From: Candidatus Babelota bacterium | GTDB taxonomy: Bacteria > Babelota > Babeliae > Babelales > JAHIUU01 | NCBI GenBank assembly: GCA_018817025.1 | Contig: JAHIUU010000006.1 | Location: 251,909-315,908, forward strand | Length of the DNA stretch: 64,000 nucleotides | Reading direction: 5' to 3' | Part shown: one piece after another, positions 1-64,000 of the stretch | Numbering within the stretch: position 1 is the first letter of the stretch | How the letters are laid out: each line of letters begins with the position of its first letter | The notes under the pieces: generated by a model | Told to the model about the DNA's origin: nothing | Databases searched by the model: none | Seen by the model: the letters and a program-made list of their open reading frames with translations, nothing else | Program-made: the position numbers and the translations under genes

Positions 1-800
1 CCGTCACTGAGAATCATCTTTTTTAACGAAAAAAAACATTTCCAGCCGTATCGTGAAAGACGGTAGTTGAAGTACGGAACGGAGACCTCACGGATTGTAA
101 ACGTTTTACACAGTTCTTCGATAGAGGTAAAAGCTTTTTCTGATGGGTTGTGCAGTGTGATTTTATCAATTGTTGTTGAGCCGTATGTTTTGATCAGATA
201 GGGTTTAAGTTCGAAAGAGACAAATTTTTGGGGTGAGCGTTTTTGCGTAAAAAAGCCATAGTCGGTTAGTTGTATAGTTTTGTTTTTCAAGCGGGTAACG
301 GCAAGTTGTTGAGAACAGTTTGGAATGAATTTTGTTTTTGGTCCCACTGGCCAGAAGGATGTGCGAATAAAATGTGTTGCCATGAACAGTGCGAGTGCGA
401 AAATTCCGAAGAATACCAACTTTGACAAAATTCGAAATGTGAATCGCAAGACAAGCAACATGACAAATATTGCGAGTAGAATGGTTAATGTTGTTTTTGG
501 CTTAGCAAAGCCGATGAGCCAGGTCTTTTTACCAAGCGATAGAATAACTTCCCAGTAGGAGGTTGTTGCTGACAGAGCATCAATGAATAGACCGTTTGGG
601 ATTGATAGCAGCTCGGTGAAGAATACGATTGAACTAAGAATTAAAAATATGGCCAGAAATGGGGTGAAGATAAAGTTGCCAACGAACGACATAAGAGAAA
701 TAGGGATTCCCCATGTTATAAGAATTGGCAAAGATGCGATAGTTACAATTGTTTGAACTTTAACGAAGTTTATGAGATATAGAGTGAGATTTTTTATCAC
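1..800 (-). CDS. ComEC/Rec2-like competence protein, C-terminal part only; runs off the left edge
   Basis: Not in the ORF track. Manual translation from GTG at 800 gives MIKNLTLYLINFVKVQTIVTIASLPILITWGIPISLMSFVGNFIFTPFLAIFLILSS...LTDYGFF...LKPYLIKTYGSTTIDKITLH, which resembles the ComEC Q..T..LP...ISL.S..N...P membrane segment followed by a degenerate MBL-like region. Confidence 0.55.
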   Translation of the reverse strand, partial: MIKNLTLYLINFVKVQTIVTIASLPILITWGIPISLMSFVGNFIFTPFLAIFLILSSIVFFTELLSIPNGLFIDALSATTSYWEVILSLGKKTWLIGFAKPKTTLTILLAIFVMLLVLRFTFRILSKLVFFGIFALALFMATHFIRTSFWPVGPKTKFIPNCSQQLAVTRLKNKTIQLTDYGFFTQKRSPQKFVSFELKPYLIKTYGSTTIDKITLHNPSEKAFTSIEELCKTFTIREVSVPYFNYRLSRYGWKCFFSLKKMILSD

Positions 801-814
801 ATTTATCACATTTA

Positions 815-1585
815 TTATTTAGGGTAGTTAATAAAAAGATTTTTCCAAAAGAGCGAACTGCTTCCAGGTTGTGGTGGTTTTCTTGTTTGCTCAAGCAAAA
901 AATCAAGTGTTTTCTTTTGGTGACTATGTTTTTTATCATGAGCTAGTCTTTCTAGGTCGTTTGCATTATAGCAGGTGCCATAAGATTGTTGGAGTCGTTT
1001 TTGAATTGAGTTCGTGAGGTCTTCAAGGAGATCAACCGTTTCTTGTTCCGTTGGCTTTTGTTTTTTTAGTTCCTGATCAAAGAGAAAAGGGTCTTGTTTT
1101 TTTTGAGGGTCGATAAAGAAAGTAAGCAAGGGATGAAGGAGTAGACTGCTAGAGCTGCGCTTGATGTGATTGATTGAACAGCGGGATCGAATGGTTGGAA
1201 GAATTGCCTGTTCGTTGTTCGTGAGCAGAAAAAACGTATATCCTGGGGGTGGCTCTTCGAGTGTTTTTAAAAGTTTATTGGCGCATACAGGTGAAAGGTG
1301 ATGTGCTTTTTTAAGAATAAAAAAAAACGATTGATTCTGTTCTAACTGAAATCGTATTGTTTTAAAGATTACAGTTAGGTCATCAAGAAGATATTTTTTT
1401 TCTGGTTCGATCCAAATGATCGATTGATGTTGTCCGTTTTTTATTTTGCGACATTCGTTGCAAAAACAATCGTCTTCGAAAGACTGCTTACAGAATTTTT
1501 TCTGTAATTGTTTGGTAATTGTTACATCGAGTTTTTGTTCGTCTCCAACAAATAGACGAGTTGGATTTGTGGTTTGCCTATTCAT
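815..1585 (-). CDS. holB: DNA polymerase III delta-prime subunit
   Basis: Zn motif C..C.C..C (CFCNECRKI), ANKLLKTLEEPP, LPTIRSRC; lies directly after tmk. Confidence 0.85.
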   Translation of the reverse strand: MNRQTTNPTRLFVGDEQKLDVTITKQLQKKFCKQSFEDDCFCNECRKIKNGQHQSIIWIEPEKKYLLDDLTVIFKTIRFQLEQNQSFFFILKKAHHLSPVCANKLLKTLEEPPPGYTFFLLTNNEQAILPTIRSRCSINHIKRSSSSLLLHPLLTFFIDPQKKQDPFLFDQELKKQKPTEQETVDLLEDLTNSIQKRLQQSYGTCYNANDLERLAHDKKHSHQKKTLDFLLEQTRKPPQPGSSSLFWKNLFINYPK

Positions 1586-2216
1586 CTGTTCCTGATTTCA
1601 AAAGCTCAAGGATTTTGACTGTTGCTTGTTTTTGTAACGTTTCTATCGATTCTTTACCGTCAAGTATGATAACGTTTTTTCGGTTTATAAAAATCTTATC
1701 AAACCCGTCACTTACCCGTTTCCAAAACTGTTTTTCTTCTGTTTCGAACGAAGTGAGCTTGTTTCCACGTTGCATAATTCGTTCGAGTGCAGTTGTAAAG
1801 TCGAGTTTAATATAAAAAGTCAGATCTGATTTGATGTTGCCCATAGCCCATTCGTTTGTTTGAATTATCATGTCTATGTCGAGGCCGCGACCATAGCCCT
1901 GGTAGGCGACCGACGAGTCGTCGAGTCGATCAGAGATGATAACCTTACCTTCCTCTAGGGCAGGGATAATTGTTTGTTCAAAGTGTTGCGCTCGGTCGGC
2001 TGCGAACAGAAGGTATTCTGCCTTGTCACAAATATCGTTTTTTGCTTCGTGAAGTAAGATGCGCAGCTGGTGTCCTAGAGGTGTGTCTCCAGGTTCTTTC
2101 GTGAGTATGACTTGGTGATCGTGAGCCTCAAGTGATTTTTGCAGCGCGTGAGCAAGAGAGCTTTTTCCTGAGCCGTCGATTCCTTCAATACTAACGAGAA
2201 GGCCTTTGTTCTTCAC
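1578..2216 (-). CDS. tmk: Thymidylate kinase
   Basis: IEGIDGSGKSS P-loop, TKEPG, LFAADRAQH, DR..DSSVAYQG. The GTG at 2216 overlaps the upstream TGA (GTGA). Confidence 0.95.
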   Translation of the reverse strand: MKNKGLLVSIEGIDGSGKSSLAHALQKSLEAHDHQVILTKEPGDTPLGHQLRILLHEAKNDICDKAEYLLFAADRAQHFEQTIIPALEEGKVIISDRLDDSSVAYQGYGRGLDIDMIIQTNEWAMGNIKSDLTFYIKLDFTTALERIMQRGNKLTSFETEEKQFWKRVSDGFDKIFINRKNVIILDGKESIETLQKQATVKILELLKSGTDE

Positions 2217-3448
2217 GAGAGACCACTTTCGGAACAACCTCGCTTGCCACGAGTGTATGCGATAGCAGGTGTATCGAGGGGGCGAGGGTTTCGATTTACA
2301 ACGTATGAGTTTTCTAAGCAGGAACAGACATACTTGATCTCGTTATCTGTAAGCTCTGGCCAGATAGGAAGAGCAAGAATGTTTTGCGTTGTATTGTGCG
2401 CAATTGGGCAGTCTGTCGCAAGTTCTTTTGGTGGTGTAAGGAATGGGATTTGGTCAAGCGTTTTTGGATAAAAAATGTTTGTTTCAATTTTTTTTTCTAG
2501 CAACTGTTCTTGAATGGTTTTTCGATTGGTGACTTGGATTGAGTACTGATGATATACGTGATGGCCAACCGTTTCACGGGGTGTTTTTATGAATGGAATT
2601 TTCGATAATCGTTTTGTGTAGTATTGGGCAATTTCTCGTCTTCGATCGTTATAGTCGTCAAGATACTTAAGTTTTTCCGTTGCGATGAGTGCTTGGATTG
2701 CATCAAGACGAGAGTTTCTGCCTTGGCACTCATAGTTGTAATGGGTTGCCCGCCCATGGTTGCGGAGTTTGAAAAGTTTTTCTGCAAGTTGAGTACTATT
2801 TGTTGTCATGACACCCCCGTCGCCGCATACCCCCAAGTTTTTTGTTGGGTAAAGAGAGAAGCAAGAGATGTCGCCAAATGTGCCAGCTTTTTTATTGTCG
2901 ATGTGCGCGCCGACGGCTTGGCAAGCGTCTTCTATTATCCACAAGTTCCAATCGTTAGCGATTGATTTAATTGCATTATAGTTTGCACATTGACCAAACA
3001 GATCTACTGAGATGATACCTGCGATAGGGAAACCAGTTTTTTTATGGACTGCTCGATCGTGACGAACGATAGCGTGTATTTTAAGCCAGGTTTCTATTTT
3101 TTTTGGGCAAATGTTATATGATTCGTCAATGTCGATAAAGACAGGGTGTGCTTTGTGAGCTGCGATTTCGCTGCTTGATGCAATGAACGAAAATGGCGTT
3201 GTTAAGACTATAGAATTGGGGGTAATTTCAAGTGCGGCAAGAGAAAGCCAGAGAGCATCTGTTCCCGAGTTGCATGATATTGCGTGTGTCGTTTCTGTAT
3301 AGGTTGCAAACTTTTTTTCAAATGTATCAACGTATGGTCCGCCAACAAATTGGTTGCTTGAGAGAAGCTGGTTTATTTGCAGCTCAAGTGAGTTTTTAAT
3401 GTTACTCAACTGGCGTTCAAGAGAAAAGAATGGAATATGATGATTCAT
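2213..3448 (-). CDS. DegT/DnrJ/EryC1/StrS PLP-dependent sugar aminotransferase
   Basis: CNSGTDAL, TTPFSFIAS, IEDACQA, SLYPTKNLG (PLP lysine), G.NSRLDAIQA, LALPIWPEL. Confidence 0.93.
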   Translation of the reverse strand: MNHHIPFFSLERQLSNIKNSLELQINQLLSSNQFVGGPYVDTFEKKFATYTETTHAISCNSGTDALWLSLAALEITPNSIVLTTPFSFIASSSEIAAHKAHPVFIDIDESYNICPKKIETWLKIHAIVRHDRAVHKKTGFPIAGIISVDLFGQCANYNAIKSIANDWNLWIIEDACQAVGAHIDNKKAGTFGDISCFSLYPTKNLGVCGDGGVMTTNSTQLAEKLFKLRNHGRATHYNYECQGRNSRLDAIQALIATEKLKYLDDYNDRRREIAQYYTKRLSKIPFIKTPRETVGHHVYHQYSIQVTNRKTIQEQLLEKKIETNIFYPKTLDQIPFLTPPKELATDCPIAHNTTQNILALPIWPELTDNEIKYVCSCLENSYVVNRNPRPLDTPAIAYTRGKRGCSESGLS

Positions 3449-3543
3449 AGGGCCCTGCTTTTTACGCAAAAGTGTTGTATTTATGAAATGTTCAGTATAA
3501 GCATAGAACTATGTTTTGTTAAGTTTCGTGATCGACTCGATTC

Positions 3544-3580
3544 TTGACTTTTGACAAGCGTATTTTACAGTTAGTATATG
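3544..3580 (+). promoter_or_regulatory. Probable sigma70 promoter(s) for the giant-protein operon
   Basis: TTGACT(3544)-N16-TACAGT, and an overlapping TTGACA(3551) with TAGTAT/TATATG downstream; spacers are not canonical. Confidence 0.45.
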
Positions 3581-3648
3581 TAGAAAATTAGAGGACTGGT
3601 AATGGAGTTTTTTTGTTTATTGTTTGTTCTTGGGCCGTGATGACAGGT

Positions 3649-3682
3649 AAACACGTGTTACAAATATTTGTAACACGTGTTT
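3649..3682. repeat. Perfect 34-bp palindrome AAACACGTGTTACAAAT|ATTTGTAACACGTGTTT
   Basis: Read directly. Each arm contains the self-palindromic 10-mer AACACGTGTT (3650-3659 and 3672-3681). A T-run follows. Confidence 0.95.
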
Positions 3683-3752
3683 TTTTGTTAACAGATAGGA
3701 GAAGCATTTTTACTGAGTAGTTTTTGGATGTTTTTCAAAAAGAGGAGAGGCA

Positions 3753-6700
3753 ATGAGACGAAGGTTTATGTGGGCACTATTTTTAGTAAGTTGCCTATGG
3801 ATAGGTGCGGTGCAATTACAGGCGATTGAATGGGATGGCACGGGGACGGCGCTTCGAGTGAGCGGGAAGTATCAAACCGACTTGCTTACATCGATGACCA
3901 TTAAAGGACATGTTGTCATTGATGGGGATGTAACGCTTGTTCGATCTGATAATCTTGGTTGTTTACCAATTTTTATTACTGCGGATACCTTTATTTCTAC
4001 TGATACGGGGGGTAATGGGTATGGGCACTTGAGTTTGTACGCCGATGAGTGTTCGGGGTATTACTTTCAAGTCGATAACGATCTGATTTTTACTGGTTCG
4101 AATCATGGTGATAAACATGCTAATAACAGAGAGCTTACCCTGACATTTTCTGGTCCCGGACAAACAGTCTTTCATATTTCAACCGGCAAGATGGTTGGGT
4201 TTGAAGGTTTCTTTGGCGACGGCAACGCTGCAGTCAATGGTTGGGATTCCTACTTGGATGACTACACAAAGACTGGTTCTGGGGTCATGGTTTACATCAC
4301 CATGGACCAAACCTATGATGAGGCGGTTGTTCAAGGGGTCAATAAAGTTGTTTTTGAACGTTTTTACAAATATGATGCTGCTGCTGAAGCGGCAGGAAGT
4401 TCTACTGGTATAGGTGATTCAGTTAAAATATCGATTGGTAAAAACTCATTTATAACCTATATATCGGACGTAGCCTCTGGTGTTTTAAATTGTGACGGAA
4501 CAGGATTTGGGTACGGTTCTTTGGCGTTCGATCCGATGTGTTACGGTCCTGGTCGCATGTTGCTTCATCTTAAGGGATCATACTACGTTGACAGTGCTGG
4601 CGAGATCGTTGGAATAACAAATGGCTACAACGATGGCGCGTTGGTTATTTCTGGTCACCACGTTGAAGATATGGCGACGATGGATGGCATTCGTCTTGGG
4701 GTTGATTTGAATAAACCGGCCGGTGTTGAAGCGATTTGTAGAATTGTTGACGAGCAGGCGATACGAGGTGGCGAAGGTCTATACTGGGATGTTGGTAATA
4801 CGTATACGCTTTATCAAGATAGCTTTGGTGAGCCGATTATCAATACGCTTGCCGGGGGGTCTTTTGATGGTATGCCTTCCCGTCGAGGCTTGTTGGTCCT
4901 CAACGAGAATAAGAGTGTGCCGGCGCTTGCGGCAGACACCTATGTTAACAATGAGTGGGCAACCAAATATACTTTTTCGGTCTTAGAGCTTGGGTCAACA
5001 TCAATCAGACCGGGTTTTATTCTTGGTACCAACGGTAAGATGGAGTTATTTCACAATACATTCTTAGATTATATTGCTGCATCGACGCAGATGCTTCAGG
5101 TTGGTCTTGTCGATCAACTCGGGGCAACAATCTCAACCACGGCTCGAAAGACACATAATCCTTCGGCATTGATAGCTGATGGCTTGGGAATTTTAGATGT
5201 CAATAATGTGAATGCGAGTGAGCCTTATGCAGCCGGAGCACTTCTCTTTCCTGACTATCTCGCTGATCTAGCGAGCCAGGGAGGGAGACATGCACAGATT
5301 TTGTTGCGAGGTGATGCGCGACTGTATTTGCGATCTGGTGTGATGAATGATGGTTATATTGATGCTGGCGATATCGCAGCAAATGGCATGGGTGGTTATA
5401 TCTATGTGCCGACAGGCGACCGAACCTATTCATTTACTATTAATTATGACGATACTGAAGGAACGTTTGATGGTTCGTTTATTGCTGGTATTGCAGCAAA
5501 TGGCGGGCTGTGGTACGAGACGATAGGTGAGGGAAACAATGTTCTTGATGTTGAGGGTAAGCTGACGATTCGTTCAACAAAAGATGATAATAGAACGAAT
5601 GAGAGTGGTTTTGTTCCTTACAAACTCAATGTTGTTCCACCCGCAGCGACTTATACTGATTATTGTTTTGCTCGACACGTACCAACGGGAGTTGCTCCTC
5701 GCGGTGCGCTGAACTTGCCCCCAATAAAACTTGACTACATGGGTCAAGAGGTTTGGAATGTTGATAATGATCAAGCGATGCGACCCTTGAGAGTTGATCG
5801 AGTGTATCCGGTTTACAATTCATCGTCGATACTCATGAATAATGAGCTTGCGATGCATAATGTGAACTGGCATCACAACGATATTCTTAAGATTGCAACG
5901 CCTGAGCAAGACAAAGCAGAACCAGTTGTCGTTGGTGGTGAGAAAGCAGCATATGATTACGCTTATTGGTCAACACTCAGTAATCCTGACTTGGCAGAAA
6001 CGCTCTATGTTGAGAACCCAATAGAACAGATTAACACAAAGGTTCCACTATTGAGTTTATATGACTCAACGTTGCATTGTCATGAATCGATCGTGATGTC
6101 TGGTGTTCGTGTTGTCGTGACCGATAAGTTTGTGTACGAGGTTGATAACGCTGATGGTCATGCAAAACTTGTACCAAATGTTTCTAAATTTATCTGTTAT
6201 AACCATGGTGATCCGCTTGATATGTTAAAGCGGGGTTATGGTCGAACAATTTTGTTGGGATCTCAGCAGAACAAGATGGCTGACGGTTGTCTTCTCAATG
6301 ATTACATGCAAAATGCATATCTCAATATTTATCGAAGTTGGACAACTGACTGGAATACCGGTGTCTGGGGAGACGACTTTAGTAACGGTCATCTTATTCG
6401 ATTGAGTTTAGAGACCGAGGCTCAGCCAAAATATACGATGCAGTACGAAAACAGAGCCAATCACAGTACGCTGCCTGAAACGTTCTCGCTTCTCCTTGAT
6501 GGAGAGGTTAGTCGCTATAAGAGAACTGCAACACAGGTATTTTACCTTGGTAACGCATCGTTCTCATCTCTTGGTTGGACAACGACGATGGGTGACCAGG
6601 TTGTTAAGCCTTCAGATTTGAGAGAACTAACCGAGACCTACTCATATGGTATTAACGAAGGCGCTCGACCTCGACCATGGGATTCAGCTTGGACTGGTGG

Positions 6701-9317
6701 AGACTATGTTGTTCTTGATCAGTTGTCGGTCAATCCTGCTGACTATAAGTTCAGTTTGAGTACGGGAGAGAATGATCCTGCTGAGCTGTATATCAATGGT
6801 GACAACTATTACTTTGGAGGTCGGGACTCATCTGGTAACTTGGCGACCGAGCCTGTCGTTGCTTCTAATGAATCAGGAATTTTCTACACAAACCATGGTG
6901 GCTTGACGCACATCAACCAAGCTGACAAGAGTGCCGATCAGCAGCATTACTATGATGCGTTTGTTGATACGGTTTTTGCCTATCGTCAATGGCCTCGCAT
7001 TTGGGATGTCAGCAGTGGGCAGTATATTCACGGATTGTCTGGTGTCGTTGACTTACCTCATGATCAGGTCAAGTTTGGTCGAAGTATTCAGCCATATGAA
7101 CTAAACTTCCCAACGATGCTTACTGAGAATGACGGACAACAGAAAGAACGCAACGTCAAGTTGATGGCATACAAGATCGATCAGTATGGAAAGAATCCTG
7201 CGAATAGATTTAAAGCATCTGGTGAAGAGATAACAATTCCGTGGAACTTTAGAACGGATAAGTCTGTCAAAATTACGTACAACGGCATGGAGCAAGCGCC
7301 AACTTATACGCCAGTAAAATCATTGCCGTTTATGAGTGATAGCATACTGGATCAGGTGAAGTCGATTTTCCGTTCGACAACGCCTGCGTTTGAAGTTGGT
7401 CCGAACGATGGTCCAGCGGAGATGCCTGAAGCTATTTTGACGGTTACAACAGGTGATATTATTGCACAAATGAGAGTCTCTGGGGCAACCAAAGCTGATC
7501 CGTTTCATCTCTATGTGAGTGGAGGACCATTTGGCTACGGAACTGTTCGAGAATTTACATCTCTTGCGTCGAACTACTTCAATCCTGGTGAGGGGTGTCA
7601 TGCGGCGGTTTTCTTAGATGGCGGTGCGCATATTGGCATCGGCTCTCGAGACTGGAACGAGCACTCATGTAACGCCTGGTCGGTTCTTGGGTATGACTAC
7701 TTAACGCTTTATCCAAACGGTAACAGCTTTGTTCGAGTGAATTCAGATATTATTGTTGCCGATAGGCTTCCAATTATTCCAACAACCAACTTTGGTGTTG
7801 TGTCCCGTGATAGACAATCGTTGACGTGGGATGATGAGCCTCAGAGCATAACATTCTACTCTACAGAGCCTCGGGAGATTCGTATTCTTGAGGGTGGAGA
7901 GCTTGACTTAAGCGCGTTCGGAAACCCTAGAACTGATAAATCATGGCCGTTCTATGTGGAAGACGAAGAGGTTATATATCAGCCTGCAGGGATAGAGTTT
8001 GCGGGTCAAATCAGAGTTGTGCTTGAGCCCGGTGCACGGATTAGGTTCCCAGCCAGTGTTGTGAGCCACCCAAATGATGAGAACGAACCAAACTTTGCGG
8101 CACCGGTTTTGTACTTTAACGATCAGACCGAGTTGATTTTCGAATCAAGTAAAGACATTGATGAGCAGAATTTCCCGGATGTGTATGGAGCTGACTCGAT
8201 TCGAAATAAGATTCTTGGTGTTGGTATGATTAGATTTAATCGAAATGCAAAGCTAAAGCTATTAGGGTTATCGCTTTTGGGAATCGAGACTGATGATTTG
8301 ACAAAAACAACAAGTGTGACGATTGAGCTTAATCGAGAATCTCAGTTCTTGATCGGAGATGAAACATCGGCCGGCGGAGGCTTCCAGATTGGGAATATTG
8401 TCGATAGAGGTTCTGATCACACAATTGATTTCAACTTGGTGTTAAAAGATCCAGAGTCGATGTTTAGAATCGAACGGGAAGGATTTTTTGGGTTGTCGGC
8501 TGGTACGATAAACAAGTTTGAAATCCCAAATCGTACTTGGAGATTCATCAACCTTCATAACGTTCGTACGATAGATGTCAATATTATCAATGGGACCTTC
8601 GATCACTCTCAAATGTTCCATGGCTCTGAGGACGATACATCTCTTATGGCAATAGGCCCCGCGAATACATATCGATTTAGAATAGGTGATGATACTGCTG
8701 CTGATGCGTCGCGATTAGATACGACGTTTATTCGTGGTGGTGGAAACATTTTATTTGTTAATACTTCAAGTCTTTCACCGGAGAGTTTCCCTAACTCTGG
8801 TGGTGAGGATGGATTGGGAGCGCCGTATCACTCGCAGGTGTTTATTCCGGAAGACAGTACAGTTGCAACAGGGGTGCCGGCAACACCGTTCCCAACGCCT
8901 AACGCAGCAACAGGAACCTACTCGAACGGGGATTATACGATTATGGCCTCGACACCATCGCTTGCACAGAGAGGAACTCCTCCTGACGGGGTTTCTTCCA
9001 CAAACGTGTACGCAGGCCGAGTAGATACAATGACTTTAAGTAAAGAGTTTCAGGGCGATGCTCATGCGTTCTTTCACTATTTGGGATATCCGCCTTTAAA
9101 CGCTTATGCGGGAATATCTAACTATGTTTGTTTTGCTGCGGCTCAAGAGAAGCATTATTTTGCCTACATTGGTGGGACTGCATTTAATACAGTCTTTAGA
9201 AGTATTAAAGAGGATCTAGGGCCTGAACTTAGGGTTGTAGATTCGTTAAAGGTTGGAGCTTTGAATACTGGAATTGGTGCAAGTAATACTGCTTCAGGAT
9301 TGTCGTCTGGTGTTTAG
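3753..9317 (+). CDS. Giant (1854 aa) secreted protein of unknown function, probably beta-rich surface protein
   Basis: Long uninterrupted ORF, RBS GAGGAGAGG, Sec signal MRRRFMWALFLVSCLWIGAVQLQA. Rich in G/D/T/N/Y. No family motif recognised. Confidence 0.9.
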   Translation: MRRRFMWALFLVSCLWIGAVQLQAIEWDGTGTALRVSGKYQTDLLTSMTIKGHVVIDGDVTLVRSDNLGCLPIFITADTFISTDTGGNGYGHLSLYADECSGYYFQVDNDLIFTGSNHGDKHANNRELTLTFSGPGQTVFHISTGKMVGFEGFFGDGNAAVNGWDSYLDDYTKTGSGVMVYITMDQTYDEAVVQGVNKVVFERFYKYDAAAEAAGSSTGIGDSVKISIGKNSFITYISDVASGVLNCDGTGFGYGSLAFDPMCYGPGRMLLHLKGSYYVDSAGEIVGITNGYNDGALVISGHHVEDMATMDGIRLGVDLNKPAGVEAICRIVDEQAIRGGEGLYWDVGNTYTLYQDSFGEPIINTLAGGSFDGMPSRRGLLVLNENKSVPALAADTYVNNEWATKYTFSVLELGSTSIRPGFILGTNGKMELFHNTFLDYIAASTQMLQVGLVDQLGATISTTARKTHNPSALIADGLGILDVNNVNASEPYAAGALLFPDYLADLASQGGRHAQILLRGDARLYLRSGVMNDGYIDAGDIAANGMGGYIYVPTGDRTYSFTINYDDTEGTFDGSFIAGIAANGGLWYETIGEGNNVLDVEGKLTIRSTKDDNRTNESGFVPYKLNVVPPAATYTDYCFARHVPTGVAPRGALNLPPIKLDYMGQEVWNVDNDQAMRPLRVDRVYPVYNSSSILMNNELAMHNVNWHHNDILKIATPEQDKAEPVVVGGEKAAYDYAYWSTLSNPDLAETLYVENPIEQINTKVPLLSLYDSTLHCHESIVMSGVRVVVTDKFVYEVDNADGHAKLVPNVSKFICYNHGDPLDMLKRGYGRTILLGSQQNKMADGCLLNDYMQNAYLNIYRSWTTDWNTGVWGDDFSNGHLIRLSLETEAQPKYTMQYENRANHSTLPETFSLLLDGEVSRYKRTATQVFYLGNASFSSLGWTTTMGDQVVKPSDLRELTETYSYGINEGARPRPWDSAWTGGDYVVLDQLSVNPADYKFSLSTGENDPAELYINGDNYYFGGRDSSGNLATEPVVASNESGIFYTNHGGLTHINQADKSADQQHYYDAFVDTVFAYRQWPRIWDVSSGQYIHGLSGVVDLPHDQVKFGRSIQPYELNFPTMLTENDGQQKERNVKLMAYKIDQYGKNPANRFKASGEEITIPWNFRTDKSVKITYNGMEQAPTYTPVKSLPFMSDSILDQVKSIFRSTTPAFEVGPNDGPAEMPEAILTVTTGDIIAQMRVSGATKADPFHLYVSGGPFGYGTVREFTSLASNYFNPGEGCHAAVFLDGGAHIGIGSRDWNEHSCNAWSVLGYDYLTLYPNGNSFVRVNSDIIVADRLPIIPTTNFGVVSRDRQSLTWDDEPQSITFYSTEPREIRILEGGELDLSAFGNPRTDKSWPFYVEDEEVIYQPAGIEFAGQIRVVLEPGARIRFPASVVSHPNDENEPNFAAPVLYFNDQTELIFESSKDIDEQNFPDVYGADSIRNKILGVGMIRFNRNAKLKLLGLSLLGIETDDLTKTTSVTIELNRESQFLIGDETSAGGGFQIGNIVDRGSDHTIDFNLVLKDPESMFRIEREGFFGLSAGTINKFEIPNRTWRFINLHNVRTIDVNIINGTFDHSQMFHGSEDDTSLMAIGPANTYRFRIGDDTAADASRLDTTFIRGGGNILFVNTSSLSPESFPNSGGEDGLGAPYHSQVFIPEDSTVATGVPATPFPTPNAATGTYSNGDYTIMASTPSLAQRGTPPDGVSSTNVYAGRVDTMTLSKEFQGDAHAFFHYLGYPPLNAYAGISNYVCFAAAQEKHYFAYIGGTAFNTVFRSIKEDLGPELRVVDSLKVGALNTGIGASNTASGLSSGV

Positions 9318-9327
9318 TATTGTATTA

Positions 9328-9350
9328 AGGGAGGGGAGCTCCCCCTCCCT
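9328..9350 (+). other. Intercistronic GC-rich hairpin
   Basis: AGGGAGGGG-agctc-CCCCTCCCT, 9-bp stem between the giant gene and the barrel gene, with only a weak U-tail. Confidence 0.7.
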
Positions 9351-9405
9351 CTTGCTTGAGAAGGGTCAGAAGTTGTGTTGGCGAGTTAAAAGTTTGGGAG
9401 AGACA

Positions 9406-11226
9406 ATGAGAGTGAGAGGCAAGAAGAATTTGCTTGTTATCGCTGCGATAACGATGCTATTTGGTACGTTGGTTGCAACGGAGTTTCGTTCGCCACTAAT
9501 TATTGAACGAGGACCGATGCGGTATGTGTTTGAGGAGTGGGGGGAGTCCGATTGTGGCCTAAAGGTATGGTCTTCCTGTTTTACACGAGAGTCCCATAAA
9601 GCGTTTTTATCTCATGGAACCAGTACGTATCCATTGAGTACGTTGTTCTTTAATAAGTCCTGCTTTAATTTGAGCGAGATTTTTCCTAATTCATACGTTG
9701 ATCCGGCAACTCAGTACTATTCACCGTATCTTGGGGTTACCCAATTAAAGCCTCGTATAACTTATTACGAAAAGGGGGTATCGCTTGGTGCTCGCTGGGC
9801 GCATCCTGTTTACAAAAACAAGGGTAGAGTTGGATTGCGGATTCAGGTTCCGTTTAGAAGCGTAGAAATTGAGCGAGAAGATCACGGCGACAAAGATACG
9901 AATCAACTTGATGATCTTATGACTGGTGAGATTGTTGATAGAGCCGGAACGCCAGCCCCTGCGACCGATGTGTATGCCCGAGCAATTAGATTAGATTTTT
10001 TGCAAAGTTTGCCGTATCAAGATACTGGGGAACTAATTTTTGGATTTGTTGGTACGTCGCCTAGAGTTTTGGGAGACGATGCTATTTTGTGGGATACTGC
10101 TGCACCAGCAACCGTTGGTAAGCGGGTTGGTGTTGTAATTCAGGCCGATGTGGGAGCGGCTCCAAGATCGCCAGATAGATTCTTGGGGATTCACCAAAAT
10201 CCTTCGGCGGCTCCAGCCGTTACGCCGGTTCCAACAGCTTTGGGTGAAAATGGTGCCATAAGTGATGATAAGCAGTTTTATTTTGCAAGTGGGGCTGATT
10301 ATAGTGCTTTGAATGTTAATACTGGATCTGCATCTGAGAAGGCGGCGGCGCAACAGAAAGCTTCGCAGTTGTGGGTTACCTCTGTTCATGAAACCGGTGC
10401 AGACAATATTCCGGGCCTAAGTAGTGGTTCTAAACTGATGTGGGATAGAATCGATTGGGTTTTAAATAACTACAACGATAACGTATTTGAGTGGCTTGAT
10501 GATCGAGGGTTTGAGTTTGCGACTCATCGTCGTTGTGGGATTGGTGATGTCGATCTTGACCTGTTCTATGAGCATCAATTCAATGATGATGCTGCTGGTG
10601 AAGTTATGATTGGCGTTCGCTTTCCAACCGGCGCAAGTGACAACTATTGTTGCAATCCGTATCGCGCGCAGATGGGTAATGGCGAACACTGGGAGATAAA
10701 GCTTGGTGGTATGATTGCCTGGCAGCCAATTGATTGGCTGAACGTCAAGGTTGATGGACGTTATTCGTTCGTGCTTAGTGATGATGAAAGACGTATGGCG
10801 GCGTTCAAGGGTGCGTGCGTAAAGAATATCGGTCCGTGTGTTAAAGCTAAGGTGAGCTGGGAGTATTTTGTTGGGACGGTTGACTTAAACCTGTTTCACC
10901 CAAAGACCGATGCGATCTCTTTTGTTCTAGGCTATGAGTTCTATTATAAGACAAAAGACAGTATTGACTTTAAGTGTCGGACGATAGAGTCATGGTTAGG
11001 GAACAAGTGGGATAGTGACACGTCGGCGTGGGTCGAGAATAAGCAGACGCTTGATCACTGTGTTGCAGAGAGGTATACCGATGCGATTACGCACAAAATT
11101 CGATTGGAAACCTCGTTCAGAATAAATAAGTATTTTGAGCTGTTCTGCGGCGGGGCCTACACGATTGCCGGGCGTAATGCGCCACGCGATTGCGACGGTT
11201 TCGGAGGGTTTGTTGTAACATTCTAA
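9406..11226 (+). CDS. Probable outer-membrane beta-barrel protein (COG4313/SphA-like motif, divergent)
   Basis: ATG 9406 with RBS GGGAG and signal peptide MRVRGKKNLLVIAAITMLFGTLVA. Alternating amphipathic strands, GIGDVDL...GVRFPTG motif, C-terminal GGFVVTF ending in Phe. Confidence 0.65.
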   Translation: MRVRGKKNLLVIAAITMLFGTLVATEFRSPLIIERGPMRYVFEEWGESDCGLKVWSSCFTRESHKAFLSHGTSTYPLSTLFFNKSCFNLSEIFPNSYVDPATQYYSPYLGVTQLKPRITYYEKGVSLGARWAHPVYKNKGRVGLRIQVPFRSVEIEREDHGDKDTNQLDDLMTGEIVDRAGTPAPATDVYARAIRLDFLQSLPYQDTGELIFGFVGTSPRVLGDDAILWDTAAPATVGKRVGVVIQADVGAAPRSPDRFLGIHQNPSAAPAVTPVPTALGENGAISDDKQFYFASGADYSALNVNTGSASEKAAAQQKASQLWVTSVHETGADNIPGLSSGSKLMWDRIDWVLNNYNDNVFEWLDDRGFEFATHRRCGIGDVDLDLFYEHQFNDDAAGEVMIGVRFPTGASDNYCCNPYRAQMGNGEHWEIKLGGMIAWQPIDWLNVKVDGRYSFVLSDDERRMAAFKGACVKNIGPCVKAKVSWEYFVGTVDLNLFHPKTDAISFVLGYEFYYKTKDSIDFKCRTIESWLGNKWDSDTSAWVENKQTLDHCVAERYTDAITHKIRLETSFRINKYFELFCGGAYTIAGRNAPRDCDGFGGFVVTF

Positions 11227-11247
11227 AACAGAATAATTTCGTACTGT

Positions 11248-11287
11248 AAAAAGAAAAGGTGAGATTCAATTCTCACCTTTTCTTTTT
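11248..11287 (+). terminator. Rho-independent terminator
   Basis: Perfect 17-bp inverted repeat AAAAAGAAAAGGTGAGA-ttcaat-TCTCACCTTTTCTTTTT just after the barrel stop. Confidence 0.9.
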
Positions 11288-11352
11288 GTTTTTTGTCAAA
11301 ATTTGATTTCTCATTGGGATACTATAACCTATCAGTCTTATGTGGTAAGTAG

Positions 11353-11610
11353 GTGAGACACACGGGGGAATGTGTGAAATACGAAGATACGATTCTAGAA
11401 ATCATCAAAAAATATGTTCCAAAAAGCAAAGTATATCTTTTTGGCTCTGGGGCCCACAAAACTCATACGCCTGGATCTGGTATCGATCTTGCGATTGATG
11501 CTGGAGAGGAGATCCGTCGAGAAGAAATAAAAGAAAAAAACATTCCATTGGAATTAAAGCATAACGTTTCAGTTATAACAAGATTTTTACGTAATCAGAA
11601 AGGTTTTTGA
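11353..11610 (+). pseudogene. Degenerate minimal nucleotidyltransferase (MNT), orphan
   Basis: KVYLFGSGAH...SGIDLAID against the canonical LFGSRARG...SDIDL: the first catalytic Asp is Gly and the C-terminal half looks shortened. No HEPN partner adjacent. Confidence 0.6.
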
Positions 11611-12239
11611 TGTCAAAATTACAAGCGATTGTTGAGCAGACAGAGTTGCTTCTTAAGAAGCAAAAAGAGGTTATGGATTTTTATAAAAATGAGTTTGTTT
11701 CTTTATACAGTCTTCTTGAGTCTGAACAGGAGAAGGCTGAAAAGAAGAAATCTGGTGAAGACCTGACGTCTTTTCAAAATGTTTATCACATGCTTTCTCA
11801 GTACGAAAAAGATGCAATTGAGTACATTAAAGAAGAGATTGAGTTCTTGGAAGAGCAGCTACGTCTTTTTGATGAGGTGAAGAAGCTTCCGGATGAAGAT
11901 AAGCAAGAAGAGATTGTAGCAACGATGCTTGAGGGGGCTGATGAGTTAGTCGAAACAGAGCGATTTGAAGCAGACATCGAAGCAGAAGTCGAAGAGGTTA
12001 AGGCTGAGTATCGGGCGAAAATCGATGACATCAAAAGTGCGCTTATTGAAGATGGTGTTAAGGAGCTTGAGGTATTGCTCGAGGCGTATATTGCGGCGCA
12101 AGAAGCTGAAGAAGATGATGAAGATGAGGAAGATGAGTTGTGCTGTGGTGGAAGCGAATCAGATTGTTCGTCATGTGAAAGTTGCTGTGGCATCAATATT
12201 TTTGAGGGACTAGAAGATGATGCAGGCAAAGACGAGTAA
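11607..12239 (+). CDS. Acidic coiled-coil hypothetical protein with Cys-rich C-terminal motif
   Basis: 210 aa, very E/D/K rich, tail EEDDEDEEDELCCGGSESDCSSCESCCG. Confidence 0.8.
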   Translation: MMSKLQAIVEQTELLLKKQKEVMDFYKNEFVSLYSLLESEQEKAEKKKSGEDLTSFQNVYHMLSQYEKDAIEYIKEEIEFLEEQLRLFDEVKKLPDEDKQEEIVATMLEGADELVETERFEADIEAEVEEVKAEYRAKIDDIKSALIEDGVKELEVLLEAYIAAQEAEEDDEDEEDELCCGGSESDCSSCESCCGINIFEGLEDDAGKDE

Positions 12240-12305
12240 AAAGAAAACTTTGTGTTGCACGGTTGGTATGATAAAATCTAAATTCGTTACTAACGTAGGA
12301 GAGCG

Positions 12306-12509
12306 ATGGAGCAAATAAAAAAGGTGACGATATCGCCAGGGTGTATCTCTTGTGGTACCTGTGAGGTTGTTTGTCCAGAGGTTTTTTATATCAAAGATGT
12401 CTCTTGTGTTAAGGATGGCGTTGATATCACGCAGCACGAGGGGTGCATAAAGGAAGCGGCGCAGATGTGTCCAGTTCAGGTGATTGAGATTGTTTTGGAG
12501 GAGTCCTGA
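12306..12509 (+). CDS. Single-cluster ferredoxin
   Basis: CISCGTCEVVCP plus a distal CP; RBS AGGAG. Confidence 0.9.
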   Translation: MEQIKKVTISPGCISCGTCEVVCPEVFYIKDVSCVKDGVDITQHEGCIKEAAQMCPVQVIEIVLEES

Positions 12510-12637
12510 GTTTGGGATATGCCGTATGGGAATTGACAATATGATTGATTTTGGTTGGCGTTTGAAGCGATTGCATTTGAAACTACTTATACATGAGATA
12601 GCAAAAGGTGGTACGTAAAAAATGTGTGGGAGTTGCC

Positions 12638-14245
12638 ATGGGTGTGGTATCGAGGTTGAAAGATAGCTTGGTTGGGCGGAAAAGGGGTCTTGAGGTAACG
12701 TTTTACGATGAGATAAAGGAGCGTTTTTCTTGGAGCGGGGGACTTTTACACGTTTCTGATTTTCTAAGGCGTGCGTTCCAAATGTATTCAAATAATGTTG
12801 CTCTCATTGGGACGGATCGGACGCTTACGTATAAAGAACTTTATTTTCGATCGTTGCAGGTTGCCCATCTTCTCAAACAAAATGGGATTACCTCTCGCGA
12901 TCACGTACTACTCTACTGTGAGAATTCAGTAGAGTTTTATATTTTTTACTATGCGATTTGGTTAAGGGGTGCCGTTGCGGTTCCTATAAACATTTTTTTA
13001 CATGAAAAAGAGCTCGCTTATATCATTAAAGATTCTGAGTCGCGCGCGATTCTTACGCTATCTTCGCGTGTGGAAAAATTAGAAGCTCTTTCTGGGAACG
13101 ATCTGCTTGAAAAATTGCCACTGGTGCTTACCGAAAAAGATATTGATTGGAGTGAGTCTGCTCCATGCAGTATGCGTAGTGCCGACGATCCGTTTGCTGA
13201 TCAAGCTTTGGGTATCGATGCGCTTGCTTTGTTGCTGTACACCTCTGGAACGACTGGCGTTCCTAAAGGGGTTATGCTTTCTTCTAGAAATATTTTAACG
13301 AACAGCATGCAAGATTACGCACGGTTACGCATGTTTTCTGATGAGAGAGAGCGTTTTCTTGCGGTTCTTCCCCTGTTTCATGTCTTTGCGCAAAACACGT
13401 GCATGTGGCTTCCTCTTTTGACCGGTTCGGTGGTAATTGTTGTTCCTCGAATTGAGCGACGATATATTTTGGATGGATTGCGAAAGAAACCGACGCTGTT
13501 TTTTGGTTTTCCTGCGTTATATGGGTTGCTTTGTCTTATGAAGACGGCGCCCCTTGAGTCGATAAAGCGGTTTGTTTCTGGCGCCGATGCGATGCCAGAC
13601 AAGATTCGGGTTGCCTTTGCAATGATCTATGGGCGAAAAATTTGTTCAGGGTATGGGCTAACAGAAGCGGCCCCTGTTATTGCTATTAATCATGATAATG
13701 AGAGTTTACTAACCAATGTGGTTGGGCGACCAGTTGTTGGTATTGATTGTGAGATTCGCGATGATTCTGGAAAGTGTCTAGCTTCAGGAGAGATTGGCGA
13801 CTTATGGGTGCGTGGCGATAACGTGATGCTTGGCTATTATAAAGCCCCAGAAGAGACGGCGAAGGTGCTTAAGGATGGCTGGTTGAATACGGGAGATCTT
13901 GCTTCTTTCGATGAGAATGGCAACCTGGCCATTCAGGGTCGGAGTAAAGACCTGATAATTCATAAGGGATTTAATATTTACCCACAAGAAGTTGAGAATG
14001 TTTTAATGTCGCATCCAGCAGTGTTTAAGGCTGCGGTTATCGGGAGGAATGAAGCGGTTGTTGGGCAGGTACCCATTGCGTTTATCGCAACACGGGATGA
14101 TAAGGATCGTATAGAACAGTCTTTAAGGGCGCTGTGTTCTGATAACTTGGCTTCGTACAAGATTCCTCGCAAGTTTATTTGTCTTGATGATTTGCCAATG
14201 AGCCCGACCGGAAAGATTGATAAAAAACAGTTACAGATGAGGTGA
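12638..14245 (+). CDS. Long-chain fatty-acid--CoA ligase (AMP-binding family)
   Basis: YTSGTTGVPKG, GYGLTE, WLNTGDL, GRSKDLI, YPQEVE, terminal GKIDK; RBS GGGAG before ATG 12638. Confidence 0.9.
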   Translation: MGVVSRLKDSLVGRKRGLEVTFYDEIKERFSWSGGLLHVSDFLRRAFQMYSNNVALIGTDRTLTYKELYFRSLQVAHLLKQNGITSRDHVLLYCENSVEFYIFYYAIWLRGAVAVPINIFLHEKELAYIIKDSESRAILTLSSRVEKLEALSGNDLLEKLPLVLTEKDIDWSESAPCSMRSADDPFADQALGIDALALLLYTSGTTGVPKGVMLSSRNILTNSMQDYARLRMFSDERERFLAVLPLFHVFAQNTCMWLPLLTGSVVIVVPRIERRYILDGLRKKPTLFFGFPALYGLLCLMKTAPLESIKRFVSGADAMPDKIRVAFAMIYGRKICSGYGLTEAAPVIAINHDNESLLTNVVGRPVVGIDCEIRDDSGKCLASGEIGDLWVRGDNVMLGYYKAPEETAKVLKDGWLNTGDLASFDENGNLAIQGRSKDLIIHKGFNIYPQEVENVLMSHPAVFKAAVIGRNEAVVGQVPIAFIATRDDKDRIEQSLRALCSDNLASYKIPRKFICLDDLPMSPTGKIDKKQLQMR

Positions 14246-14255
14246 TGTCGATACT

Positions 14256-15512
14256 ATGTCTTTGTTATATATAGAAGTTTTTATTTTCTTTGGAGCATTG
14301 TTATTTGCTGCGTTGTTTGCTTTTTTGGAAACATCGTTTACTGCGTTGCGTCTTTTTAAAATGCGAGAGCTAGAGACGAGTGTTTCAAAATATAAAGCGT
14401 TATTTGAAGCGTGGGAGAAAAAGCCTCAGCGTATTTTGATAACTATTTTGATAGCAAATAATTTTGCACATGTTATGTGCTCGGTTTTTATTGCTGAGAT
14501 CATGCAGAAGTTGTTTGGCAATTATGGCCTTGTATTTGGTGTTGGTATTGCAACGGTTATGATTCTTATTTTTGGTGAGATTATTCCAAAAAGTTTTGCA
14601 AAGGCTCATCATGAGAAGCTGTTCAGGGCGTCGCTTTGGATGGTTAATTTTCTCTATCGCATCTTATATCCTCTCGTGACTCTTTTGTTGAAAATTGCAA
14701 ACTTTTTCTCGAATCGATTTGGGGTTCGTCTTCTTGAAAAAGGTGAAGATATTTCCGAGAAAGAGATTGAGTTTTTAATTGATTACAGTGACCAAAAGGG
14801 GATTATAGAGGCAGAAAAAAGCGAGATGCTTCAGAATATTTTTGAGCTTGGAGAAACGCCGGTAAACAAGATTATGATTCCAAGATCAGACATTATCTTG
14901 TTGGCTTCTTCAAGCAGCCTTGATGATGCTTTGAAGGTTTTTTCGGCACATCGCTATTCTCGATTGCCTATCTATGAGGTAAAAGAGGAAAATATTATTG
15001 GTTTCTTATATCACAAAGATGTATTTGAGCTTGTGCATAAAAAACAAAAGAAGCCGCTTAAAGAGCTTGTCCGACCAATTTTGTTTGTTCCAGAGACGAA
15101 GAAGTGTAATCAATTATTGAGTGAGTTTTTGAAGAAACGTATGCATATGTCGATCGTTATCAATGAATATGGAAGTGTTGTTGGGTTAGCGACGCTTGAA
15201 GACGTTATAGAAGAGATTGTTGGTGAAATCCGAGATGAACATGAAAAAGTACGTTCAAAGATCGTTCCTCTTGAGCAAGGGGGTTGGTTGATTGATGCAA
15301 GTGTAAGTTTGGACGATTTAGAGGATCTTTTAGATATTCAGTTTCCGCCAAACGGTTCGGTGACTTTGGCCGGATTTCTCAGCGGGGAACTTCAGCATCT
15401 TCCACGTAAAGGCGAGCGTCTGGTCTACAAGGGATACTGTTTTCAGGTACAGCAGGCGAGCCCGAGACGCGTTTTTCAAGTACTTGTTTTTGAAGAGGGC
15501 GAAGAAAAGTAG
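14256..15512 (+). CDS. HlyC/CorC (CNNM-DUF21 + CBS + CorC) membrane protein
   Basis: ETSFTAL, TILIANN, GEIIPK, YSRLPIY, NEYG...LEDVIEEIVGEIRDE. Confidence 0.92.
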   Translation: MSLLYIEVFIFFGALLFAALFAFLETSFTALRLFKMRELETSVSKYKALFEAWEKKPQRILITILIANNFAHVMCSVFIAEIMQKLFGNYGLVFGVGIATVMILIFGEIIPKSFAKAHHEKLFRASLWMVNFLYRILYPLVTLLLKIANFFSNRFGVRLLEKGEDISEKEIEFLIDYSDQKGIIEAEKSEMLQNIFELGETPVNKIMIPRSDIILLASSSSLDDALKVFSAHRYSRLPIYEVKEENIIGFLYHKDVFELVHKKQKKPLKELVRPILFVPETKKCNQLLSEFLKKRMHMSIVINEYGSVVGLATLEDVIEEIVGEIRDEHEKVRSKIVPLEQGGWLIDASVSLDDLEDLLDIQFPPNGSVTLAGFLSGELQHLPRKGERLVYKGYCFQVQQASPRRVFQVLVFEEGEEK

Positions 15513-16777
15513 AGAATCAGTCCTGAGAGCAGAATTGCCGTAAATGGAATCAGATACCGAACCCCATCGTGTATTAAGTCATTCAGACAAAGCAGAAGCA
15601 GGACAGAACTTCCGACAAGCGCAAGAGAGCCCATTGTAATTCTAGTTATGCCATTCGGCGCGACTATAAAATAGGTAAGAACGCTTAATAAATAGGCTAT
15701 CACAACACCAAACGTACTCATTGGTATGAGTGTCAGAGGACTTTTTAGGGCAACAAGCAATAACAATAGAACAAGTGTTCCCTGGAGAATAATGCAAGTC
15801 CAGGGCGTATGATATTTGTTTAGTTTTGTAAGTGTTTTTGAAAATAAAATCTTTTTTTCTTTTGCGATTGCATATAGATTCCATGAGTTTGCATAATACA
15901 TGCCATAAAATCCGCCAATATACGAAGATAGAATTGCGAACTTGATCGTCAGGTTTCCCCATGAAATAATTGTTGCGTTATTTGTAAGTTTTGGGACGAT
16001 CTCGAAAAACGGGTTGTTTGTTTGTGCGCCAAGAATTCCCAGCAAGCCAAACTGTACAAGTGCGTATGTCGCTATGATTATGCCCAATGATATTAGCATG
16101 GCTCGAGCGGCATTTCGTTTGCCGTCTTGAATCTTATGGGTGATTGCGCAACAGGCTTCGATGCCGAGATAGGCGAACAGAACGATTGGCATGCTTTCAA
16201 AAATGCCAGATGGTTTTATTGGAGCTGCGATTACGTTTTTTATGTCGAACAGAAAGAACATTCCAACGATAACTAATCCAAACGGGATCATTTTGAGAAT
16301 GGTGAATCCTACGTGTATTTTTTCCAGTATCGTAATGTTTAGGAGGTTCAGAATAGTAAAGAGTATTATGAACGTTGTGTCGAACGAAAATTGTGCTATG
16401 TGTGGTGGAAGATAATGAGCAAAGGGGATGGAGAAGCCCATCTGCTTGGTGAGTTTGCTAAAAAAGTGCAGGATAAGCGCATTTCCGGCAAGTGTTCCAA
16501 CGAAGTAGCTCCAGCCACTAATAAAGCCCCAGAAATCACCAAGGTTTTTTTTACTATAGACGTATAGACCACCAGCCTGAGGGTATAGTCGTGAGAGGTG
16601 TGAGAGAACCACGACGAGTGGGAGCAAAAGGAGACCACAAAAAATCCAAGTGAGCGGCGCAAGCGCTCCGCTCACTTGAAAGATATTGCTTGCGCTGATG
16701 AAAAAACCTCCTCCAACAACGATATTAATGTTAATCAAGACCGCTGCCCACAAAGGAAGTTTTTTGATTATAGTCAC
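15476..16777 (-). CDS. APC-family amino acid permease
   Basis: ININIVVGGGFF, YPQAGGLYVY, FAYLGIE, many TM helices; GTG start just after the upstream stop. Confidence 0.88.
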   Translation of the reverse strand: MTIIKKLPLWAAVLININIVVGGGFFISASNIFQVSGALAPLTWIFCGLLLLPLVVVLSHLSRLYPQAGGLYVYSKKNLGDFWGFISGWSYFVGTLAGNALILHFFSKLTKQMGFSIPFAHYLPPHIAQFSFDTTFIILFTILNLLNITILEKIHVGFTILKMIPFGLVIVGMFFLFDIKNVIAAPIKPSGIFESMPIVLFAYLGIEACCAITHKIQDGKRNAARAMLISLGIIIATYALVQFGLLGILGAQTNNPFFEIVPKLTNNATIISWGNLTIKFAILSSYIGGFYGMYYANSWNLYAIAKEKKILFSKTLTKLNKYHTPWTCIILQGTLVLLLLLVALKSPLTLIPMSTFGVVIAYLLSVLTYFIVAPNGITRITMGSLALVGSSVLLLLCLNDLIHDGVRYLIPFTAILLSGLILYFSSPSSKTST

Positions 16778-16778
16778 G

Positions 16779-18077
16779 TTATTGCCCTGTAGCAGCCGTA
16801 CGCTTTTTGTATTGATACATAGCATAACCGATAGCAAATCCGGCTAACAGTGGGAGCGTTGATACGAATTTCATAAGATGTGTTGCTCCTAGTCCCTTAT
16901 CCATCCAGCTTGCATGGGTGAAGTATCCCAGTGAAATGAACGCAAGTATGGTCATGCCTATTTGTTTGGTTTGGCCCATTCGTCTTTGTAGTTTAAATAG
17001 CGCGATAAGCGTCAAAAAGAACGCTGTGAGTATGCCTAAGTTGATGACTGCGATAAAGATAGACTTGTTGCTGGTGGTACAGGTGATGATAAAGGTCAAA
17101 ATACCTTGGATAATAATTGCAACCCATGGCCTGTGCTGTTTGCTTTGTTTGATAAGTGCTTGAGAGTAGGGCAGTATATTTTCGTGAGCCATTGCTTGCA
17201 GGGTTGAAGAGACTGCGGTGAATATGCTGAAAACGGCATTGATAAAAACAAACGCGATTGTAACGGTTATAAATGTTGAAAAGAGTGCCTGTGCATATGG
17301 CGATAGGCCAAGGAAATAAACAAAATCTTTGGCGCTTCCAGCAGCGGCGAGGTTTTTTGCTCCCATGATGTGTAGGATGCCGAAGTGGAACAACGAGTAA
17401 AGAACCATGATGATTCCGAAGGCAAGCAGAATGGCGCGAGAAGCGCTGTTCTTATCTCCCTCGATTAGGTGACTGATTGTACAGCAGACTTCAAAGCCCC
17501 AGTAGCCGAAAAGCGCGAACGGGACGACCGAAGGAACGTTTCCAAGACTTGGCAGTGTGATATGGAACGCGGGGTTCCAGTAAGCAATAAATACTGCCAG
17601 GACGATAAGAAGAGGGAGAATTTTAAAGATCGTTCCAGCGTTTTGGATTCGACCGATTGTTTTGATATTCAAAAGCGACAAGAGTGATATCGTTGTGATG
17701 AAGAGTAGGTTGAATAGTACTGGGTTCATGGGAAAGTGAGGAAGTATAACGTCATCACGGAGTGCGATAGTCATGAATGCGCCAACACCTGTGTAGCCTA
17801 GGTAGTAGCCCCATCCACTAAAAAATCCTGCGTTAGGGCCAATAATGTTTTTGGCGTAGCTGTAAAAGCTTCCAGCACCAGGAAAGAGTCTAGCCATGGC
17901 AGCGACACTCAGAACGATCGGTAGCACGACAAGCGCTACGAGTGGCCAGCCGAGGAAACTTGCGTATCCGGCGCGTTGTGTCATGAGTGGTGGAAGAATG
18001 AATATTCCTATGCCGACCATAATGTTGATGTTCATCAAAACAGCTGTCCAGAAAGATATTTTGTGCGTCTGATCCAT
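16779..18077 (-). CDS. APC-family amino acid permease
   Basis: MNINIMVGIGIF, FPGAGSFYSY, FGYWGFE; tandem paralog of the neighbouring gene. Confidence 0.88.
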   Translation of the reverse strand: MDQTHKISFWTAVLMNINIMVGIGIFILPPLMTQRAGYASFLGWPLVALVVLPIVLSVAAMARLFPGAGSFYSYAKNIIGPNAGFFSGWGYYLGYTGVGAFMTIALRDDVILPHFPMNPVLFNLLFITTISLLSLLNIKTIGRIQNAGTIFKILPLLIVLAVFIAYWNPAFHITLPSLGNVPSVVPFALFGYWGFEVCCTISHLIEGDKNSASRAILLAFGIIMVLYSLFHFGILHIMGAKNLAAAGSAKDFVYFLGLSPYAQALFSTFITVTIAFVFINAVFSIFTAVSSTLQAMAHENILPYSQALIKQSKQHRPWVAIIIQGILTFIITCTTSNKSIFIAVINLGILTAFFLTLIALFKLQRRMGQTKQIGMTILAFISLGYFTHASWMDKGLGATHLMKFVSTLPLLAGFAIGYAMYQYKKRTAATGQ

Positions 18078-18133
18078 GGCAAACCCTTTATTTTGGTTGA
18101 GAAACTATAAGCTAATAGCTTACTTCAAGAGGG

Positions 18134-18946
18134 CTATGGTTGCAATGGGCTTCTGTTCCATTCGGGGAGGAATGTAAATGAGGCAAGAAGTTTTTTGGGA
18201 AGCTGTTGGTACAGATTGTTTTTTTTGCTTATTAATGCACCCCCATGTTTTGCTTCAATCAAGAGTGGCAAGTCCGCCATGAAACTGTTATCAGAATAGA
18301 TAAATTGAAGCGTGTAGTGGTCGTACCCCTCTCGACGAAGGAGTGTTTTTAGGAAACGATTTTTTCCAGAGCCGACACAAGGTTGCACCTTATTGTCTTC
18401 TAGTATGGTTCCTTGGATGAAGAAGCGTTTTTTCCATGCAAGATTTTCTTCGTCTAGTTGCTCGCAGAGCTTTTCAAAGAGTGGATCAAGGAGCTCTTGA
18501 ACGCTTCCTGAAAGTAGGACGACAACGGTGTTTTTGTTTCTGAGGTGGTGTTTGATTTTATGAAAACCTTGTGTATAGAGATGTGTTCTGAAGAAACTGT
18601 GTGAAAAAATGGAATGAGCCTTTTTCTGCAGTTTCTTTCCCAACAAATCGAGGGTTTTTAAAGTTTCAAAGAGGGCTTGATAAAATTTTTTTATTGTCCG
18701 ACATATATTTTCGTCAAGATGGTATATATTGCCGCTGCCACTTTCAAGCATGACATCGTTTGTCATTTGTGGGAGTTGCCTGAACAGCAGGATGGCTCCT
18801 CGGATTAGGAGTATGAAGCAGGTTCGAAAGAAGTAGAACTTTTCTCTGACTAAGCATTTTAAAAAGAAAAATGTTAAATTTCCCCGAATAAGCGTGTTGT
18901 CAACATCGAAGACAATGACATTAGTGACATTCGTCTGTTTTCTCAT
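18134..18946 (-). CDS. HAD-superfamily (IB-like) hydrolase
   Basis: Motif I FDVDNT, motif II LSGS, motif III K, YSDN...DLPLL. Confidence 0.75.
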   Translation of the reverse strand: MRKQTNVTNVIVFDVDNTLIRGNLTFFFLKCLVREKFYFFRTCFILLIRGAILLFRQLPQMTNDVMLESGSGNIYHLDENICRTIKKFYQALFETLKTLDLLGKKLQKKAHSIFSHSFFRTHLYTQGFHKIKHHLRNKNTVVVLLSGSVQELLDPLFEKLCEQLDEENLAWKKRFFIQGTILEDNKVQPCVGSGKNRFLKTLLRREGYDHYTLQFIYSDNSFMADLPLLIEAKHGGALISKKNNLYQQLPKKLLASFTFLPEWNRSPLQP

Positions 18947-19087
18947 ATTTGCCCCCCTATGGTCATTATATGTGGTTTAGATAGGGCATTACAATTAACG
19001 GTTGATTCTTGTGGCAAGCTGGCAATCTATTTTATATCAGTTATAATGGAGCAAGTGTTGATGTTTGTTATGGTAGGGAGAAGATCG

Positions 19088-20122
19088 ATGTCCAGTCTCA
19101 AGCGAGAGGTCGAGCAGGCTCAAGAAGAGTTTTCTCAAAGAATCGACCGAGTTACCTCGGTAAAAGACCTTGAGGTGGTCCGAATAGACTTTCTTGGTAG
19201 GCAGGGGAAGATCTCTACGTTGTTCAAACAAATAAAAACGCTCTCGGTTGATGAAAAAAAGGAGTTGGTTCCGCTTCTTAATAATCTAAAAAATATATCA
19301 GAAGATCTTATAAAGAAATCAAAAGACCGTCTTGTTCAGCAGCAAGCTCATGCTGTGCAACTAAAACAAAAAAATTTCGACGTTACGGCCGGTCAAACCG
19401 GTTTGCTAAAGGGGCACTCCCATCTGTATAGCCAATTTATAGAAGAGATAGAAAATATTTTCATTTCGATGGGATATGATGTGTTAGATGGGCCGTATGT
19501 TGAGACCGACTACTATAACTTTACTGCGCTGAATATTCCTCAAGATCATCCGGCTCGAGACATGTATGATACGTTTTGGTTGAATAAGAAAAATTTACTG
19601 TTGCGGACACACACTTCCCCGGTTCAGGTTCGGACGATGGAGCATTGTAAGCCTCCGTTTGCAGCGGTTGTTCCAGGATTTACCTTTCGCCATGAGGCGA
19701 CCGATGCGACGCATGACACGATGTTTGCTCAGTGTGAGGGGTTTGTGATTGATAAAAATATTACGTTATCTCATCTTTTTGCAACGGCTCAGACGTTTTT
19801 AAAAACATTATTTAAGACCGATGATCTTGATATTCGCATTCGACCAGGATTTTTCCCGTTTGTTGAGCCTGGTGTTGAGATTGATATGCGTTGTCCTTTT
19901 TGCAAATCAGGTTGTTCGGTATGTAAGAAGACGACCTGGCTTGAAGTGTTTCCTGGTGGTTTAATCCATCCAAACGTGCTACGAGCGGGAGGGATTGATC
20001 CAGAAGAATATTCTGGTTTCGCGTTTGGATTCGGCCTAACTCGTTTGGCTATGCTGAAATATAAAGTTAACGACATCCGGTTGTTCTTGAGTGGAAAGTT
20101 GAAATTTTTAGAGCAATTTTGA
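19088..20122 (+). CDS. pheS: Phenylalanyl-tRNA synthetase alpha subunit
   Basis: NFTALNIP.DHPARDM.DTF, LRTHTSPVQ, FPFVEPG, GFAFGFGL.RLAM. Confidence 0.97.
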   Translation: MSSLKREVEQAQEEFSQRIDRVTSVKDLEVVRIDFLGRQGKISTLFKQIKTLSVDEKKELVPLLNNLKNISEDLIKKSKDRLVQQQAHAVQLKQKNFDVTAGQTGLLKGHSHLYSQFIEEIENIFISMGYDVLDGPYVETDYYNFTALNIPQDHPARDMYDTFWLNKKNLLLRTHTSPVQVRTMEHCKPPFAAVVPGFTFRHEATDATHDTMFAQCEGFVIDKNITLSHLFATAQTFLKTLFKTDDLDIRIRPGFFPFVEPGVEIDMRCPFCKSGCSVCKKTTWLEVFPGGLIHPNVLRAGGIDPEEYSGFAFGFGLTRLAMLKYKVNDIRLFLSGKLKFLEQF

Positions 20123-20131
20123 GAGGAAAAA

Positions 20132-21055
20132 ATGCTTGTAACGAAAGCGATTATACCGGCAGCGGGGCTAGGGACTCGTTTTTTACCTGCAACAAAAGCT
20201 GTTCCTAAAGAGATGATTCCGTTACTTGATAAGCCATCGATTCAGTATGTTGTTGAGGAAGGAATCAAGTCCGGTGTTAAAAATTTTATTCTGGTTACAG
20301 GCAAGAACAAGGGGGCCATTGTTGATCATTTTAGTATGGATTCAGATTTCTTAGCGAGACTAGAAACGAAAAATAAAGCTGAGTTATTAGGTAATCTTTC
20401 GAAAATCCCATCCATTGCGCATTTTATGAGTATTCGTCAGGATGAGCCGCTTGGCCTTGGTCATGCTATTTGGACGGCCCGTCATGCGATAGGAAAAGAG
20501 TATGTTTCGATTATGCTTCCGGATGATATTTTTATTGGCCCTGATCCTGGACTGTCACAGCTTATTAAAATTGCGGCGCAAGAAAAGTGTAGCGTGGTTG
20601 CTGTCCAAGAAGTTCCCAAAAATCAGGTTTCTCGCTATGGCGTGATTGACGTCAAAAAGCAGTTTTCGCCAAATTTATTTCAAGTTAGAGATCTGGTTGA
20701 AAAGCCTTCTCCTGAGGACGCACCATCTTGCCTGGCGATTGTTGGTCGGTATGTTCTATCCCCGAATATTTTTGAGGCGCTTGAATCGACCAGTGTGGGA
20801 GCGATTGGTGAGGTTCAGCTTACCGATGGGATTCAAAAGCTTATATTTTCTGGGGAAAAGGTTTTTGCATATAAAGTTAAGGGTGAGCGGTACGATGTTG
20901 GTACGCCACTTGGTTTATTGAAAGCGTCGGTTAGACTTGCTCTGCAGAATCAAAAATATTCATCGGCTATGCTTGATTTTCTCTCTGAGCTTGATCGAGA
21001 GATGATCGTACTTCAGGGTAAGGCGGCAAAGCAGCGCTTTTCTTCTTCTTTGTAA
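20132..21055 (+). CDS. galU: UTP--glucose-1-phosphate uridylyltransferase
   Basis: PAAGLGTRFLPATKAVPKEM, LGLGHA, LVEKP, GE.QLTD. Confidence 0.95.
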   Translation: MLVTKAIIPAAGLGTRFLPATKAVPKEMIPLLDKPSIQYVVEEGIKSGVKNFILVTGKNKGAIVDHFSMDSDFLARLETKNKAELLGNLSKIPSIAHFMSIRQDEPLGLGHAIWTARHAIGKEYVSIMLPDDIFIGPDPGLSQLIKIAAQEKCSVVAVQEVPKNQVSRYGVIDVKKQFSPNLFQVRDLVEKPSPEDAPSCLAIVGRYVLSPNIFEALESTSVGAIGEVQLTDGIQKLIFSGEKVFAYKVKGERYDVGTPLGLLKASVRLALQNQKYSSAMLDFLSELDREMIVLQGKAAKQRFSSSL

Positions 21056-21057
21056 AA

Positions 21058-21093
21058 AAAGAGCCACGATGGTAACGACCATCGTGGCTCTTT
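21058..21093. terminator. Bidirectional terminator between convergent galU and folC-like genes
   Basis: Perfect 16-bp stem AAAGAGCCACGATGGT-aacg-ACCATCGTGGCTCTTT. Confidence 0.9.
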
Positions 21094-21110
21094 AGATTTT
21101 ATACGTTATT

Positions 21111-22508
21111 TTAAACTTTCTTGATCCCTCGATGCTTCCAATATTCGCTTATGAGGCTTTGGTGCCCGGTGACAACAATGAGCCCTTCACGTTCATCGAC
21201 AGCTTCTTTTATTGAGTCAAACGCTTTTGCGAATGAATCGAACGCTTTTGCTTTTACGCCGAGTTCTTTAGCGAGCTTTGTGAGATCCTGAGGGTCGTGA
21301 CTTTCTCGATTTGGAATAGGTACAAAGATCGCCTGCCCACTTACTTTTTTGAGTAGGTATCGAATTAACTTAATTGATTCAACCATTTTTGTGCAGATTG
21401 GAAGGCCGATAATCATGGAAAGGTCTTTAAGAGGGTGTTGATAATGCAAAAGACGTATTCCTAAGAATGTGTTGTTGAATGCGTCAAGGTTGTCGGCATT
21501 GTCGAGAAGTACTGATGGTTTCTCTTTGTTTAGTAATTCAAAGCGACCTGGAAGTAGGCTGAATTCATTGTGCCAGAACTTTTTCAACGTTTTGATTGGA
21601 TTAAGCTCAGCATTTCGTTTGGCCTCCAGAGTTGGTCGGCCACGGTGTCCTTTTTTTGTTGCCAGTAGATTTCCTCGTAGAAACGGTGAAAACTTTTTGC
21701 AAACATCTTCAATGTAGACTTGAGCGATACGTTCTCCGAGTGAAGCAGTTCTTCCGTAAAGTTGTTCATAAATGTATGGCAGAGAGGCGAGCTTTCTAAT
21801 TGGCATAGCCCAGTTGATTCCGCGTTCTTCTGCCCATTTTTTCATTTTGTTTAAGCGGATTTTGCTTTGCTCTGCTGAAACTACCCAGGTGCCACTTTTT
21901 GCGACCTCAAGCATGTTGAATGTGATCTCATCGAGATCTTCGCCTAAAATATTGCTCTCGTCTTGCGCAACGCGAGTGATGGCGACAACTTTCGGTGAGA
22001 AGATATTTGCCGCGTCATACTTGCCCCCAAGTCCGATTTCGATCAGTGCGACGGTAACATTTTCTGTTTTAAAATAAAGAAGCGATGCGATGGTCATGAG
22101 TTCATATGCCGTGGCTTCGATTTTGTGTGCTTGTGCCATGGTAATGACTTCATTGACCGTATCTGCAAATGTTTTGTTTTGAATGGCTTGGTCGTCAACA
22201 TAGACACGTTCATTGTAATTTAATATGTGAGAAGAGTACGCGATGCCGACTTTTTGGCCTTCTTCTTTTAAGAGCTTACTTGCAAAATGAATGGTGGAGC
22301 TTTTTCCGTTCGTTCCCCCCACGAGAATGGCCGGTATCTTTTGAGAGATGTTTCCAAAAAGTTTATCCAGTTGTTTCATTCTATCAACTGTTTTTTTATC
22401 ATGGTCGATAGGTTTAAGCGAGTCTAAAAATGATATGACTTCTTTATAACTTCTCGAACCTTCTGTGATCGATTTACCCGACTTATGACCTTGCGTTACC
22501 GGTGCCAT
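21111..22508 (-). CDS. Divergent FolC/Mur-ligase superfamily protein
   Basis: GGTNGKSS P-loop, T.YE..T, EIGLGGKYDAANI and PGRFE match folylpolyglutamate synthase. Conserved His motifs are altered and there is a basic insertion. Confidence 0.7.
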   Translation of the reverse strand: MAPVTQGHKSGKSITEGSRSYKEVISFLDSLKPIDHDKKTVDRMKQLDKLFGNISQKIPAILVGGTNGKSSTIHFASKLLKEEGQKVGIAYSSHILNYNERVYVDDQAIQNKTFADTVNEVITMAQAHKIEATAYELMTIASLLYFKTENVTVALIEIGLGGKYDAANIFSPKVVAITRVAQDESNILGEDLDEITFNMLEVAKSGTWVVSAEQSKIRLNKMKKWAEERGINWAMPIRKLASLPYIYEQLYGRTASLGERIAQVYIEDVCKKFSPFLRGNLLATKKGHRGRPTLEAKRNAELNPIKTLKKFWHNEFSLLPGRFELLNKEKPSVLLDNADNLDAFNNTFLGIRLLHYQHPLKDLSMIIGLPICTKMVESIKLIRYLLKKVSGQAIFVPIPNRESHDPQDLTKLAKELGVKAKAFDSFAKAFDSIKEAVDEREGLIVVTGHQSLISEYWKHRGIKKV

Positions 22509-22723
22509 GTTGGTGCTCCTTTGAGTTAAATTTTTGCAATTTCAATCCAAACCCCATTGAAACAACAAGTGCAACTACTACGAGGTAGTAAAGTGTCAAT
22601 TTGTCTTTCTTATGCTGATTAATTGCTTTTTGTTATAACAACTTTAAAATAAATTATGTTTCAGATGTTGTCAAAAAATTATTATTTAACAGTAAATAAT
22701 GGCAAAAGTGATTTTATATTACG

Positions 22724-23410
22724 ATGAGAAATTATATGGTAAAAGAAAAGCTTTTTTGGGGGAATTTGACTGATCGATCACGCTTGATTGAGTCTCTTAA
22801 AAATAACGAGGTTTCGATTGTATCAACAGATACCGTCTATGGGTTTCTGGGGAATGTGACCTTGGAGAGCTATGATCGGATTTGTTTCCTTAAAAACTGT
22901 CCAACTTGGCGACCGTTCCTCATTCTTATTGCATCACCTGATCAGGAGTCTATGGAAGAACGATTATCTAGGTTTGTTGACCTTGGAAGCGTTTCAAATA
23001 GAATAGTTTCATTCTTGTCTCGTTGTTGGCCGGGGCCAGTAACGGCGATTTTCAAGGCTAAGCCAGGACTGCCAGACTTTTTGGTTTCAGAGGATGGAAC
23101 TATTGCGTTGCGATGTCCTGATCATGATGGACTCCAGGCGATTTTGCCTGCGTTTGAGGGGTTGTTTTCAACAAGCGCAAACAGAACAGGCCGGCCGGTG
23201 CCGGAAAAGCTTTCTCGTGTTTCGCCTGAGATTTTTGAGCAGGTTGCATATACGGTGGTTGACGTGGTTGATGAGCTGGATGGCGAGATTGCAAAAAGAG
23301 AGCCGTCTAGTATTATTGATTTTTCAGGTCATGACGATTTGTGGCGAGTCGTTCGAGAAGGGGCGTATTCGATAGAAAAACTGAAAGAGATCTATGAACA
23401 AACAAAGTGA
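22724..23410 (+). CDS. tsaC: Threonylcarbamoyl-AMP synthase (Sua5/YrdC)
   Basis: TDTVYG, WPGPVT, IALRCPDH, STSAN, PSSIID. Confidence 0.88.
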   Translation: MRNYMVKEKLFWGNLTDRSRLIESLKNNEVSIVSTDTVYGFLGNVTLESYDRICFLKNCPTWRPFLILIASPDQESMEERLSRFVDLGSVSNRIVSFLSRCWPGPVTAIFKAKPGLPDFLVSEDGTIALRCPDHDGLQAILPAFEGLFSTSANRTGRPVPEKLSRVSPEIFEQVAYTVVDVVDELDGEIAKREPSSIIDFSGHDDLWRVVREGAYSIEKLKEIYEQTK

Positions 23411-24341
23411 GATGCAAACTGATAAGGCGTGGGCTCAGATCAAGAAGTCGTCAAAAATAACGCTTCTGACCCATTTTAAACCTGACGGCGACGGCATTGC
23501 TGCTTGTATTGCTTTCGAACTTGTGCTGTCCCGGTTGGGTAAACAGGTTGAGACTATCTACCCAAGTGCCCCTGAGCTCGAATTACAACGCCGGCCTCAG
23601 AACGTTTTTGTTAATGATCATAGTCAGTCACCGGATTTGCTTATTGCGCTTGACACGGCGAACTATGAGCGGCTTTACTACCCACAAGCGTTTCGGGATA
23701 TTCCATTAATCAATATCGATCATCATGTAAGCAATTCAATCAATGGAGCATATAACTTTATCGATCCAAATGCTTCAAGTGTTTGCGAGGTGCTATTTAA
23801 TTTTATTGTTTCGTGCGACCGGGAGTATATTGATCGGGAAGTTGCTGAGAACCTGTTGTTTGGAATTTTATACGATAGCCGTGTGTTTCACACGCAATCA
23901 ACATACCCAACGACGTTACGCATCGCCGCCGATCTCGTGGATCTTGGCGGGGATTTATTTAAACTAAAACTTGAGCTTCTAGCTCATAAGAGCCCAAAGA
24001 TATTTAAACTTTGGGCTCTTATGCTTGATCGTCTTACTGTTTCTGTTAGCGAGCGTGCTGCTTGGAGTTATCTTTTGCAGGATGACTTGCGCCAACTTGG
24101 GCTATCGATTTCATCGTTGGTTGGGTTTAATGATTTTCTGGCAGATATCTCTGGTATCGATGTGACGATTCTTTTTTATGAAACCGAAGATGGTTATACA
24201 AAAGTGTCGCTGCGTTCAAAAGAGTACGACGTTAACGTATTTGCAGCCAAGTTTGGTGGCGGCGGACATAAGCATGCGTCGGGAATTCGTAGCAACAAGC
24301 CACTCAAAGCTTTGATGGCCGAGATGGCTGCTGAGCTTTAA
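23394..24341 (+). CDS. nrnA: DHH/DHHA1 oligoribonuclease / pAp phosphatase
   Basis: H.KPDGDG, IDHH, KVSLRS, GGGGHKHASG. Confidence 0.88.
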   Translation: MNKQSEMQTDKAWAQIKKSSKITLLTHFKPDGDGIAACIAFELVLSRLGKQVETIYPSAPELELQRRPQNVFVNDHSQSPDLLIALDTANYERLYYPQAFRDIPLINIDHHVSNSINGAYNFIDPNASSVCEVLFNFIVSCDREYIDREVAENLLFGILYDSRVFHTQSTYPTTLRIAADLVDLGGDLFKLKLELLAHKSPKIFKLWALMLDRLTVSVSERAAWSYLLQDDLRQLGLSISSLVGFNDFLADISGIDVTILFYETEDGYTKVSLRSKEYDVNVFAAKFGGGGHKHASGIRSNKPLKALMAEMAAEL

Positions 24342-24343
24342 CC

Positions 24344-26074
24344 CTATATTGCTTCGTCAGGTCTTGCTGTCTGCACATCTTGTGCTGTCTGTCCTGCATG
24401 AGCAACGGATAGAACTTCTTCAATGGTGGTATCCCCTACTTTGATTCGTCGGAGGCCGTCTTCGGCTAAGGTTTTCATTCCTTCTTTGATGGCTTGTGCT
24501 TTGATCACTGAAGCGTCGACTTTTTGAACAATCAATCGAGCGAGAGCATCGCTTATTTCCATTACCTCAAAGATCGCAAGTCGCCCCTTATAGCCTGTCT
24601 GTAGGCAGTCGTCGCAGCCGATCGCTTTGTAGAAGATTGTTTTGGCCGCTTGTTGTTGTGTGACGCCTATCCGAGCAATCATTTCTGGAGTTGGTTGATA
24701 TGGCTGTTTGCATTTGTCGCACAACCGTCTGACTAGTCGTTGTGACATGATACAGACGACTGACGATGCGATCAAAAACGGTTCAATATCCATGTCGATC
24801 AATCGGGTAATCGTTGCCGGCGCGCTGTTGGTGTGGATTGTACTTAGGACGAGGTGGCCTGTTAATGCTGCTTGAGTTGCGATTTGTGCGGTTTCGGTAT
24901 CTCGAATTTCTCCGATCAGTACGATGTCTGGATCTTGACGAAGGATGGATCGAAGTGCTGTTGCAAACGTTAGGCCGACGCTATCTTTTACCTGTACCTG
25001 ACTAATCCCTTGAATGGTATATTCGACCGGATCTTCAACGGTAATGATGTTAACATCTGGTTTGTTTAATCGATCTAAAATTGAATAGAGCGTTGTCGTT
25101 TTACCTGAACCGGTTGGGCCACTAACTAGGATAATGCCGTTCGGCCTTTCGATATTGATGGAGAGGATCTTGTGATCGTATTCGGTCATTTTGAGTTTTT
25201 CGAGTTTTACAACCCCTTTTGTTTTGTCGAGCAGACGCATGACGACTCGCTCACCAAAGTTGCATGGCAAGACTGAGACTCGAATATCGATTGCTTTGTC
25301 GGCAACCTTGATTAGGATTCTTCCATCCTGAGGGACTCTTTTTTCTGCGATGTTTAGGTTTGACATGATTTTTATTCTGGAAACGATTGCGCCCTGATAT
25401 CGTTTTGGTGGGAGAAGTCGCTCGTACATGATACCGTCAATTCGGTATCGTACGCGTAGTTCTTTTTCAAACGGTTCGATATGAATATCGGATGCAGCTT
25501 CTTTGACTGCCTGGAATAAGATGTGATTGACGAGTTTAACGATCGGTGCTTCATTTGCCATCTCCATGATGTCTTTTTCTTCGATTGCACCGAGCTCGAA
25601 CTCTTCTTCTTCTTCGGCGAGTTCTTCCATCATTTCTTTGCTTGTTTCAAGCGGATAGTATTTATTGATCGCTGCAGTTATTGCGGTGTCAGTTGAAACG
25701 GCGCAACTGACGTCTCCCTCCATGAGCAGGGCGAGATCGTCAAGCGGTTGTAGATCTCGAGGGTTTGCGGTTAGAATTGTTTTTTCTCCCTCGAACATAA
25801 TCGGAATGACGACATGTTGTCGTAAAAATTTGAGAGGGATTCTACCAAGTATTTTTGTGTCGATCATTTGTTCGGTGATTTTTTCAACGAAAGTGATGCC
25901 GACCTGGACTGCAAGTGCGTTAGCGATCTGGTTTTTTGAGACCAAACCTAATTTGAGGAGTGTTTCTCCAATAAGGCCACCTGACTTTTTTTTCTCCTGA
26001 CGGCCCTTTTCGAGTTGTTCCTGTGTGATTGCCCCTTGTTCGACCAAGATTTCACCAAATTTCTTTTTTAACAT
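24344..26074 (-). CDS. GspE/PilB-type secretion/pilus assembly ATPase
   Basis: ASDIHIEP, PQDGR, GPTGSGKTTT, EDPVEY, LRQDPD...GEIRD, TGHLVLSTIH, CxxC...CxxC; MshEN-like N-terminus. Confidence 0.95.
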   Translation of the reverse strand: MLKKKFGEILVEQGAITQEQLEKGRQEKKKSGGLIGETLLKLGLVSKNQIANALAVQVGITFVEKITEQMIDTKILGRIPLKFLRQHVVIPIMFEGEKTILTANPRDLQPLDDLALLMEGDVSCAVSTDTAITAAINKYYPLETSKEMMEELAEEEEEFELGAIEEKDIMEMANEAPIVKLVNHILFQAVKEAASDIHIEPFEKELRVRYRIDGIMYERLLPPKRYQGAIVSRIKIMSNLNIAEKRVPQDGRILIKVADKAIDIRVSVLPCNFGERVVMRLLDKTKGVVKLEKLKMTEYDHKILSINIERPNGIILVSGPTGSGKTTTLYSILDRLNKPDVNIITVEDPVEYTIQGISQVQVKDSVGLTFATALRSILRQDPDIVLIGEIRDTETAQIATQAALTGHLVLSTIHTNSAPATITRLIDMDIEPFLIASSVVCIMSQRLVRRLCDKCKQPYQPTPEMIARIGVTQQQAAKTIFYKAIGCDDCLQTGYKGRLAIFEVMEISDALARLIVQKVDASVIKAQAIKEGMKTLAEDGLRRIKVGDTTIEEVLSVAHAGQTAQDVQTARPDEAI

Positions 26075-26200
26075 GGAAGAAGCTCCCGGTTTAGAGTACT
26101 AATTGAATTTTGATCATAGCAAAGTGAGTATCTTCGAGCAATAGTTCGACAGTTGCTTTCAATGCGAAATTATCTTGAGGCTGTATAAGCGTCTTTGTTT

Positions 26201-26229
26201 TTGCAATCTAGTGCAGAATGGCGTAGAAT
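26201..26229 (+). promoter_or_regulatory. Sigma70 promoter for the bamD operon
   Basis: TTGCAA-N17-TAGAAT. Confidence 0.65.
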
Positions 26230-26286
26230 ATCTCTTTCTATGTATTGGTATATGAATCGTATACGTCAAGTATGGGGAGTTACAGT

Positions 26287-27078
26287 ATGATAATAAGTAG
26301 TGTTAAGAGAAGTGGCTTTTTTGTTCTGTTAGCAGGGCTATTCTTGTTAACCGGGTGTGGCAAAGTAGAAAAGAAGCCGGAAGAGATGTCATTCAATGAA
26401 TTAAAAGAAAAGGTGGGTATTGCGCTTGAGAGAAACAAACATAGCCTTGCGATTCCTTATCTTGAGCAGCTTGTTGCCCAGTATCCGGAGAATCAGGACA
26501 TTTTTGAGTATAAATTTATTTTAGCCGACCTGTATATGAAAGTTGGGCGCTTGGAAGAGGCGCATCTGTTATACAAAAATTACACGAAATTTTACCCGTC
26601 AGAGGCTCGGGCCGAGCAAGCGCACTATAAGTCGATTCTTTCTAAGTTTTACCAAACCCTAAAAGTGAGCAGAGATTGTGATGATATTGATACGCAACAT
26701 GCGATCAAGCAGTGTCAAGCGTACTTGAAAAACAATCTGTTTAAGAAGCATCGTGACGATGTTCGAGACATTCAATATACCTGCGAGAGACGCCTCATTG
26801 ATAAAGAGATCTACGTTTTCAATACATACCTACGCAGAAAAAAGTTTCAGTCGGCTCAGCAACGAATTACATATCTGAGGACGACGTTTCTAGAGAAACA
26901 TCCGGAGCTTGCTGCGCAAATCCTTTATCTAGAAGGCAAACTAGCGCTTAAGAAAAAAGATGAAGCTGTGGTGAAAGCAAAGATCGGTGCTTTACTAACA
27001 AAGTATCCTGACTCTCGGTTTACCAAGATGGCTCATAGTATGGTTTCAAAGAAGAAAGAAACCTTTAAGTTTGTCTAA
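26287..27078 (+). CDS. bamD: Outer membrane protein assembly lipoprotein BamD-like (TPR)
   Basis: Lipobox LLTGC, TPR helices, YP..., F...YP...RAEQAHY. Confidence 0.75.
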   Translation: MIISSVKRSGFFVLLAGLFLLTGCGKVEKKPEEMSFNELKEKVGIALERNKHSLAIPYLEQLVAQYPENQDIFEYKFILADLYMKVGRLEEAHLLYKNYTKFYPSEARAEQAHYKSILSKFYQTLKVSRDCDDIDTQHAIKQCQAYLKNNLFKKHRDDVRDIQYTCERRLIDKEIYVFNTYLRRKKFQSAQQRITYLRTTFLEKHPELAAQILYLEGKLALKKKDEAVVKAKIGALLTKYPDSRFTKMAHSMVSKKKETFKFV

Positions 27079-27090
27079 TTGTAATGGATA

Positions 27091-27471
27091 ATGATGAACG
27101 AAGCACAGGCATTAGGATGTACGGGCGAGAGTCTTGTTGTACGGTTCTTGGAGGAGAGGGGGTATCGTGTTCGTGCAAAAAATTATCTGGCCCGGGCTGG
27201 GTCGGTCTGTTTGGGAGAGGTTGATATTATTGCTGAGAAAGACGAATTCCTCGTTTTTGTTGAGGTAAAGACTCGCAAGATTGCCTACTTTCCTATTTCA
27301 ACGGTTGTTACGAGAAGCAAGCAACAAAGAATTATAAAGGCAGCCAAAATGTTTTTGGCAAAGCACGGTTTGTATTATGAAAGAGTAAGTCGATTTGATG
27401 TAGCAACGGTGGTTTATAGCGATACTGGTGAATATGATATTGAGTACATAGAGAACGCTTTTGGCGTATAA
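27091..27471 (+). CDS. yraN: YraN (UPF0102) PD-(D/E)XK family protein
   Basis: G..GE...FLE..GY, GEVDII, VFVEVKTR, RFDV, IENAF. Confidence 0.92.
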   Translation: MMNEAQALGCTGESLVVRFLEERGYRVRAKNYLARAGSVCLGEVDIIAEKDEFLVFVEVKTRKIAYFPISTVVTRSKQQRIIKAAKMFLAKHGLYYERVSRFDVATVVYSDTGEYDIEYIENAFGV

Positions 27472-27960
27472 ATGGGAAAAATTATGAAACGATCTCACAA
27501 GTCAGGTTTGGGTTTTGGGGCAACGTCGGGGATTATTACGCCATTAGGGCTTATTGTTGGCCTCTATTCTGGGACTGAGTCTGCAGTGATAATTATTGGG
27601 GGTATTTTAACAATAGCAATAGCAGATGCGTTTTCTGACTCTCTAGGGGTTCATGTGTCAAAAGAGGCTGATCATGGGTATTCGACCAGAGAGATTTGGG
27701 AGGCAACGTTTGCAACGTTCTTTTCAAAGTTTTTTTTTGCTCTGATCTTTGTTGTACCATTTTTATTGTTGCACGTGGTGACTGCAACAATAGCTTCTGT
27801 TGTTTTTGGCATGGGGCTGCTTGCTATTTTTAGTTATTTCATCTCAAAAATGCGAAACGGAAATCCATGGCTGGCTATTGGGGAACATGTTGGTATTGGG
27901 GCGGTTGTTATTTTGATAACCTATTATTTGCCGGTGCTGATTAAAGTTTGGTTGGTATAA
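27472..27960 (+). CDS. VIT1/CCC1-family metal transporter (short form)
   Basis: FG.TSGIIT, AIADAFSDSLG.H.S.E, several TM helices. Confidence 0.8.
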   Translation: MGKIMKRSHKSGLGFGATSGIITPLGLIVGLYSGTESAVIIIGGILTIAIADAFSDSLGVHVSKEADHGYSTREIWEATFATFFSKFFFALIFVVPFLLLHVVTATIASVVFGMGLLAIFSYFISKMRNGNPWLAIGEHVGIGAVVILITYYLPVLIKVWLV

Positions 27961-27971
27961 AGAATTTGTGT

Positions 27972-28009
27972 AAAAAAAGAGGCTGTCTCTAAAGACAGCC
28001 TCTTTTTTT
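27972..28009. terminator. Bidirectional terminator
   Basis: Perfect 17-bp stem AAAAAAAGAGGCTGTCT-ctaa-AGACAGCCTCTTTTTTT between convergent genes. Confidence 0.92.
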
Positions 28010-28010
28010 C

Positions 28011-28322
28011 TTATTTCTTGTCGATTAGCCAGTTGTAGAGCCAAGCGAAAAACCATACGGTTATAAAGGTCGCAACAAATACGATTATGATTTTTCCAAA
28101 CGGGTAGTACCATGGACATGTGGTAGGAATTGTTTCTTCTAGCGTTGTTGGAAAGTGCTTTACGCCAAATCCGTGGTGATAGTGCCACATTGTTCCTCGC
28201 ATCATGCCGCGAAACATAGGCATTCTTCCGCAGAATGGTCGCCACAAAAACATTTTGACTACTTTTGCAAGTGTCATTGTTGTTGCGGCAGCAAGGGCGA
28301 ATTTATTCGTATCCAGCTTCAT
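28011..28322 (-). CDS. Small 2-TM membrane protein (DUF5676-like pattern)
   Basis: MKLDTNKFALAAA...Met/His-rich loop...VWFFAWLYNWL; RBS GGAGAGAGG. Confidence 0.7.
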   Translation of the reverse strand: MKLDTNKFALAAATTMTLAKVVKMFLWRPFCGRMPMFRGMMRGTMWHYHHGFGVKHFPTTLEETIPTTCPWYYPFGKIIIVFVATFITVWFFAWLYNWLIDKK

Positions 28323-28348
28323 ACCTCTCTCCTTTTTTAAAGTGGTAT

Positions 28349-29077
28349 TTAAGATTTGTTTTCGTAATCATTTGTTCCAAAATATCGGTCGCCATAGTCT
28401 CCAAGGCCTGGAACAATAAAACTTTTGTCGTTTAGTTTTATGTCAACGGCGGCGACAATGATCTTTTTTATTTTTGGAAACTTGCTGAGAATATGGTTAA
28501 TTCCAGCGGTTGCCGCAATGACGCCGACGAAAATAATATTTTCTTCTTCAGCTCCTTTTTTTATGACATAGTCTATCGTTTGGCCAGAGCTCCCGCCGGT
28601 TGCAAGCATCGGATCAAGAATGATAATCGTATCATCGGGGTTTATTTTAGGAAATTTTTCATAGTAAGTGGAAGCTTCTGCTGTTTTTTCATCTCGCTCA
28701 AGCCCGATTGTCCCTACCGTTGCTTTTTTAAAGAATTGAAGAAATGGATGAAGAAGTGTCTCGCCGGATCGTAATATTGGAACAAGAATCGTATTGTTTT
28801 TATATTCGTGACCGATTGTCGGGGCAAGCAGCGTTTCTATTTCAATCTCTTTAACGGGAATATATTTTATGGTCGCGGATGCGAGTACATAGGCAAGGTC
28901 GTCGCTTGCATCACGAAACTGGCGTATTGTTGATTCTTTTTTTCGTAGCCTGGTTACTAATTGTGGGGCTTGAACCATTTCGACTTGCGTTTGTAGGTTT
29001 TGGTTGTCCGTGTAAGCAACTGACGAGCTTGTGGCGAAAAAACTTGCGCAAAATAGAAGTGCTGTGTTTTTTTTCAT
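28349..29077 (-). CDS. upp: Uracil phosphoribosyltransferase paralog with N-terminal signal peptide
   Basis: VPILRSG, IILDPMLATGGS, IVPGLGDYGDRYFGT. RBS AAGGAG 5 nt before ATG 29077, then MKKNTALLFCASFFATSSSVA. Confidence 0.88.
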   Translation of the reverse strand: MKKNTALLFCASFFATSSSVAYTDNQNLQTQVEMVQAPQLVTRLRKKESTIRQFRDASDDLAYVLASATIKYIPVKEIEIETLLAPTIGHEYKNNTILVPILRSGETLLHPFLQFFKKATVGTIGLERDEKTAEASTYYEKFPKINPDDTIIILDPMLATGGSSGQTIDYVIKKGAEEENIIFVGVIAATAGINHILSKFPKIKKIIVAAVDIKLNDKSFIVPGLGDYGDRYFGTNDYENKS

Positions 29078-29184
29078 AGTATCTCCTTGAAACTTTAAGA
29101 GCTTCTTTTTGGGTGAAACAAATAAGTAAAAGTGTTTTGTCTGAAAAAGTTTCACAAATGAGAAGCGAAGAGTCAATCGATAAT

Positions 29185-29796
29185 TTAACCGGGAACGTCT
29201 GTGCCAAAGAAGCGATCGCCAAAGTCGCCGAGCCCTGGAATAATAAATTTTTTATTATTTAGTCTTTCGTCAATTGCTGGAACGATAATTTTTATTTTTG
29301 GAAATGCTTTCTTGATGCGTTCGAGCCCGTCAGGGGCCGCGACTATGGCTACGAAGACAATTTTTTCTTCGTGGGCACCTTTTTCTTTTAAAATGTTTAA
29401 CGCGTCAATAGCACTTCCACCTGTAGCAATCATTGGATCGAGTAATATGACGTCGTCTTGAGCGCTTAGTGGTGGCATTTTATAGTAATACAGTTCAGCG
29501 ACAGCTGTTTTTTCATCTCGCTGGAGCCCGACAAAGCCGACGGATGCTCGTTGAAAAAAATGTAAAAATGGGTTAAGCAGCGCGATGCCAGATCGAAGGA
29601 TTGGAACGAGAACGAGATTGTTTTTGAATTGACCCCCCTCTGTTTTTGCGAGTGGAGTTTCGATTGAGATGGTTTCTTGTTCTAAGAGTTGTGCTGCTTC
29701 AGCTGCGAGGATTAGACCGAGTTTTTCTGCGGCTTGTCGAAACTGTGCGATCGATGTTTTTTTATTTCTTAAAGTTGTTAGAAGGGCTTCTTTCAT
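29185..29796 (-). CDS. upp: Uracil phosphoribosyltransferase
   Basis: LVPILRSG, LLDPMIATGGS, FIIPGLGDFGDRFFGT. Confidence 0.95.
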   Translation of the reverse strand: MKEALLTTLRNKKTSIAQFRQAAEKLGLILAAEAAQLLEQETISIETPLAKTEGGQFKNNLVLVPILRSGIALLNPFLHFFQRASVGFVGLQRDEKTAVAELYYYKMPPLSAQDDVILLDPMIATGGSAIDALNILKEKGAHEEKIVFVAIVAAPDGLERIKKAFPKIKIIVPAIDERLNNKKFIIPGLGDFGDRFFGTDVPG

Positions 29797-30023
29797 AGGT
29801 TTTCCTGTTTTTGTTGTGCTAATGTTCTATGTATTGACGCGAGAAGCCATACGATGATTAGCGTGAATAGAAAGAGCAGGACGAATTTAAGAATGGGCGA
29901 TCCCCATGGCCATGTGCCATTGATATAGAGCGTGCTTTCTGGTGGGGGCGTTGGAATAAAGGCGAAAAAAAATGTTATAGATGTTGCGATTAGAAACGGG
30001 AACTTGATAGGATAAAACTTCAC
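29793..30023 (-). CDS. Small 2-TM membrane protein, translationally coupled to upp
   Basis: GTG start with RBS GAGGAG; its stop overlaps the upp ATG (ATGA). The C-terminal helix resembles that of 28011..28322. Confidence 0.7.
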   Translation of the reverse strand: MKFYPIKFPFLIATSITFFFAFIPTPPPESTLYINGTWPWGSPILKFVLLFLFTLIIVWLLASIHRTLAQQKQENL

Positions 30024-30183
30024 AAAATTCTCCTCTACTTGAATGTTTCAATTTTGTCTTAGCAAAACCTCGTTTATTTCGTCAACAAAGCACTTGTTTG
30101 TTTTTGCTTTTTTCTTATTGTATGATAAGACTTTGTAGCTGTTGCAAATTGTTTAATAAGAGTAATAGTAAAAAAGGAGCACC

Positions 30184-31311
30184 ATGTCTTTGACATATGC
30201 GCACTTTGTTATGGTGTTACTGTTTTGTTGTAGGGTCATGGTGGCTGGCGATATGAAATTTAAAAAGAGTGTGTATGGGGAACCAGTTTGTGGGCAAGGT
30301 TCGTTTTTTCTGGTTGGTAATATTGGAGGGACAAACGCGCGTTTTGCGCTTGCTCAGGTTAGGGATTCAGGATTTAGTCTAATCGCGTTATTTCAGGGTG
30401 ATAGTAAGCAGATTTCAAGGTTTCATTTGGCCGTAGATCAGATTCTTTCTACGATAAAAAATGATTATGATATTGTTGTCAGTCAAGCATGTTTTGCTGT
30501 TGCTGGTTTAGTTTCTCAAGGGCGTGATTACTGTCGAATGACCAATTTGTCGTGGGATATTGATACGAAACTTTTGATTGAGCAGACATCGCTCGTGAGC
30601 GTTGTGTTGCTCAACGATTTTGAGGCCGTTGGTTATGGTATTGAGGGGCTTTCTGAGTACGAGCTTCAATCTCTTACCCCAACAAAAAAAACATTTGGTA
30701 TTGCAAACAAAGCTATCATAGGTGCTGGAACAGGTCTGGGTAAGAGTGTTCTTATTTGGAATGAGCTTCAAAAAGAGTATGTTGTTGTTGCAACGGAGGG
30801 GGGTAGTGCAGACTTTCCGGCTTATGATAGCGAAGAGTTAGCGTTGATTAGTTTTATTCGTCGGTCGCAGGTTGGTTCCCAAGATGTTTGTTTCGAGCAT
30901 CTTCTTTCTGGTCGTGGAATTCAGAATATTTATAAGTTTTTATGTGAAGAGAAAAAAGTAGCGTCTTCTTGCGAGAAAAAGATTCGGGAGAGTAATTGTG
31001 ATCCTAAGGTAATCGCGGCATGTCAGGCAGATGATTTGTGTTGCAAAAAGACGTTTGAGTATTTCGTAACGTTTTATGGTCGGTGTGCACGAAATTTTGC
31101 CCTTGAAACTCTTGCACTCGGGGGGGTGTATATCGCCGGAGGGATTGCTCTGAGCAATCTTGATTTATTTAGAAGCGGTTCTTTTTTGTCTGAATTCTAT
31201 CGAAATCAAACGTTTAGAAGCATGCTTCAGAATATTCCCGTTTCGATAATTACCAGCCCCCACGTAGAGCTCTACGGCGCTATTTTATTTGGTCGTCGTG
31301 CTATTTTGTAA
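30184..31311 (+). CDS. glk: Glucokinase (Glk)-like protein with hydrophobic N-terminal extension and altered motifs
   Basis: GNIGGTNARF, MTNL.W, LNDFEA, GAGTGLG, TEGG, E.LLSG.G, GGVYIAGG; RBS AAGGAG. Confidence 0.8.
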   Translation: MSLTYAHFVMVLLFCCRVMVAGDMKFKKSVYGEPVCGQGSFFLVGNIGGTNARFALAQVRDSGFSLIALFQGDSKQISRFHLAVDQILSTIKNDYDIVVSQACFAVAGLVSQGRDYCRMTNLSWDIDTKLLIEQTSLVSVVLLNDFEAVGYGIEGLSEYELQSLTPTKKTFGIANKAIIGAGTGLGKSVLIWNELQKEYVVVATEGGSADFPAYDSEELALISFIRRSQVGSQDVCFEHLLSGRGIQNIYKFLCEEKKVASSCEKKIRESNCDPKVIAACQADDLCCKKTFEYFVTFYGRCARNFALETLALGGVYIAGGIALSNLDLFRSGSFLSEFYRNQTFRSMLQNIPVSIITSPHVELYGAILFGRRAIL

Positions 31312-31768
31312 TCTCCATGAGTTCGATGTCAAAAGTTAGATCTTTGCCTGCAAGAGGGTGGTTGGCGTCGAGCGTCAGGTGTGTGTCGGTAATGCCTATT
31401 ATGCTGAAAGCAATTGTTTCTTCAGGGTGGCTTTGATTGCATTTTCCGTCGGCACACGCCGGCTGTTTTTGAAATTTGAGGATCTGTCCAATTTCTGGCT
31501 TAAGATCTTGAGGGATTTTGGTTCGTTCTACCTGTAGAATTAGTTCTTTGCGAATTTGTCCGTAGGCTTTTTCGCTTGGAATTATTATGGTCGATTGTTC
31601 TCCCGGAGCCATGTCGATGACAGCCTCTTCAAAGCCGGGGATTAATTTTTTCTCTCCTATGGTGAATTGAATTGGTTCCCGTTGAAGCGATGAGTCGAAA
31701 ACGGTGCCGTCTTTTAGTTTTCCTGTGTAATGAACTTTGACGTTGTCGCCTATTTTTGCTTGGGCCAT
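31301..31768 (-). CDS. FKBP-type peptidyl-prolyl isomerase (SlyD/FkpB-like)
   Basis: V.VHYTG.L.DGTVFDSS, LIPGFE, LDANHPLAGKDLTFDIE. Confidence 0.95.
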   Translation of the reverse strand: MAQAKIGDNVKVHYTGKLKDGTVFDSSLQREPIQFTIGEKKLIPGFEEAVIDMAPGEQSTIIIPSEKAYGQIRKELILQVERTKIPQDLKPEIGQILKFQKQPACADGKCNQSHPEETIAFSIIGITDTHLTLDANHPLAGKDLTFDIELMEITK

Positions 31769-31853
31769 TAAATTCCTTCTCTTTAGGACAGAAAAATTGA
31801 TAAAGTGTCACTGTACCATGAAATGGCGAAAATAGGAAAAAGAGGAGGGGTTT

Positions 31854-33281
31854 GTGAATAAAATAGCTTTTTTGATTTTGTTTACTTTTGTTTGGGGATA
31901 TGCGGCACCAGATCATGGGACAGCAACTCGTTGTTTGCCATGGTCTATGGGTGGCAAGCCCTGCAACCAAAAGGTTGACACAAGCGGACAGCTTTGCCCT
32001 GAGGAGCAGGCATATGTTGCAGCTCGGACGCCTATGGTCGAGGAGGCCCTACAAAAGTTTCTTGGGCGGGAGTGCTCTGCGAGGGTTGCTTATTGTTGTA
32101 GCGGAGGAGGGTATCGAGCGATGCTATCATCGCTTGGTTTTTTGTCCGGAATGCGTGAGATTGGACTTGCTGATGGGGTGATGTACAGTGCAACACTTTC
32201 AGGATCTACATGGTTTCAAGTACATTGGCTACTCCGAAAGCACCTAGAAAACATGACGTTCCCACAGTTTCTAGTGTTATTAGAGGGGCTTACTAGAGAG
32301 CCGTTCTTGCATCCAGATAAGTATGAATTTCGAACTCTTCTTGATAAAATTATTTCTGTTTTAACTGATCGGGGTAAAGTCGAAACGGCAGATCTTCTAG
32401 GAACCATTTTGGCGAATCGTCTTTTTGATGGTTTAGAAAACGTTCAGGATATAACGTTTTCCCCGCTTCGAGATGCTTTTCAAAACAATTCGTTTAATGA
32501 ACCGTTTCCCCTGTTTTCGTTGATTTTGTCTGATTTATTTCCGTATGAATGGTTTGAGGTGAATCCGTATGTGAGTGGTAGTGAGTATTTGGGTGCATTT
32601 ATTCCAACGAGCACGCTAGACAGCTTTTTTAAGAACAGTCAATGTTCAGAGTTGTTTCCAGAAAAGAGTCTAGGTTGGTTCTTGGCGATGTTTGGAAGTG
32701 CATACAATTTTAGTGTTGGTGATGTATTGATTTTTATTGCCAAAGAGAGCAAGCAGGAGTGGTTTGTCGATATGGTGAAAACGTTTGTTGATCAACACGA
32801 TTTTCATGATGCACGTATGTTTGCTTCTCCAATATACAATTTTACGTATGGCATGCAGGGTGGCGTTCTTGCTCATCAAAAGGAAACAGAGCTTTCTGAT
32901 GCCGGTATGGATTTTAATTTGGCGATTCCTCTTCTTTTACGAGAAGGCCGGAAGGTAGATGTGATTCTTGTTTGCGATGCTTCGACTGGGGTTTCGATTA
33001 CAGAGCACAAAGATTTGCACTATGCGAAAGCATATGCTGATCGTAAGGGTATAAAATTCCCCCCGCTCTCCAACCCACGATGGATTGGAGAACAGGTGCT
33101 TGTTTTTGAAGACGATCAGGACAAGACGGTGCCCGCGGTCGTTTATTTTGCTAATCCTGTACCAGAAGGAACGCTAGAATTTGATTATACAAAAGAGGAG
33201 TTTGATGCTGTTTATGGCACGATAAAAAAAACGGTTCTCGCGAGCAAAGAGGCTATAAAAGAAGTTTTTTTAAGAAGATGA
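31854..33281 (+). CDS. Secreted cytosolic-phospholipase-A2/lysophospholipase-like enzyme
   Basis: Signal peptide MNKIAFLILFTFVWGYA; CSGGGYRAM, LSGSTW and DAGMDFNL match the cPLA2 Arg/Ser/Asp motifs. Confidence 0.85.
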   Translation: MNKIAFLILFTFVWGYAAPDHGTATRCLPWSMGGKPCNQKVDTSGQLCPEEQAYVAARTPMVEEALQKFLGRECSARVAYCCSGGGYRAMLSSLGFLSGMREIGLADGVMYSATLSGSTWFQVHWLLRKHLENMTFPQFLVLLEGLTREPFLHPDKYEFRTLLDKIISVLTDRGKVETADLLGTILANRLFDGLENVQDITFSPLRDAFQNNSFNEPFPLFSLILSDLFPYEWFEVNPYVSGSEYLGAFIPTSTLDSFFKNSQCSELFPEKSLGWFLAMFGSAYNFSVGDVLIFIAKESKQEWFVDMVKTFVDQHDFHDARMFASPIYNFTYGMQGGVLAHQKETELSDAGMDFNLAIPLLLREGRKVDVILVCDASTGVSITEHKDLHYAKAYADRKGIKFPPLSNPRWIGEQVLVFEDDQDKTVPAVVYFANPVPEGTLEFDYTKEEFDAVYGTIKKTVLASKEAIKEVFLRR

Positions 33282-34613
33282 ATTTATTGGTTTTGTGACG
33301 AATAGTCGCCATCCAAAGACGATGGAGTCAAGAACGGTCCAAAGTAAGAATGAAACGTAGCCACCAAAGATTCCATACCCCATTTTGATTCCAAGTAGGT
33401 ATGCGAGTGGCAGGAAGAAGAGGTAGCTTGACAGAGTCCCGGCGATAAAGACGAACCGGGTATCCCTTGCTGCGGTCAGAGTGCCTTTGAGTATCAGGTA
33501 GCTTGAGCTGAATAGTTGGGTTATGCAGATCAGATAGATTGATGGGACTGCAAGGGTGACGACTACGGAATTTGCTGGACTGAAAAATTGTGCGATCTGT
33601 TTGGCAAATAGTGAGACTGCTAGAGAAATCCCTCCTACAAATGGAAGACTTGCGAAAAAGATCTTTTTGGTTGCCGGAATAACAAAATCATATTGTTTTT
33701 CTCCAATCGCTTTACCAATTAAAATTGTTGCAGCAACAAAAAAACCGGTTGGGGGCAGGTATGTTGCGAGAAAAACTTGAAACACAATTTGGTGGGCTGC
33801 CATCACATTAGGACCTTGTTTTGTGAAAAGAAGAACGAAAAGAAGAAGTGCAAAAATAAGGGAACCAGCGTAGAGCCCGACTTCGCCGCCAACTTTCATA
33901 AATGTTTTAAAAATTGGTCGATCAAATTTCAATATATTTTTTAGGTTGAGATATTTTTTTGTAAGAGGGATTGTAATGAGCAGGAGTATACTCAAGATAG
34001 ATCCAATAATATAGGTGATGAGGGTTGCGAGGGCGATTCCCTTGATCCCGAGTGCTGGGAACCCCCATTTGCCGTACATAAAAACGTAATTGAGCAATAC
34101 GTCCGATAAGCATATTGTCATAGTGATCAAAAATGGAAAGACTGCGTTTTTTAGACCTCGAAATAGTCCAATGACAGCAAAAATAATCAGATGAAACGGT
34201 AGTCCCATAAGTCGTATAGTCAAGTATGGAACACCAGTGCTAACCAGCTCCCCGTTGTTTATTGTTTTAAAAGTTAGGGAGGATATTATTGGGATAACGG
34301 GAAGAATTAAACAGCCGATGACAATCGCGAGAAGAAGAGCCAGGTTGATTGTTTTGGTGACGCTTTGTGGCTGCTTGGCGCCAAAAAAACGTGCAACAAG
34401 GACGGTTGTGCCGGTACGAATTCCCTCCAAAAATGCATAGACAGCGGCACAGATATTGTTGGCGATGGCAGCTGCTGCAATAATGACTGCAGCGCCTCCC
34501 AGCTGACCGATAAAGAGAAGGTCGATAAAGCTGATCGACATGACCGTTATCTGTGATGCAAGGGCCAGCCAGGCGAGACTATAGATAGATGCAAGGGTGA
34601 AATTTCGCTTCAT
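33270..34613 (-). CDS. MATE-family efflux transporter
   Basis: D..FIGQLG, VARFFGA, FRGL.N, LNYVFMYG.WGFPALGIKG.A.AT, AAHQI. Confidence 0.92.
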   Translation of the reverse strand: MKRNFTLASIYSLAWLALASQITVMSISFIDLLFIGQLGGAAVIIAAAAIANNICAAVYAFLEGIRTGTTVLVARFFGAKQPQSVTKTINLALLLAIVIGCLILPVIPIISSLTFKTINNGELVSTGVPYLTIRLMGLPFHLIIFAVIGLFRGLKNAVFPFLITMTICLSDVLLNYVFMYGKWGFPALGIKGIALATLITYIIGSILSILLLITIPLTKKYLNLKNILKFDRPIFKTFMKVGGEVGLYAGSLIFALLLFVLLFTKQGPNVMAAHQIVFQVFLATYLPPTGFFVAATILIGKAIGEKQYDFVIPATKKIFFASLPFVGGISLAVSLFAKQIAQFFSPANSVVVTLAVPSIYLICITQLFSSSYLILKGTLTAARDTRFVFIAGTLSSYLFFLPLAYLLGIKMGYGIFGGYVSFLLWTVLDSIVFGWRLFVTKPINSSS

Positions 34614-34719
34614 GAGATGCTCCTAAATTTTATTTTTTCTAGAAAAAATACTTTCTTGTCGTTAGCATTAGGAAGATAATTGTAAATTGAAACTATCAGA
34701 CTTGGCAAGAAAGGGGCAC

Positions 34720-34992
34720 ATGCGTATGGGTCGGTCTCGATTTATAACGATGTCGTTTCTTTTACTTGTTTTCTTTATTTTTCTCAAAATTTATCAGCAC
34801 AATAGAATTGTTACAACGGTTTATAAAAAACAAAAAATTGAGCGTATAAAAGGAAAATTGAAAAAAAAGAAAAATTCACTTTTGGTAACGCTATATAAGC
34901 TCAAGGGTCAGCAGCGAGTTCGCGAAAAAGCGTATGAGTTGGGGATGCGCTCACTTAAACCGTCGCAGATTATGACGGTAACAAGAACCTAA
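34720..34992 (+). CDS. ftsL: Cell division protein FtsL-like
   Basis: Basic N-terminus, single TM, coiled coil, RV...A..LGM; immediately upstream of ftsI. Confidence 0.65.
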   Translation: MRMGRSRFITMSFLLLVFFIFLKIYQHNRIVTTVYKKQKIERIKGKLKKKKNSLLVTLYKLKGQQRVREKAYELGMRSLKPSQIMTVTRT

Positions 34993-35008
34993 TTGTTGGG
35001 GGAACATA

Positions 35009-36661
35009 ATGATAATACGAAAAAATTATAAACCAAGGTTGTTGCTTGTTTTACTTTTTTTTCTTGTCCTATACGCGGTTATTGCCGTTCGTCTTTTTTT
35101 GGTTCAAATTTATCAACAGGATTTTTTTGAGATTCTTGCTCGTCAGCAGTATGTGACTGAGATTACGACGCGGCCGGCAAGAGCCTTGATCTATGATAGG
35201 AATGGAGAGCCGCTCACATTAAACAGAGAACGGCTCTCCGCTTTTTTGTTGCCACACCGTTTTCATGAACCAAAAAGAATCATGAAATTATTGAAAAAAC
35301 GATTTCCATCTGTATACAAAAAGTTACGAAAAGAAAAGAAACGGCGATTCTTGTGGGTTGATAGGCATCTTTCTGCCGAAGCTTTGCGAGAAATGAAAGC
35401 ATATAACAGTCCGGACATTTATTTTTTAGCCGAGCCCGAGCGGTTTTATCCATTTCCCGCAACGGCGCATGTGGTTGGATTCACCGATGTTGATAACATT
35501 GGTATTGCGGGGATTGAATTGCGGTTCAATAATTTGGTTGGAGGGACTCCGACGACGTTTGTTTTGGAAAAAGATGCTCGCTCCGGTCATTTTTATTTTA
35601 ATAGAGATATAAAAAAACGGGGTGGGGAGGGTGAGCCGGTAACGCTTACTATCGATAGAAATTTGCAGTTTTTTGCCCAGGAAGAACTGTTGAAAACGGT
35701 TGCGAATTATGAGGCAAAAGGCGGGGCTGTTTTGATTATGGACCCTAACTCTGGACATGTTTTAGCTATGGCAAGCAGCCCTGGATTTGATCCAAATCAA
35801 TCACGCATCACCGATCCTGAGCAAACAAAAAATATTCCGGTTACCGAGTGTTTTGAGTTGGGGTCAGTTATTAAGGTTTTTGCCGCGTTGGCGGCGCTTG
35901 AAGAAGGTGTTGTGACGCCTGACGAAGAACTAGATTGTGAGGGAAAATCAACATATATAGATGGATTTCGAGTTGAAAACTGGAAGTCTCTCGGAGAAGG
36001 GATCCATTCATTTTCTGAGGTTGTTGCTCAGTCGAACAATGTTGGGATTGCTAAAGTTGCTAAGAGGCTAGGGCCTCGTCTGTATTATCACTTGCGAAAG
36101 CTTGGTTTTGGCAATCGAACTGGTATTCGTTTTCCGGGTGAGCGTTCTGGGTTTGTTAACCCGCCGCACAATTGGTCTCGCTCTTCGATTGTTGTGCTTT
36201 CATTTGGATATGAGATTATGGCGACGATACTGCAGTTGGGAAAAGCTTTTTCCGTTATCGCAAATGGGGGATATGATGTCCAGCCTGTTCTCGTGCTAAA
36301 TCCAGAGCGCAAAAAGCGGGTTTTGCCTTTTGGAGCGCTTTATAAAAAAGAAGTTGTTGAGCAACTCAAAGATATTCTTGAGTTGAGAGGATGGTTGAAG
36401 AAGCGATATAGCATCGAAGGCTATCGAATTGTTGGAAAAACAGGTACGGCGCGGAGTGTCAAAGATGGAAAATATTCTCAGAATGATCATGTCTACACCT
36501 ATGCTGCTATTGTTGAAAAGGGCGATTACAGAAGGGTTGTTGTCTCATTCATAAAGGAGCCAAAAAAGGCGCATATGTGGGCGACTGAGGTGACGACGCC
36601 GCTATTCCACAAGGTTGCTGAGAAGATGGTCGTATATGACACTGCGAAGGGGGTTTTGTGA
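35009..36661 (+). CDS. ftsI: Class B penicillin-binding protein (FtsI/PBP3)
   Basis: R.LIYDRNG, R.YP, GIELRFN, LTID, SVIK (SxxK), SNN (SxN), KTG. Confidence 0.92.
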   Translation: MIIRKNYKPRLLLVLLFFLVLYAVIAVRLFLVQIYQQDFFEILARQQYVTEITTRPARALIYDRNGEPLTLNRERLSAFLLPHRFHEPKRIMKLLKKRFPSVYKKLRKEKKRRFLWVDRHLSAEALREMKAYNSPDIYFLAEPERFYPFPATAHVVGFTDVDNIGIAGIELRFNNLVGGTPTTFVLEKDARSGHFYFNRDIKKRGGEGEPVTLTIDRNLQFFAQEELLKTVANYEAKGGAVLIMDPNSGHVLAMASSPGFDPNQSRITDPEQTKNIPVTECFELGSVIKVFAALAALEEGVVTPDEELDCEGKSTYIDGFRVENWKSLGEGIHSFSEVVAQSNNVGIAKVAKRLGPRLYYHLRKLGFGNRTGIRFPGERSGFVNPPHNWSRSSIVVLSFGYEIMATILQLGKAFSVIANGGYDVQPVLVLNPERKKRVLPFGALYKKEVVEQLKDILELRGWLKKRYSIEGYRIVGKTGTARSVKDGKYSQNDHVYTYAAIVEKGDYRRVVVSFIKEPKKAHMWATEVTTPLFHKVAEKMVVYDTAKGVL

Positions 36662-37642
36662 GTCCTGATCGCATAGAAAAAAAAGATTGGGATGCCGTTG
36701 ACACATTTCATGCGCATTGGTGATCTGGTGGTTTGAAGCGTGATTTTTCAGTGGGACGAGTAGACTTCGTTTTTGAAAGAATTCCAGCTCAAAAAGTGTG
36801 CCTGCGCCAGCTCGACAAATGACAAGGTCGGCTAGACGATAAAAGTCTTTGATTGAATTAGTGTATTCAAATATGTGAGCGGGAATGTTGTGTTGCTCAT
36901 AGAATTTTTTCCAATTAGTTTGATCGATAGATCCGGTTTGATGAATTACCTGTATTGAGCCTATATATTGGTTTGTTTGTATAAATTCCTTGATCATATT
37001 ATTTAGCAAGAGTGAGCCTTGTGAACCGCCAAGTAAAAAAATTGTTTTACGGCCAGAAGAAAAGTGTGGGGGCCGAGTTATGGGGCTGGTTGTATCATGC
37101 ACTGAAAAGCGAAGTGGGTATTTTTCTAGTGAGCATTTGTTTTGATATTTGCTTTTAAAAAATTTTGTACTTTTTTGAAACGAAATAAAGATTTTTTTTG
37201 CAACTGGTGACAAGAATCGAGTTGCCTTTCCCGGGATAACATTGAACTCATGTAGCTCTACTGGTATTGAGAGAAGTTTGCCTGCCAGACATACCGGTAT
37301 TGCTATAATCCCACCGGTGCTGATTATGACACATGGTTTTTGTTTCTTTAAAAAATGAAAACTTTTAAAAAATGAGTGTGCGAATTGTAAAAAAAACAGG
37401 GGGTAGCGCCATATTTTTTTGCCGGGGAGATTTGTCAGCTTGAGCCGTACTATTTGTATTGGTTGGTCATAGTTTGCGAGTATCGCTTGGTCGAGCTTTC
37501 TGGTATTACAAAAAAAGAGAAGTGATCCGTGGGGCGTTTGTTCAAGATGTTGTTTTCCAAGACGTAGAGCAGGTGTGATGTGACCACCAGATCCACCTGC
37601 GACAAGACAGATTGTTTTATTTAGCGGAGCAAGTTTTTGCAT
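36602..37642 (-). CDS. murG: Undecaprenyl-PP-MurNAc-pentapeptide GlcNAc transferase
   Basis: GGSGGHITP, STGG, HEFN..PG.A, GGSQG, HQTG, CRAGAGT. Confidence 0.93.
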   Translation of the reverse strand: MQKLAPLNKTICLVAGGSGGHITPALRLGKQHLEQTPHGSLLFFCNTRKLDQAILANYDQPIQIVRLKLTNLPGKKIWRYPLFFLQFAHSFFKSFHFLKKQKPCVIISTGGIIAIPVCLAGKLLSIPVELHEFNVIPGKATRFLSPVAKKIFISFQKSTKFFKSKYQNKCSLEKYPLRFSVHDTTSPITRPPHFSSGRKTIFLLGGSQGSLLLNNMIKEFIQTNQYIGSIQVIHQTGSIDQTNWKKFYEQHNIPAHIFEYTNSIKDFYRLADLVICRAGAGTLFELEFFQKRSLLVPLKNHASNHQITNAHEMCQRHPNLFFLCDQDSQNPLRSVIYDHLLSNLVE

Positions 37643-39263
37643 GGCTTTGAATTATTTTGTCATGAGGTGCAAGCGTGAGGGCTTTGTTGAAAAGTTCTTT
37701 CGCTTCGTTATATTTTCCTTGCTTTTGGAGAATACATGCCTTTGTATCAAGAAAGTATGGTGACTGTGGAGTTGTTGCTAATGCTTTGTCAATCAGCGTG
37801 AGCGCGTATGAAAGTTTAGTAGAGGACTGTTTTTTTGGTTTTGATATCAGGTATGCCATGAGATTGTAAGTTGACGGATATATGACTTCTTGCTGAAGTG
37901 CGCGGTCGAGTGTTTTGGTTGCTTCTTGCTTATTATCAGTTACAAAATGTATAAATCCTGTTTGAAACAGTAGCTTGGCTTTGAGTTTTTTGCTGTTTGT
38001 TCGCTTAAACGCTTGGTCGTAGCTTTTGAGTGCGTTGTTGTACTGTTTAGCTTGTATTTGTAGATCTGCTATCGCGAGAGGGATGGTGTCGAGAGTATCG
38101 TGTTTTTTGTTGGCAGCTTCTAGAATTGCTATTGCTTGTTCGGATGAAATAATTTGCTCCTTGCCACTTAGTCTAAGAATGAGCTTAATAATGGAGTTGT
38201 TATGTGGTTTTTTTAGAAGCCAATTTTGTATGAGAGGCGCAATTTCTTCGTATTGATTGAGGGCTATGCAGATTTCAATTTTAAGTCCGATTGCTTTTTC
38301 AAAAAGAGGGCTTTTATTCAGTGCTTCATTAATTGCATTGAGCGCTTTGACATGATTTTTTGCTTTCCATTCGAGAAGGGCAAGGTCGGTGTAATATTCT
38401 GGTTGGTCTCTATTCTCTTGATTAATTTTTCTTAGCTCAGCAGCAGCTTGAGCAAATTTTCGTTGTGAAAAGAGAAGTTGGACAAGCTGTTTGGTAATTG
38501 CTGGGTCGTGTTTTGTAAGAGATAAATATTTTCTGTAGTGAGCGATGGCCTGATCAATCTGTTTTGTTTGCTCAAGCAGGAGAGCTTTGAAAAGAACTCC
38601 CTGATCGAATTTTGGGGCTAGTTTGAGGCTACTGTCAATTGCGGCGAGTGCTTGCTTAGGATTTCCAATCTTGAGCAGGATTTTTGCTTTTAGAAAGTAG
38701 AACAGGAAGAATCTGTTTTGGTTTGATTTGTTTGTGAGAAACGCTTCGATTTCTTCGAGAGCTTTTGATATGTTGTTTGTTCTTTCATTATGAGCGGCTG
38801 AGTAATATGCGATTTGCTCGTTTTCTGGGTACTGTTCTTTTAGCTTCTCAAGAAACTCTCTTGCTTGTATATCTTTATTAGTGTTTAGGAGCGATTGTGC
38901 ATAGATTAGTTGAATCTCTAGATTTTCTTTAAAGTTATCTTGTGTTTTATCTATAAGACTAACAATTCTATTAAATTGATTGGTTTGAGAGAGTAGTCGT
39001 AAATAGCCGTCATAGACATATGATGGAGCGTCTCGTATGAACAGATCGTTGTATATTTTGAGTGCCTGGTGAAACTGGCCGCTGTGTTGAAAGTAGTTTG
39101 CTTTAAGATAGAGCGTTGACTGTTGAATTTTTTCTTCTGTTGCTGTGCTTAGGAACGAGAATAGTGTTGTTTGTGTTGGTTTAGCCAGTTCTGGTTGTGT
39201 ATTTGCTGTGGTTACAATAAACAAAAAAAGAAAAAGAATATATTTTTTCTTGTTTTTCTGCAT
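37617..39263 (-). CDS. Exported TPR-repeat protein
   Basis: Signal-like N-terminus, multiple TPR helices, terminal YN..AY...P....LDT.A...G.Y.EA...AL..AP. Confidence 0.85.
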   Translation of the reverse strand: MQKNKKKYILFLFLFIVTTANTQPELAKPTQTTLFSFLSTATEEKIQQSTLYLKANYFQHSGQFHQALKIYNDLFIRDAPSYVYDGYLRLLSQTNQFNRIVSLIDKTQDNFKENLEIQLIYAQSLLNTNKDIQAREFLEKLKEQYPENEQIAYYSAAHNERTNNISKALEEIEAFLTNKSNQNRFFLFYFLKAKILLKIGNPKQALAAIDSSLKLAPKFDQGVLFKALLLEQTKQIDQAIAHYRKYLSLTKHDPAITKQLVQLLFSQRKFAQAAAELRKINQENRDQPEYYTDLALLEWKAKNHVKALNAINEALNKSPLFEKAIGLKIEICIALNQYEEIAPLIQNWLLKKPHNNSIIKLILRLSGKEQIISSEQAIAILEAANKKHDTLDTIPLAIADLQIQAKQYNNALKSYDQAFKRTNSKKLKAKLLFQTGFIHFVTDNKQEATKTLDRALQQEVIYPSTYNLMAYLISKPKKQSSTKLSYALTLIDKALATTPQSPYFLDTKACILQKQGKYNEAKELFNKALTLAPHDKIIQSHAKTCSAK

Positions 39264-39274
39264 GATAGCTTCCC

Positions 39275-39721
39275 CTACGGTTTGATTTTTTTACATCGAA
39301 TGTAGAATTGTTCAAGTGATTGAGCTAATTCTGTATTTTTCATCAATTGGAGTTTGCTATGTTCAATGATTGTTAGACAGTGTTCTGTTCGATAAGTTTT
39401 TTCTGTTAGAGAGTCTTGTTTGGATTGATGGCTTGTTTTTGGTGTTGTAAATCGAACCGTTTTGAACTGTATGTTTTTAATTTTATTTTCTTGTAGATAT
39501 GTGTTTATTTTTTGTTTGAGCATTGGGGACAATAAAAAGAGTTCCTGGGCCCATGTTGGATGACAAACGCCGATGGTAAGCGAGGTTTCAGTTAGTTTTT
39601 CGATGCGAACTTTTTCTTTTAAATTGCCAATGATTGTCTCCCAGTATCCGAATAGTTTTATTTTCCAGAGATGTTCGTTTGGAATTATGTTGGTAAGAAT
39701 GGTTCCGATACGTTTTGGCAT
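39275..39721 (-). CDS. DUF721/DciA-family protein
   Basis: W..IIG, L.IGV.HPTWAQEL..L...L..KIN. Confidence 0.75.
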   Translation of the reverse strand: MPKRIGTILTNIIPNEHLWKIKLFGYWETIIGNLKEKVRIEKLTETSLTIGVCHPTWAQELFLLSPMLKQKINTYLQENKIKNIQFKTVRFTTPKTSHQSKQDSLTEKTYRTEHCLTIIEHSKLQLMKNTELAQSLEQFYIRCKKIKP

Positions 39722-39841
39722 ATAAGTTCGTATGGTTATGGTTTTGTTGCTAGAGATGTTTTTCAGTGTACACATCACCATCTTTTGTTACAATGATTTT
39801 TGCCAAAATATATCGGTTTATTTGTGAGAGAGGAGCTTTTT

Positions 39842-41713
39842 GTGGGCAAATATTTAGAACTTGAGGCGAGGGCGTTGCAATTGCGCATTGATTCCCTTCG
39901 AGCTACAGCAGCGAGTGCTTCCGGTCATCCTACGACCTGCCTTTCTGCGGCCGATATTGTTTCGGCTCTTTTTTTTAAAATAATGAATTTCAATGTTTCT
40001 AGTCCCGACGATCTAACCAATGATCGGTTTATTTTGTCGAAGGGGCACGGAGTTCCCGTTGTCTATGCTGCTTACAGGCAATTGGGGGTTTTGAGCGATG
40101 AAGATTTTATGAAGCTTCGAGAATTTGACAGCCCTCTCGAGGGGCATCCTACGCCACGGTTTGTTTACAATGAAGCGGCGACAGGGTCTTTGGGACAAGG
40201 TCTTGCAATTGGTGCAGGGATGGTGTTGCACGCGCATCGCGACAAGCTTGCGTATAAGACATACGTGCTTCTCGGTGATGGCGAAGTTGCAGAGGGGTCA
40301 GTTTGGGAGGCGGCTGAGTTTGCTTCGTATTATAACTTGAACAGTCTGACTGCCATTGTTGACTGTAATCGATTGGGCCAAACTGGTCAGACGTTATATG
40401 GGCATGATGTAGAAAAACTTGCAGAAAAGTTTAGGGCCTTTGGGTGGCGTACGGTCGTTATTGATGGGCATGATATTGAACAAATCGTCGAGGAGCTTGA
40501 AAAAACAAAAACGTCTCTCGACAAGCCGACGGCGATTGTTGCAAAAACATATAAGGGGCATGGGGTTGATTCTTTTCAAGATAAAAATGGGTTTCATGGC
40601 AAGCCTGTAAAAGCTGAAGAACTTGGACCAGTAATACAACATTTGAAGAATCGTTTTGTTGAAGCGAATCAGTATTTGGAACGAGAGATTATTGTTTCTC
40701 AGAAAAAAGTAGATCTTTTGTCTTATACCAAAAAAAGCTTTTCTTCCATCTCTATAGATATCACGACTGACATGCACAGTAAGTTATTTGAGAAAACAGA
40801 AAAGCTTGCAACAAGAAAAGCGTTTGGGTACGCGTTAGCCTCGCTTGGCCGGGTGTGTTCTGATATTGAAGTTCTTGATGCTGACGTGAAAAATTCGACG
40901 TTTACAGAAATTTTCGAAAAAGAGTTTCCAGATCGATTGACGCAATGTTTTATTGCGGAGCAGACAATGATAGGTGTTGCAACTGGGTTGCAGGCGCGGG
41001 GTAAAATTCCGTTTGCGGCGACTTTTGCTGCGTTTTTAACGCGCGCGCACGACCAAATTCGTATGGCCGGCATTGGTTGCAACGCGTTACGCTTGTGCGG
41101 GTCTCACGCTGGGGTGTCGATCGGAGAGGATGGTCCATCCCAAATGGGACTTGAAGATTTGTCGATGATGCGATCTGTTCCAAGGTCTATCGTGCTATAT
41201 CCAAGTGATGCGGTTTCGACTTATAAGCTTGTTGAACGGATGGCGAATTATAACGCTGGTATTTCGTATTTGCGGACAACTCGTTCAGCAACACCAATAT
41301 TATACAAGAAAGATGAACTGTTCGAGGTTGGGGGCTGTAAGGTTTTGCGAGAAAGTGATAACGATCAAGCCTGTCTTGTTGCGGCTGGAATAACGGTGCA
41401 CGAGGCGCTCAAGGCGTACGAGATCTTAAAAGAAAAAAATATTTTTGTTTCTGTTATTGATGCTTACTCGATTAAGCCAATCGATAGTGAGATGATAAAA
41501 AAAATTGCTTGTAAGTCAGGCAATAACGTTATAACGATCGAAGATCACTATATCGAAGGCGGTCTTGGCGAGGCTGTTGCGGCTGCGTTGATTAACGATC
41601 CTATTGTTCTTAAGATACTAGCGGTCACGAAGTTATCCCGATCAGGGAAGCCGGACGAACTCCTTGCATATGCAGGTATTGATGCTGCAAGTATCGTGAG
41701 TTGTTTCGAGTAA
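39842..41713 (+). CDS. tkt: Transketolase (TKT, eukaryote-like long form)
   Basis: SGHPT, LSKGH, LEGHP, GSLGQG, LGDGE..EGSVWEA, IAEQ, GEDGPSQMGLED. Confidence 0.93.
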   Translation: MGKYLELEARALQLRIDSLRATAASASGHPTTCLSAADIVSALFFKIMNFNVSSPDDLTNDRFILSKGHGVPVVYAAYRQLGVLSDEDFMKLREFDSPLEGHPTPRFVYNEAATGSLGQGLAIGAGMVLHAHRDKLAYKTYVLLGDGEVAEGSVWEAAEFASYYNLNSLTAIVDCNRLGQTGQTLYGHDVEKLAEKFRAFGWRTVVIDGHDIEQIVEELEKTKTSLDKPTAIVAKTYKGHGVDSFQDKNGFHGKPVKAEELGPVIQHLKNRFVEANQYLEREIIVSQKKVDLLSYTKKSFSSISIDITTDMHSKLFEKTEKLATRKAFGYALASLGRVCSDIEVLDADVKNSTFTEIFEKEFPDRLTQCFIAEQTMIGVATGLQARGKIPFAATFAAFLTRAHDQIRMAGIGCNALRLCGSHAGVSIGEDGPSQMGLEDLSMMRSVPRSIVLYPSDAVSTYKLVERMANYNAGISYLRTTRSATPILYKKDELFEVGGCKVLRESDNDQACLVAAGITVHEALKAYEILKEKNIFVSVIDAYSIKPIDSEMIKKIACKSGNNVITIEDHYIEGGLGEAVAAALINDPIVLKILAVTKLSRSGKPDELLAYAGIDAASIVSCFE

Positions 41714-41717
41714 ATAG

Positions 41718-41968
41718 CGACTTAAGGTCTGTTGCGTTTTGGGCCTCAAAGGCCTTTAAAGGTCGATTTTTTTGATAGGATCGTTCGAAGAGTCTGTTTG
41801 CCGTTTCTATAATCTCTTGGTCTTTAAGGAGCCGGACGAGAGTTAATAAAAACTTTTCCTGAAGGGTGACATACTCACGGTAATGAATTACCGTGCATCT
41901 TAATCTTTGCACTTAAGAATCGCTTTCTGCTTCGACGAGCCAACTTGATCGCCATCTCGCAAGAAGGC
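41718..41968 (-). pseudogene. Frameshifted remnant resembling the DinB/UmuC (Y-family polymerase) little-finger domain
   Basis: Three minus frames stitch to AFL / EMAIKLARRSRKRFLSAK / TVIHYREYVTLQEK...KDQEIIETANRLFERSYQKNRPLKAF...ATDL, which follows the IMS_C pattern. Confidence 0.45.
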
Positions 41969-42073
41969 ACCCAGAGGTTATTCTCTCAGATGGTTGCATT
42001 TTAAGACTTTTTCTCACTAAACTGAGAGCGGTTTTGTAAGAAATAAAAACAAAAAGTACGAAGAATTAATGTT

Positions 42074-44542
42074 ATGATATTAACTGAAATGTTAAAAGAT
42101 AACGCAAGCGAGTATCCAGATAGTCCTGCCCTAACAATGAAAATGGGGTTTCGTACCGTTACCCTGACATACAAGCAAGCGTACGATGCTTCTCGTCAGG
42201 TCGCGTTGCTGCTTAATTGTGAGGGTGTGAAGAAGGGTGATGCTGTTTTGCTGCTTGCGCCAAACTCCCCTTACTGGATTTGCACGTTTTGGGGATGTAT
42301 GCTTGCAGGTGTCGTTGTTGTGCCGCTCAATGTGCAGAGTACGCCCAAGCTGGTTGAAAAAATTGCCAAGCAGGTCGATGCGAAGTTGTTTTTTGCTCAT
42401 CGATATTATCGATACGATTTACCCGGTGAGATTAATCGATACGATGTTGACCTACTTCCTGAGCATCTAAAATCGTTTAAGCCTGATCGATTCGAAGCGT
42501 TATTCGTAGATGAAAACGATCTTGTTGAAATCTTGTACACCTCTGGAACGACTGGCGATCCGAAGGGGGTATTGCTTACCCACAAAAATTTATATTCAAA
42601 TGTTGCTGCGATTTCAAAATTGGTGTCGCTTGAGTTTGGTAAAGAACGGTTACTTTCTATTTTGCCGTTAAGCCATATTTTTGAACAGGCCGGCATGCTG
42701 CTTGCGTTTCATTACCGGGCACATACGATTTATGCCCACTCTCACGCGGCTATTCGCGATCTTCTTCAGGGATATAGCGTTACAAAAATGCTCGCTGTCC
42801 CTGAGTTTCTAAAGATTTTGATGGGAAGAATAGAAGGTGCGTTTGCTGAGCGTGGTAAAATAAATCTTTTTAAAAAGCTTGTGCGTTTTTCGCTTAAACT
42901 TCCCGGAAAAAAAATCTCGCGCTTATTATTTTATATGGTGCATAAAAAATTGGGTGGCAAGTTGGACACGATTGTTTCTGGTGGAGCTCCGCTTGATCCA
43001 GAATTAGAGCGCAAATGGAACGCCTTGGGAGTTGCGTTGTTTCAGGGGTACGGTCTTACCGAGACGTCGCCGCTGATAGCTTGTAATACATATGACGATC
43101 ACAGATTTGGATCCGTTGGTCGCGTCGTGCCAGGTGTCCAAGTTAGACTTTCTGAGCAAGGGGAGATTCAGGTTCGTGGGCCGAGTGTGTTTTCTGGTTA
43201 CTTTAAAAATAAAGAAAAAACAAAAGAAGCGTTTACTCGTGACGGTTGGTTTAGGACAGGTGATGTGGGCGAGTTTGACCAGAATAAATTTCTTTTTTTA
43301 AAGGGGCGAAGGAAATATATGATTGTTGGCCCCGGTGGCCAGAACGTATTTCCCGAAGATATCGAAGAGATTATTAATAGTTTTGAGGTGGTGCTAGATT
43401 GTACTGTTGTTGGTATTGAGCAGGCGAGTGGCATGGTTGAAATCCATGCGGTCTTGCTCAGGCCACAGGGAGATGTGGCGGCTATTATTGCGCGAGCGAA
43501 TGAGCGGCTTGCTTCCTATCAGCAGGTTACCGGTTTTTCGGTTTGGCCAGAAGAAGACTTCCCACGGTCTGCGACGAAGAAAGTAAAAAAAGATGAGGTA
43601 ATAAGATTTTTACTTTCTCAAAAAGGAGAGAACGGAGTTGTGACGAGTGGGGGGAATGTGGCCCCGGTTGTTTTGCTTCTTGCACGGGTGACTGGCGTAG
43701 CAAGTTCACGGATAACTCCTGAAACAAGCTTTGCTAAGCTCCATATAGATTCACTTCTGCGTGTTGAGTTGATTGCTCGGATTGAGGAGCAGTTTGAGAT
43801 TTTGCTTGACGAAGCGAAGTTGACGAGTCAAACAACGGTTGAGCAACTTGAAAAAATGATTTGTGAACGTGAGACGGTTAAAGCACTTGCGCCGTTGTCA
43901 TGGTGGCCTCGATTATGGTGGGCTAGAGGGATTCGTGAGGTTGGTCAATGGTTAGTTTTTCTTTTGATGCGCATATTTATTAAGCTCCAAGTTAAGGGGA
44001 TAGAAAATCTCAATGGACTGTCTTTACCAGTTGTTTTTATGCCAAATCATCTATCCTATTTTGATCCGATGATTTTGGTGGCGGCGTTGCCTAGAAAGGT
44101 TGGTCGACACGTTGCGTTTGCGGCTGCAAATGACATGCTCTATGGAAGTTACCGGTGGTTTGCTGGCTTTGCAGAGCTTTTATTAAATGCGTTTCCGTTT
44201 CCAAGGCGTGAGGGTGAAAACGTGAAGCTTGGACTTGATTATATGGGGCGGATTTTGGATGAAGATTTTTCGGTTGGTGTATTTCCCGAAGGGAAAGTGA
44301 GTGAGACCGGTGAGCTTTTGCCTTTAAAGAAGGGGGCCGGTCTTGTTGCGATTGAGATGCGAGTGCCCGTTGTACCGGTTTATATCGAAGGAAGTCAGGA
44401 AGTCTTTCCGTACTTTACTTTGTTTCCTAGAAAGCGGGGAACGGTAACGGTGACGTTTGGAAAGCCTATAATGTTTAAGCCTACAGAATCATATGTTGCT
44501 GCGACTGAGCAGATAGAAGAAGCGTTGAAAGAGCTTTCCTAA
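42074..44542 (+). CDS. Tri-domain AMP-dependent acyl ligase - acyl carrier protein - lysophospholipid acyltransferase (PlsC-like)
   Basis: YTSGTTGDPKG, GYGLTE, WFRTGD, KKVKK; ACP motif IDSLLRVELIARIEEQF; PNHLSYFD and VFPEG acyltransferase motifs. Confidence 0.9.
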   Translation: MILTEMLKDNASEYPDSPALTMKMGFRTVTLTYKQAYDASRQVALLLNCEGVKKGDAVLLLAPNSPYWICTFWGCMLAGVVVVPLNVQSTPKLVEKIAKQVDAKLFFAHRYYRYDLPGEINRYDVDLLPEHLKSFKPDRFEALFVDENDLVEILYTSGTTGDPKGVLLTHKNLYSNVAAISKLVSLEFGKERLLSILPLSHIFEQAGMLLAFHYRAHTIYAHSHAAIRDLLQGYSVTKMLAVPEFLKILMGRIEGAFAERGKINLFKKLVRFSLKLPGKKISRLLFYMVHKKLGGKLDTIVSGGAPLDPELERKWNALGVALFQGYGLTETSPLIACNTYDDHRFGSVGRVVPGVQVRLSEQGEIQVRGPSVFSGYFKNKEKTKEAFTRDGWFRTGDVGEFDQNKFLFLKGRRKYMIVGPGGQNVFPEDIEEIINSFEVVLDCTVVGIEQASGMVEIHAVLLRPQGDVAAIIARANERLASYQQVTGFSVWPEEDFPRSATKKVKKDEVIRFLLSQKGENGVVTSGGNVAPVVLLLARVTGVASSRITPETSFAKLHIDSLLRVELIARIEEQFEILLDEAKLTSQTTVEQLEKMICERETVKALAPLSWWPRLWWARGIREVGQWLVFLLMRIFIKLQVKGIENLNGLSLPVVFMPNHLSYFDPMILVAALPRKVGRHVAFAAANDMLYGSYRWFAGFAELLLNAFPFPRREGENVKLGLDYMGRILDEDFSVGVFPEGKVSETGELLPLKKGAGLVAIEMRVPVVPVYIEGSQEVFPYFTLFPRKRGTVTVTFGKPIMFKPTESYVAATEQIEEALKELS

Positions 44543-44553
44543 CGACAATTACT

Positions 44554-45930
44554 CTAGGTATTGTTTTTTTGTTTGTCGATTATTACTTCTGGGTTTCCAA
44601 TAATTTTGTTTTTCTCTACAAGCTTGTGATGTTTGACGCTCACAAACCGTGCCACAATAGCCCAAAAGGAAACGATGGTAAGCAGAATAGGGGCTGAGTA
44701 GCCTATCGTTTGAATTGGTGAGAAGTTTCTAAACAGGGCGTTGATTCCTGCGCCGGCTCCTTTAATCGATCGAATGCCGAAGACGTCGATCCATCCCTTT
44801 GTTTTAAATTTGACGTCTCGTGTTGTAGGGATATAAAGAATTTCTTTAGCAGGGTTGTTTAGCGCGTACGAGAGCCCTTTCAAAATAATCATAGAGGTGA
44901 AAACGATTGGGAGAACGGGAAATATTCGTACGCCGCATATGACAAGACCGGTTGCGATTGGAAAGAAGAGAAGACAAATTCTTAGGCCAAGTGTGCGCAG
45001 GAAAAAACTTGTTCCCACCAAAGCAAAGACGAGTGTCAGGCTGTTTGCCATCATGCCGTATCGAGCGTAAAACGCGGCAAAAGCCTCTTTGGTTGGGTAG
45101 GTATGATGAGCGAGTAGGTTCATCTGAAATTCCAGCATGGTTCCAATTATTTCATATCCCGTCGTAACGACAAAAATGCCAAGAAGATAAGGGTTGGTTA
45201 TTAACAGTCGTAAACCTTCGAAAAAACCTGTTTTTGGCTGGTTGACTCGGAAGAATGGAGTATCTACAAGGTCGCTTTTTTGTTCTATTGATTGGTTGAT
45301 AATAAATGGAACAAGGGCTATGCAAAAGCTTGCGATTGTAATCATAATTGGCAGGCCCAATGTTTGCGAGTAGTTTGCGACAAGAATCGTGCCGCTGATC
45401 GTGCCGACCTGCGTTATGGTAAGGATCATTCCGTATCCTCGTTTTGCCTCGTCAGTTTTAGTTTGACTTGCGACAAAAGACCAAAACAGTGCAGGGGCAA
45501 GCGCCCCAAAACTTTCGATGATAACATAGCTTACCCAGCCGACAATACTTCCTGGGAGCCAGTAAAGAAATGGAAATAGCGTGTATGCAAGTGATATGAA
45601 AGAATTTTGTGGGTACGCGACAAGGAATGCGATTCCTAAGAACATTGAAATATAGAATGAGTAGATGACGAAGAAAAGCTTCTCTTTTTTGAACAGGTCG
45701 ATCAGTTTGCTATAAATGAGAACGAGAGGGATGATAAGAAGAAACGATGCGATTTTGCCCCATGGCTGCCATCGTACTCCGACCATGTCGATAAATATTG
45801 CTTCTCGTATTCCTCGAAGCATCCAGTATGGTCCTATGGTGAGCATGAGTGCCAAAGAAAACAGTCCAAATTTTTTTAGTTCCGAGACACTCAAATCACC
45901 CCATATAATTCTAAGGGGCTTTGGCAACAC
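44554..45930 (-). CDS. Nucleotide transporter, NTT/TLC (ATP/ADP translocase-like)
   Basis: WGDL...E.KKF, YW.LR, FWSF, NP.KEILYIPT.RDVKFK.KGWIDVFG.R..K. Confidence 0.88.
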   Translation of the reverse strand: MLPKPLRIIWGDLSVSELKKFGLFSLALMLTIGPYWMLRGIREAIFIDMVGVRWQPWGKIASFLLIIPLVLIYSKLIDLFKKEKLFFVIYSFYISMFLGIAFLVAYPQNSFISLAYTLFPFLYWLPGSIVGWVSYVIIESFGALAPALFWSFVASQTKTDEAKRGYGMILTITQVGTISGTILVANYSQTLGLPIMITIASFCIALVPFIINQSIEQKSDLVDTPFFRVNQPKTGFFEGLRLLITNPYLLGIFVVTTGYEIIGTMLEFQMNLLAHHTYPTKEAFAAFYARYGMMANSLTLVFALVGTSFFLRTLGLRICLLFFPIATGLVICGVRIFPVLPIVFTSMIILKGLSYALNNPAKEILYIPTTRDVKFKTKGWIDVFGIRSIKGAGAGINALFRNFSPIQTIGYSAPILLTIVSFWAIVARFVSVKHHKLVEKNKIIGNPEVIIDKQKNNT

Positions 45931-46005
45931 GGCAGGGACCTTTCTTGTTTGTTCCTAAACTAGCAAAAGGTATCGTATCAGATCTGGAACAATGTTCAAG
46001 TGGGT

Positions 46006-47337
46006 CTATTTCTTTTTACTCATCATCTCCCAGAACTCATCGTTTGACTTGGTTTTTCGCATCTTTTCAATGATAAATTCCATGCCGTCGATTGTGTTCA
46101 TAGTGCCAAGAAATTTCTGCAGTATCCAGAGATTTTTGACCCCTTCTGGAGTGAGGAGAAGGTCTTCACGCCGAGTTCCTGAGCTTTGAAGATCAAAGGC
46201 CGGATAAATCCGACGATTAGAAAGTTTTCTTGTGAGGTGGATTTCCATGTTGCCGGTTCCCTTGAATTCTTCGAAGATAACCTCATCCATACGAGAGCCG
46301 GTTTCGATAAGTGCCGTTGCGAGGATTGTTAGTGATCCCCCCTCTTCGACATTTCGTGCGGCACCAAAAAAACGCTTTGGTCGTTGCAGTGCGTTCGCAT
46401 CTATACCACCACTCAAAACTTTTCCTGATGACGGAGCCAAGGTGTTGTAAGCGCGAGCAAGACGTGTCAGAGAGTCGAGAAGGACAACGACATCGTGGCC
46501 ACATTCAACAAGTCGTTTTGCTTTTTCTAACACAATCTCTGCTACCTGAACGTGTCGTGTTGCGTACTCGTCAAATGTTGAACTAACGACTTCTGCGTCC
46601 ACCGAACGCTGCATGTCGGTTACCTCTTCTGGGCGTTCGTCGATGAGTAGGATGATCATGATCACTTCAGGGTGATTCTCGATGATGGTATTAGCGATCT
46701 CTTTCAAGAGAACCGTCTTACCCGTTCTTGGCGGAGCAACGATGATTCCTCGCTGTCCCTTACCTACCGGCGTGAGAATGTCCATGATTCGTGTTGAAAT
46801 AACGGTTGGTGTGCCTACGAGATTGAATTTTTCGTCAGGAAAGAGTGGTGTTAGGTTTTCAAAAACTGTTTTATGTGAAGAGTGTGTTGGTTGTGCAAAG
46901 TTTACGCTTTCAACCCGTTGAAGTGCGAAATATTTCTCGCCTTCTTTTGGCTTTCTCAAAGTTCCTTTGATGACGTCTCCTGTTCGCAATCCAAAACGTT
47001 TAATGTGTGCCGGAGAGACATAAATGTCATCCGGTCCTGGAACGTAGTTGAACTTTGGGGAGCGCAGGAAACCAAATCCGTCAGGAAGACGCTCGAGTAT
47101 TCCTTCTCCATAAATCTCAACATTTTTTTCAGATTGTGATTCAAGTATTTTGAAGATAATTTCTTGTTTTTTTAAAGAGCCAACGTCAGGAATGCCAAGC
47201 TTTTGAGCATAGTCGATTAAATCAGTGATGCTCATCTCTTTTAATGAGCGCATATTGATTGACGTTTTAGGGTGCTTTAGGTGAGTATTAACTTCTGGTT
47301 TGTTATTTTTTTTTATGTCTTTTGTCATTTTCCCCAA
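46006..47337 (-). CDS. rho: Transcription termination factor Rho
   Basis: [50 protein letters not shown]. Confidence 0.98.
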
Positions 47338-47389
47338 TTTACACGTTAGTTTGATTATTAAGATTACTGTCTAATTTGCTAATTTATTT

Positions 47390-48274
47390 TTACTTGCTTT
47401 GTTTGGAGGCTGGCTTAAGTGCCAACATAACTGGACTTGCAACATAGATGGATGAGTACGTTCCAACGACGATACCTACAAGCATCGCTAGGGAGAAGCC
47501 TCTTAGCGCCGGTCCGCCGAGAACGAAGATTGACCCGACAGCAAGCAGGGTAGAAAAGCTTGTCAAAAGGGTTCGTCGTAGCGTTTGGTTCAGGCTAATA
47601 TTGACAATGTTTTCTTCGGTCTGTTCTTTTAGCTTTTTCATGTTTTCGCGAATTCTACTGAATATAACGATTGAGTCATTGAGTGAATATCCGATAACGG
47701 TCAGGATTGCCGCTAGAACGTGGACAGAAATCTGCTCTCCCAATACAAGGAATGCGGTTATAACGACGAGCATGTCGTGAGCGATAGCGGCTACAGCCCC
47801 TGCTGCGAACCGATATTTTGATCGGATTGTTACGTACAGCAAGATAAGAAGTAGAGATAGTAAGACTGATAAGATGGCGTTGAACTTTATGTCGCGCCCT
47901 ACTTCTGGGCCTACCCAGTCTATACTGTCTAATGTGGGGAAATTTTTTGGGTAAAGCGTTTTAACCTCTTTAAAGATTACTTCACCGAGATTTTCTTCTG
48001 ATCCTTGAACCTGAATGATAAATGAGTAGTTGGTTCCTTGGGCTCCACTGTTACCAATGCTCTGAATAACGGCGTCTTGATATCCGGCTTTGGCGAGGCT
48101 TTTTCTCAAGTCACTAATTGGCAATGGGGTTTGGAAAGAGATTCGTATTTCTGATCCACCTGCGAAGTCAACGTAGTAACGAAATCCCTTTGTGAAAAAG
48201 GCAATCCCGCCGACGACCAAAACTCCAAGTGATATGGCATAACAAATGTAACGATACTTAAGAAAATCTATCAT
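47390..48274 (-). CDS. secF: Protein translocase subunit SecF
   Basis: DFAGG, VGPEVG, HD, GYSLND.IVIF.RIRE, TL.RT..TS.ST, GTYSSIYVA. Confidence 0.95.
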   Translation of the reverse strand: MIDFLKYRYICYAISLGVLVVGGIAFFTKGFRYYVDFAGGSEIRISFQTPLPISDLRKSLAKAGYQDAVIQSIGNSGAQGTNYSFIIQVQGSEENLGEVIFKEVKTLYPKNFPTLDSIDWVGPEVGRDIKFNAILSVLLSLLLILLYVTIRSKYRFAAGAVAAIAHDMLVVITAFLVLGEQISVHVLAAILTVIGYSLNDSIVIFSRIRENMKKLKEQTEENIVNISLNQTLRRTLLTSFSTLLAVGSIFVLGGPALRGFSLAMLVGIVVGTYSSIYVASPVMLALKPASKQSK

Positions 48275-48324
48275 TGATTTATCCTGCTTTTTAAAGATAT
48301 CTACTTCTCCTTGAGCGACTTCCC

Positions 48325-48579
48325 CTATTTCTCTTTTACAGAGACAAACATTCTACGTTTGAACCCCTTGTGGAAATGGACTGTTCCGTCTGCGACTGCG
48401 AACAGTGTATCATCCCCACCGCGCCTGACGCCGTGTCCTGGATGAAACTTTGTTCCTCGTTGTCGAATGATGATTTGGCCGCAGTGAACGGCTTGGCCGC
48501 CAAACTTTTTACAGCCTAGTCGTTTACTTTGACTATCGCGACCGTTTTGCGTTGAACCGCCACTTTTACTCGTTGACAT
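48325..48579 (-). CDS. rpmA: 50S ribosomal protein L27
   Basis: [35 protein letters not shown]. Confidence 0.98.
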
Positions 48580-48690
48580 GACGTAATCCTTTATAGTATC
48601 AAAAAAGATGGAGTTTTTCCCGATCTAGACAAGTTTGTTTTGAACAGTCTTAATTCTGTTGTAAATTTCCTTAAATGTCAAAAAAATAGG

Positions 48691-51390
48691 CTATTTTGTT
48701 ATTTTTGCCCAGTTTTTTCCTGTTCGAATAGCCACCAAAAATGGGATTTTCCATGATACCACCGATTCCATCGTTTTTTTTACGAGATGTTCTACCTCCT
48801 TTACCTCGCTGTTGGGGCATTCGAATAGAAGCTCATCGTGTATTTGCAGTATAATGGCAGATTCGAGTTTTTTTGTTTTGAGAGCGCCATGAACGTTGAG
48901 CATGGCCAACTTCATGATCTCAGCTGCCGTTCCCTGCATTGGGGTGTTGACCGCGATTCGTCTTGCCGCCTCGTAGAGTGTTCGATTTTGTTCTCGCAAT
49001 CCGGGGACGTACCGTTTTCGGCCGAGCCATGTTTCGACAAATCCCGACGCTTCTGCCTGGGCGACCGTTTTCTCAATCCATTTGGCAACCTCCGGGTACT
49101 GCTCAAAGTATTTTTGAATGTACGTTTTGGCGTCGCCTTGCTTAATTCCTAGGTCTTTTGCAAGGCCATATGGTGTTAGACCGTAGACGATACCAAAGTT
49201 GATTCGTTTTCCCATTTGCCGTTGTTCATGAGTTACTTTGTTTAATGGGATTTCAAAGATTTGCGAGGCAGTTCGTTGATGAATGTCCTGGCCGTGTAGG
49301 AACGCTTCGGTTAAATTTTTACAGCCGGTGACGTGAGCGAGGACGCGGAGCTCGATTTGTGAGTAGTCGGCCGATAGTAATTGTTTGCCGTGTGGGGCGA
49401 TGAATGCCTCTCTGATTAATAGCCCTAGCTCTCCGGTTGCCGGGATGTTTTGCAAGTTTGGGTTGGAGCTTGATAGTCGTCCGGTGGCGGCAATTGTTTG
49501 ACTGAATGAGGTATGTACTCTTTTAGTTTTAGGGTTTACAAACCTTGGTAGAGATTCTATATAAGTACTTTTTAGTTTGAAAAATTCTCGATACTGGAGA
49601 ATGAGACCAGGAACAGGGTGCTGTTCACTTAACTGTGTTAGGACCTCCTGGTCTGTTGACCTCTGGCCTTTTATGCTTTTTTTTACAATAGGAAGTTTTA
49701 GTTCGTCAAACAGTAGAGTTTCTATTTGTTTTGGCGAATTGAGATTAATGTCGCCATATAGCTTTAGTTGTTTCTTGTTGAGAGAGCCGAAGATTTTGCT
49801 TTCAATAGTATGGAGTTTGCGGGTGACTTTTTTCTCGAGTTCTTTGAGTGCTGTAGGGTCGAGAAGCATGCCGGTGCGTTCTATATCGAAAAGAACACGG
49901 CTGAGTGGTAGCTCGATCGTTTTAAATATTTTTTGCAGTTTTTTTTCTTTCGACAATTCTTTTTTTAGCAGCTTGGTTAGTTTTAGCGTTTGGAGGGCGT
50001 CGTGGGCTGCGTAGGTTGCTGCTTCTGGGATTGGCACCTGGTCGAACGTTTTGTATTGCTTGCCAAGGACCTCCTTGAACGAGTCCATTTTTTCTTCAAG
50101 ATAACGAAGAGAAAGTTTTTTGAGTCCAATGCGATCCGATTCTTTTCGTAGGAGGTTGGCGGCGAGTAGTGTATCAAAGTCGATACCATCGAGTTCAATT
50201 CCCTGGTTCCACAGGACAAGCTGGTCGAATTTTGCGTTATGGAGAGTTTTTTTGATCGTTTTGGATGTCAGTATAGGGGCGAGCGACTTGAGTAGTTCTT
50301 GTTCAAATGGGATGTAGTACGATTTTTTTGTGTCGTATGCGATGGAGAGGCCGACCATCCTTTCCTGAAGGGGATCAAGGCCTGTTGTTTCGGTATCAAG
50401 GGCAAATAGTTTTTTCTCTTTGAGCTTCAGGATAAGATTTTTTAGTGCTTTGCTGTCTCGAATAATAATGCATGTCCAGAGAGTTTTTTTTGCCTGAGAT
50501 TTACGGTTGTCTTGCTTTTGCAGAAAAGTAGTTTGTGTTTGTTCGTCTTTCTCGATGAGACTTTTAAATTCGAGTTCTTGAAAGAGTTGATTTGCATTTT
50601 TCCAGTTGTTTTTGTTGAAAGACATTTTATTTAGCGTCATTGGTGTTTTTACATACATAAGAGAAAAAAGTTTTAAGCTTAAAAAAGCGTTTTTCTTACC
50701 TGCTTCCAAGAGGTTTCTGATTCGTTCTTTTTTGATTTTGTCGAGATTTTGATAAAGCTCGTCGAGTGATTCGAACTGCTTGACGATTTCAGCCGCCCCT
50801 TTTTTGCCGATTCCTCGGACGCCTGGAATGTTGTCTGAGGCGTCTCCGACGATGGCGTGGTAGAAAGCGAGTTTTTCTGGTGCGAAGCCTCGCTTGTCAG
50901 TAAACACTTTTGTGTCGATGATTTCTTTTTTCAATGGATCAAGAATAATGAGTTTAGGAGAAATGAGTTGATGCAGGTCTTTGTCGGGACCGATCAAAAC
51001 GATAGGTTTGTCTTTGTAGTCTTGCTCGATTGAGTAAATTAAGTCATCTGCTTCGTAGCCAGCTTTCGATATTTGTGCAATTTTGACCGTATCAATGATC
51101 TTGAGGATTTGCTCTTTTTGTAAAAACAGGTCGCTTGGTGGTGCTTGTCTTGTTGCTTTGTATGCTTCGAAGATTTTGTTTCGAAACGTTTTCCCCTTGC
51201 TATCCCATGCGATGATGAGGTATTGAGGGTCGAAGTCATCGATCAATTTTTTTATTGCTCGACAGAAACCGTAGATTGCTTGCGTTGGTATACCTTGTGA
51301 TGTTTGAAGTGGGCGTAGTCCATAATATGATCGATAAAGGAGGGATGAGCCGTCGATGAGAAAGAGGGAGTCTTTTTTGATTCTTTGCAT
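48691..51390 (-). CDS. polA: DNA polymerase I with intact 5'-3' and 3'-5' exonuclease motifs
   Basis: LIDGSS, EADD, GD.SDNIPGV; ExoI DTETTG, HNAKFD, YAAHDA; SSSNPNLQNIP, ADYSQIELR, K.INFG..YG, QIHDEL. Confidence 0.98.
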   Translation of the reverse strand: MQRIKKDSLFLIDGSSLLYRSYYGLRPLQTSQGIPTQAIYGFCRAIKKLIDDFDPQYLIIAWDSKGKTFRNKIFEAYKATRQAPPSDLFLQKEQILKIIDTVKIAQISKAGYEADDLIYSIEQDYKDKPIVLIGPDKDLHQLISPKLIILDPLKKEIIDTKVFTDKRGFAPEKLAFYHAIVGDASDNIPGVRGIGKKGAAEIVKQFESLDELYQNLDKIKKERIRNLLEAGKKNAFLSLKLFSLMYVKTPMTLNKMSFNKNNWKNANQLFQELEFKSLIEKDEQTQTTFLQKQDNRKSQAKKTLWTCIIIRDSKALKNLILKLKEKKLFALDTETTGLDPLQERMVGLSIAYDTKKSYYIPFEQELLKSLAPILTSKTIKKTLHNAKFDQLVLWNQGIELDGIDFDTLLAANLLRKESDRIGLKKLSLRYLEEKMDSFKEVLGKQYKTFDQVPIPEAATYAAHDALQTLKLTKLLKKELSKEKKLQKIFKTIELPLSRVLFDIERTGMLLDPTALKELEKKVTRKLHTIESKIFGSLNKKQLKLYGDINLNSPKQIETLLFDELKLPIVKKSIKGQRSTDQEVLTQLSEQHPVPGLILQYREFFKLKSTYIESLPRFVNPKTKRVHTSFSQTIAATGRLSSSNPNLQNIPATGELGLLIREAFIAPHGKQLLSADYSQIELRVLAHVTGCKNLTEAFLHGQDIHQRTASQIFEIPLNKVTHEQRQMGKRINFGIVYGLTPYGLAKDLGIKQGDAKTYIQKYFEQYPEVAKWIEKTVAQAEASGFVETWLGRKRYVPGLREQNRTLYEAARRIAVNTPMQGTAAEIMKLAMLNVHGALKTKKLESAIILQIHDELLFECPNSEVKEVEHLVKKTMESVVSWKIPFLVAIRTGKNWAKITK

Positions 51391-51482
51391 AATATTTTCT
51401 CCATAATTTTTCGTGATTTTTTATATAGTACCATCAATAATCGCTTTCCAAAATAAGAAAACCATACTACGCTACGGGCATC

Positions 51483-51887
51483 ATGAAAAAACTAGGGTTA
51501 GATATAGGCGATGTTTGGGTTGGTACAGCGTTGGCTGACGCCATGGGGATTACCTGCCGGCCGTTCCAGACTGTTACGCTACAAGAATTAGATCAATTTA
51601 TAGAAGAGCTATTGCAGCGCGAGCCGATCGATACGGTTGTTGTTGGTCATCCAATAACAGCAGGGGGTAAGGTAAGCCAGCAAACAGAATCGACGGAGAA
51701 GATCTTTGCGCGATTAAAGGAGCGATTTAAAGAGGTCTCTTGGGTTCTATGGGACGAGCGGTTTAGTACGAAGCGGGCCGCTTCGGTAACGAAGGGGCGC
51801 AAGAAAAATAAAAAAGGGGAGCATTCGATAGCAGCTGCATTTGTTTTGCAAAGTTATCTTGATAGTATAGCACATCTTATGGGGTAG
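51483..51887 (+). CDS. ruvX: Holliday junction resolvase-like / pre-16S rRNA nuclease YqgF
   Basis: LGLDIG..WVG.A..D, VVG.P, WDERFST, AA..LQSYLD. Confidence 0.92.
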   Translation: MKKLGLDIGDVWVGTALADAMGITCRPFQTVTLQELDQFIEELLQREPIDTVVVGHPITAGGKVSQQTESTEKIFARLKERFKEVSWVLWDERFSTKRAASVTKGRKKNKKGEHSIAAAFVLQSYLDSIAHLMG

Positions 51888-51922
51888 GATTTGGGAAACT
51901 CTCTAGGAGTTTTTGACAATTA

Positions 51923-51931
51923 TGCTATAAT
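51923..51931 (+). promoter_or_regulatory. Extended -10 promoter
   Basis: TGcTATAAT upstream of the zinc-ribbon gene. Confidence 0.6.
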
Positions 51932-51986
51932 GTCGCAGAAGGGGTTTTGGGAAAGAGGTAGTACCTCGGAACGATGAGGAGGTGTA

Positions 51987-52169
51987 ATGAAGTGCCCTAA
52001 ATGCGAGGGTTTGATGATAATGCAATCCTTCTTCAACCATTTTATTAATTTTGAGGGGTGGAAGTGTTTAAATTGTGGCAAAATCATCGAAAAAAAAGAG
52101 AATACCATCAAGGATGATGTGTTCAGTGTGTTTTATCAGCGACAAAAAACAAAAGACCACGGTGACTAG
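51987..52169 (+). CDS. Small zinc-ribbon protein
   Basis: MKCPKCEGLM...WKCLNCG; strong RBS GAGGAGGTG. Confidence 0.85.
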   Translation: MKCPKCEGLMIMQSFFNHFINFEGWKCLNCGKIIEKKENTIKDDVFSVFYQRQKTKDHGD

Positions 52170-52172
52170 TGT

Positions 52173-52850
52173 ATGATATATGTGGGGCTACAGGGAAGTT
52201 ATAAATCTTTCGAGATTGCTCTTTTTCAGGACAAAATTTGTCTGCAAACTGTTTCGGGTGATGGGGTTCAGGCCAGTTCGCAATTTCTTGTTTTTTTTCA
52301 GAAACTTTTACAAAAAAATAAAAAAAAACTATCCGACCTGCAGTTTATTGCGGTTGATCAAGGCCCGGGAGCATTTACTTCGTTGCGTGTTATCATTGCA
52401 ACGGTTAATGCACTTGCCTTTGAAACGGGGGTTTCACTTGTTGGGGTTGATGGTCTTGATGCGCTTGCACAGGAGACCTGCGACTTAGTAAAGAAAGCTA
52501 TACGGGAGCCAAACAAGGTGGTTCTCGTTTCTCTTTTGAATGCATACAATAATGAAGTATATTACTCGATATGCGACAATAAGGGTTACAAAAAAATTGA
52601 TTGTTTAATCGATGAGCTCGAGCATATGAAAGCGTCCCGGTTTTTATTTACGGGTAACGGTGCGTCTTTACATAAAGAACTTATTTTTGAGATTCTTGGT
52701 GATCGAATTGTCAATCCGTATGTGCCGTTGTCGTTCTGTTCAGCAAAACAGGTTGGCATCATGGGTTTTTTGTTTTGGGAAGAGAAGAAAAATATCTATT
52801 CAGAACTGAAGCCGCTTTACCTCAAGACGCAGACCTTTGCGGTGCGGTGA
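52173..52850 (+). CDS. tsaB: tRNA threonylcarbamoyladenosine biosynthesis protein TsaB
   Basis: AVDQGPGAFTSLRV, GVDGLDALA, KPLYL. Confidence 0.9.
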   Translation: MIYVGLQGSYKSFEIALFQDKICLQTVSGDGVQASSQFLVFFQKLLQKNKKKLSDLQFIAVDQGPGAFTSLRVIIATVNALAFETGVSLVGVDGLDALAQETCDLVKKAIREPNKVVLVSLLNAYNNEVYYSICDNKGYKKIDCLIDELEHMKASRFLFTGNGASLHKELIFEILGDRIVNPYVPLSFCSAKQVGIMGFLFWEEKKNIYSELKPLYLKTQTFAVR

Positions 52851-53589
52851 TTCCTCGGAGAATTCCTAAGCCAACCGTGACGGCCTCACGAGACCTCAAG
52901 ATTGTTGGTGTTAGCGCATAAAAAGTAAACCCTGCTGTATGCAGGGATTTTTTTTCGAGCTCAACAAAGCCTCCCTCGGGACCAAGCGCAATAAGAAACG
53001 TTTTGTTAGACGCTTGTTTAAATGTGTCGACGAATAGTGACAGGTGGTTTCCGTGTTCATCAAAGCAAATTTTATAATCATTACTTTGTTGTATTGCTTG
53101 AGAGAGTGGTTGAGCCTTGAGCAGAGTCGGTGGAATAAAGTTTTTTGATTGTTCACATGCTGAGATCATAACTTTTTGGAGACGACTTTGCTCTTTGTCT
53201 GTGATTTTCGAACCAGATTTTTCTGTAATAACGGGAACTATCTCTTGGACGCCCATTTGTGCGGCAACGTAGCTAGCGTATTCGAGGGCCTCTTTTTTTA
53301 GGACAGGAAGAAGGAGCGTGAGTGTGGGAGCTACGGGAACGTTTATTATTTTTTTAAAAATTGCTCCGACGATCGTTCGTTTTTCTGAAAACATTTTTTC
53401 ATGAGCAATGAGTTCGACATGAATATACGTATTGAACAAAATAAAATGTTCTTGTGGTTTGATTCGAAGTATCTTGACGAGTCGATTCCAAAGCGATGGG
53501 TCTTTGAATTCGAAAAGGTTTTGCTCGCGAAGTTGGCCTAATAGTTCCGTTAGATTTTCTTGGTAGCATGCAAATGTGTGTTTATTCAT
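52822..53589 (-). CDS. rsmE: 16S rRNA m3U1498 methyltransferase
   Basis: KILRIK, LK...LE, ACEQS, LGPEGGF, LTPTILRSREA. Confidence 0.88.
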   Translation of the reverse strand: MNKHTFACYQENLTELLGQLREQNLFEFKDPSLWNRLVKILRIKPQEHFILFNTYIHVELIAHEKMFSEKRTIVGAIFKKIINVPVAPTLTLLLPVLKKEALEYASYVAAQMGVQEIVPVITEKSGSKITDKEQSRLQKVMISACEQSKNFIPPTLLKAQPLSQAIQQSNDYKICFDEHGNHLSLFVDTFKQASNKTFLIALGPEGGFVELEKKSLHTAGFTFYALTPTILRSREAVTVGLGILRGITAPQRSAS

Positions 53590-53986
53590 TTTGCTTTTGT
53601 TTGCGCTTTTTGTAGTAGAGAAGGTAGGCGGCAGCGAGTGCGGCACCGCTTGCGCTGGTACCGTAGGCAATTTGATGTGTTTTAATATGTTCTTTAGAGA
53701 GTTCCCATTTTATTGAGAGAGGAAGGTCCCAGAAGAGTTTGAATTTTTCCAAAGCAGAGAGAACAATTTCTTCTTCTGTTTGCGGGAGCAGTTCCGTGAT
53801 AACATTGTTTGCGACCTGATTAAAGATATCATCAAGATCTTGTTCATTAAGATTTTGTTCGTTTATTATATTTTCGCCTTCTAATATTTGCTCAGATTTG
53901 ATTGGATCTTGCTCAATAGTCTTTTCGCAAAAGAGTGTTAGGGGGGCACCTGTAACGATGAAAAAAAGAAGAGTTTTGTTAGTCAT
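53582..53986 (-). CDS. Hypothetical exported protein with C-terminal membrane anchor
   Basis: Signal-like MTNKTLLFFIVTGAPLTLFC, acidic core, hydrophobic SASGAALAAAYLLYY followed by KKRKQK. Confidence 0.7.
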   Translation of the reverse strand: MTNKTLLFFIVTGAPLTLFCEKTIEQDPIKSEQILEGENIINEQNLNEQDLDDIFNQVANNVITELLPQTEEEIVLSALEKFKLFWDLPLSIKWELSKEHIKTHQIAYGTSASGAALAAAYLLYYKKRKQKQNE

Positions 53987-54107
53987 TTTGTTCCTTTCAC
54001 TATGGTAAGATGCTACGGTACGGTGAGACAGGAGAATGCGCGAAGAGTTCTCATAAAACAGTAGTTTAGTAAAAAATTAGTATTTATGGAAATGCCAAGG
54101 GGGTAGA

Positions 54108-55718
54108 ATGATTCAAAGAGAAATAAACCGGGATGGTGTCAGGCCAACAATGCTACTCATTTTTGACGGATTTGGCTATCGAGAGGAGCGGGGGGGCAAT
54201 GCGATCGCGCATGCAGCTATGCCGACCTGGGATATGTTGCAGCGTCGATATCCGCATGAATTGCTAAAAGCTTCTGGTCGTGCTGTAGGGTTGCCGGATG
54301 GTTTCATGGGCAATTCTGAGGTTGGGCATATGACTATTGGGGCGGGACGACCGATTATGACTCCATTGTGTAAGTTTCACGATAGCATTGATAATAAAAC
54401 GTTCTTTAAAAACAAACTTTTGATTGAGAAGTTTACACAGCTAAAAGAAACAGGCCACGCTCTCCATTTGTTGGGGCTGCTCTCTGACGCCGGCGTGCAC
54501 AGTCACGATCGACATATACATGAACTTTTGCGTTTGGCAAAAATGGTTGGGGTAAAAAAAACGTTCATTCATGCGTTTCTTGATGGTCGCGATACGCCAC
54601 CAAAGTCTGCTCAACTATACCTTGATCGCTTGCAGAAGCATTGTGATCAAGCGAACTATGGTGCTATAGCCAGTTTGCACGGCCGATTTTATGCGATGGA
54701 TCGTGATAACAATTGGGATCGTGTGCAAAAAAGTTATGAGGTGTTGTGTGGCACATGTCACAGGTGTTTTGGCGTTGGTGATAATATTGATTCTCGAATG
54801 TGGCAAGAAGTAATTCATGATTGCTATAGTCGAGGGGTTTATGACGAATTTATTGAGCCCGTTTTGCTTTCTTCCGAAGATACCATTCGAGAAGGCGACG
54901 GTCTTTTTTTTACAAACTTTCGGCCTGATCGTATGCGGCAATTAACCGAATGTTTCTTAGATCCGTCATTTAATAAGTTTGCTTCGTGTGGCTTAACGGC
55001 AACGAATGGAAAGTTGGCGTTTGTTTTTTCAACAACGAGATATTCTAAATCGTTTGAGAATTTTACAAATACTGTGTTATTTGAAGACGAGGTGATTACC
55101 CCTACTCTTCTTGATCTTATTACAAAAAAGATATTTATAATTGCAGAGACTGAGAAGTATGCGCATGTGACCTACTTTTTTCGAGGCAAAGTTGACATCG
55201 AACTTGCACTTGAAACGCGGGTATTAATACCATCGATTAAAGCGAGAACGTATATTAACCATCCCGATATGTCAGCTTATGAAATTACGGCTCGTATTAT
55301 CGAATCGTTACGAGTTGATCCCGCTTATTTCTATTTAGTTAACTATGCGAACTGCGATATGGTTGGTCATTCAGGCGACTTTGAGGCGACGGTAAAAGCT
55401 TGCGAATGTTTGGATAAACAGCTGAAGGTTTTATATGAAGAGGTGGTCGAAAAGCTTGGAGGGACGATCTTTCTTGTTTCTGATCATGGTAACGCGGAAG
55501 AAATGATAGATTTAACCACAGGCCGACCAAAAACCGCGCATACATGCAATCCGGTCCCATTTGTGACTATCTGTAAGTCTTTAGTCGGTGACTACAAGAA
55601 ATTTGACCAAGGGAATTTCGAGACTATTCACGGCCTATCGATTGTTTCTCCGACAATTTTGCGCCATTTAGGGTTGCGGGTGCCAGAGGTTATGAAGGAC
55701 GCGAAATTCTTGTTATGA
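54108..55718 (+). CDS. gpmI: 2,3-bisphosphoglycerate-independent phosphoglycerate mutase
   Basis: DGFG, GLPDG.MGNSEVGH, GRFYAMDRD..WDR, AETEKYAHVT, N.DMVGH, SDHGNAE. Confidence 0.97.
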   Translation: MIQREINRDGVRPTMLLIFDGFGYREERGGNAIAHAAMPTWDMLQRRYPHELLKASGRAVGLPDGFMGNSEVGHMTIGAGRPIMTPLCKFHDSIDNKTFFKNKLLIEKFTQLKETGHALHLLGLLSDAGVHSHDRHIHELLRLAKMVGVKKTFIHAFLDGRDTPPKSAQLYLDRLQKHCDQANYGAIASLHGRFYAMDRDNNWDRVQKSYEVLCGTCHRCFGVGDNIDSRMWQEVIHDCYSRGVYDEFIEPVLLSSEDTIREGDGLFFTNFRPDRMRQLTECFLDPSFNKFASCGLTATNGKLAFVFSTTRYSKSFENFTNTVLFEDEVITPTLLDLITKKIFIIAETEKYAHVTYFFRGKVDIELALETRVLIPSIKARTYINHPDMSAYEITARIIESLRVDPAYFYLVNYANCDMVGHSGDFEATVKACECLDKQLKVLYEEVVEKLGGTIFLVSDHGNAEEMIDLTTGRPKTAHTCNPVPFVTICKSLVGDYKKFDQGNFETIHGLSIVSPTILRHLGLRVPEVMKDAKFLL

Positions 55719-55846
55719 AGCCCTTTTTATGATAGAGTAACCCTTTCTCAATCCCCCTACATGCGGTATGACAACTAGAAAAACAGGTGCAGTTTTGGTA
55801 TTTCTTCTTGAGGTAGGGGCACCTTTAACAGAAGGAAGGACACGAG

Positions 55847-57184
55847 GTGATGGGACAAAGGTTAATTCGGGCGTTATGGGGAGACCTGAGTAAAGAGGAA
55901 CTTAAGAAGTTTTCGCTTCTTGCAGTTGGCTTTTTTTTGTTGATTGGCTCCTACTGGCCACTCAAAATTTTAAAAGATGTGGTCTTTATCAACATGATTG
56001 GAAGTAAGTACCAGCCAGATGCAAAGATTTTGTCGCTGATACTTTTTTTTCCACTTGTTCTGTTTTACTCTCGTCTTGTCGATTACTTCTCGAAAGAAAA
56101 ATTAATTTATTTTTTCGTTATTATGTACGGCAGTCTTGGGTTTCTGTTCGTCTATTTCTTTTATCACCCAACGATTGGGGTTGCAAATGCTGAGCAGAGT
56201 CCCTATAGATTGCTCGGATGGCTATTTTATCTGTTTGTTGAGAGCTACATTTCTATAATGGTTTCATTATATTGGGCATTTATAAATGACGTAACGACGC
56301 CAGAGTCTGCTAAAAAGGGTTACGGCCTTCTTATTTTTGGCAGTCAGCTTGGTGCGGTTGTTTTCATTTCTATAGGTAACTATCTATCTCGTGATGTTTC
56401 ATTGTATGCGCAGCGTGTGCCATTTATTGCCCTGATGTCAGTTCTCACTTTTTTCCTGGTTGCCCTTGTCGTCTTTCTATTAACTCATGTTGTTAGTCAT
56501 GATGAACTTCAGGGATATCAGGGGACAGACAAAGGTATTGAGAAGAAGGGATCGGTAGGTTTTTTTGATGGGCTACGTGTTCTGCTTAGATTTCCGTATG
56601 TTGGTGGAATTTTTGGATTAGTATTTTTTCATGAGGTTGTTTCCGCGCTCATGCATTATCAAATGCTTCGGTTGGTAGAGGTGACCTATCTTTCGAATTC
56701 TGGGTTTGTCAATAAGTTTATGTTTGATTTTACGCTTGTTATGCAAGGTATATCCTGTTTGTTTGCCCTCTTTGGAACATCGTATTTTCAGCGAAAAATA
56801 GGAGTGAGGGGTTGCTTACTATCTTACCCAATATTGTTAGGCATAGGCGTTGTGTTTTATATTGTTAATCCGACATTATCGTTTATTGCTGGTGTTATGA
56901 TTATTGCGAAGGGAATCAACTACGTTCTCAATCAGCCGGCCAAAGAGATTTTGTATATTCCAACAACCAGGGCGATTAAGTATAAGGCTAAGGCGTGGGT
57001 GGATATGTTTGGTTTGCGTTCAGCCAAGATGGGAGGCTCTCTTGTTAATAAGTCGATAGGGTTGGCCTCGAATGTTACTGGCGGTATTTCAATACTCGTG
57101 ATAGTTTTCTGGGTTGGTCTTTCTAGGGCTATTGGTCGCAAATATCACGAGGTTGTTACGAAAGGGGATCGTATCGGGGCATAA
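55847..57184 (+). CDS. Nucleotide transporter, NTT/TLC
   Basis: LWGDL..EE.KKF, YW.LKILKD, NQPAKEILYIPT..IKYKAKAW.D.FG.R..K. Confidence 0.88.
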   Translation: MMGQRLIRALWGDLSKEELKKFSLLAVGFFLLIGSYWPLKILKDVVFINMIGSKYQPDAKILSLILFFPLVLFYSRLVDYFSKEKLIYFFVIMYGSLGFLFVYFFYHPTIGVANAEQSPYRLLGWLFYLFVESYISIMVSLYWAFINDVTTPESAKKGYGLLIFGSQLGAVVFISIGNYLSRDVSLYAQRVPFIALMSVLTFFLVALVVFLLTHVVSHDELQGYQGTDKGIEKKGSVGFFDGLRVLLRFPYVGGIFGLVFFHEVVSALMHYQMLRLVEVTYLSNSGFVNKFMFDFTLVMQGISCLFALFGTSYFQRKIGVRGCLLSYPILLGIGVVFYIVNPTLSFIAGVMIIAKGINYVLNQPAKEILYIPTTRAIKYKAKAWVDMFGLRSAKMGGSLVNKSIGLASNVTGGISILVIVFWVGLSRAIGRKYHEVVTKGDRIGA

Positions 57185-57209
57185 AAAGAGGCATTTTTAT
57201 TGATTCTCT

Positions 57210-57238
57210 TTGTCAAGATAGCAGTGCCTTGCTATAAT
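57210..57238 (+). promoter_or_regulatory. Near-consensus sigma70 promoter for the third NTT gene
   Basis: TTGTCA-N17-TATAAT with extended -10 TG. Confidence 0.8.
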
Positions 57239-57341
57239 TGATCAGGAAATCAGGGAGTTTTACCTTGCGGGGGAGGACGGGCCTAGAAGTTCCTAAATTT
57301 GTATTTGTGTTTTTTTGTTTTACCGTTTCGAGGAGATGGTT

Positions 57342-58715
57342 ATGCTACGACTTGTTCGTGTTTTATGGGGTGATTTGACGAGAGATGAACTCAAGAAGTT
57401 CGGGATCTTGTCGGTTGCCATGATGTTGATTGTTGGTAACTATTGGATGTTGCGTGTAACTAAAGATGCGTTATTTGACGTCCTCGTTGGATTTCGTCAA
57501 TGGCAGCCGGTTGCAAAGATGATTTCTGTGCTCGTTATGGTTGTTGTTGTTCTTGGGTATAGTAAGCTTGTTGACATGCTCAGGCGACACCATCTTATCT
57601 ATCTGGTATGTTCTTTTTACGGGGTGACCTTTATTCTTCTCAGTTACCTTGCTACGAATCCAGAGCTTCTCGCAGTAAGTAGTACCTCCTTAATCTACCC
57701 ACTTGTGTCATGGATTCCGTCAAAGATTCCTGGTGGTGGTATTGGGTGGTTTGCCTATGTCTTTCTGGAAAGTTATGGTTCGCTTTTGATCGCAGTATTT
57801 TACTCCTTTATTGCGAGTGTTATGACAACCGGATTGGCGAAAAAGGGGTACGGTATGATGATGTCCATAACACAGTTTGGAACATTGTCTGGTGTGCTTA
57901 TCTCTATGTTTTTTGTCGAGCGAGTTGGCATTCCAATGTTGTACTTTTTTGGTGGGATCGTGGTTTTATCGGCACCGTTTATCATAAGGTACTACATATC
58001 ACAATTTCCTGAAGATATTGCCTCGACACAAGAGGCTGTTGCTGGGAAGAAAAATAAGACGGGATTTTTCGAGGGATTGCGACTTATTGCAACGCGGCCA
58101 TATATCATGGGTGTTTTTGTTGTCGTGACCGCCTATGAAATTATCTCAACTATCGTTGAGTATCAAATGAGCTGGATTGCTGTCGGGATTTATTCGCCAG
58201 AACAGTTCACTGTCTTTCGAACCTATCAGGGACTTGGAATTAACTTGCTTGCATTATTATTTGCCATTATCGGCACCAGCTTCTTCATGAGAAGACTTGG
58301 CTTGAAATTTTGTTTAATGGCGTTTCCTATTACGATAGGTGTGGTTGTGACTGCAAACTATCTTGTACGGTTGTCAGGGGCTGGAAATACCACCTTAATG
58401 TGGGTTCTTATGCTCGCAACGGTTGCGATCAAGGGTCTTAATTATGCGCTGAACAAACCAACCTCAGAAGTGATGTACATTCCAACCAGTAAAGATGTGA
58501 AATTTAAGTCAAAAGGCTGGATTGATGTTTTTGGAAATCGCTCGACCAAAGGAGTTGGTGCTACCGTGTCGAAGAGTCTGGGACACTCGCTTCCAGTCTT
58601 GTTGATGTACGGTACAATCATATCGCTTGGAATTGTTGGAGTTTGGTTATTGATAGCACAGTTTGTTGGTAATAAGTTCAACAAACTACAAGAACAGGAT
58701 GCGATTGTCGAATAA
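57342..58715 (+). CDS. Nucleotide transporter, NTT/TLC
   Basis: LWGDL..DE.KKF, YWMLRVTKD, NKP..E.MYIPT.KDVKFKSKGWIDVFG.R.TK; RBS AGGAG. Confidence 0.88.
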   Translation: MLRLVRVLWGDLTRDELKKFGILSVAMMLIVGNYWMLRVTKDALFDVLVGFRQWQPVAKMISVLVMVVVVLGYSKLVDMLRRHHLIYLVCSFYGVTFILLSYLATNPELLAVSSTSLIYPLVSWIPSKIPGGGIGWFAYVFLESYGSLLIAVFYSFIASVMTTGLAKKGYGMMMSITQFGTLSGVLISMFFVERVGIPMLYFFGGIVVLSAPFIIRYYISQFPEDIASTQEAVAGKKNKTGFFEGLRLIATRPYIMGVFVVVTAYEIISTIVEYQMSWIAVGIYSPEQFTVFRTYQGLGINLLALLFAIIGTSFFMRRLGLKFCLMAFPITIGVVVTANYLVRLSGAGNTTLMWVLMLATVAIKGLNYALNKPTSEVMYIPTSKDVKFKSKGWIDVFGNRSTKGVGATVSKSLGHSLPVLLMYGTIISLGIVGVWLLIAQFVGNKFNKLQEQDAIVE

Positions 58716-58770
58716 GACAAAAAGTTTCCGGTAAAAAATGTTTTCTATTCCAATAGAAACATAGAAATTA

Positions 58771-58825
58771 GGGGCTGGTTGGCGGTTTTTACGTATGGAT
58801 GCCGAGAAACAACCAGTCCCTTTTT
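58771..58825 (+). terminator. Long-loop stem with U-tail, probable NTT terminator
   Basis: GGGGCTGGTTG ... CAACCAGTCCC (11 bp, one G-U) followed by TTTTT. Confidence 0.55.
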
Positions 58826-59004
58826 AGTTGCTAACAAAAATGTTAGTAACTAAAATTGCAAATATTGATTTTGCTTGTCTGTAGTTGCTTGCTGTAGACT
58901 GTCTTGTTTTGGTACACTTTTGCTTTGTGGTTTGTAGTCAGGCAATTTGAGAGATTTACATAATCTTGTTTGACGCGACGCGGTGGAAGTCGTAAAATTG
59001 TCTC

Positions 59005-60318
59005 ATGAAAATTCCCACAATCTATCCAGTTACTTGTCATACTCGTCATGTTGGTCCAGGCTCGACTTTTGTTGCGATCGATGGGTTTAAGCGTAATGGC
59101 GTTTCGTTTCTTGATGAGGCGGTTGCTCGGGGTGCGACGACGCTTGTTATCAACAGGTCTCTGCAGGGACAGATCGCCTGTCCTCCTGGGGTCTCGGTTT
59201 GTTTTGTAGATGATTGTCGAAAAGAACTTGCAGGATTATCAAGTGTTGCCCTGGGGAATCCGTCAAAGAAATTAAAAATAATTGGCATTACCGGAACAAA
59301 AGGTAAGACGTCCACGACATATATTATTGAGTATTTGTTACGTCAGGTCGGCTATAAAACAGCCCTGTTGGGATCAATAAGAAACAAAATTGTCGACGAC
59401 CAGGTTGAAAGTACTTTGACAACTCCAGAGAGCGATTATTTACATGTTTTTTTCGATCAGTGTGTCAAGCGTGGTGTAACGCATCTCGTGATGGAGGTTT
59501 CGTCACATGCCCTTGCGCTCCATCGAGTTTTCGGAATTCAGTTTCATGTTGTTGGTTTTACAAATCTTGCTCCTGAGCACATGGATTTTCATCCAACCAT
59601 GGAGCAGTATTTTGCAACGAAAACAAAAATTTTCTCTCAGGTTCATCCTAACGGACATGTTGTAATAAATTGTGATAATGAGTGGGGGCGTAGGGCTGCA
59701 TCAGGTGTGAAAAACTGTGTTATGTTCCGTAAAACTGATATTGAACTTTCGATCCCGTCTCTTATGGGAGAGTTTAATAAGTATAATGCGATTATGGCTT
59801 ATCTAGTTTGTAGAAAACTAGGCTTGAAAGAAAAAGAAATACGTGAGTTCCTAAAAAAAATTCCCGGGATTCCCGGGCGTCTTCAGTTGCACGTGCTCAA
59901 AAATGGCGCTCGTGCGTTTGTTGATTTTGCTCACAATCCGTCTTCGTTTGAGGCGGTGTTGCAAACATTACGCTCTCTAAGTTCTCACTTAATTGTTTTA
60001 TTTGGTTGTGGGGGCGATCGTGATAAAAAAAAGCGTTCTGCTATGGGGCGCCTTGCGACGCAGTATGGCGACATTGTTATTGTTACCAGCGACAACCCAA
60101 GAGATGAGGATCCCATGACAATCATAAGAGATATTTGTCAGGGGGTAACAAAAGATGTGATTTGTGTGCCAGACCGAAAAGAGGCTATCGCTCGAGTGGT
60201 CACTTTTTCTCGGCCCGATTCTATTGTTGCCTTGCTAGGCAAAGGGCATGAATCATATTATCTTTGTGGGGGCGAGTGTTATCGGTGGAGCGACTTCGAG
60301 GAGATTAGTCAATATTAA
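59005..60318 (+). CDS. murE: UDP-MurNAc-tripeptide synthetase (Mur ligase)
   Basis: GITGTKGKTST, TTPES, MEVSSH, FTNL..EH.DFH, VDFAHNP, FGCGGDRD..KR, TSDNPR, GKGHE. Confidence 0.9.
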   Translation: MKIPTIYPVTCHTRHVGPGSTFVAIDGFKRNGVSFLDEAVARGATTLVINRSLQGQIACPPGVSVCFVDDCRKELAGLSSVALGNPSKKLKIIGITGTKGKTSTTYIIEYLLRQVGYKTALLGSIRNKIVDDQVESTLTTPESDYLHVFFDQCVKRGVTHLVMEVSSHALALHRVFGIQFHVVGFTNLAPEHMDFHPTMEQYFATKTKIFSQVHPNGHVVINCDNEWGRRAASGVKNCVMFRKTDIELSIPSLMGEFNKYNAIMAYLVCRKLGLKEKEIREFLKKIPGIPGRLQLHVLKNGARAFVDFAHNPSSFEAVLQTLRSLSSHLIVLFGCGGDRDKKKRSAMGRLATQYGDIVIVTSDNPRDEDPMTIIRDICQGVTKDVICVPDRKEAIARVVTFSRPDSIVALLGKGHESYYLCGGECYRWSDFEEISQY

Positions 60319-60332
60319 GAAAGGGCATACGT

Positions 60333-61334
60333 ATGAATAAAAATATATTATTGATAGTAATAGCGTCATTACTGCTTCTTTCGTCTTGTACAACAATTGG
60401 ACAAGATAAAGAGCGTTTCGATTACAAAGTAGTTATTATCGGTTCCGGTCCGGCTGGCCTTACTGCTGGCATTTACACGTCTCGAGGAAATTTTGACACA
60501 TTAATTGTAGAAGGCGATATCCCTGGAGGGTTATTAACCGAGACCCCTGAGATTGGCAACTGGCCTGGCGAAAAAAGCATCTCAGGATATGATCTCATGG
60601 AAAAAATTCGTGATCATGCAAAGCACGAGGGCTGCAAGCTTGTTTCAGATAGTGTTTCTAAAATCGATTTTTCAAAAAAACCATATACTATTTTCACGCA
60701 GGGCGGAAAGTCGTATCAAGCTCAAGCGATCATCATTGGTACGGGGGCGAAGCGAAAAAAACTTGGGTGTCCTGGCGAGCAGGAGTATTGGGGCAAGGGT
60801 GTCTCGGCTTGCGCGACCTGTGACGCGCCGTTCTATCGAGGCAAAACGGTGGCCGTTGTTGGTGGTGGACATACTGCTTTGACCGAAGCGCATCATCTAG
60901 CTCGTTTTGCAAAAAAAGTTATTATGATTCATCGGTCTTCAGAATTTCATGTTGCCGATCCAATAAAAGATAAAGTTATTCAAGACCCCAAAATAGAAAT
61001 TATTCACGATAGTTTGATACAGAAGATTATTGGTGATAGGAGAACCGTGACAGGAGTTGTGATAAACAATCGTTTGGATCAAAAAATTACGTCTATAGCA
61101 ACAGACGGCGTTTTTGTCGCTATAGGTTTCATTCCAAACGTCGAGATGTTTGATGGCCAGTTAGAGCTTGATGATCGTGGTTTTCTTAAAGTTTCGGGCG
61201 ACTCAAAGACGAGTCAAGAAGGGGTGTTCGCTGCTGGAGACGTAATTCATCGTAAATATCAGCAGGCGATTGTTGCTGCAGGCGATGGGTGCAAGGCGGC
61301 GCTCGACTGTATAGAGTATTTTGATAAGGGGTAA
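60333..61334 (+). CDS. trxB: Thioredoxin reductase with N-terminal lipoprotein signal
   Basis: IIGSGPAG, GG.L, GVSACATCD, VVGGG, IHR, GVFAAGDV; N-terminus MNKNILLIVIASLLLLSSC. Confidence 0.93.
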   Translation: MNKNILLIVIASLLLLSSCTTIGQDKERFDYKVVIIGSGPAGLTAGIYTSRGNFDTLIVEGDIPGGLLTETPEIGNWPGEKSISGYDLMEKIRDHAKHEGCKLVSDSVSKIDFSKKPYTIFTQGGKSYQAQAIIIGTGAKRKKLGCPGEQEYWGKGVSACATCDAPFYRGKTVAVVGGGHTALTEAHHLARFAKKVIMIHRSSEFHVADPIKDKVIQDPKIEIIHDSLIQKIIGDRRTVTGVVINNRLDQKITSIATDGVFVAIGFIPNVEMFDGQLELDDRGFLKVSGDSKTSQEGVFAAGDVIHRKYQQAIVAAGDGCKAALDCIEYFDKG

Positions 61335-61349
61335 CCTGGGGGTGATGTT

Positions 61350-63479
61350 TTGCAAACAAATTTACGTAAACGTTATGTTGTTTTACTTCTCAGTATTGCT
61401 GTTTTGTTTGCAACCGCTTGGCTGACGATTTTTTTCCAGCGCAAGCAGCATTTGATTGGCGGTGGAATCAATCGCACGTTTCTTTTTTTATTAATTAATG
61501 CTCACGTTATTGTGAGCATTATTCTTTTGTATTTAATTGTTCGTCAAAGCATAAAACTGTTTATTGAACGGCGAAAAAAGATTCCAGGTTCGGCGTTTAA
61601 ACGAAACCTGCTTTTTGCTTTTATTATCTTCTCTGTTATTCCTGGGGTTTTCGTTTTTTTTATAGCGGGAAAGTTTATTACGACTAGCATCGACCATTGG
61701 TTTGAGGCACGTCTTGGGACCGGGCTTGAGAAAGGCTTGTACCTGCATGAACAGCAGACCAGACAGGAGCGAGAAGCGATTGCGAGGTGGGGTTGCCTGA
61801 TAAAAGAAGGTGGGATATCTCGTTTGGATATTATTAAGCAAGAACACCCAGATCTTTCTCGTTATAAGATTTATCTATGGGGAAAGAATTTTTCTAAAAC
61901 TCTTAAAACTACTAAAGATATAGGTTCGATTGGTGACGAGGTTCGTGTTTGGAGGGAATTTAGAAAACGTAACGACCGATCGACGCAGAGTTTGCGAAAG
62001 GATTTCTTTACTCAGTTGAACCGGGCAGGAGTTGCTGGTCATACCTTTGATTTTTATGGGTCGCTTTACTGGGTAGCAAAAATTGGTGATTACCGGCTTG
62101 TTCTTGTTCATCGCTACCCAGATTTCATTCGTTATCCGTTGATTGAAATGCAAAATTCACTTGATGATTACTTGCAATTGAGATCGATAAGAAGTCCTAT
62201 CTACTGGAGCTACTTGGTTATGTTTTTATTGCTCACGCTTTTGATTTTATTTTTATCGATTTGGTGTGCGTTTTATCTTGCTCGTGGGATTAGTGAGCCG
62301 ATCAAAGAGCTGCTTTTATCCATAGGGAAAATTAGAGCAGGCAACTTTGATGCACAGGTCAGGCTAAAGCCGGCCGACGATTTGCTTTCTCTTGTAAGTG
62401 GATTTAATGAGATGACTCATTCTTTAAAACGTGCTTATACGAATCTTGAGTTTCACAATAAAGAGATGCTGACTATGCTGGAACATATTAAAGAGTCGGT
62501 GTTTTTTATTAACGATTATGGACGAATTGTCTCGTTCAACGAGGCTTCAAAAAAATTGGTAAAGCACTATCTTGGTGTAACACGATTTAAAAATAAGAAG
62601 ATATCTATCTTAGGGGTCTACGTTAAAGATCTTTTTTTTGCGCTGGTTAGAGAGCTTAAGACATCAGGCAATAGCGCTCCGCTATCACGCGAGATTTCTT
62701 TTTCGCATGAGGGTGAGATCAAAACGTTTATGGTGTACGGTGCGATTATGACATCCCATCGTGGCATTCTTGTTATTATTGAAGATATGAGTGACTTGTA
62801 CAAAATTAATAAAATCAAAACGTGGCAGGAAGCTGCCAAGCAGATGGCTCACGAGATAAAAAATCCGCTGACGCCGATTCAGTTGACTACGCAGCGCTTG
62901 CAAAGAAAGTTGCGAAAACAACCTGGTTGCGATCCGGTATTGATGGAGTGTACGCAAACCATTTTGCACCAAGTTGCCGTTATCAAAGGGCTTGTGACAC
63001 ACTTTTCTGAGTTCGCCAAAATGCCAGGGACTATTATAGAGCAGCTTGAGATTAATGCGATTATTAAAAAGGTTTGTTCTTTCTACGAGACCAGCTATCC
63101 GGAAATAGAGTTTTCGTATGACCTACAAAAGTTTTTGCCAACATTCAAGGCCGACAAAAAAAAGATGAAACGAGTTCTTGTTAATTTGCTTGACAATAGT
63201 ATTCGCGTTTTACGTGATTTTGATGATGAAAAAAGAATAACGATCAAGACTCGCTTTAGAACGGCAAGAAACCAAATAGAACTTCTTATTTCAGACAGTG
63301 GTCCTGGGATTTCTCGGGAGGTGCAGGAAAAGCTTTTTCTGCCCTATGTTTCGAGTGACAAAAAAAACATGGGGCTTGGGCTTGCGATTGCACACGATAT
63401 CATTTCTCAGGCCGGGGGCTCTATTAAGTTGCTTTCAGACTCTCAGGGTGCGACCTTTCAAATATTGCTACCTGTGTAG
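61350..63479 (+). CDS. NtrY-like sensor histidine kinase (TM, HAMP, PAS-like, HisKA, HATPase)
   Basis: W.E.AKQMAHEIKNPLTPIQL, NLLDNS, DSGPG, F.PYVS, GLGLAI. Confidence 0.93.
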   Translation: MQTNLRKRYVVLLLSIAVLFATAWLTIFFQRKQHLIGGGINRTFLFLLINAHVIVSIILLYLIVRQSIKLFIERRKKIPGSAFKRNLLFAFIIFSVIPGVFVFFIAGKFITTSIDHWFEARLGTGLEKGLYLHEQQTRQEREAIARWGCLIKEGGISRLDIIKQEHPDLSRYKIYLWGKNFSKTLKTTKDIGSIGDEVRVWREFRKRNDRSTQSLRKDFFTQLNRAGVAGHTFDFYGSLYWVAKIGDYRLVLVHRYPDFIRYPLIEMQNSLDDYLQLRSIRSPIYWSYLVMFLLLTLLILFLSIWCAFYLARGISEPIKELLLSIGKIRAGNFDAQVRLKPADDLLSLVSGFNEMTHSLKRAYTNLEFHNKEMLTMLEHIKESVFFINDYGRIVSFNEASKKLVKHYLGVTRFKNKKISILGVYVKDLFFALVRELKTSGNSAPLSREISFSHEGEIKTFMVYGAIMTSHRGILVIIEDMSDLYKINKIKTWQEAAKQMAHEIKNPLTPIQLTTQRLQRKLRKQPGCDPVLMECTQTILHQVAVIKGLVTHFSEFAKMPGTIIEQLEINAIIKKVCSFYETSYPEIEFSYDLQKFLPTFKADKKKMKRVLVNLLDNSIRVLRDFDDEKRITIKTRFRTARNQIELLISDSGPGISREVQEKLFLPYVSSDKKNMGLGLAIAHDIISQAGGSIKLLSDSQGATFQILLPV

Positions 63480-63482
63480 GAT

Positions 63483-64000
63483 TTAATGGTGATGAATAAA
63501 CCATTCCTTTGTCACTTCGATTCCAATAATTTTCACTAATGAGAGAACAAGAATAAGTCCCCATTCTTGGGTGCCGAGGGAAACGGTTGCGAATAGCTTC
63601 TGCATTGGAGGAATGTAAATGACCAAAAGTTGTATTGCTGCGCCAGCAAGTACTGCTACGTTGAGCCACTTGTTTTTAAATGGGTTCACTCGAAAGAGTG
63701 ACGATCGCATGCTTCGGACAGAAAAGACGTATAAGAGTGAGTCGATTGCTAGTGCCGTGAACATAATCGTACGAATGTGTGGTAAGTCAAAACTTGTTTG
63801 CAACAGCCCAAGATAAAGGCCAAATAGTCCAAAATCAGTAACGATTCCAATCACAAAGATAAGTATTTTCATGTGTCTATTCATGATAGGTTCGTCTTTA
63901 GAGCGAGGTTTTTCTAGCATTACTTCAGGCTCGCCCGGTTCCATGGTTAGCGCGAGGTTGGGAAATCCGTCGGTAACTAAATTAATCCAAAAAATTTGTG
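63483..64000 (-). CDS. Cation-transporting P-type ATPase (type II, Ca2+-like), C-terminal part; runs off the right edge
   Basis: QIFWINLVTDGFPNLALTMEP...M..KPR, NPFKNKWL, LQL..IYIP..Q.LF. Confidence 0.92.
   Translation of the reverse strand, partial: QIFWINLVTDGFPNLALTMEPGEPEVMLEKPRSKDEPIMNRHMKILIFVIGIVTDFGLFGLYLGLLQTSFDLPHIRTIMFTALAIDSLLYVFSVRSMRSSLFRVNPFKNKWLNVAVLAGAAIQLLVIYIPPMQKLFATVSLGTQEWGLILVLSLVKIIGIEVTKEWFIHHH

Follow-up and report, generated by a model that had tools for sequence, protein, structure and literature searches.

By the textbook account, NADPH-dependent flavoenzymes stay in the cytoplasm, and electrons go outward through DsbD or CcdA. The locus analyzed here raises the question of whether a thioredoxin reductase (TrxB) might itself be sent across the membrane and, if so, on which cofactors and with which partner it would work. 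It lies in a window of 64,000 nucleotides (the whole stretch of DNA that was analyzed) on contig 21 of a metagenome-assembled genome of 1.10 Mb, 26 contigs, and 96.7% completeness. Protein relatives of the window carry the labels Candidatus Babeliales or Dependentiae, and the source genome is the sole member of its family among the species-representative genomes compared. The locus was present in one DNA sequencing run only, a groundwater metagenome, in the form of contigs. A first-pass annotation had described one ORF of the window as a TrxB with a lipoprotein signal peptide and had suggested a membrane-tethered or exported reductase. TrxBs are not known to bear a location signal such as the one predicted on this protein, here called lipo-TrxB, and the full-text literature searched yielded no account of a bacterial thioredoxin reductase (TrxR) that is exported, periplasmic, or a lipoprotein.

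RESULTS

The ORF encodes a thioredoxin reductase with one degenerate nucleotide motif

By all sequence and fold criteria except a complete HRRxxxR motif, lipo-TrxB is a true TrxB. The ORF scored 354.8 bits against TIGR01292, the thioredoxin-disulfide reductase equivalog (curated cutoff, 343.45 bits), over model positions 1 to 299 of 300, and solved TrxRs in the PDB matched it at an E value of 1e-74, with homology starting at residue 31 or 32. An AlphaFold model (input, 121 homologs; mean pLDDT, 93.4; pTM, 0.83) has the two-domain TrxR fold, and Foldseek aligned it to TrxR crystal structures with TM scores of 0.84 to 0.87 and rmsd values of 1.6 to 2.3 Å. Identity as AhpF was considered and rejected: TIGR03140 gave 244 bits against a cutoff of 502.9, and the match covered the C-terminal half of that model only.

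The FAD motif GSGPAG and the CATC site are intact in the sequence and the alignment, as the first-pass annotation had read them (Table 1), and C160, C163, and D164 are invariant across the 121 homologs aligned. Its further statement that the NADPH motifs are intact held for one motif of the two. The NAD(P)H motifs of TrxB are GxGxxA and HRRxxxR, the latter spanning H175 to R181 in E. coli (PMC10880999); the first is present as GGGHTA, whereas the second reads HRSSEFH and retains one of its three arginines. Nucleotide binding by lipo-TrxB is likely from this combination of motifs, and the loss of two of the three arginines leaves the donor uncertain.

A predicted lipoprotein-type leader with no alternative start after it

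The N terminus of lipo-TrxB, MNKNILLIVIASLLLLSSC, has a lysine (K3) in the n-region, an h-region at residues 5 to 16, an uncharged hydrophobic run over residues 5 to 18, and the junction L-S-S-C19, in agreement with the basic n-region, hydrophobic core, and lipobox first described. In the AlphaFold model, residues 3 to 23 form a helix apart from the enzyme body. We used a PROSITE-style lipobox rule (an n-region with K/R, an h-region free of charges, and [LVI..][AST..][GAS]-C, with the Cys at positions 15 to 35). Lipo-TrxB matches it with Cys19, as one of 16 ORFs among the 1,027 of the genome; the rule fits 19 of 23 leader-bearing homologs versus 0 of 98 leaderless ones. The prediction of a lipoprotein-type (SPase II) signal peptide is based on this rule and on the conservation of the leader.

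A leader of this kind could in principle be a start-codon or annotation artifact, or the gene could be a decaying paralog, the product being an ordinary soluble cytoplasmic TrxB or nothing at all. The genome is metagenome assembled, and two related sequences (P0014 and P0015) were shortened by gene callers, as would suit such a reading. However, codons 20 to 36 contain no ATG, GTG, or TTG, which bears out the earlier claim that the stretch from the lipobox to the FAD motif is free of such starts; the scan found only the rare starts ATT/ATC, at codons 22, 35, and 36. TTG at codon 7 is the only in-frame common start within the leader, with none following it before the Rossmann motif, the ATG is preceded by the Shine-Dalgarno-like site, and 8 codons before it the frame is closed by a stop. 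The leader is also conserved at the protein level over a clade with 50 to 74% identity, the catalytic motifs are intact, and P0014 and P0015 are sisters of full-length leader-bearing sequences. An annotation artifact is essentially excluded as the explanation of the leader, and we regard this whole alternative, decay included, as highly improbable.

Table 1. Features of the trxB locus, in coordinates of the window
Feature	Position	Strand	Basis or remark
TLC-family nucleotide transporter	57315..58715	+	PF03219; a relative has a tandem pair of TLC genes here
Mur ligase (MurE-like), upstream of trxB	59005..60318	+	Pfam; synteny with orthologs
Shine-Dalgarno-like GAAAGGG, 7 nt before the ATG (7-8 nt for AAAGGG)	60319..60325	+	Direct reading; murE stops at 60316-60318, and the site falls in the 14-nt gap that follows
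trxB ORF	60333..61334	+	333 aa; low-Mr thioredoxin reductase
Predicted SPase II signal peptide, residues 1-18 (MNKNILLIVIASLLLLSS)	60333..60386	+	Lipobox rule; homolog architecture
Cys19, predicted lipidated +1 cysteine; Thr at +2	60387..60389	+	Cys after G/A/S in 22/23 leader-bearing homologs
Short tether, residues 20-30 (TTIGQDKERFD), lipid anchor to Rossmann fold	60390..60422	+	Homology start; model strand from residue 30
Catalytic body, residues 31-333 (FAD domain and NAD(P)H domain)	60423..61331	+	TIGR01292, PDB homology, AlphaFold/Foldseek; strand begins at residue 30
FAD-binding GSGPAG, residues 37-42	60441..60458	+	Sequence, alignment
Redox-active C160-A-T-C163 and D164 (acid catalyst Asp)	60810..60824	+	Sequence, alignment
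NAD(P)H-binding GxGxxA, GGGHTA, residues 177-182	60861..60878	+	Sequence; motif as in PMC10880999
Degenerate 2'-phosphate motif HRSSEFH, residues 200-206	60930..60950	+	Alignment versus E. coli HRRDGFR
HAMP/HisKA/HATPase histidine kinase, TTG start, downstream	61350..63479	+	15 nt after the trxB stop; synteny kept

The leader is kept across a clade and a conserved gene neighborhood

Among the best 120 homologs, 23 have a hydrophobic N-terminal extension, and in all but one of these a Cys is preceded by G, A, or S. Two others, P0014 and P0015, are the shortened gene calls, and in the remaining 95, as in the second TrxB of the source genome, only about 8 residues precede the Rossmann motif. In a tree built with the leader columns removed, the 22 full-length sequences with a leader group as a single clade (SH-aLRT, 98) that arises from within leaderless Dependentiae TrxBs. 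Within this lipo clade the enzyme part diverges down to about 50% identity and the leader sequence drifts, while a basic start, followed by a hydrophobic run and then [GAS]-C, persists. The look at orthologs that the first-pass annotation had proposed therefore came out on the side of a conserved leader: every full-length member of a monophyletic clade keeps the architecture as the sequence diverges. To judge by this pattern, the leader is not accidental.

The surroundings of the gene are conserved as well. The order murE, trxB, HAMP histidine kinase, and, further on, P-type ATPase and DeoC is the same beside the orthologs P0003 and P0016 (74% and 58% identity), and murE and trxB are probably cotranscribed. 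The TLC transporter marks a host-nucleotide-importing lifestyle, and many exported eukaryote-like RING-type proteins are encoded in the genome. The lipo clade is known mostly from metagenome contigs; no close ortholog belonging to it was found in the species-representative genomes, whose best match lacks a leader and shares 56% identity.

Export machinery and thiol-redox inventory of the source genome

A search for a second, signal-less trxB, also proposed at first reading, was successful: a leaderless paralog of 310 aa is encoded elsewhere on the same contig. The genome has a cytoplasmic thioredoxin (Trx) of 106 aa with a WCGPC site and, about 297 kb from lipo-trxB on the same contig, a thioredoxin of 156 aa with a lipoprotein leader (MSKIRSGKFFVMVFAISVVPG followed by C) and a WCPPC site. 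The latter has only two close homologs in a collection of 5.8 billion proteins. The lipobox and WCPPC are retained in each of these, and one of them was found in the metagenome sample that also contains the 74% lipo-TrxB ortholog.

LspA is intact (105.7 bits, above the cutoff), and a CcdA/DsbD-type membrane protein is present. The gene absences given here were established by searching an assembly of 96.7% completeness with HMMs or phmmer. TatC had no match in this genome (the control search was positive in 11 of 14 genomes), and export as a Tat-dependent cofactor enzyme was rejected on that ground and on the n-region MNKN, which has no RR. E. coli queries failed to detect Lnt and LolA. The same was true of AhpC, Tpx, Bcp, MsrA, MsrB, DsbA, DsbB, and DsbG, where limited sensitivity of such queries may be part of the reason. 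In this assembly lgt is present with one in-frame TAA, which heads an A9 run.

This inventory bears on the possibility that the leader is an uncleaved membrane anchor and that lipo-TrxB faces the cytoplasm at the inner membrane, for instance feeding CcdA from cytoplasmic NAD(P)H. The cofactors FAD and NAD(P)H belong to the cytoplasm, the genome has CcdA and lacks Tat, the lgt reading frame is interrupted in the assembly, and some of the related fusion proteins described below have longer, anchor-like segments with no lipobox, all of which would suit an anchor. The leader itself points the other way: the basic residues before the hydrophobic run predict an N-in/C-out orientation, the uncharged run is just about 14 residues long, and the G/A/S-Cys junction is retained in nearly all of the leader-bearing homologs. 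Moreover, other Babeliales paralogs carry leaders that look cleavable, and a leaderless cytoplasmic TrxB is already available in the genome. We consider a cytoplasm-facing, anchored enzyme unlikely.

Cofactor supply and the 2'-phosphate site

RibF is absent from the source genome by phmmer, tblastn, and HMM searches, a weak match having turned out to be HldE. NAD kinase is likewise absent, as it is from 121 of 121 Babeliales genomes at least 90% complete (control search positive in 12 of 14 genomes). In the absence of both enzymes, FAD and any NADP(H) must be imported from the host and thus cross the envelope, which softens the paradox of an FAD- and NADPH-dependent enzyme routed through Sec. 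A TM6 comparative-genomics study found no cofactor biosynthesis and lists thioredoxin reductase merely as an oxidative-stress gene. The source genome does have a Zwf homolog, implying some NADP- or NAD-linked pentose-phosphate activity in the cytoplasm.

We scored the 2'-phosphate site at the positions of E. coli R176, R177, and R181. Of 96 leaderless Dependentiae TrxBs, 94 have no basic residue at any of the three, and the site is usually acidic (HILDxLT). Such loss of the NADPH pocket in cytoplasmic enzymes predicts that they use NADH or another donor. In the lipo clade, 20 of 25 sequences have one or more basic residues at these positions, and 14 of 25 have two or more; most members have basic or hydroxyl residues there, and one has a full RRRDSFR. 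The TrxR-Trx fusions keep VRKxxMR. This association between export and basic residues is one of raw counts carried by few clades, with only 2 to 4 pairs of independent contrasts. Together, the missing RibF and NAD kinase and the basic 2'-phosphate residues give indirect support to the use of host cofactors by lipo-TrxB.

These data also speak to a different kind of enzyme, an exported flavin-dependent thiol oxidase or disulfide generator that passes electrons to O2 or another acceptor in place of DsbA/DsbB, or a reductase with a donor other than NAD(P)H. The degenerate HRRxxxR motif, the unproven state of periplasmic NADPH, the failure of E. coli queries to find DsbA, DsbB, and DsbG, and the Pro after the first Cys in the candidate partner and the fusion Trx modules (CPxC, as in periplasmic oxidoreductases, and not WCGPC) would all be in keeping with it. 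The pyridine-nucleotide domain with its GxGxxA motif is nevertheless conserved clade-wide, and the basic and hydroxyl residues at the 2'-phosphate site, RRRDSFR and VRKxxMR among them, are hard to explain if the enzymes do not bind NAD(P)H. An oxidase or a reductase with such a donor seems to us quite unlikely.

Leader-bearing thioredoxin reductases elsewhere in Babeliales

TrxB was found at least once in 151 of 151 sampled Babeliales genomes, mostly in two to four copies. The N termini of 20 extra paralogs were inspected, and 9 have leaders resembling signal peptides, for example, MKHYSFLLFLGLFCSSIHA/AQ (...IHA/AQ), MYKKLYSLLLCSLCCFSASLSA/ED (...LSA/ED), and MKISRARTILTLFFSFIHPVFA/QH (...VFA/QH); three of the nine adjoin a leaderless copy. 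Paralogs about 500 aa long, which are common, are TrxR-Trx fusions in which the TrxR part comes first, as in NTRC. A hydrophobic leader is present on 20 of 20 sampled fusions and a lipobox in about half, and some have longer, anchor-like hydrophobic segments without one. CPxC sites are found in the Trx modules (for example, HCPTC and SCPGC) and in the WCPPC thioredoxin of the source genome.

In the tree, the fusions and some of the short signal-peptide forms make up a clade of their own, and at least two further signal-peptide forms fall among leaderless sequences. Several independent gains of leaders are therefore required by the tree. An origin of the lipo-TrxB gene by fission of a TrxR-Trx fusion was rejected, the lipo clade standing apart from the fusion clade.

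Leader-bearing thioredoxins are nearly universal in Babeliales and occur even in genomes with a single, leaderless TrxB. A general rule that exported thioredoxins pair specifically with exported TrxRs was for this reason dropped; an exported thioredoxin alone evidently needs no exported TrxR.

DISCUSSION

The reading that we lean toward, by a modest preference, is that lipo-TrxB is a membrane-tethered TrxR, exported by Sec and processed by LspA, which takes FAD and pyridine nucleotide from the host and reduces an extracytoplasmic thioredoxin. The exported or tethered reductase proposed at first reading gained ground from the signal-less second trxB, the conserved leader, the lack of an alternative start, the presence of LspA, and the absence of Tat. 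The analysis establishes the enzyme family, the intact catalytic motifs, the leader with its conservation, the second paralog, and the missing genes; we infer export and lipidation, the loading of FAD outside the cytoplasm, the donor, the acceptor, and the physiological clients. Lipo-TrxB is probably active outside the cytoplasm and perhaps runs there on host-derived cofactors.

We imagine that the unfolded precursor would be exported through Sec, a route proposed because the genome has no Tat system, and that Lgt and LspA would lipidate it and cleave it at Cys19. The mature enzyme would then stand on its 11-residue tether on the periplasmic side of the membrane, or possibly at the cell surface, and would fold and bind FAD there. 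Electrons would come from pyridine nucleotide, most plausibly NADPH, and pass by way of C160/C163 to an extracytoplasmic thioredoxin-fold protein, for which the WCPPC lipoprotein thioredoxin is the best candidate. That thioredoxin may keep envelope (or host-derived) disulfides reduced, while the leaderless TrxB and the WCGPC thioredoxin would serve the cytoplasm.

Several observations weigh against this export model. A Sec-exported FAD enzyme has to load its FAD after export, and we know of no demonstration of periplasmic NAD(P)H in Babeliales or Dependentiae. The TAA in lgt also counts here, as does the lack of Lnt and LolA matches with E. coli queries. The presence of CcdA belongs on the same side, together with the leader-bearing thioredoxins of Babeliales that have just a leaderless TrxB, since an exported thioredoxin can evidently do without an exported TrxR; so does the failure of E. 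coli queries to detect a periplasmic client (Msr, peroxiredoxin, or Dsb).

One can go further and envision a form of redox parasitism. In bacteria that lack NAD kinase and whose cytoplasmic TrxBs have lost the 2'-phosphate pocket, the TrxRs with export signals, which keep that pocket, would oxidize host NADPH in the periplasm or at the surface and, via the lipoprotein thioredoxin and possibly CcdA working inward, could deliver reducing equivalents to the envelope or even the cytoplasm. We put this forward as a speculative extension with a rather low chance of being right. If true, thiols would be reduced outside a bacterial cytoplasm by a system that runs on pyridine nucleotide.

The targets could also lie in the host and not in the bacterium's own envelope: as a lipoprotein exposed at the surface or released from the cell, lipo-TrxB would act on host thioredoxin, cystine, glutathione disulfide, or host proteins. 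A host-dependent lifestyle, to which the TLC transporters, the missing cofactor synthesis, and the many exported RING-type proteins attest, would favor such a role, as would the failure to find a periplasmic client of the bacterium's own with E. coli queries. Nevertheless, the sequence is silent on sorting past the inner membrane, Lol components were not detected with E. coli queries, and a dedicated lipoprotein thioredoxin co-occurs in the same lineage. We think a host-directed enzyme very unlikely and continue to prefer a tethered reductase that serves an extracytoplasmic thioredoxin.

A clade of TrxRs with lipoprotein signals, together with the signal-peptide and fused versions in the order, would place the whole reductase outside the cytoplasm. 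If this is true, the envelope of obligately host-dependent bacteria unable to make FAD or NADP would run directly on host cofactors. Views on envelope redox homeostasis in intracellular bacteria would then change, perhaps together with those on how cross-linked envelopes are reduced during development.

Comparison with known systems

The closest well-studied relatives are the low-Mr TrxBs, such as E. coli TrxB (PDB 1TDE and 1F6M), with which lipo-TrxB shares the fold, the FAD motif GxGxxG, CATC-D, GxGxxA, and about 42% identity over residues 31 to 333. The E. coli enzyme is soluble and cytoplasmic, whereas lipo-TrxB has 30 extra residues at its N terminus that include a lipoprotein signal. Within the enzyme body, lipo-TrxB has HRSSEFH where E. 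coli TrxB has HRRDGFR, GGLL in place of GGQL, and YQQAIV in place of YRQAIT.

The TrxR-Trx fusions of Dependentiae likewise have a TrxR body behind an export-type leader, and they come from the same order. In contrast to them, lipo-TrxB (333 aa) has no Trx domain, its clade derives from leaderless Dependentiae TrxBs, and its putative partner is a separate gene. The solved relative of the fusions, NTRC of chloroplasts and cyanobacteria (PDB 7P9D and 9VV4), stays in the compartment where NADPH is made. The fusions with leaders suggest, by a Rosetta stone argument, that exported TrxR and exported Trx modules work together.

Extracytoplasmic thioredoxins that depend on DsbD or CcdA include the Streptococcus pneumoniae lipoproteins Etrx1 and Etrx2, which work with CcdA, as well as TlpA, ResA, and CcmG. 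In these systems the flavoenzyme is cytoplasmic, and electrons cross the membrane via CcdA or DsbD. The purpose, to bring reducing power to the oxidizing side, is the same as that proposed here, the acceptors are lipoprotein-anchored Trx-fold proteins, and CcdA and such a thioredoxin are found in the source genome too; the difference is that lipo-TrxB, the flavoenzyme itself, bears the export signal.

Flavoproteins that are exported by Sec and loaded outside the cytoplasm include Shewanella FccA, with the FAD exporter Bfe, and lipoproteins flavinylated by ApbE/Ftp, such as Listeria PplA. Enzymes of this type are fed by quinol or cytochrome chains and not by pyridine nucleotide, unlike what is proposed for lipo-TrxB, but they provide a precedent for export in the unfolded state followed by flavin loading in the periplasm or at the surface.

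Probable electron donor of the leaderless reductases

Leaderless thioredoxin reductases (TrxBs) of Dependentiae, compared in alignment A1/A6 (homologues P0021-P0120 together with the source genome's own paralogue, L002), retain the first NAD(P)H motif, GxGxxA, and have the second, HRRxxxR, swapped for HILDxLT or QISExLS; in 94 of 96, none of the three 2'-phosphate positions is basic. NAD kinase was found in none of the 121 Babeliales genomes that are at least 90% complete. NADPH is probably not the donor of the cytoplasmic Babeliales/Dependentiae enzymes, and NADH or another donor may serve instead.

Lipoprotein processing and thiol-redox genes

The sole lgt homologue of the source genome (G000) is broken by one in-frame TAA heading an A9 run (...ATT TAT TAA AAA AAA ATT GAT...), with the same reading frame on both sides. 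The stop could be an assembly error, a true nonsense codon or a site of read-through; the interruption bears on all predicted lipoproteins of this genome. The gene for its lipoprotein-leader WCPPC thioredoxin has hisS on one side and a tandem pair of exported PEBP (YbhB/YbcL-type) paralogues on the other, a hisS/thioredoxin/PEBP order that recurs in a relative (L112). A lipobox-like leader (MNKKTLSLLLVTTLASCC) also stands at the N-terminus of the CcdA/DsbD-type protein, where some 65 residues rich in Lys and Glu separate it from the DsbD_TM domain.

Features discussed in the text
Feature	Location	Remarks
Leaderless TrxB paralogue of G000	L002 1486-2415	minus strand
lgt homologue	G000 C21:238942-239682; locus L004 1495-2271	~12.5 kb upstream of window start
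WCPPC thioredoxin cluster	G000 C21:14032-17319, L007	
CcdA/DsbD-type protein	G000 C21:228117-229109 = L008 1402-2394	minus strand
MurE-like ORF	window 59005-60318	<=437 aa from first start after upstream stop
HAMP/HisKA/HATPase kinase	window 61350-63479	709 aa; TTG start; 15 nt after trxB
ORFs with RING/U-box-like end	G000 C4:61544-62326, C16:26214-26918, C6:21340-22404, C16:13205-15238	signal-peptide-like N-terminus
Signal-bearing TrxB paralogue	L042/L111 = G133:C3:225-1439	minus strand
TrxR-Trx fusions	L072-L102, e.g. G147:C33:22139-23173, G149:C3:51274-52302	~500 aa

Neighbors of trxB and other putatively exported proteins

Pfam matches on the MurE-like ORF of the window are confined to the central and C-terminal domains of Mur ligases, and its N-terminal domain may be shortened; syntenic murE genes in relatives encode 468 and 494 aa, compared with the shorter product here. 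Downstream of trxB, the kinase holds its place in orthologous loci at 58-74% identity, and this sensor may be functionally tied to the predicted envelope redox enzyme. Elsewhere in the genome, a RING/U-box-like cysteine pattern (CPICxE...CxHxxCxxC) closes several ORFs which, judged from sequence, look like exported eukaryote-like E3-ligase effectors.

Leaders and fusions in relatives

In genome G133, the leader-coding segment of a signal-bearing TrxB paralogue is tandemly duplicated (MTTLLKIFGTLLFLTNSTTFCINQDDFNL twice, spaced by 33 codons), with a leaderless trxB directly upstream; the duplication seems to show leader evolution in progress. Babeliales commonly encode fusions of thioredoxin reductase to thioredoxin. 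A hydrophobic N-terminal leader is present in all 20 of the fusions sampled, and roughly half of them show a lipobox. In the thioredoxin modules of the fusions, the CPxC site lacks the Trp normally found there (HCPTC, SCPGC, MCPAC), and the domains follow the NTRC order, reductase first.
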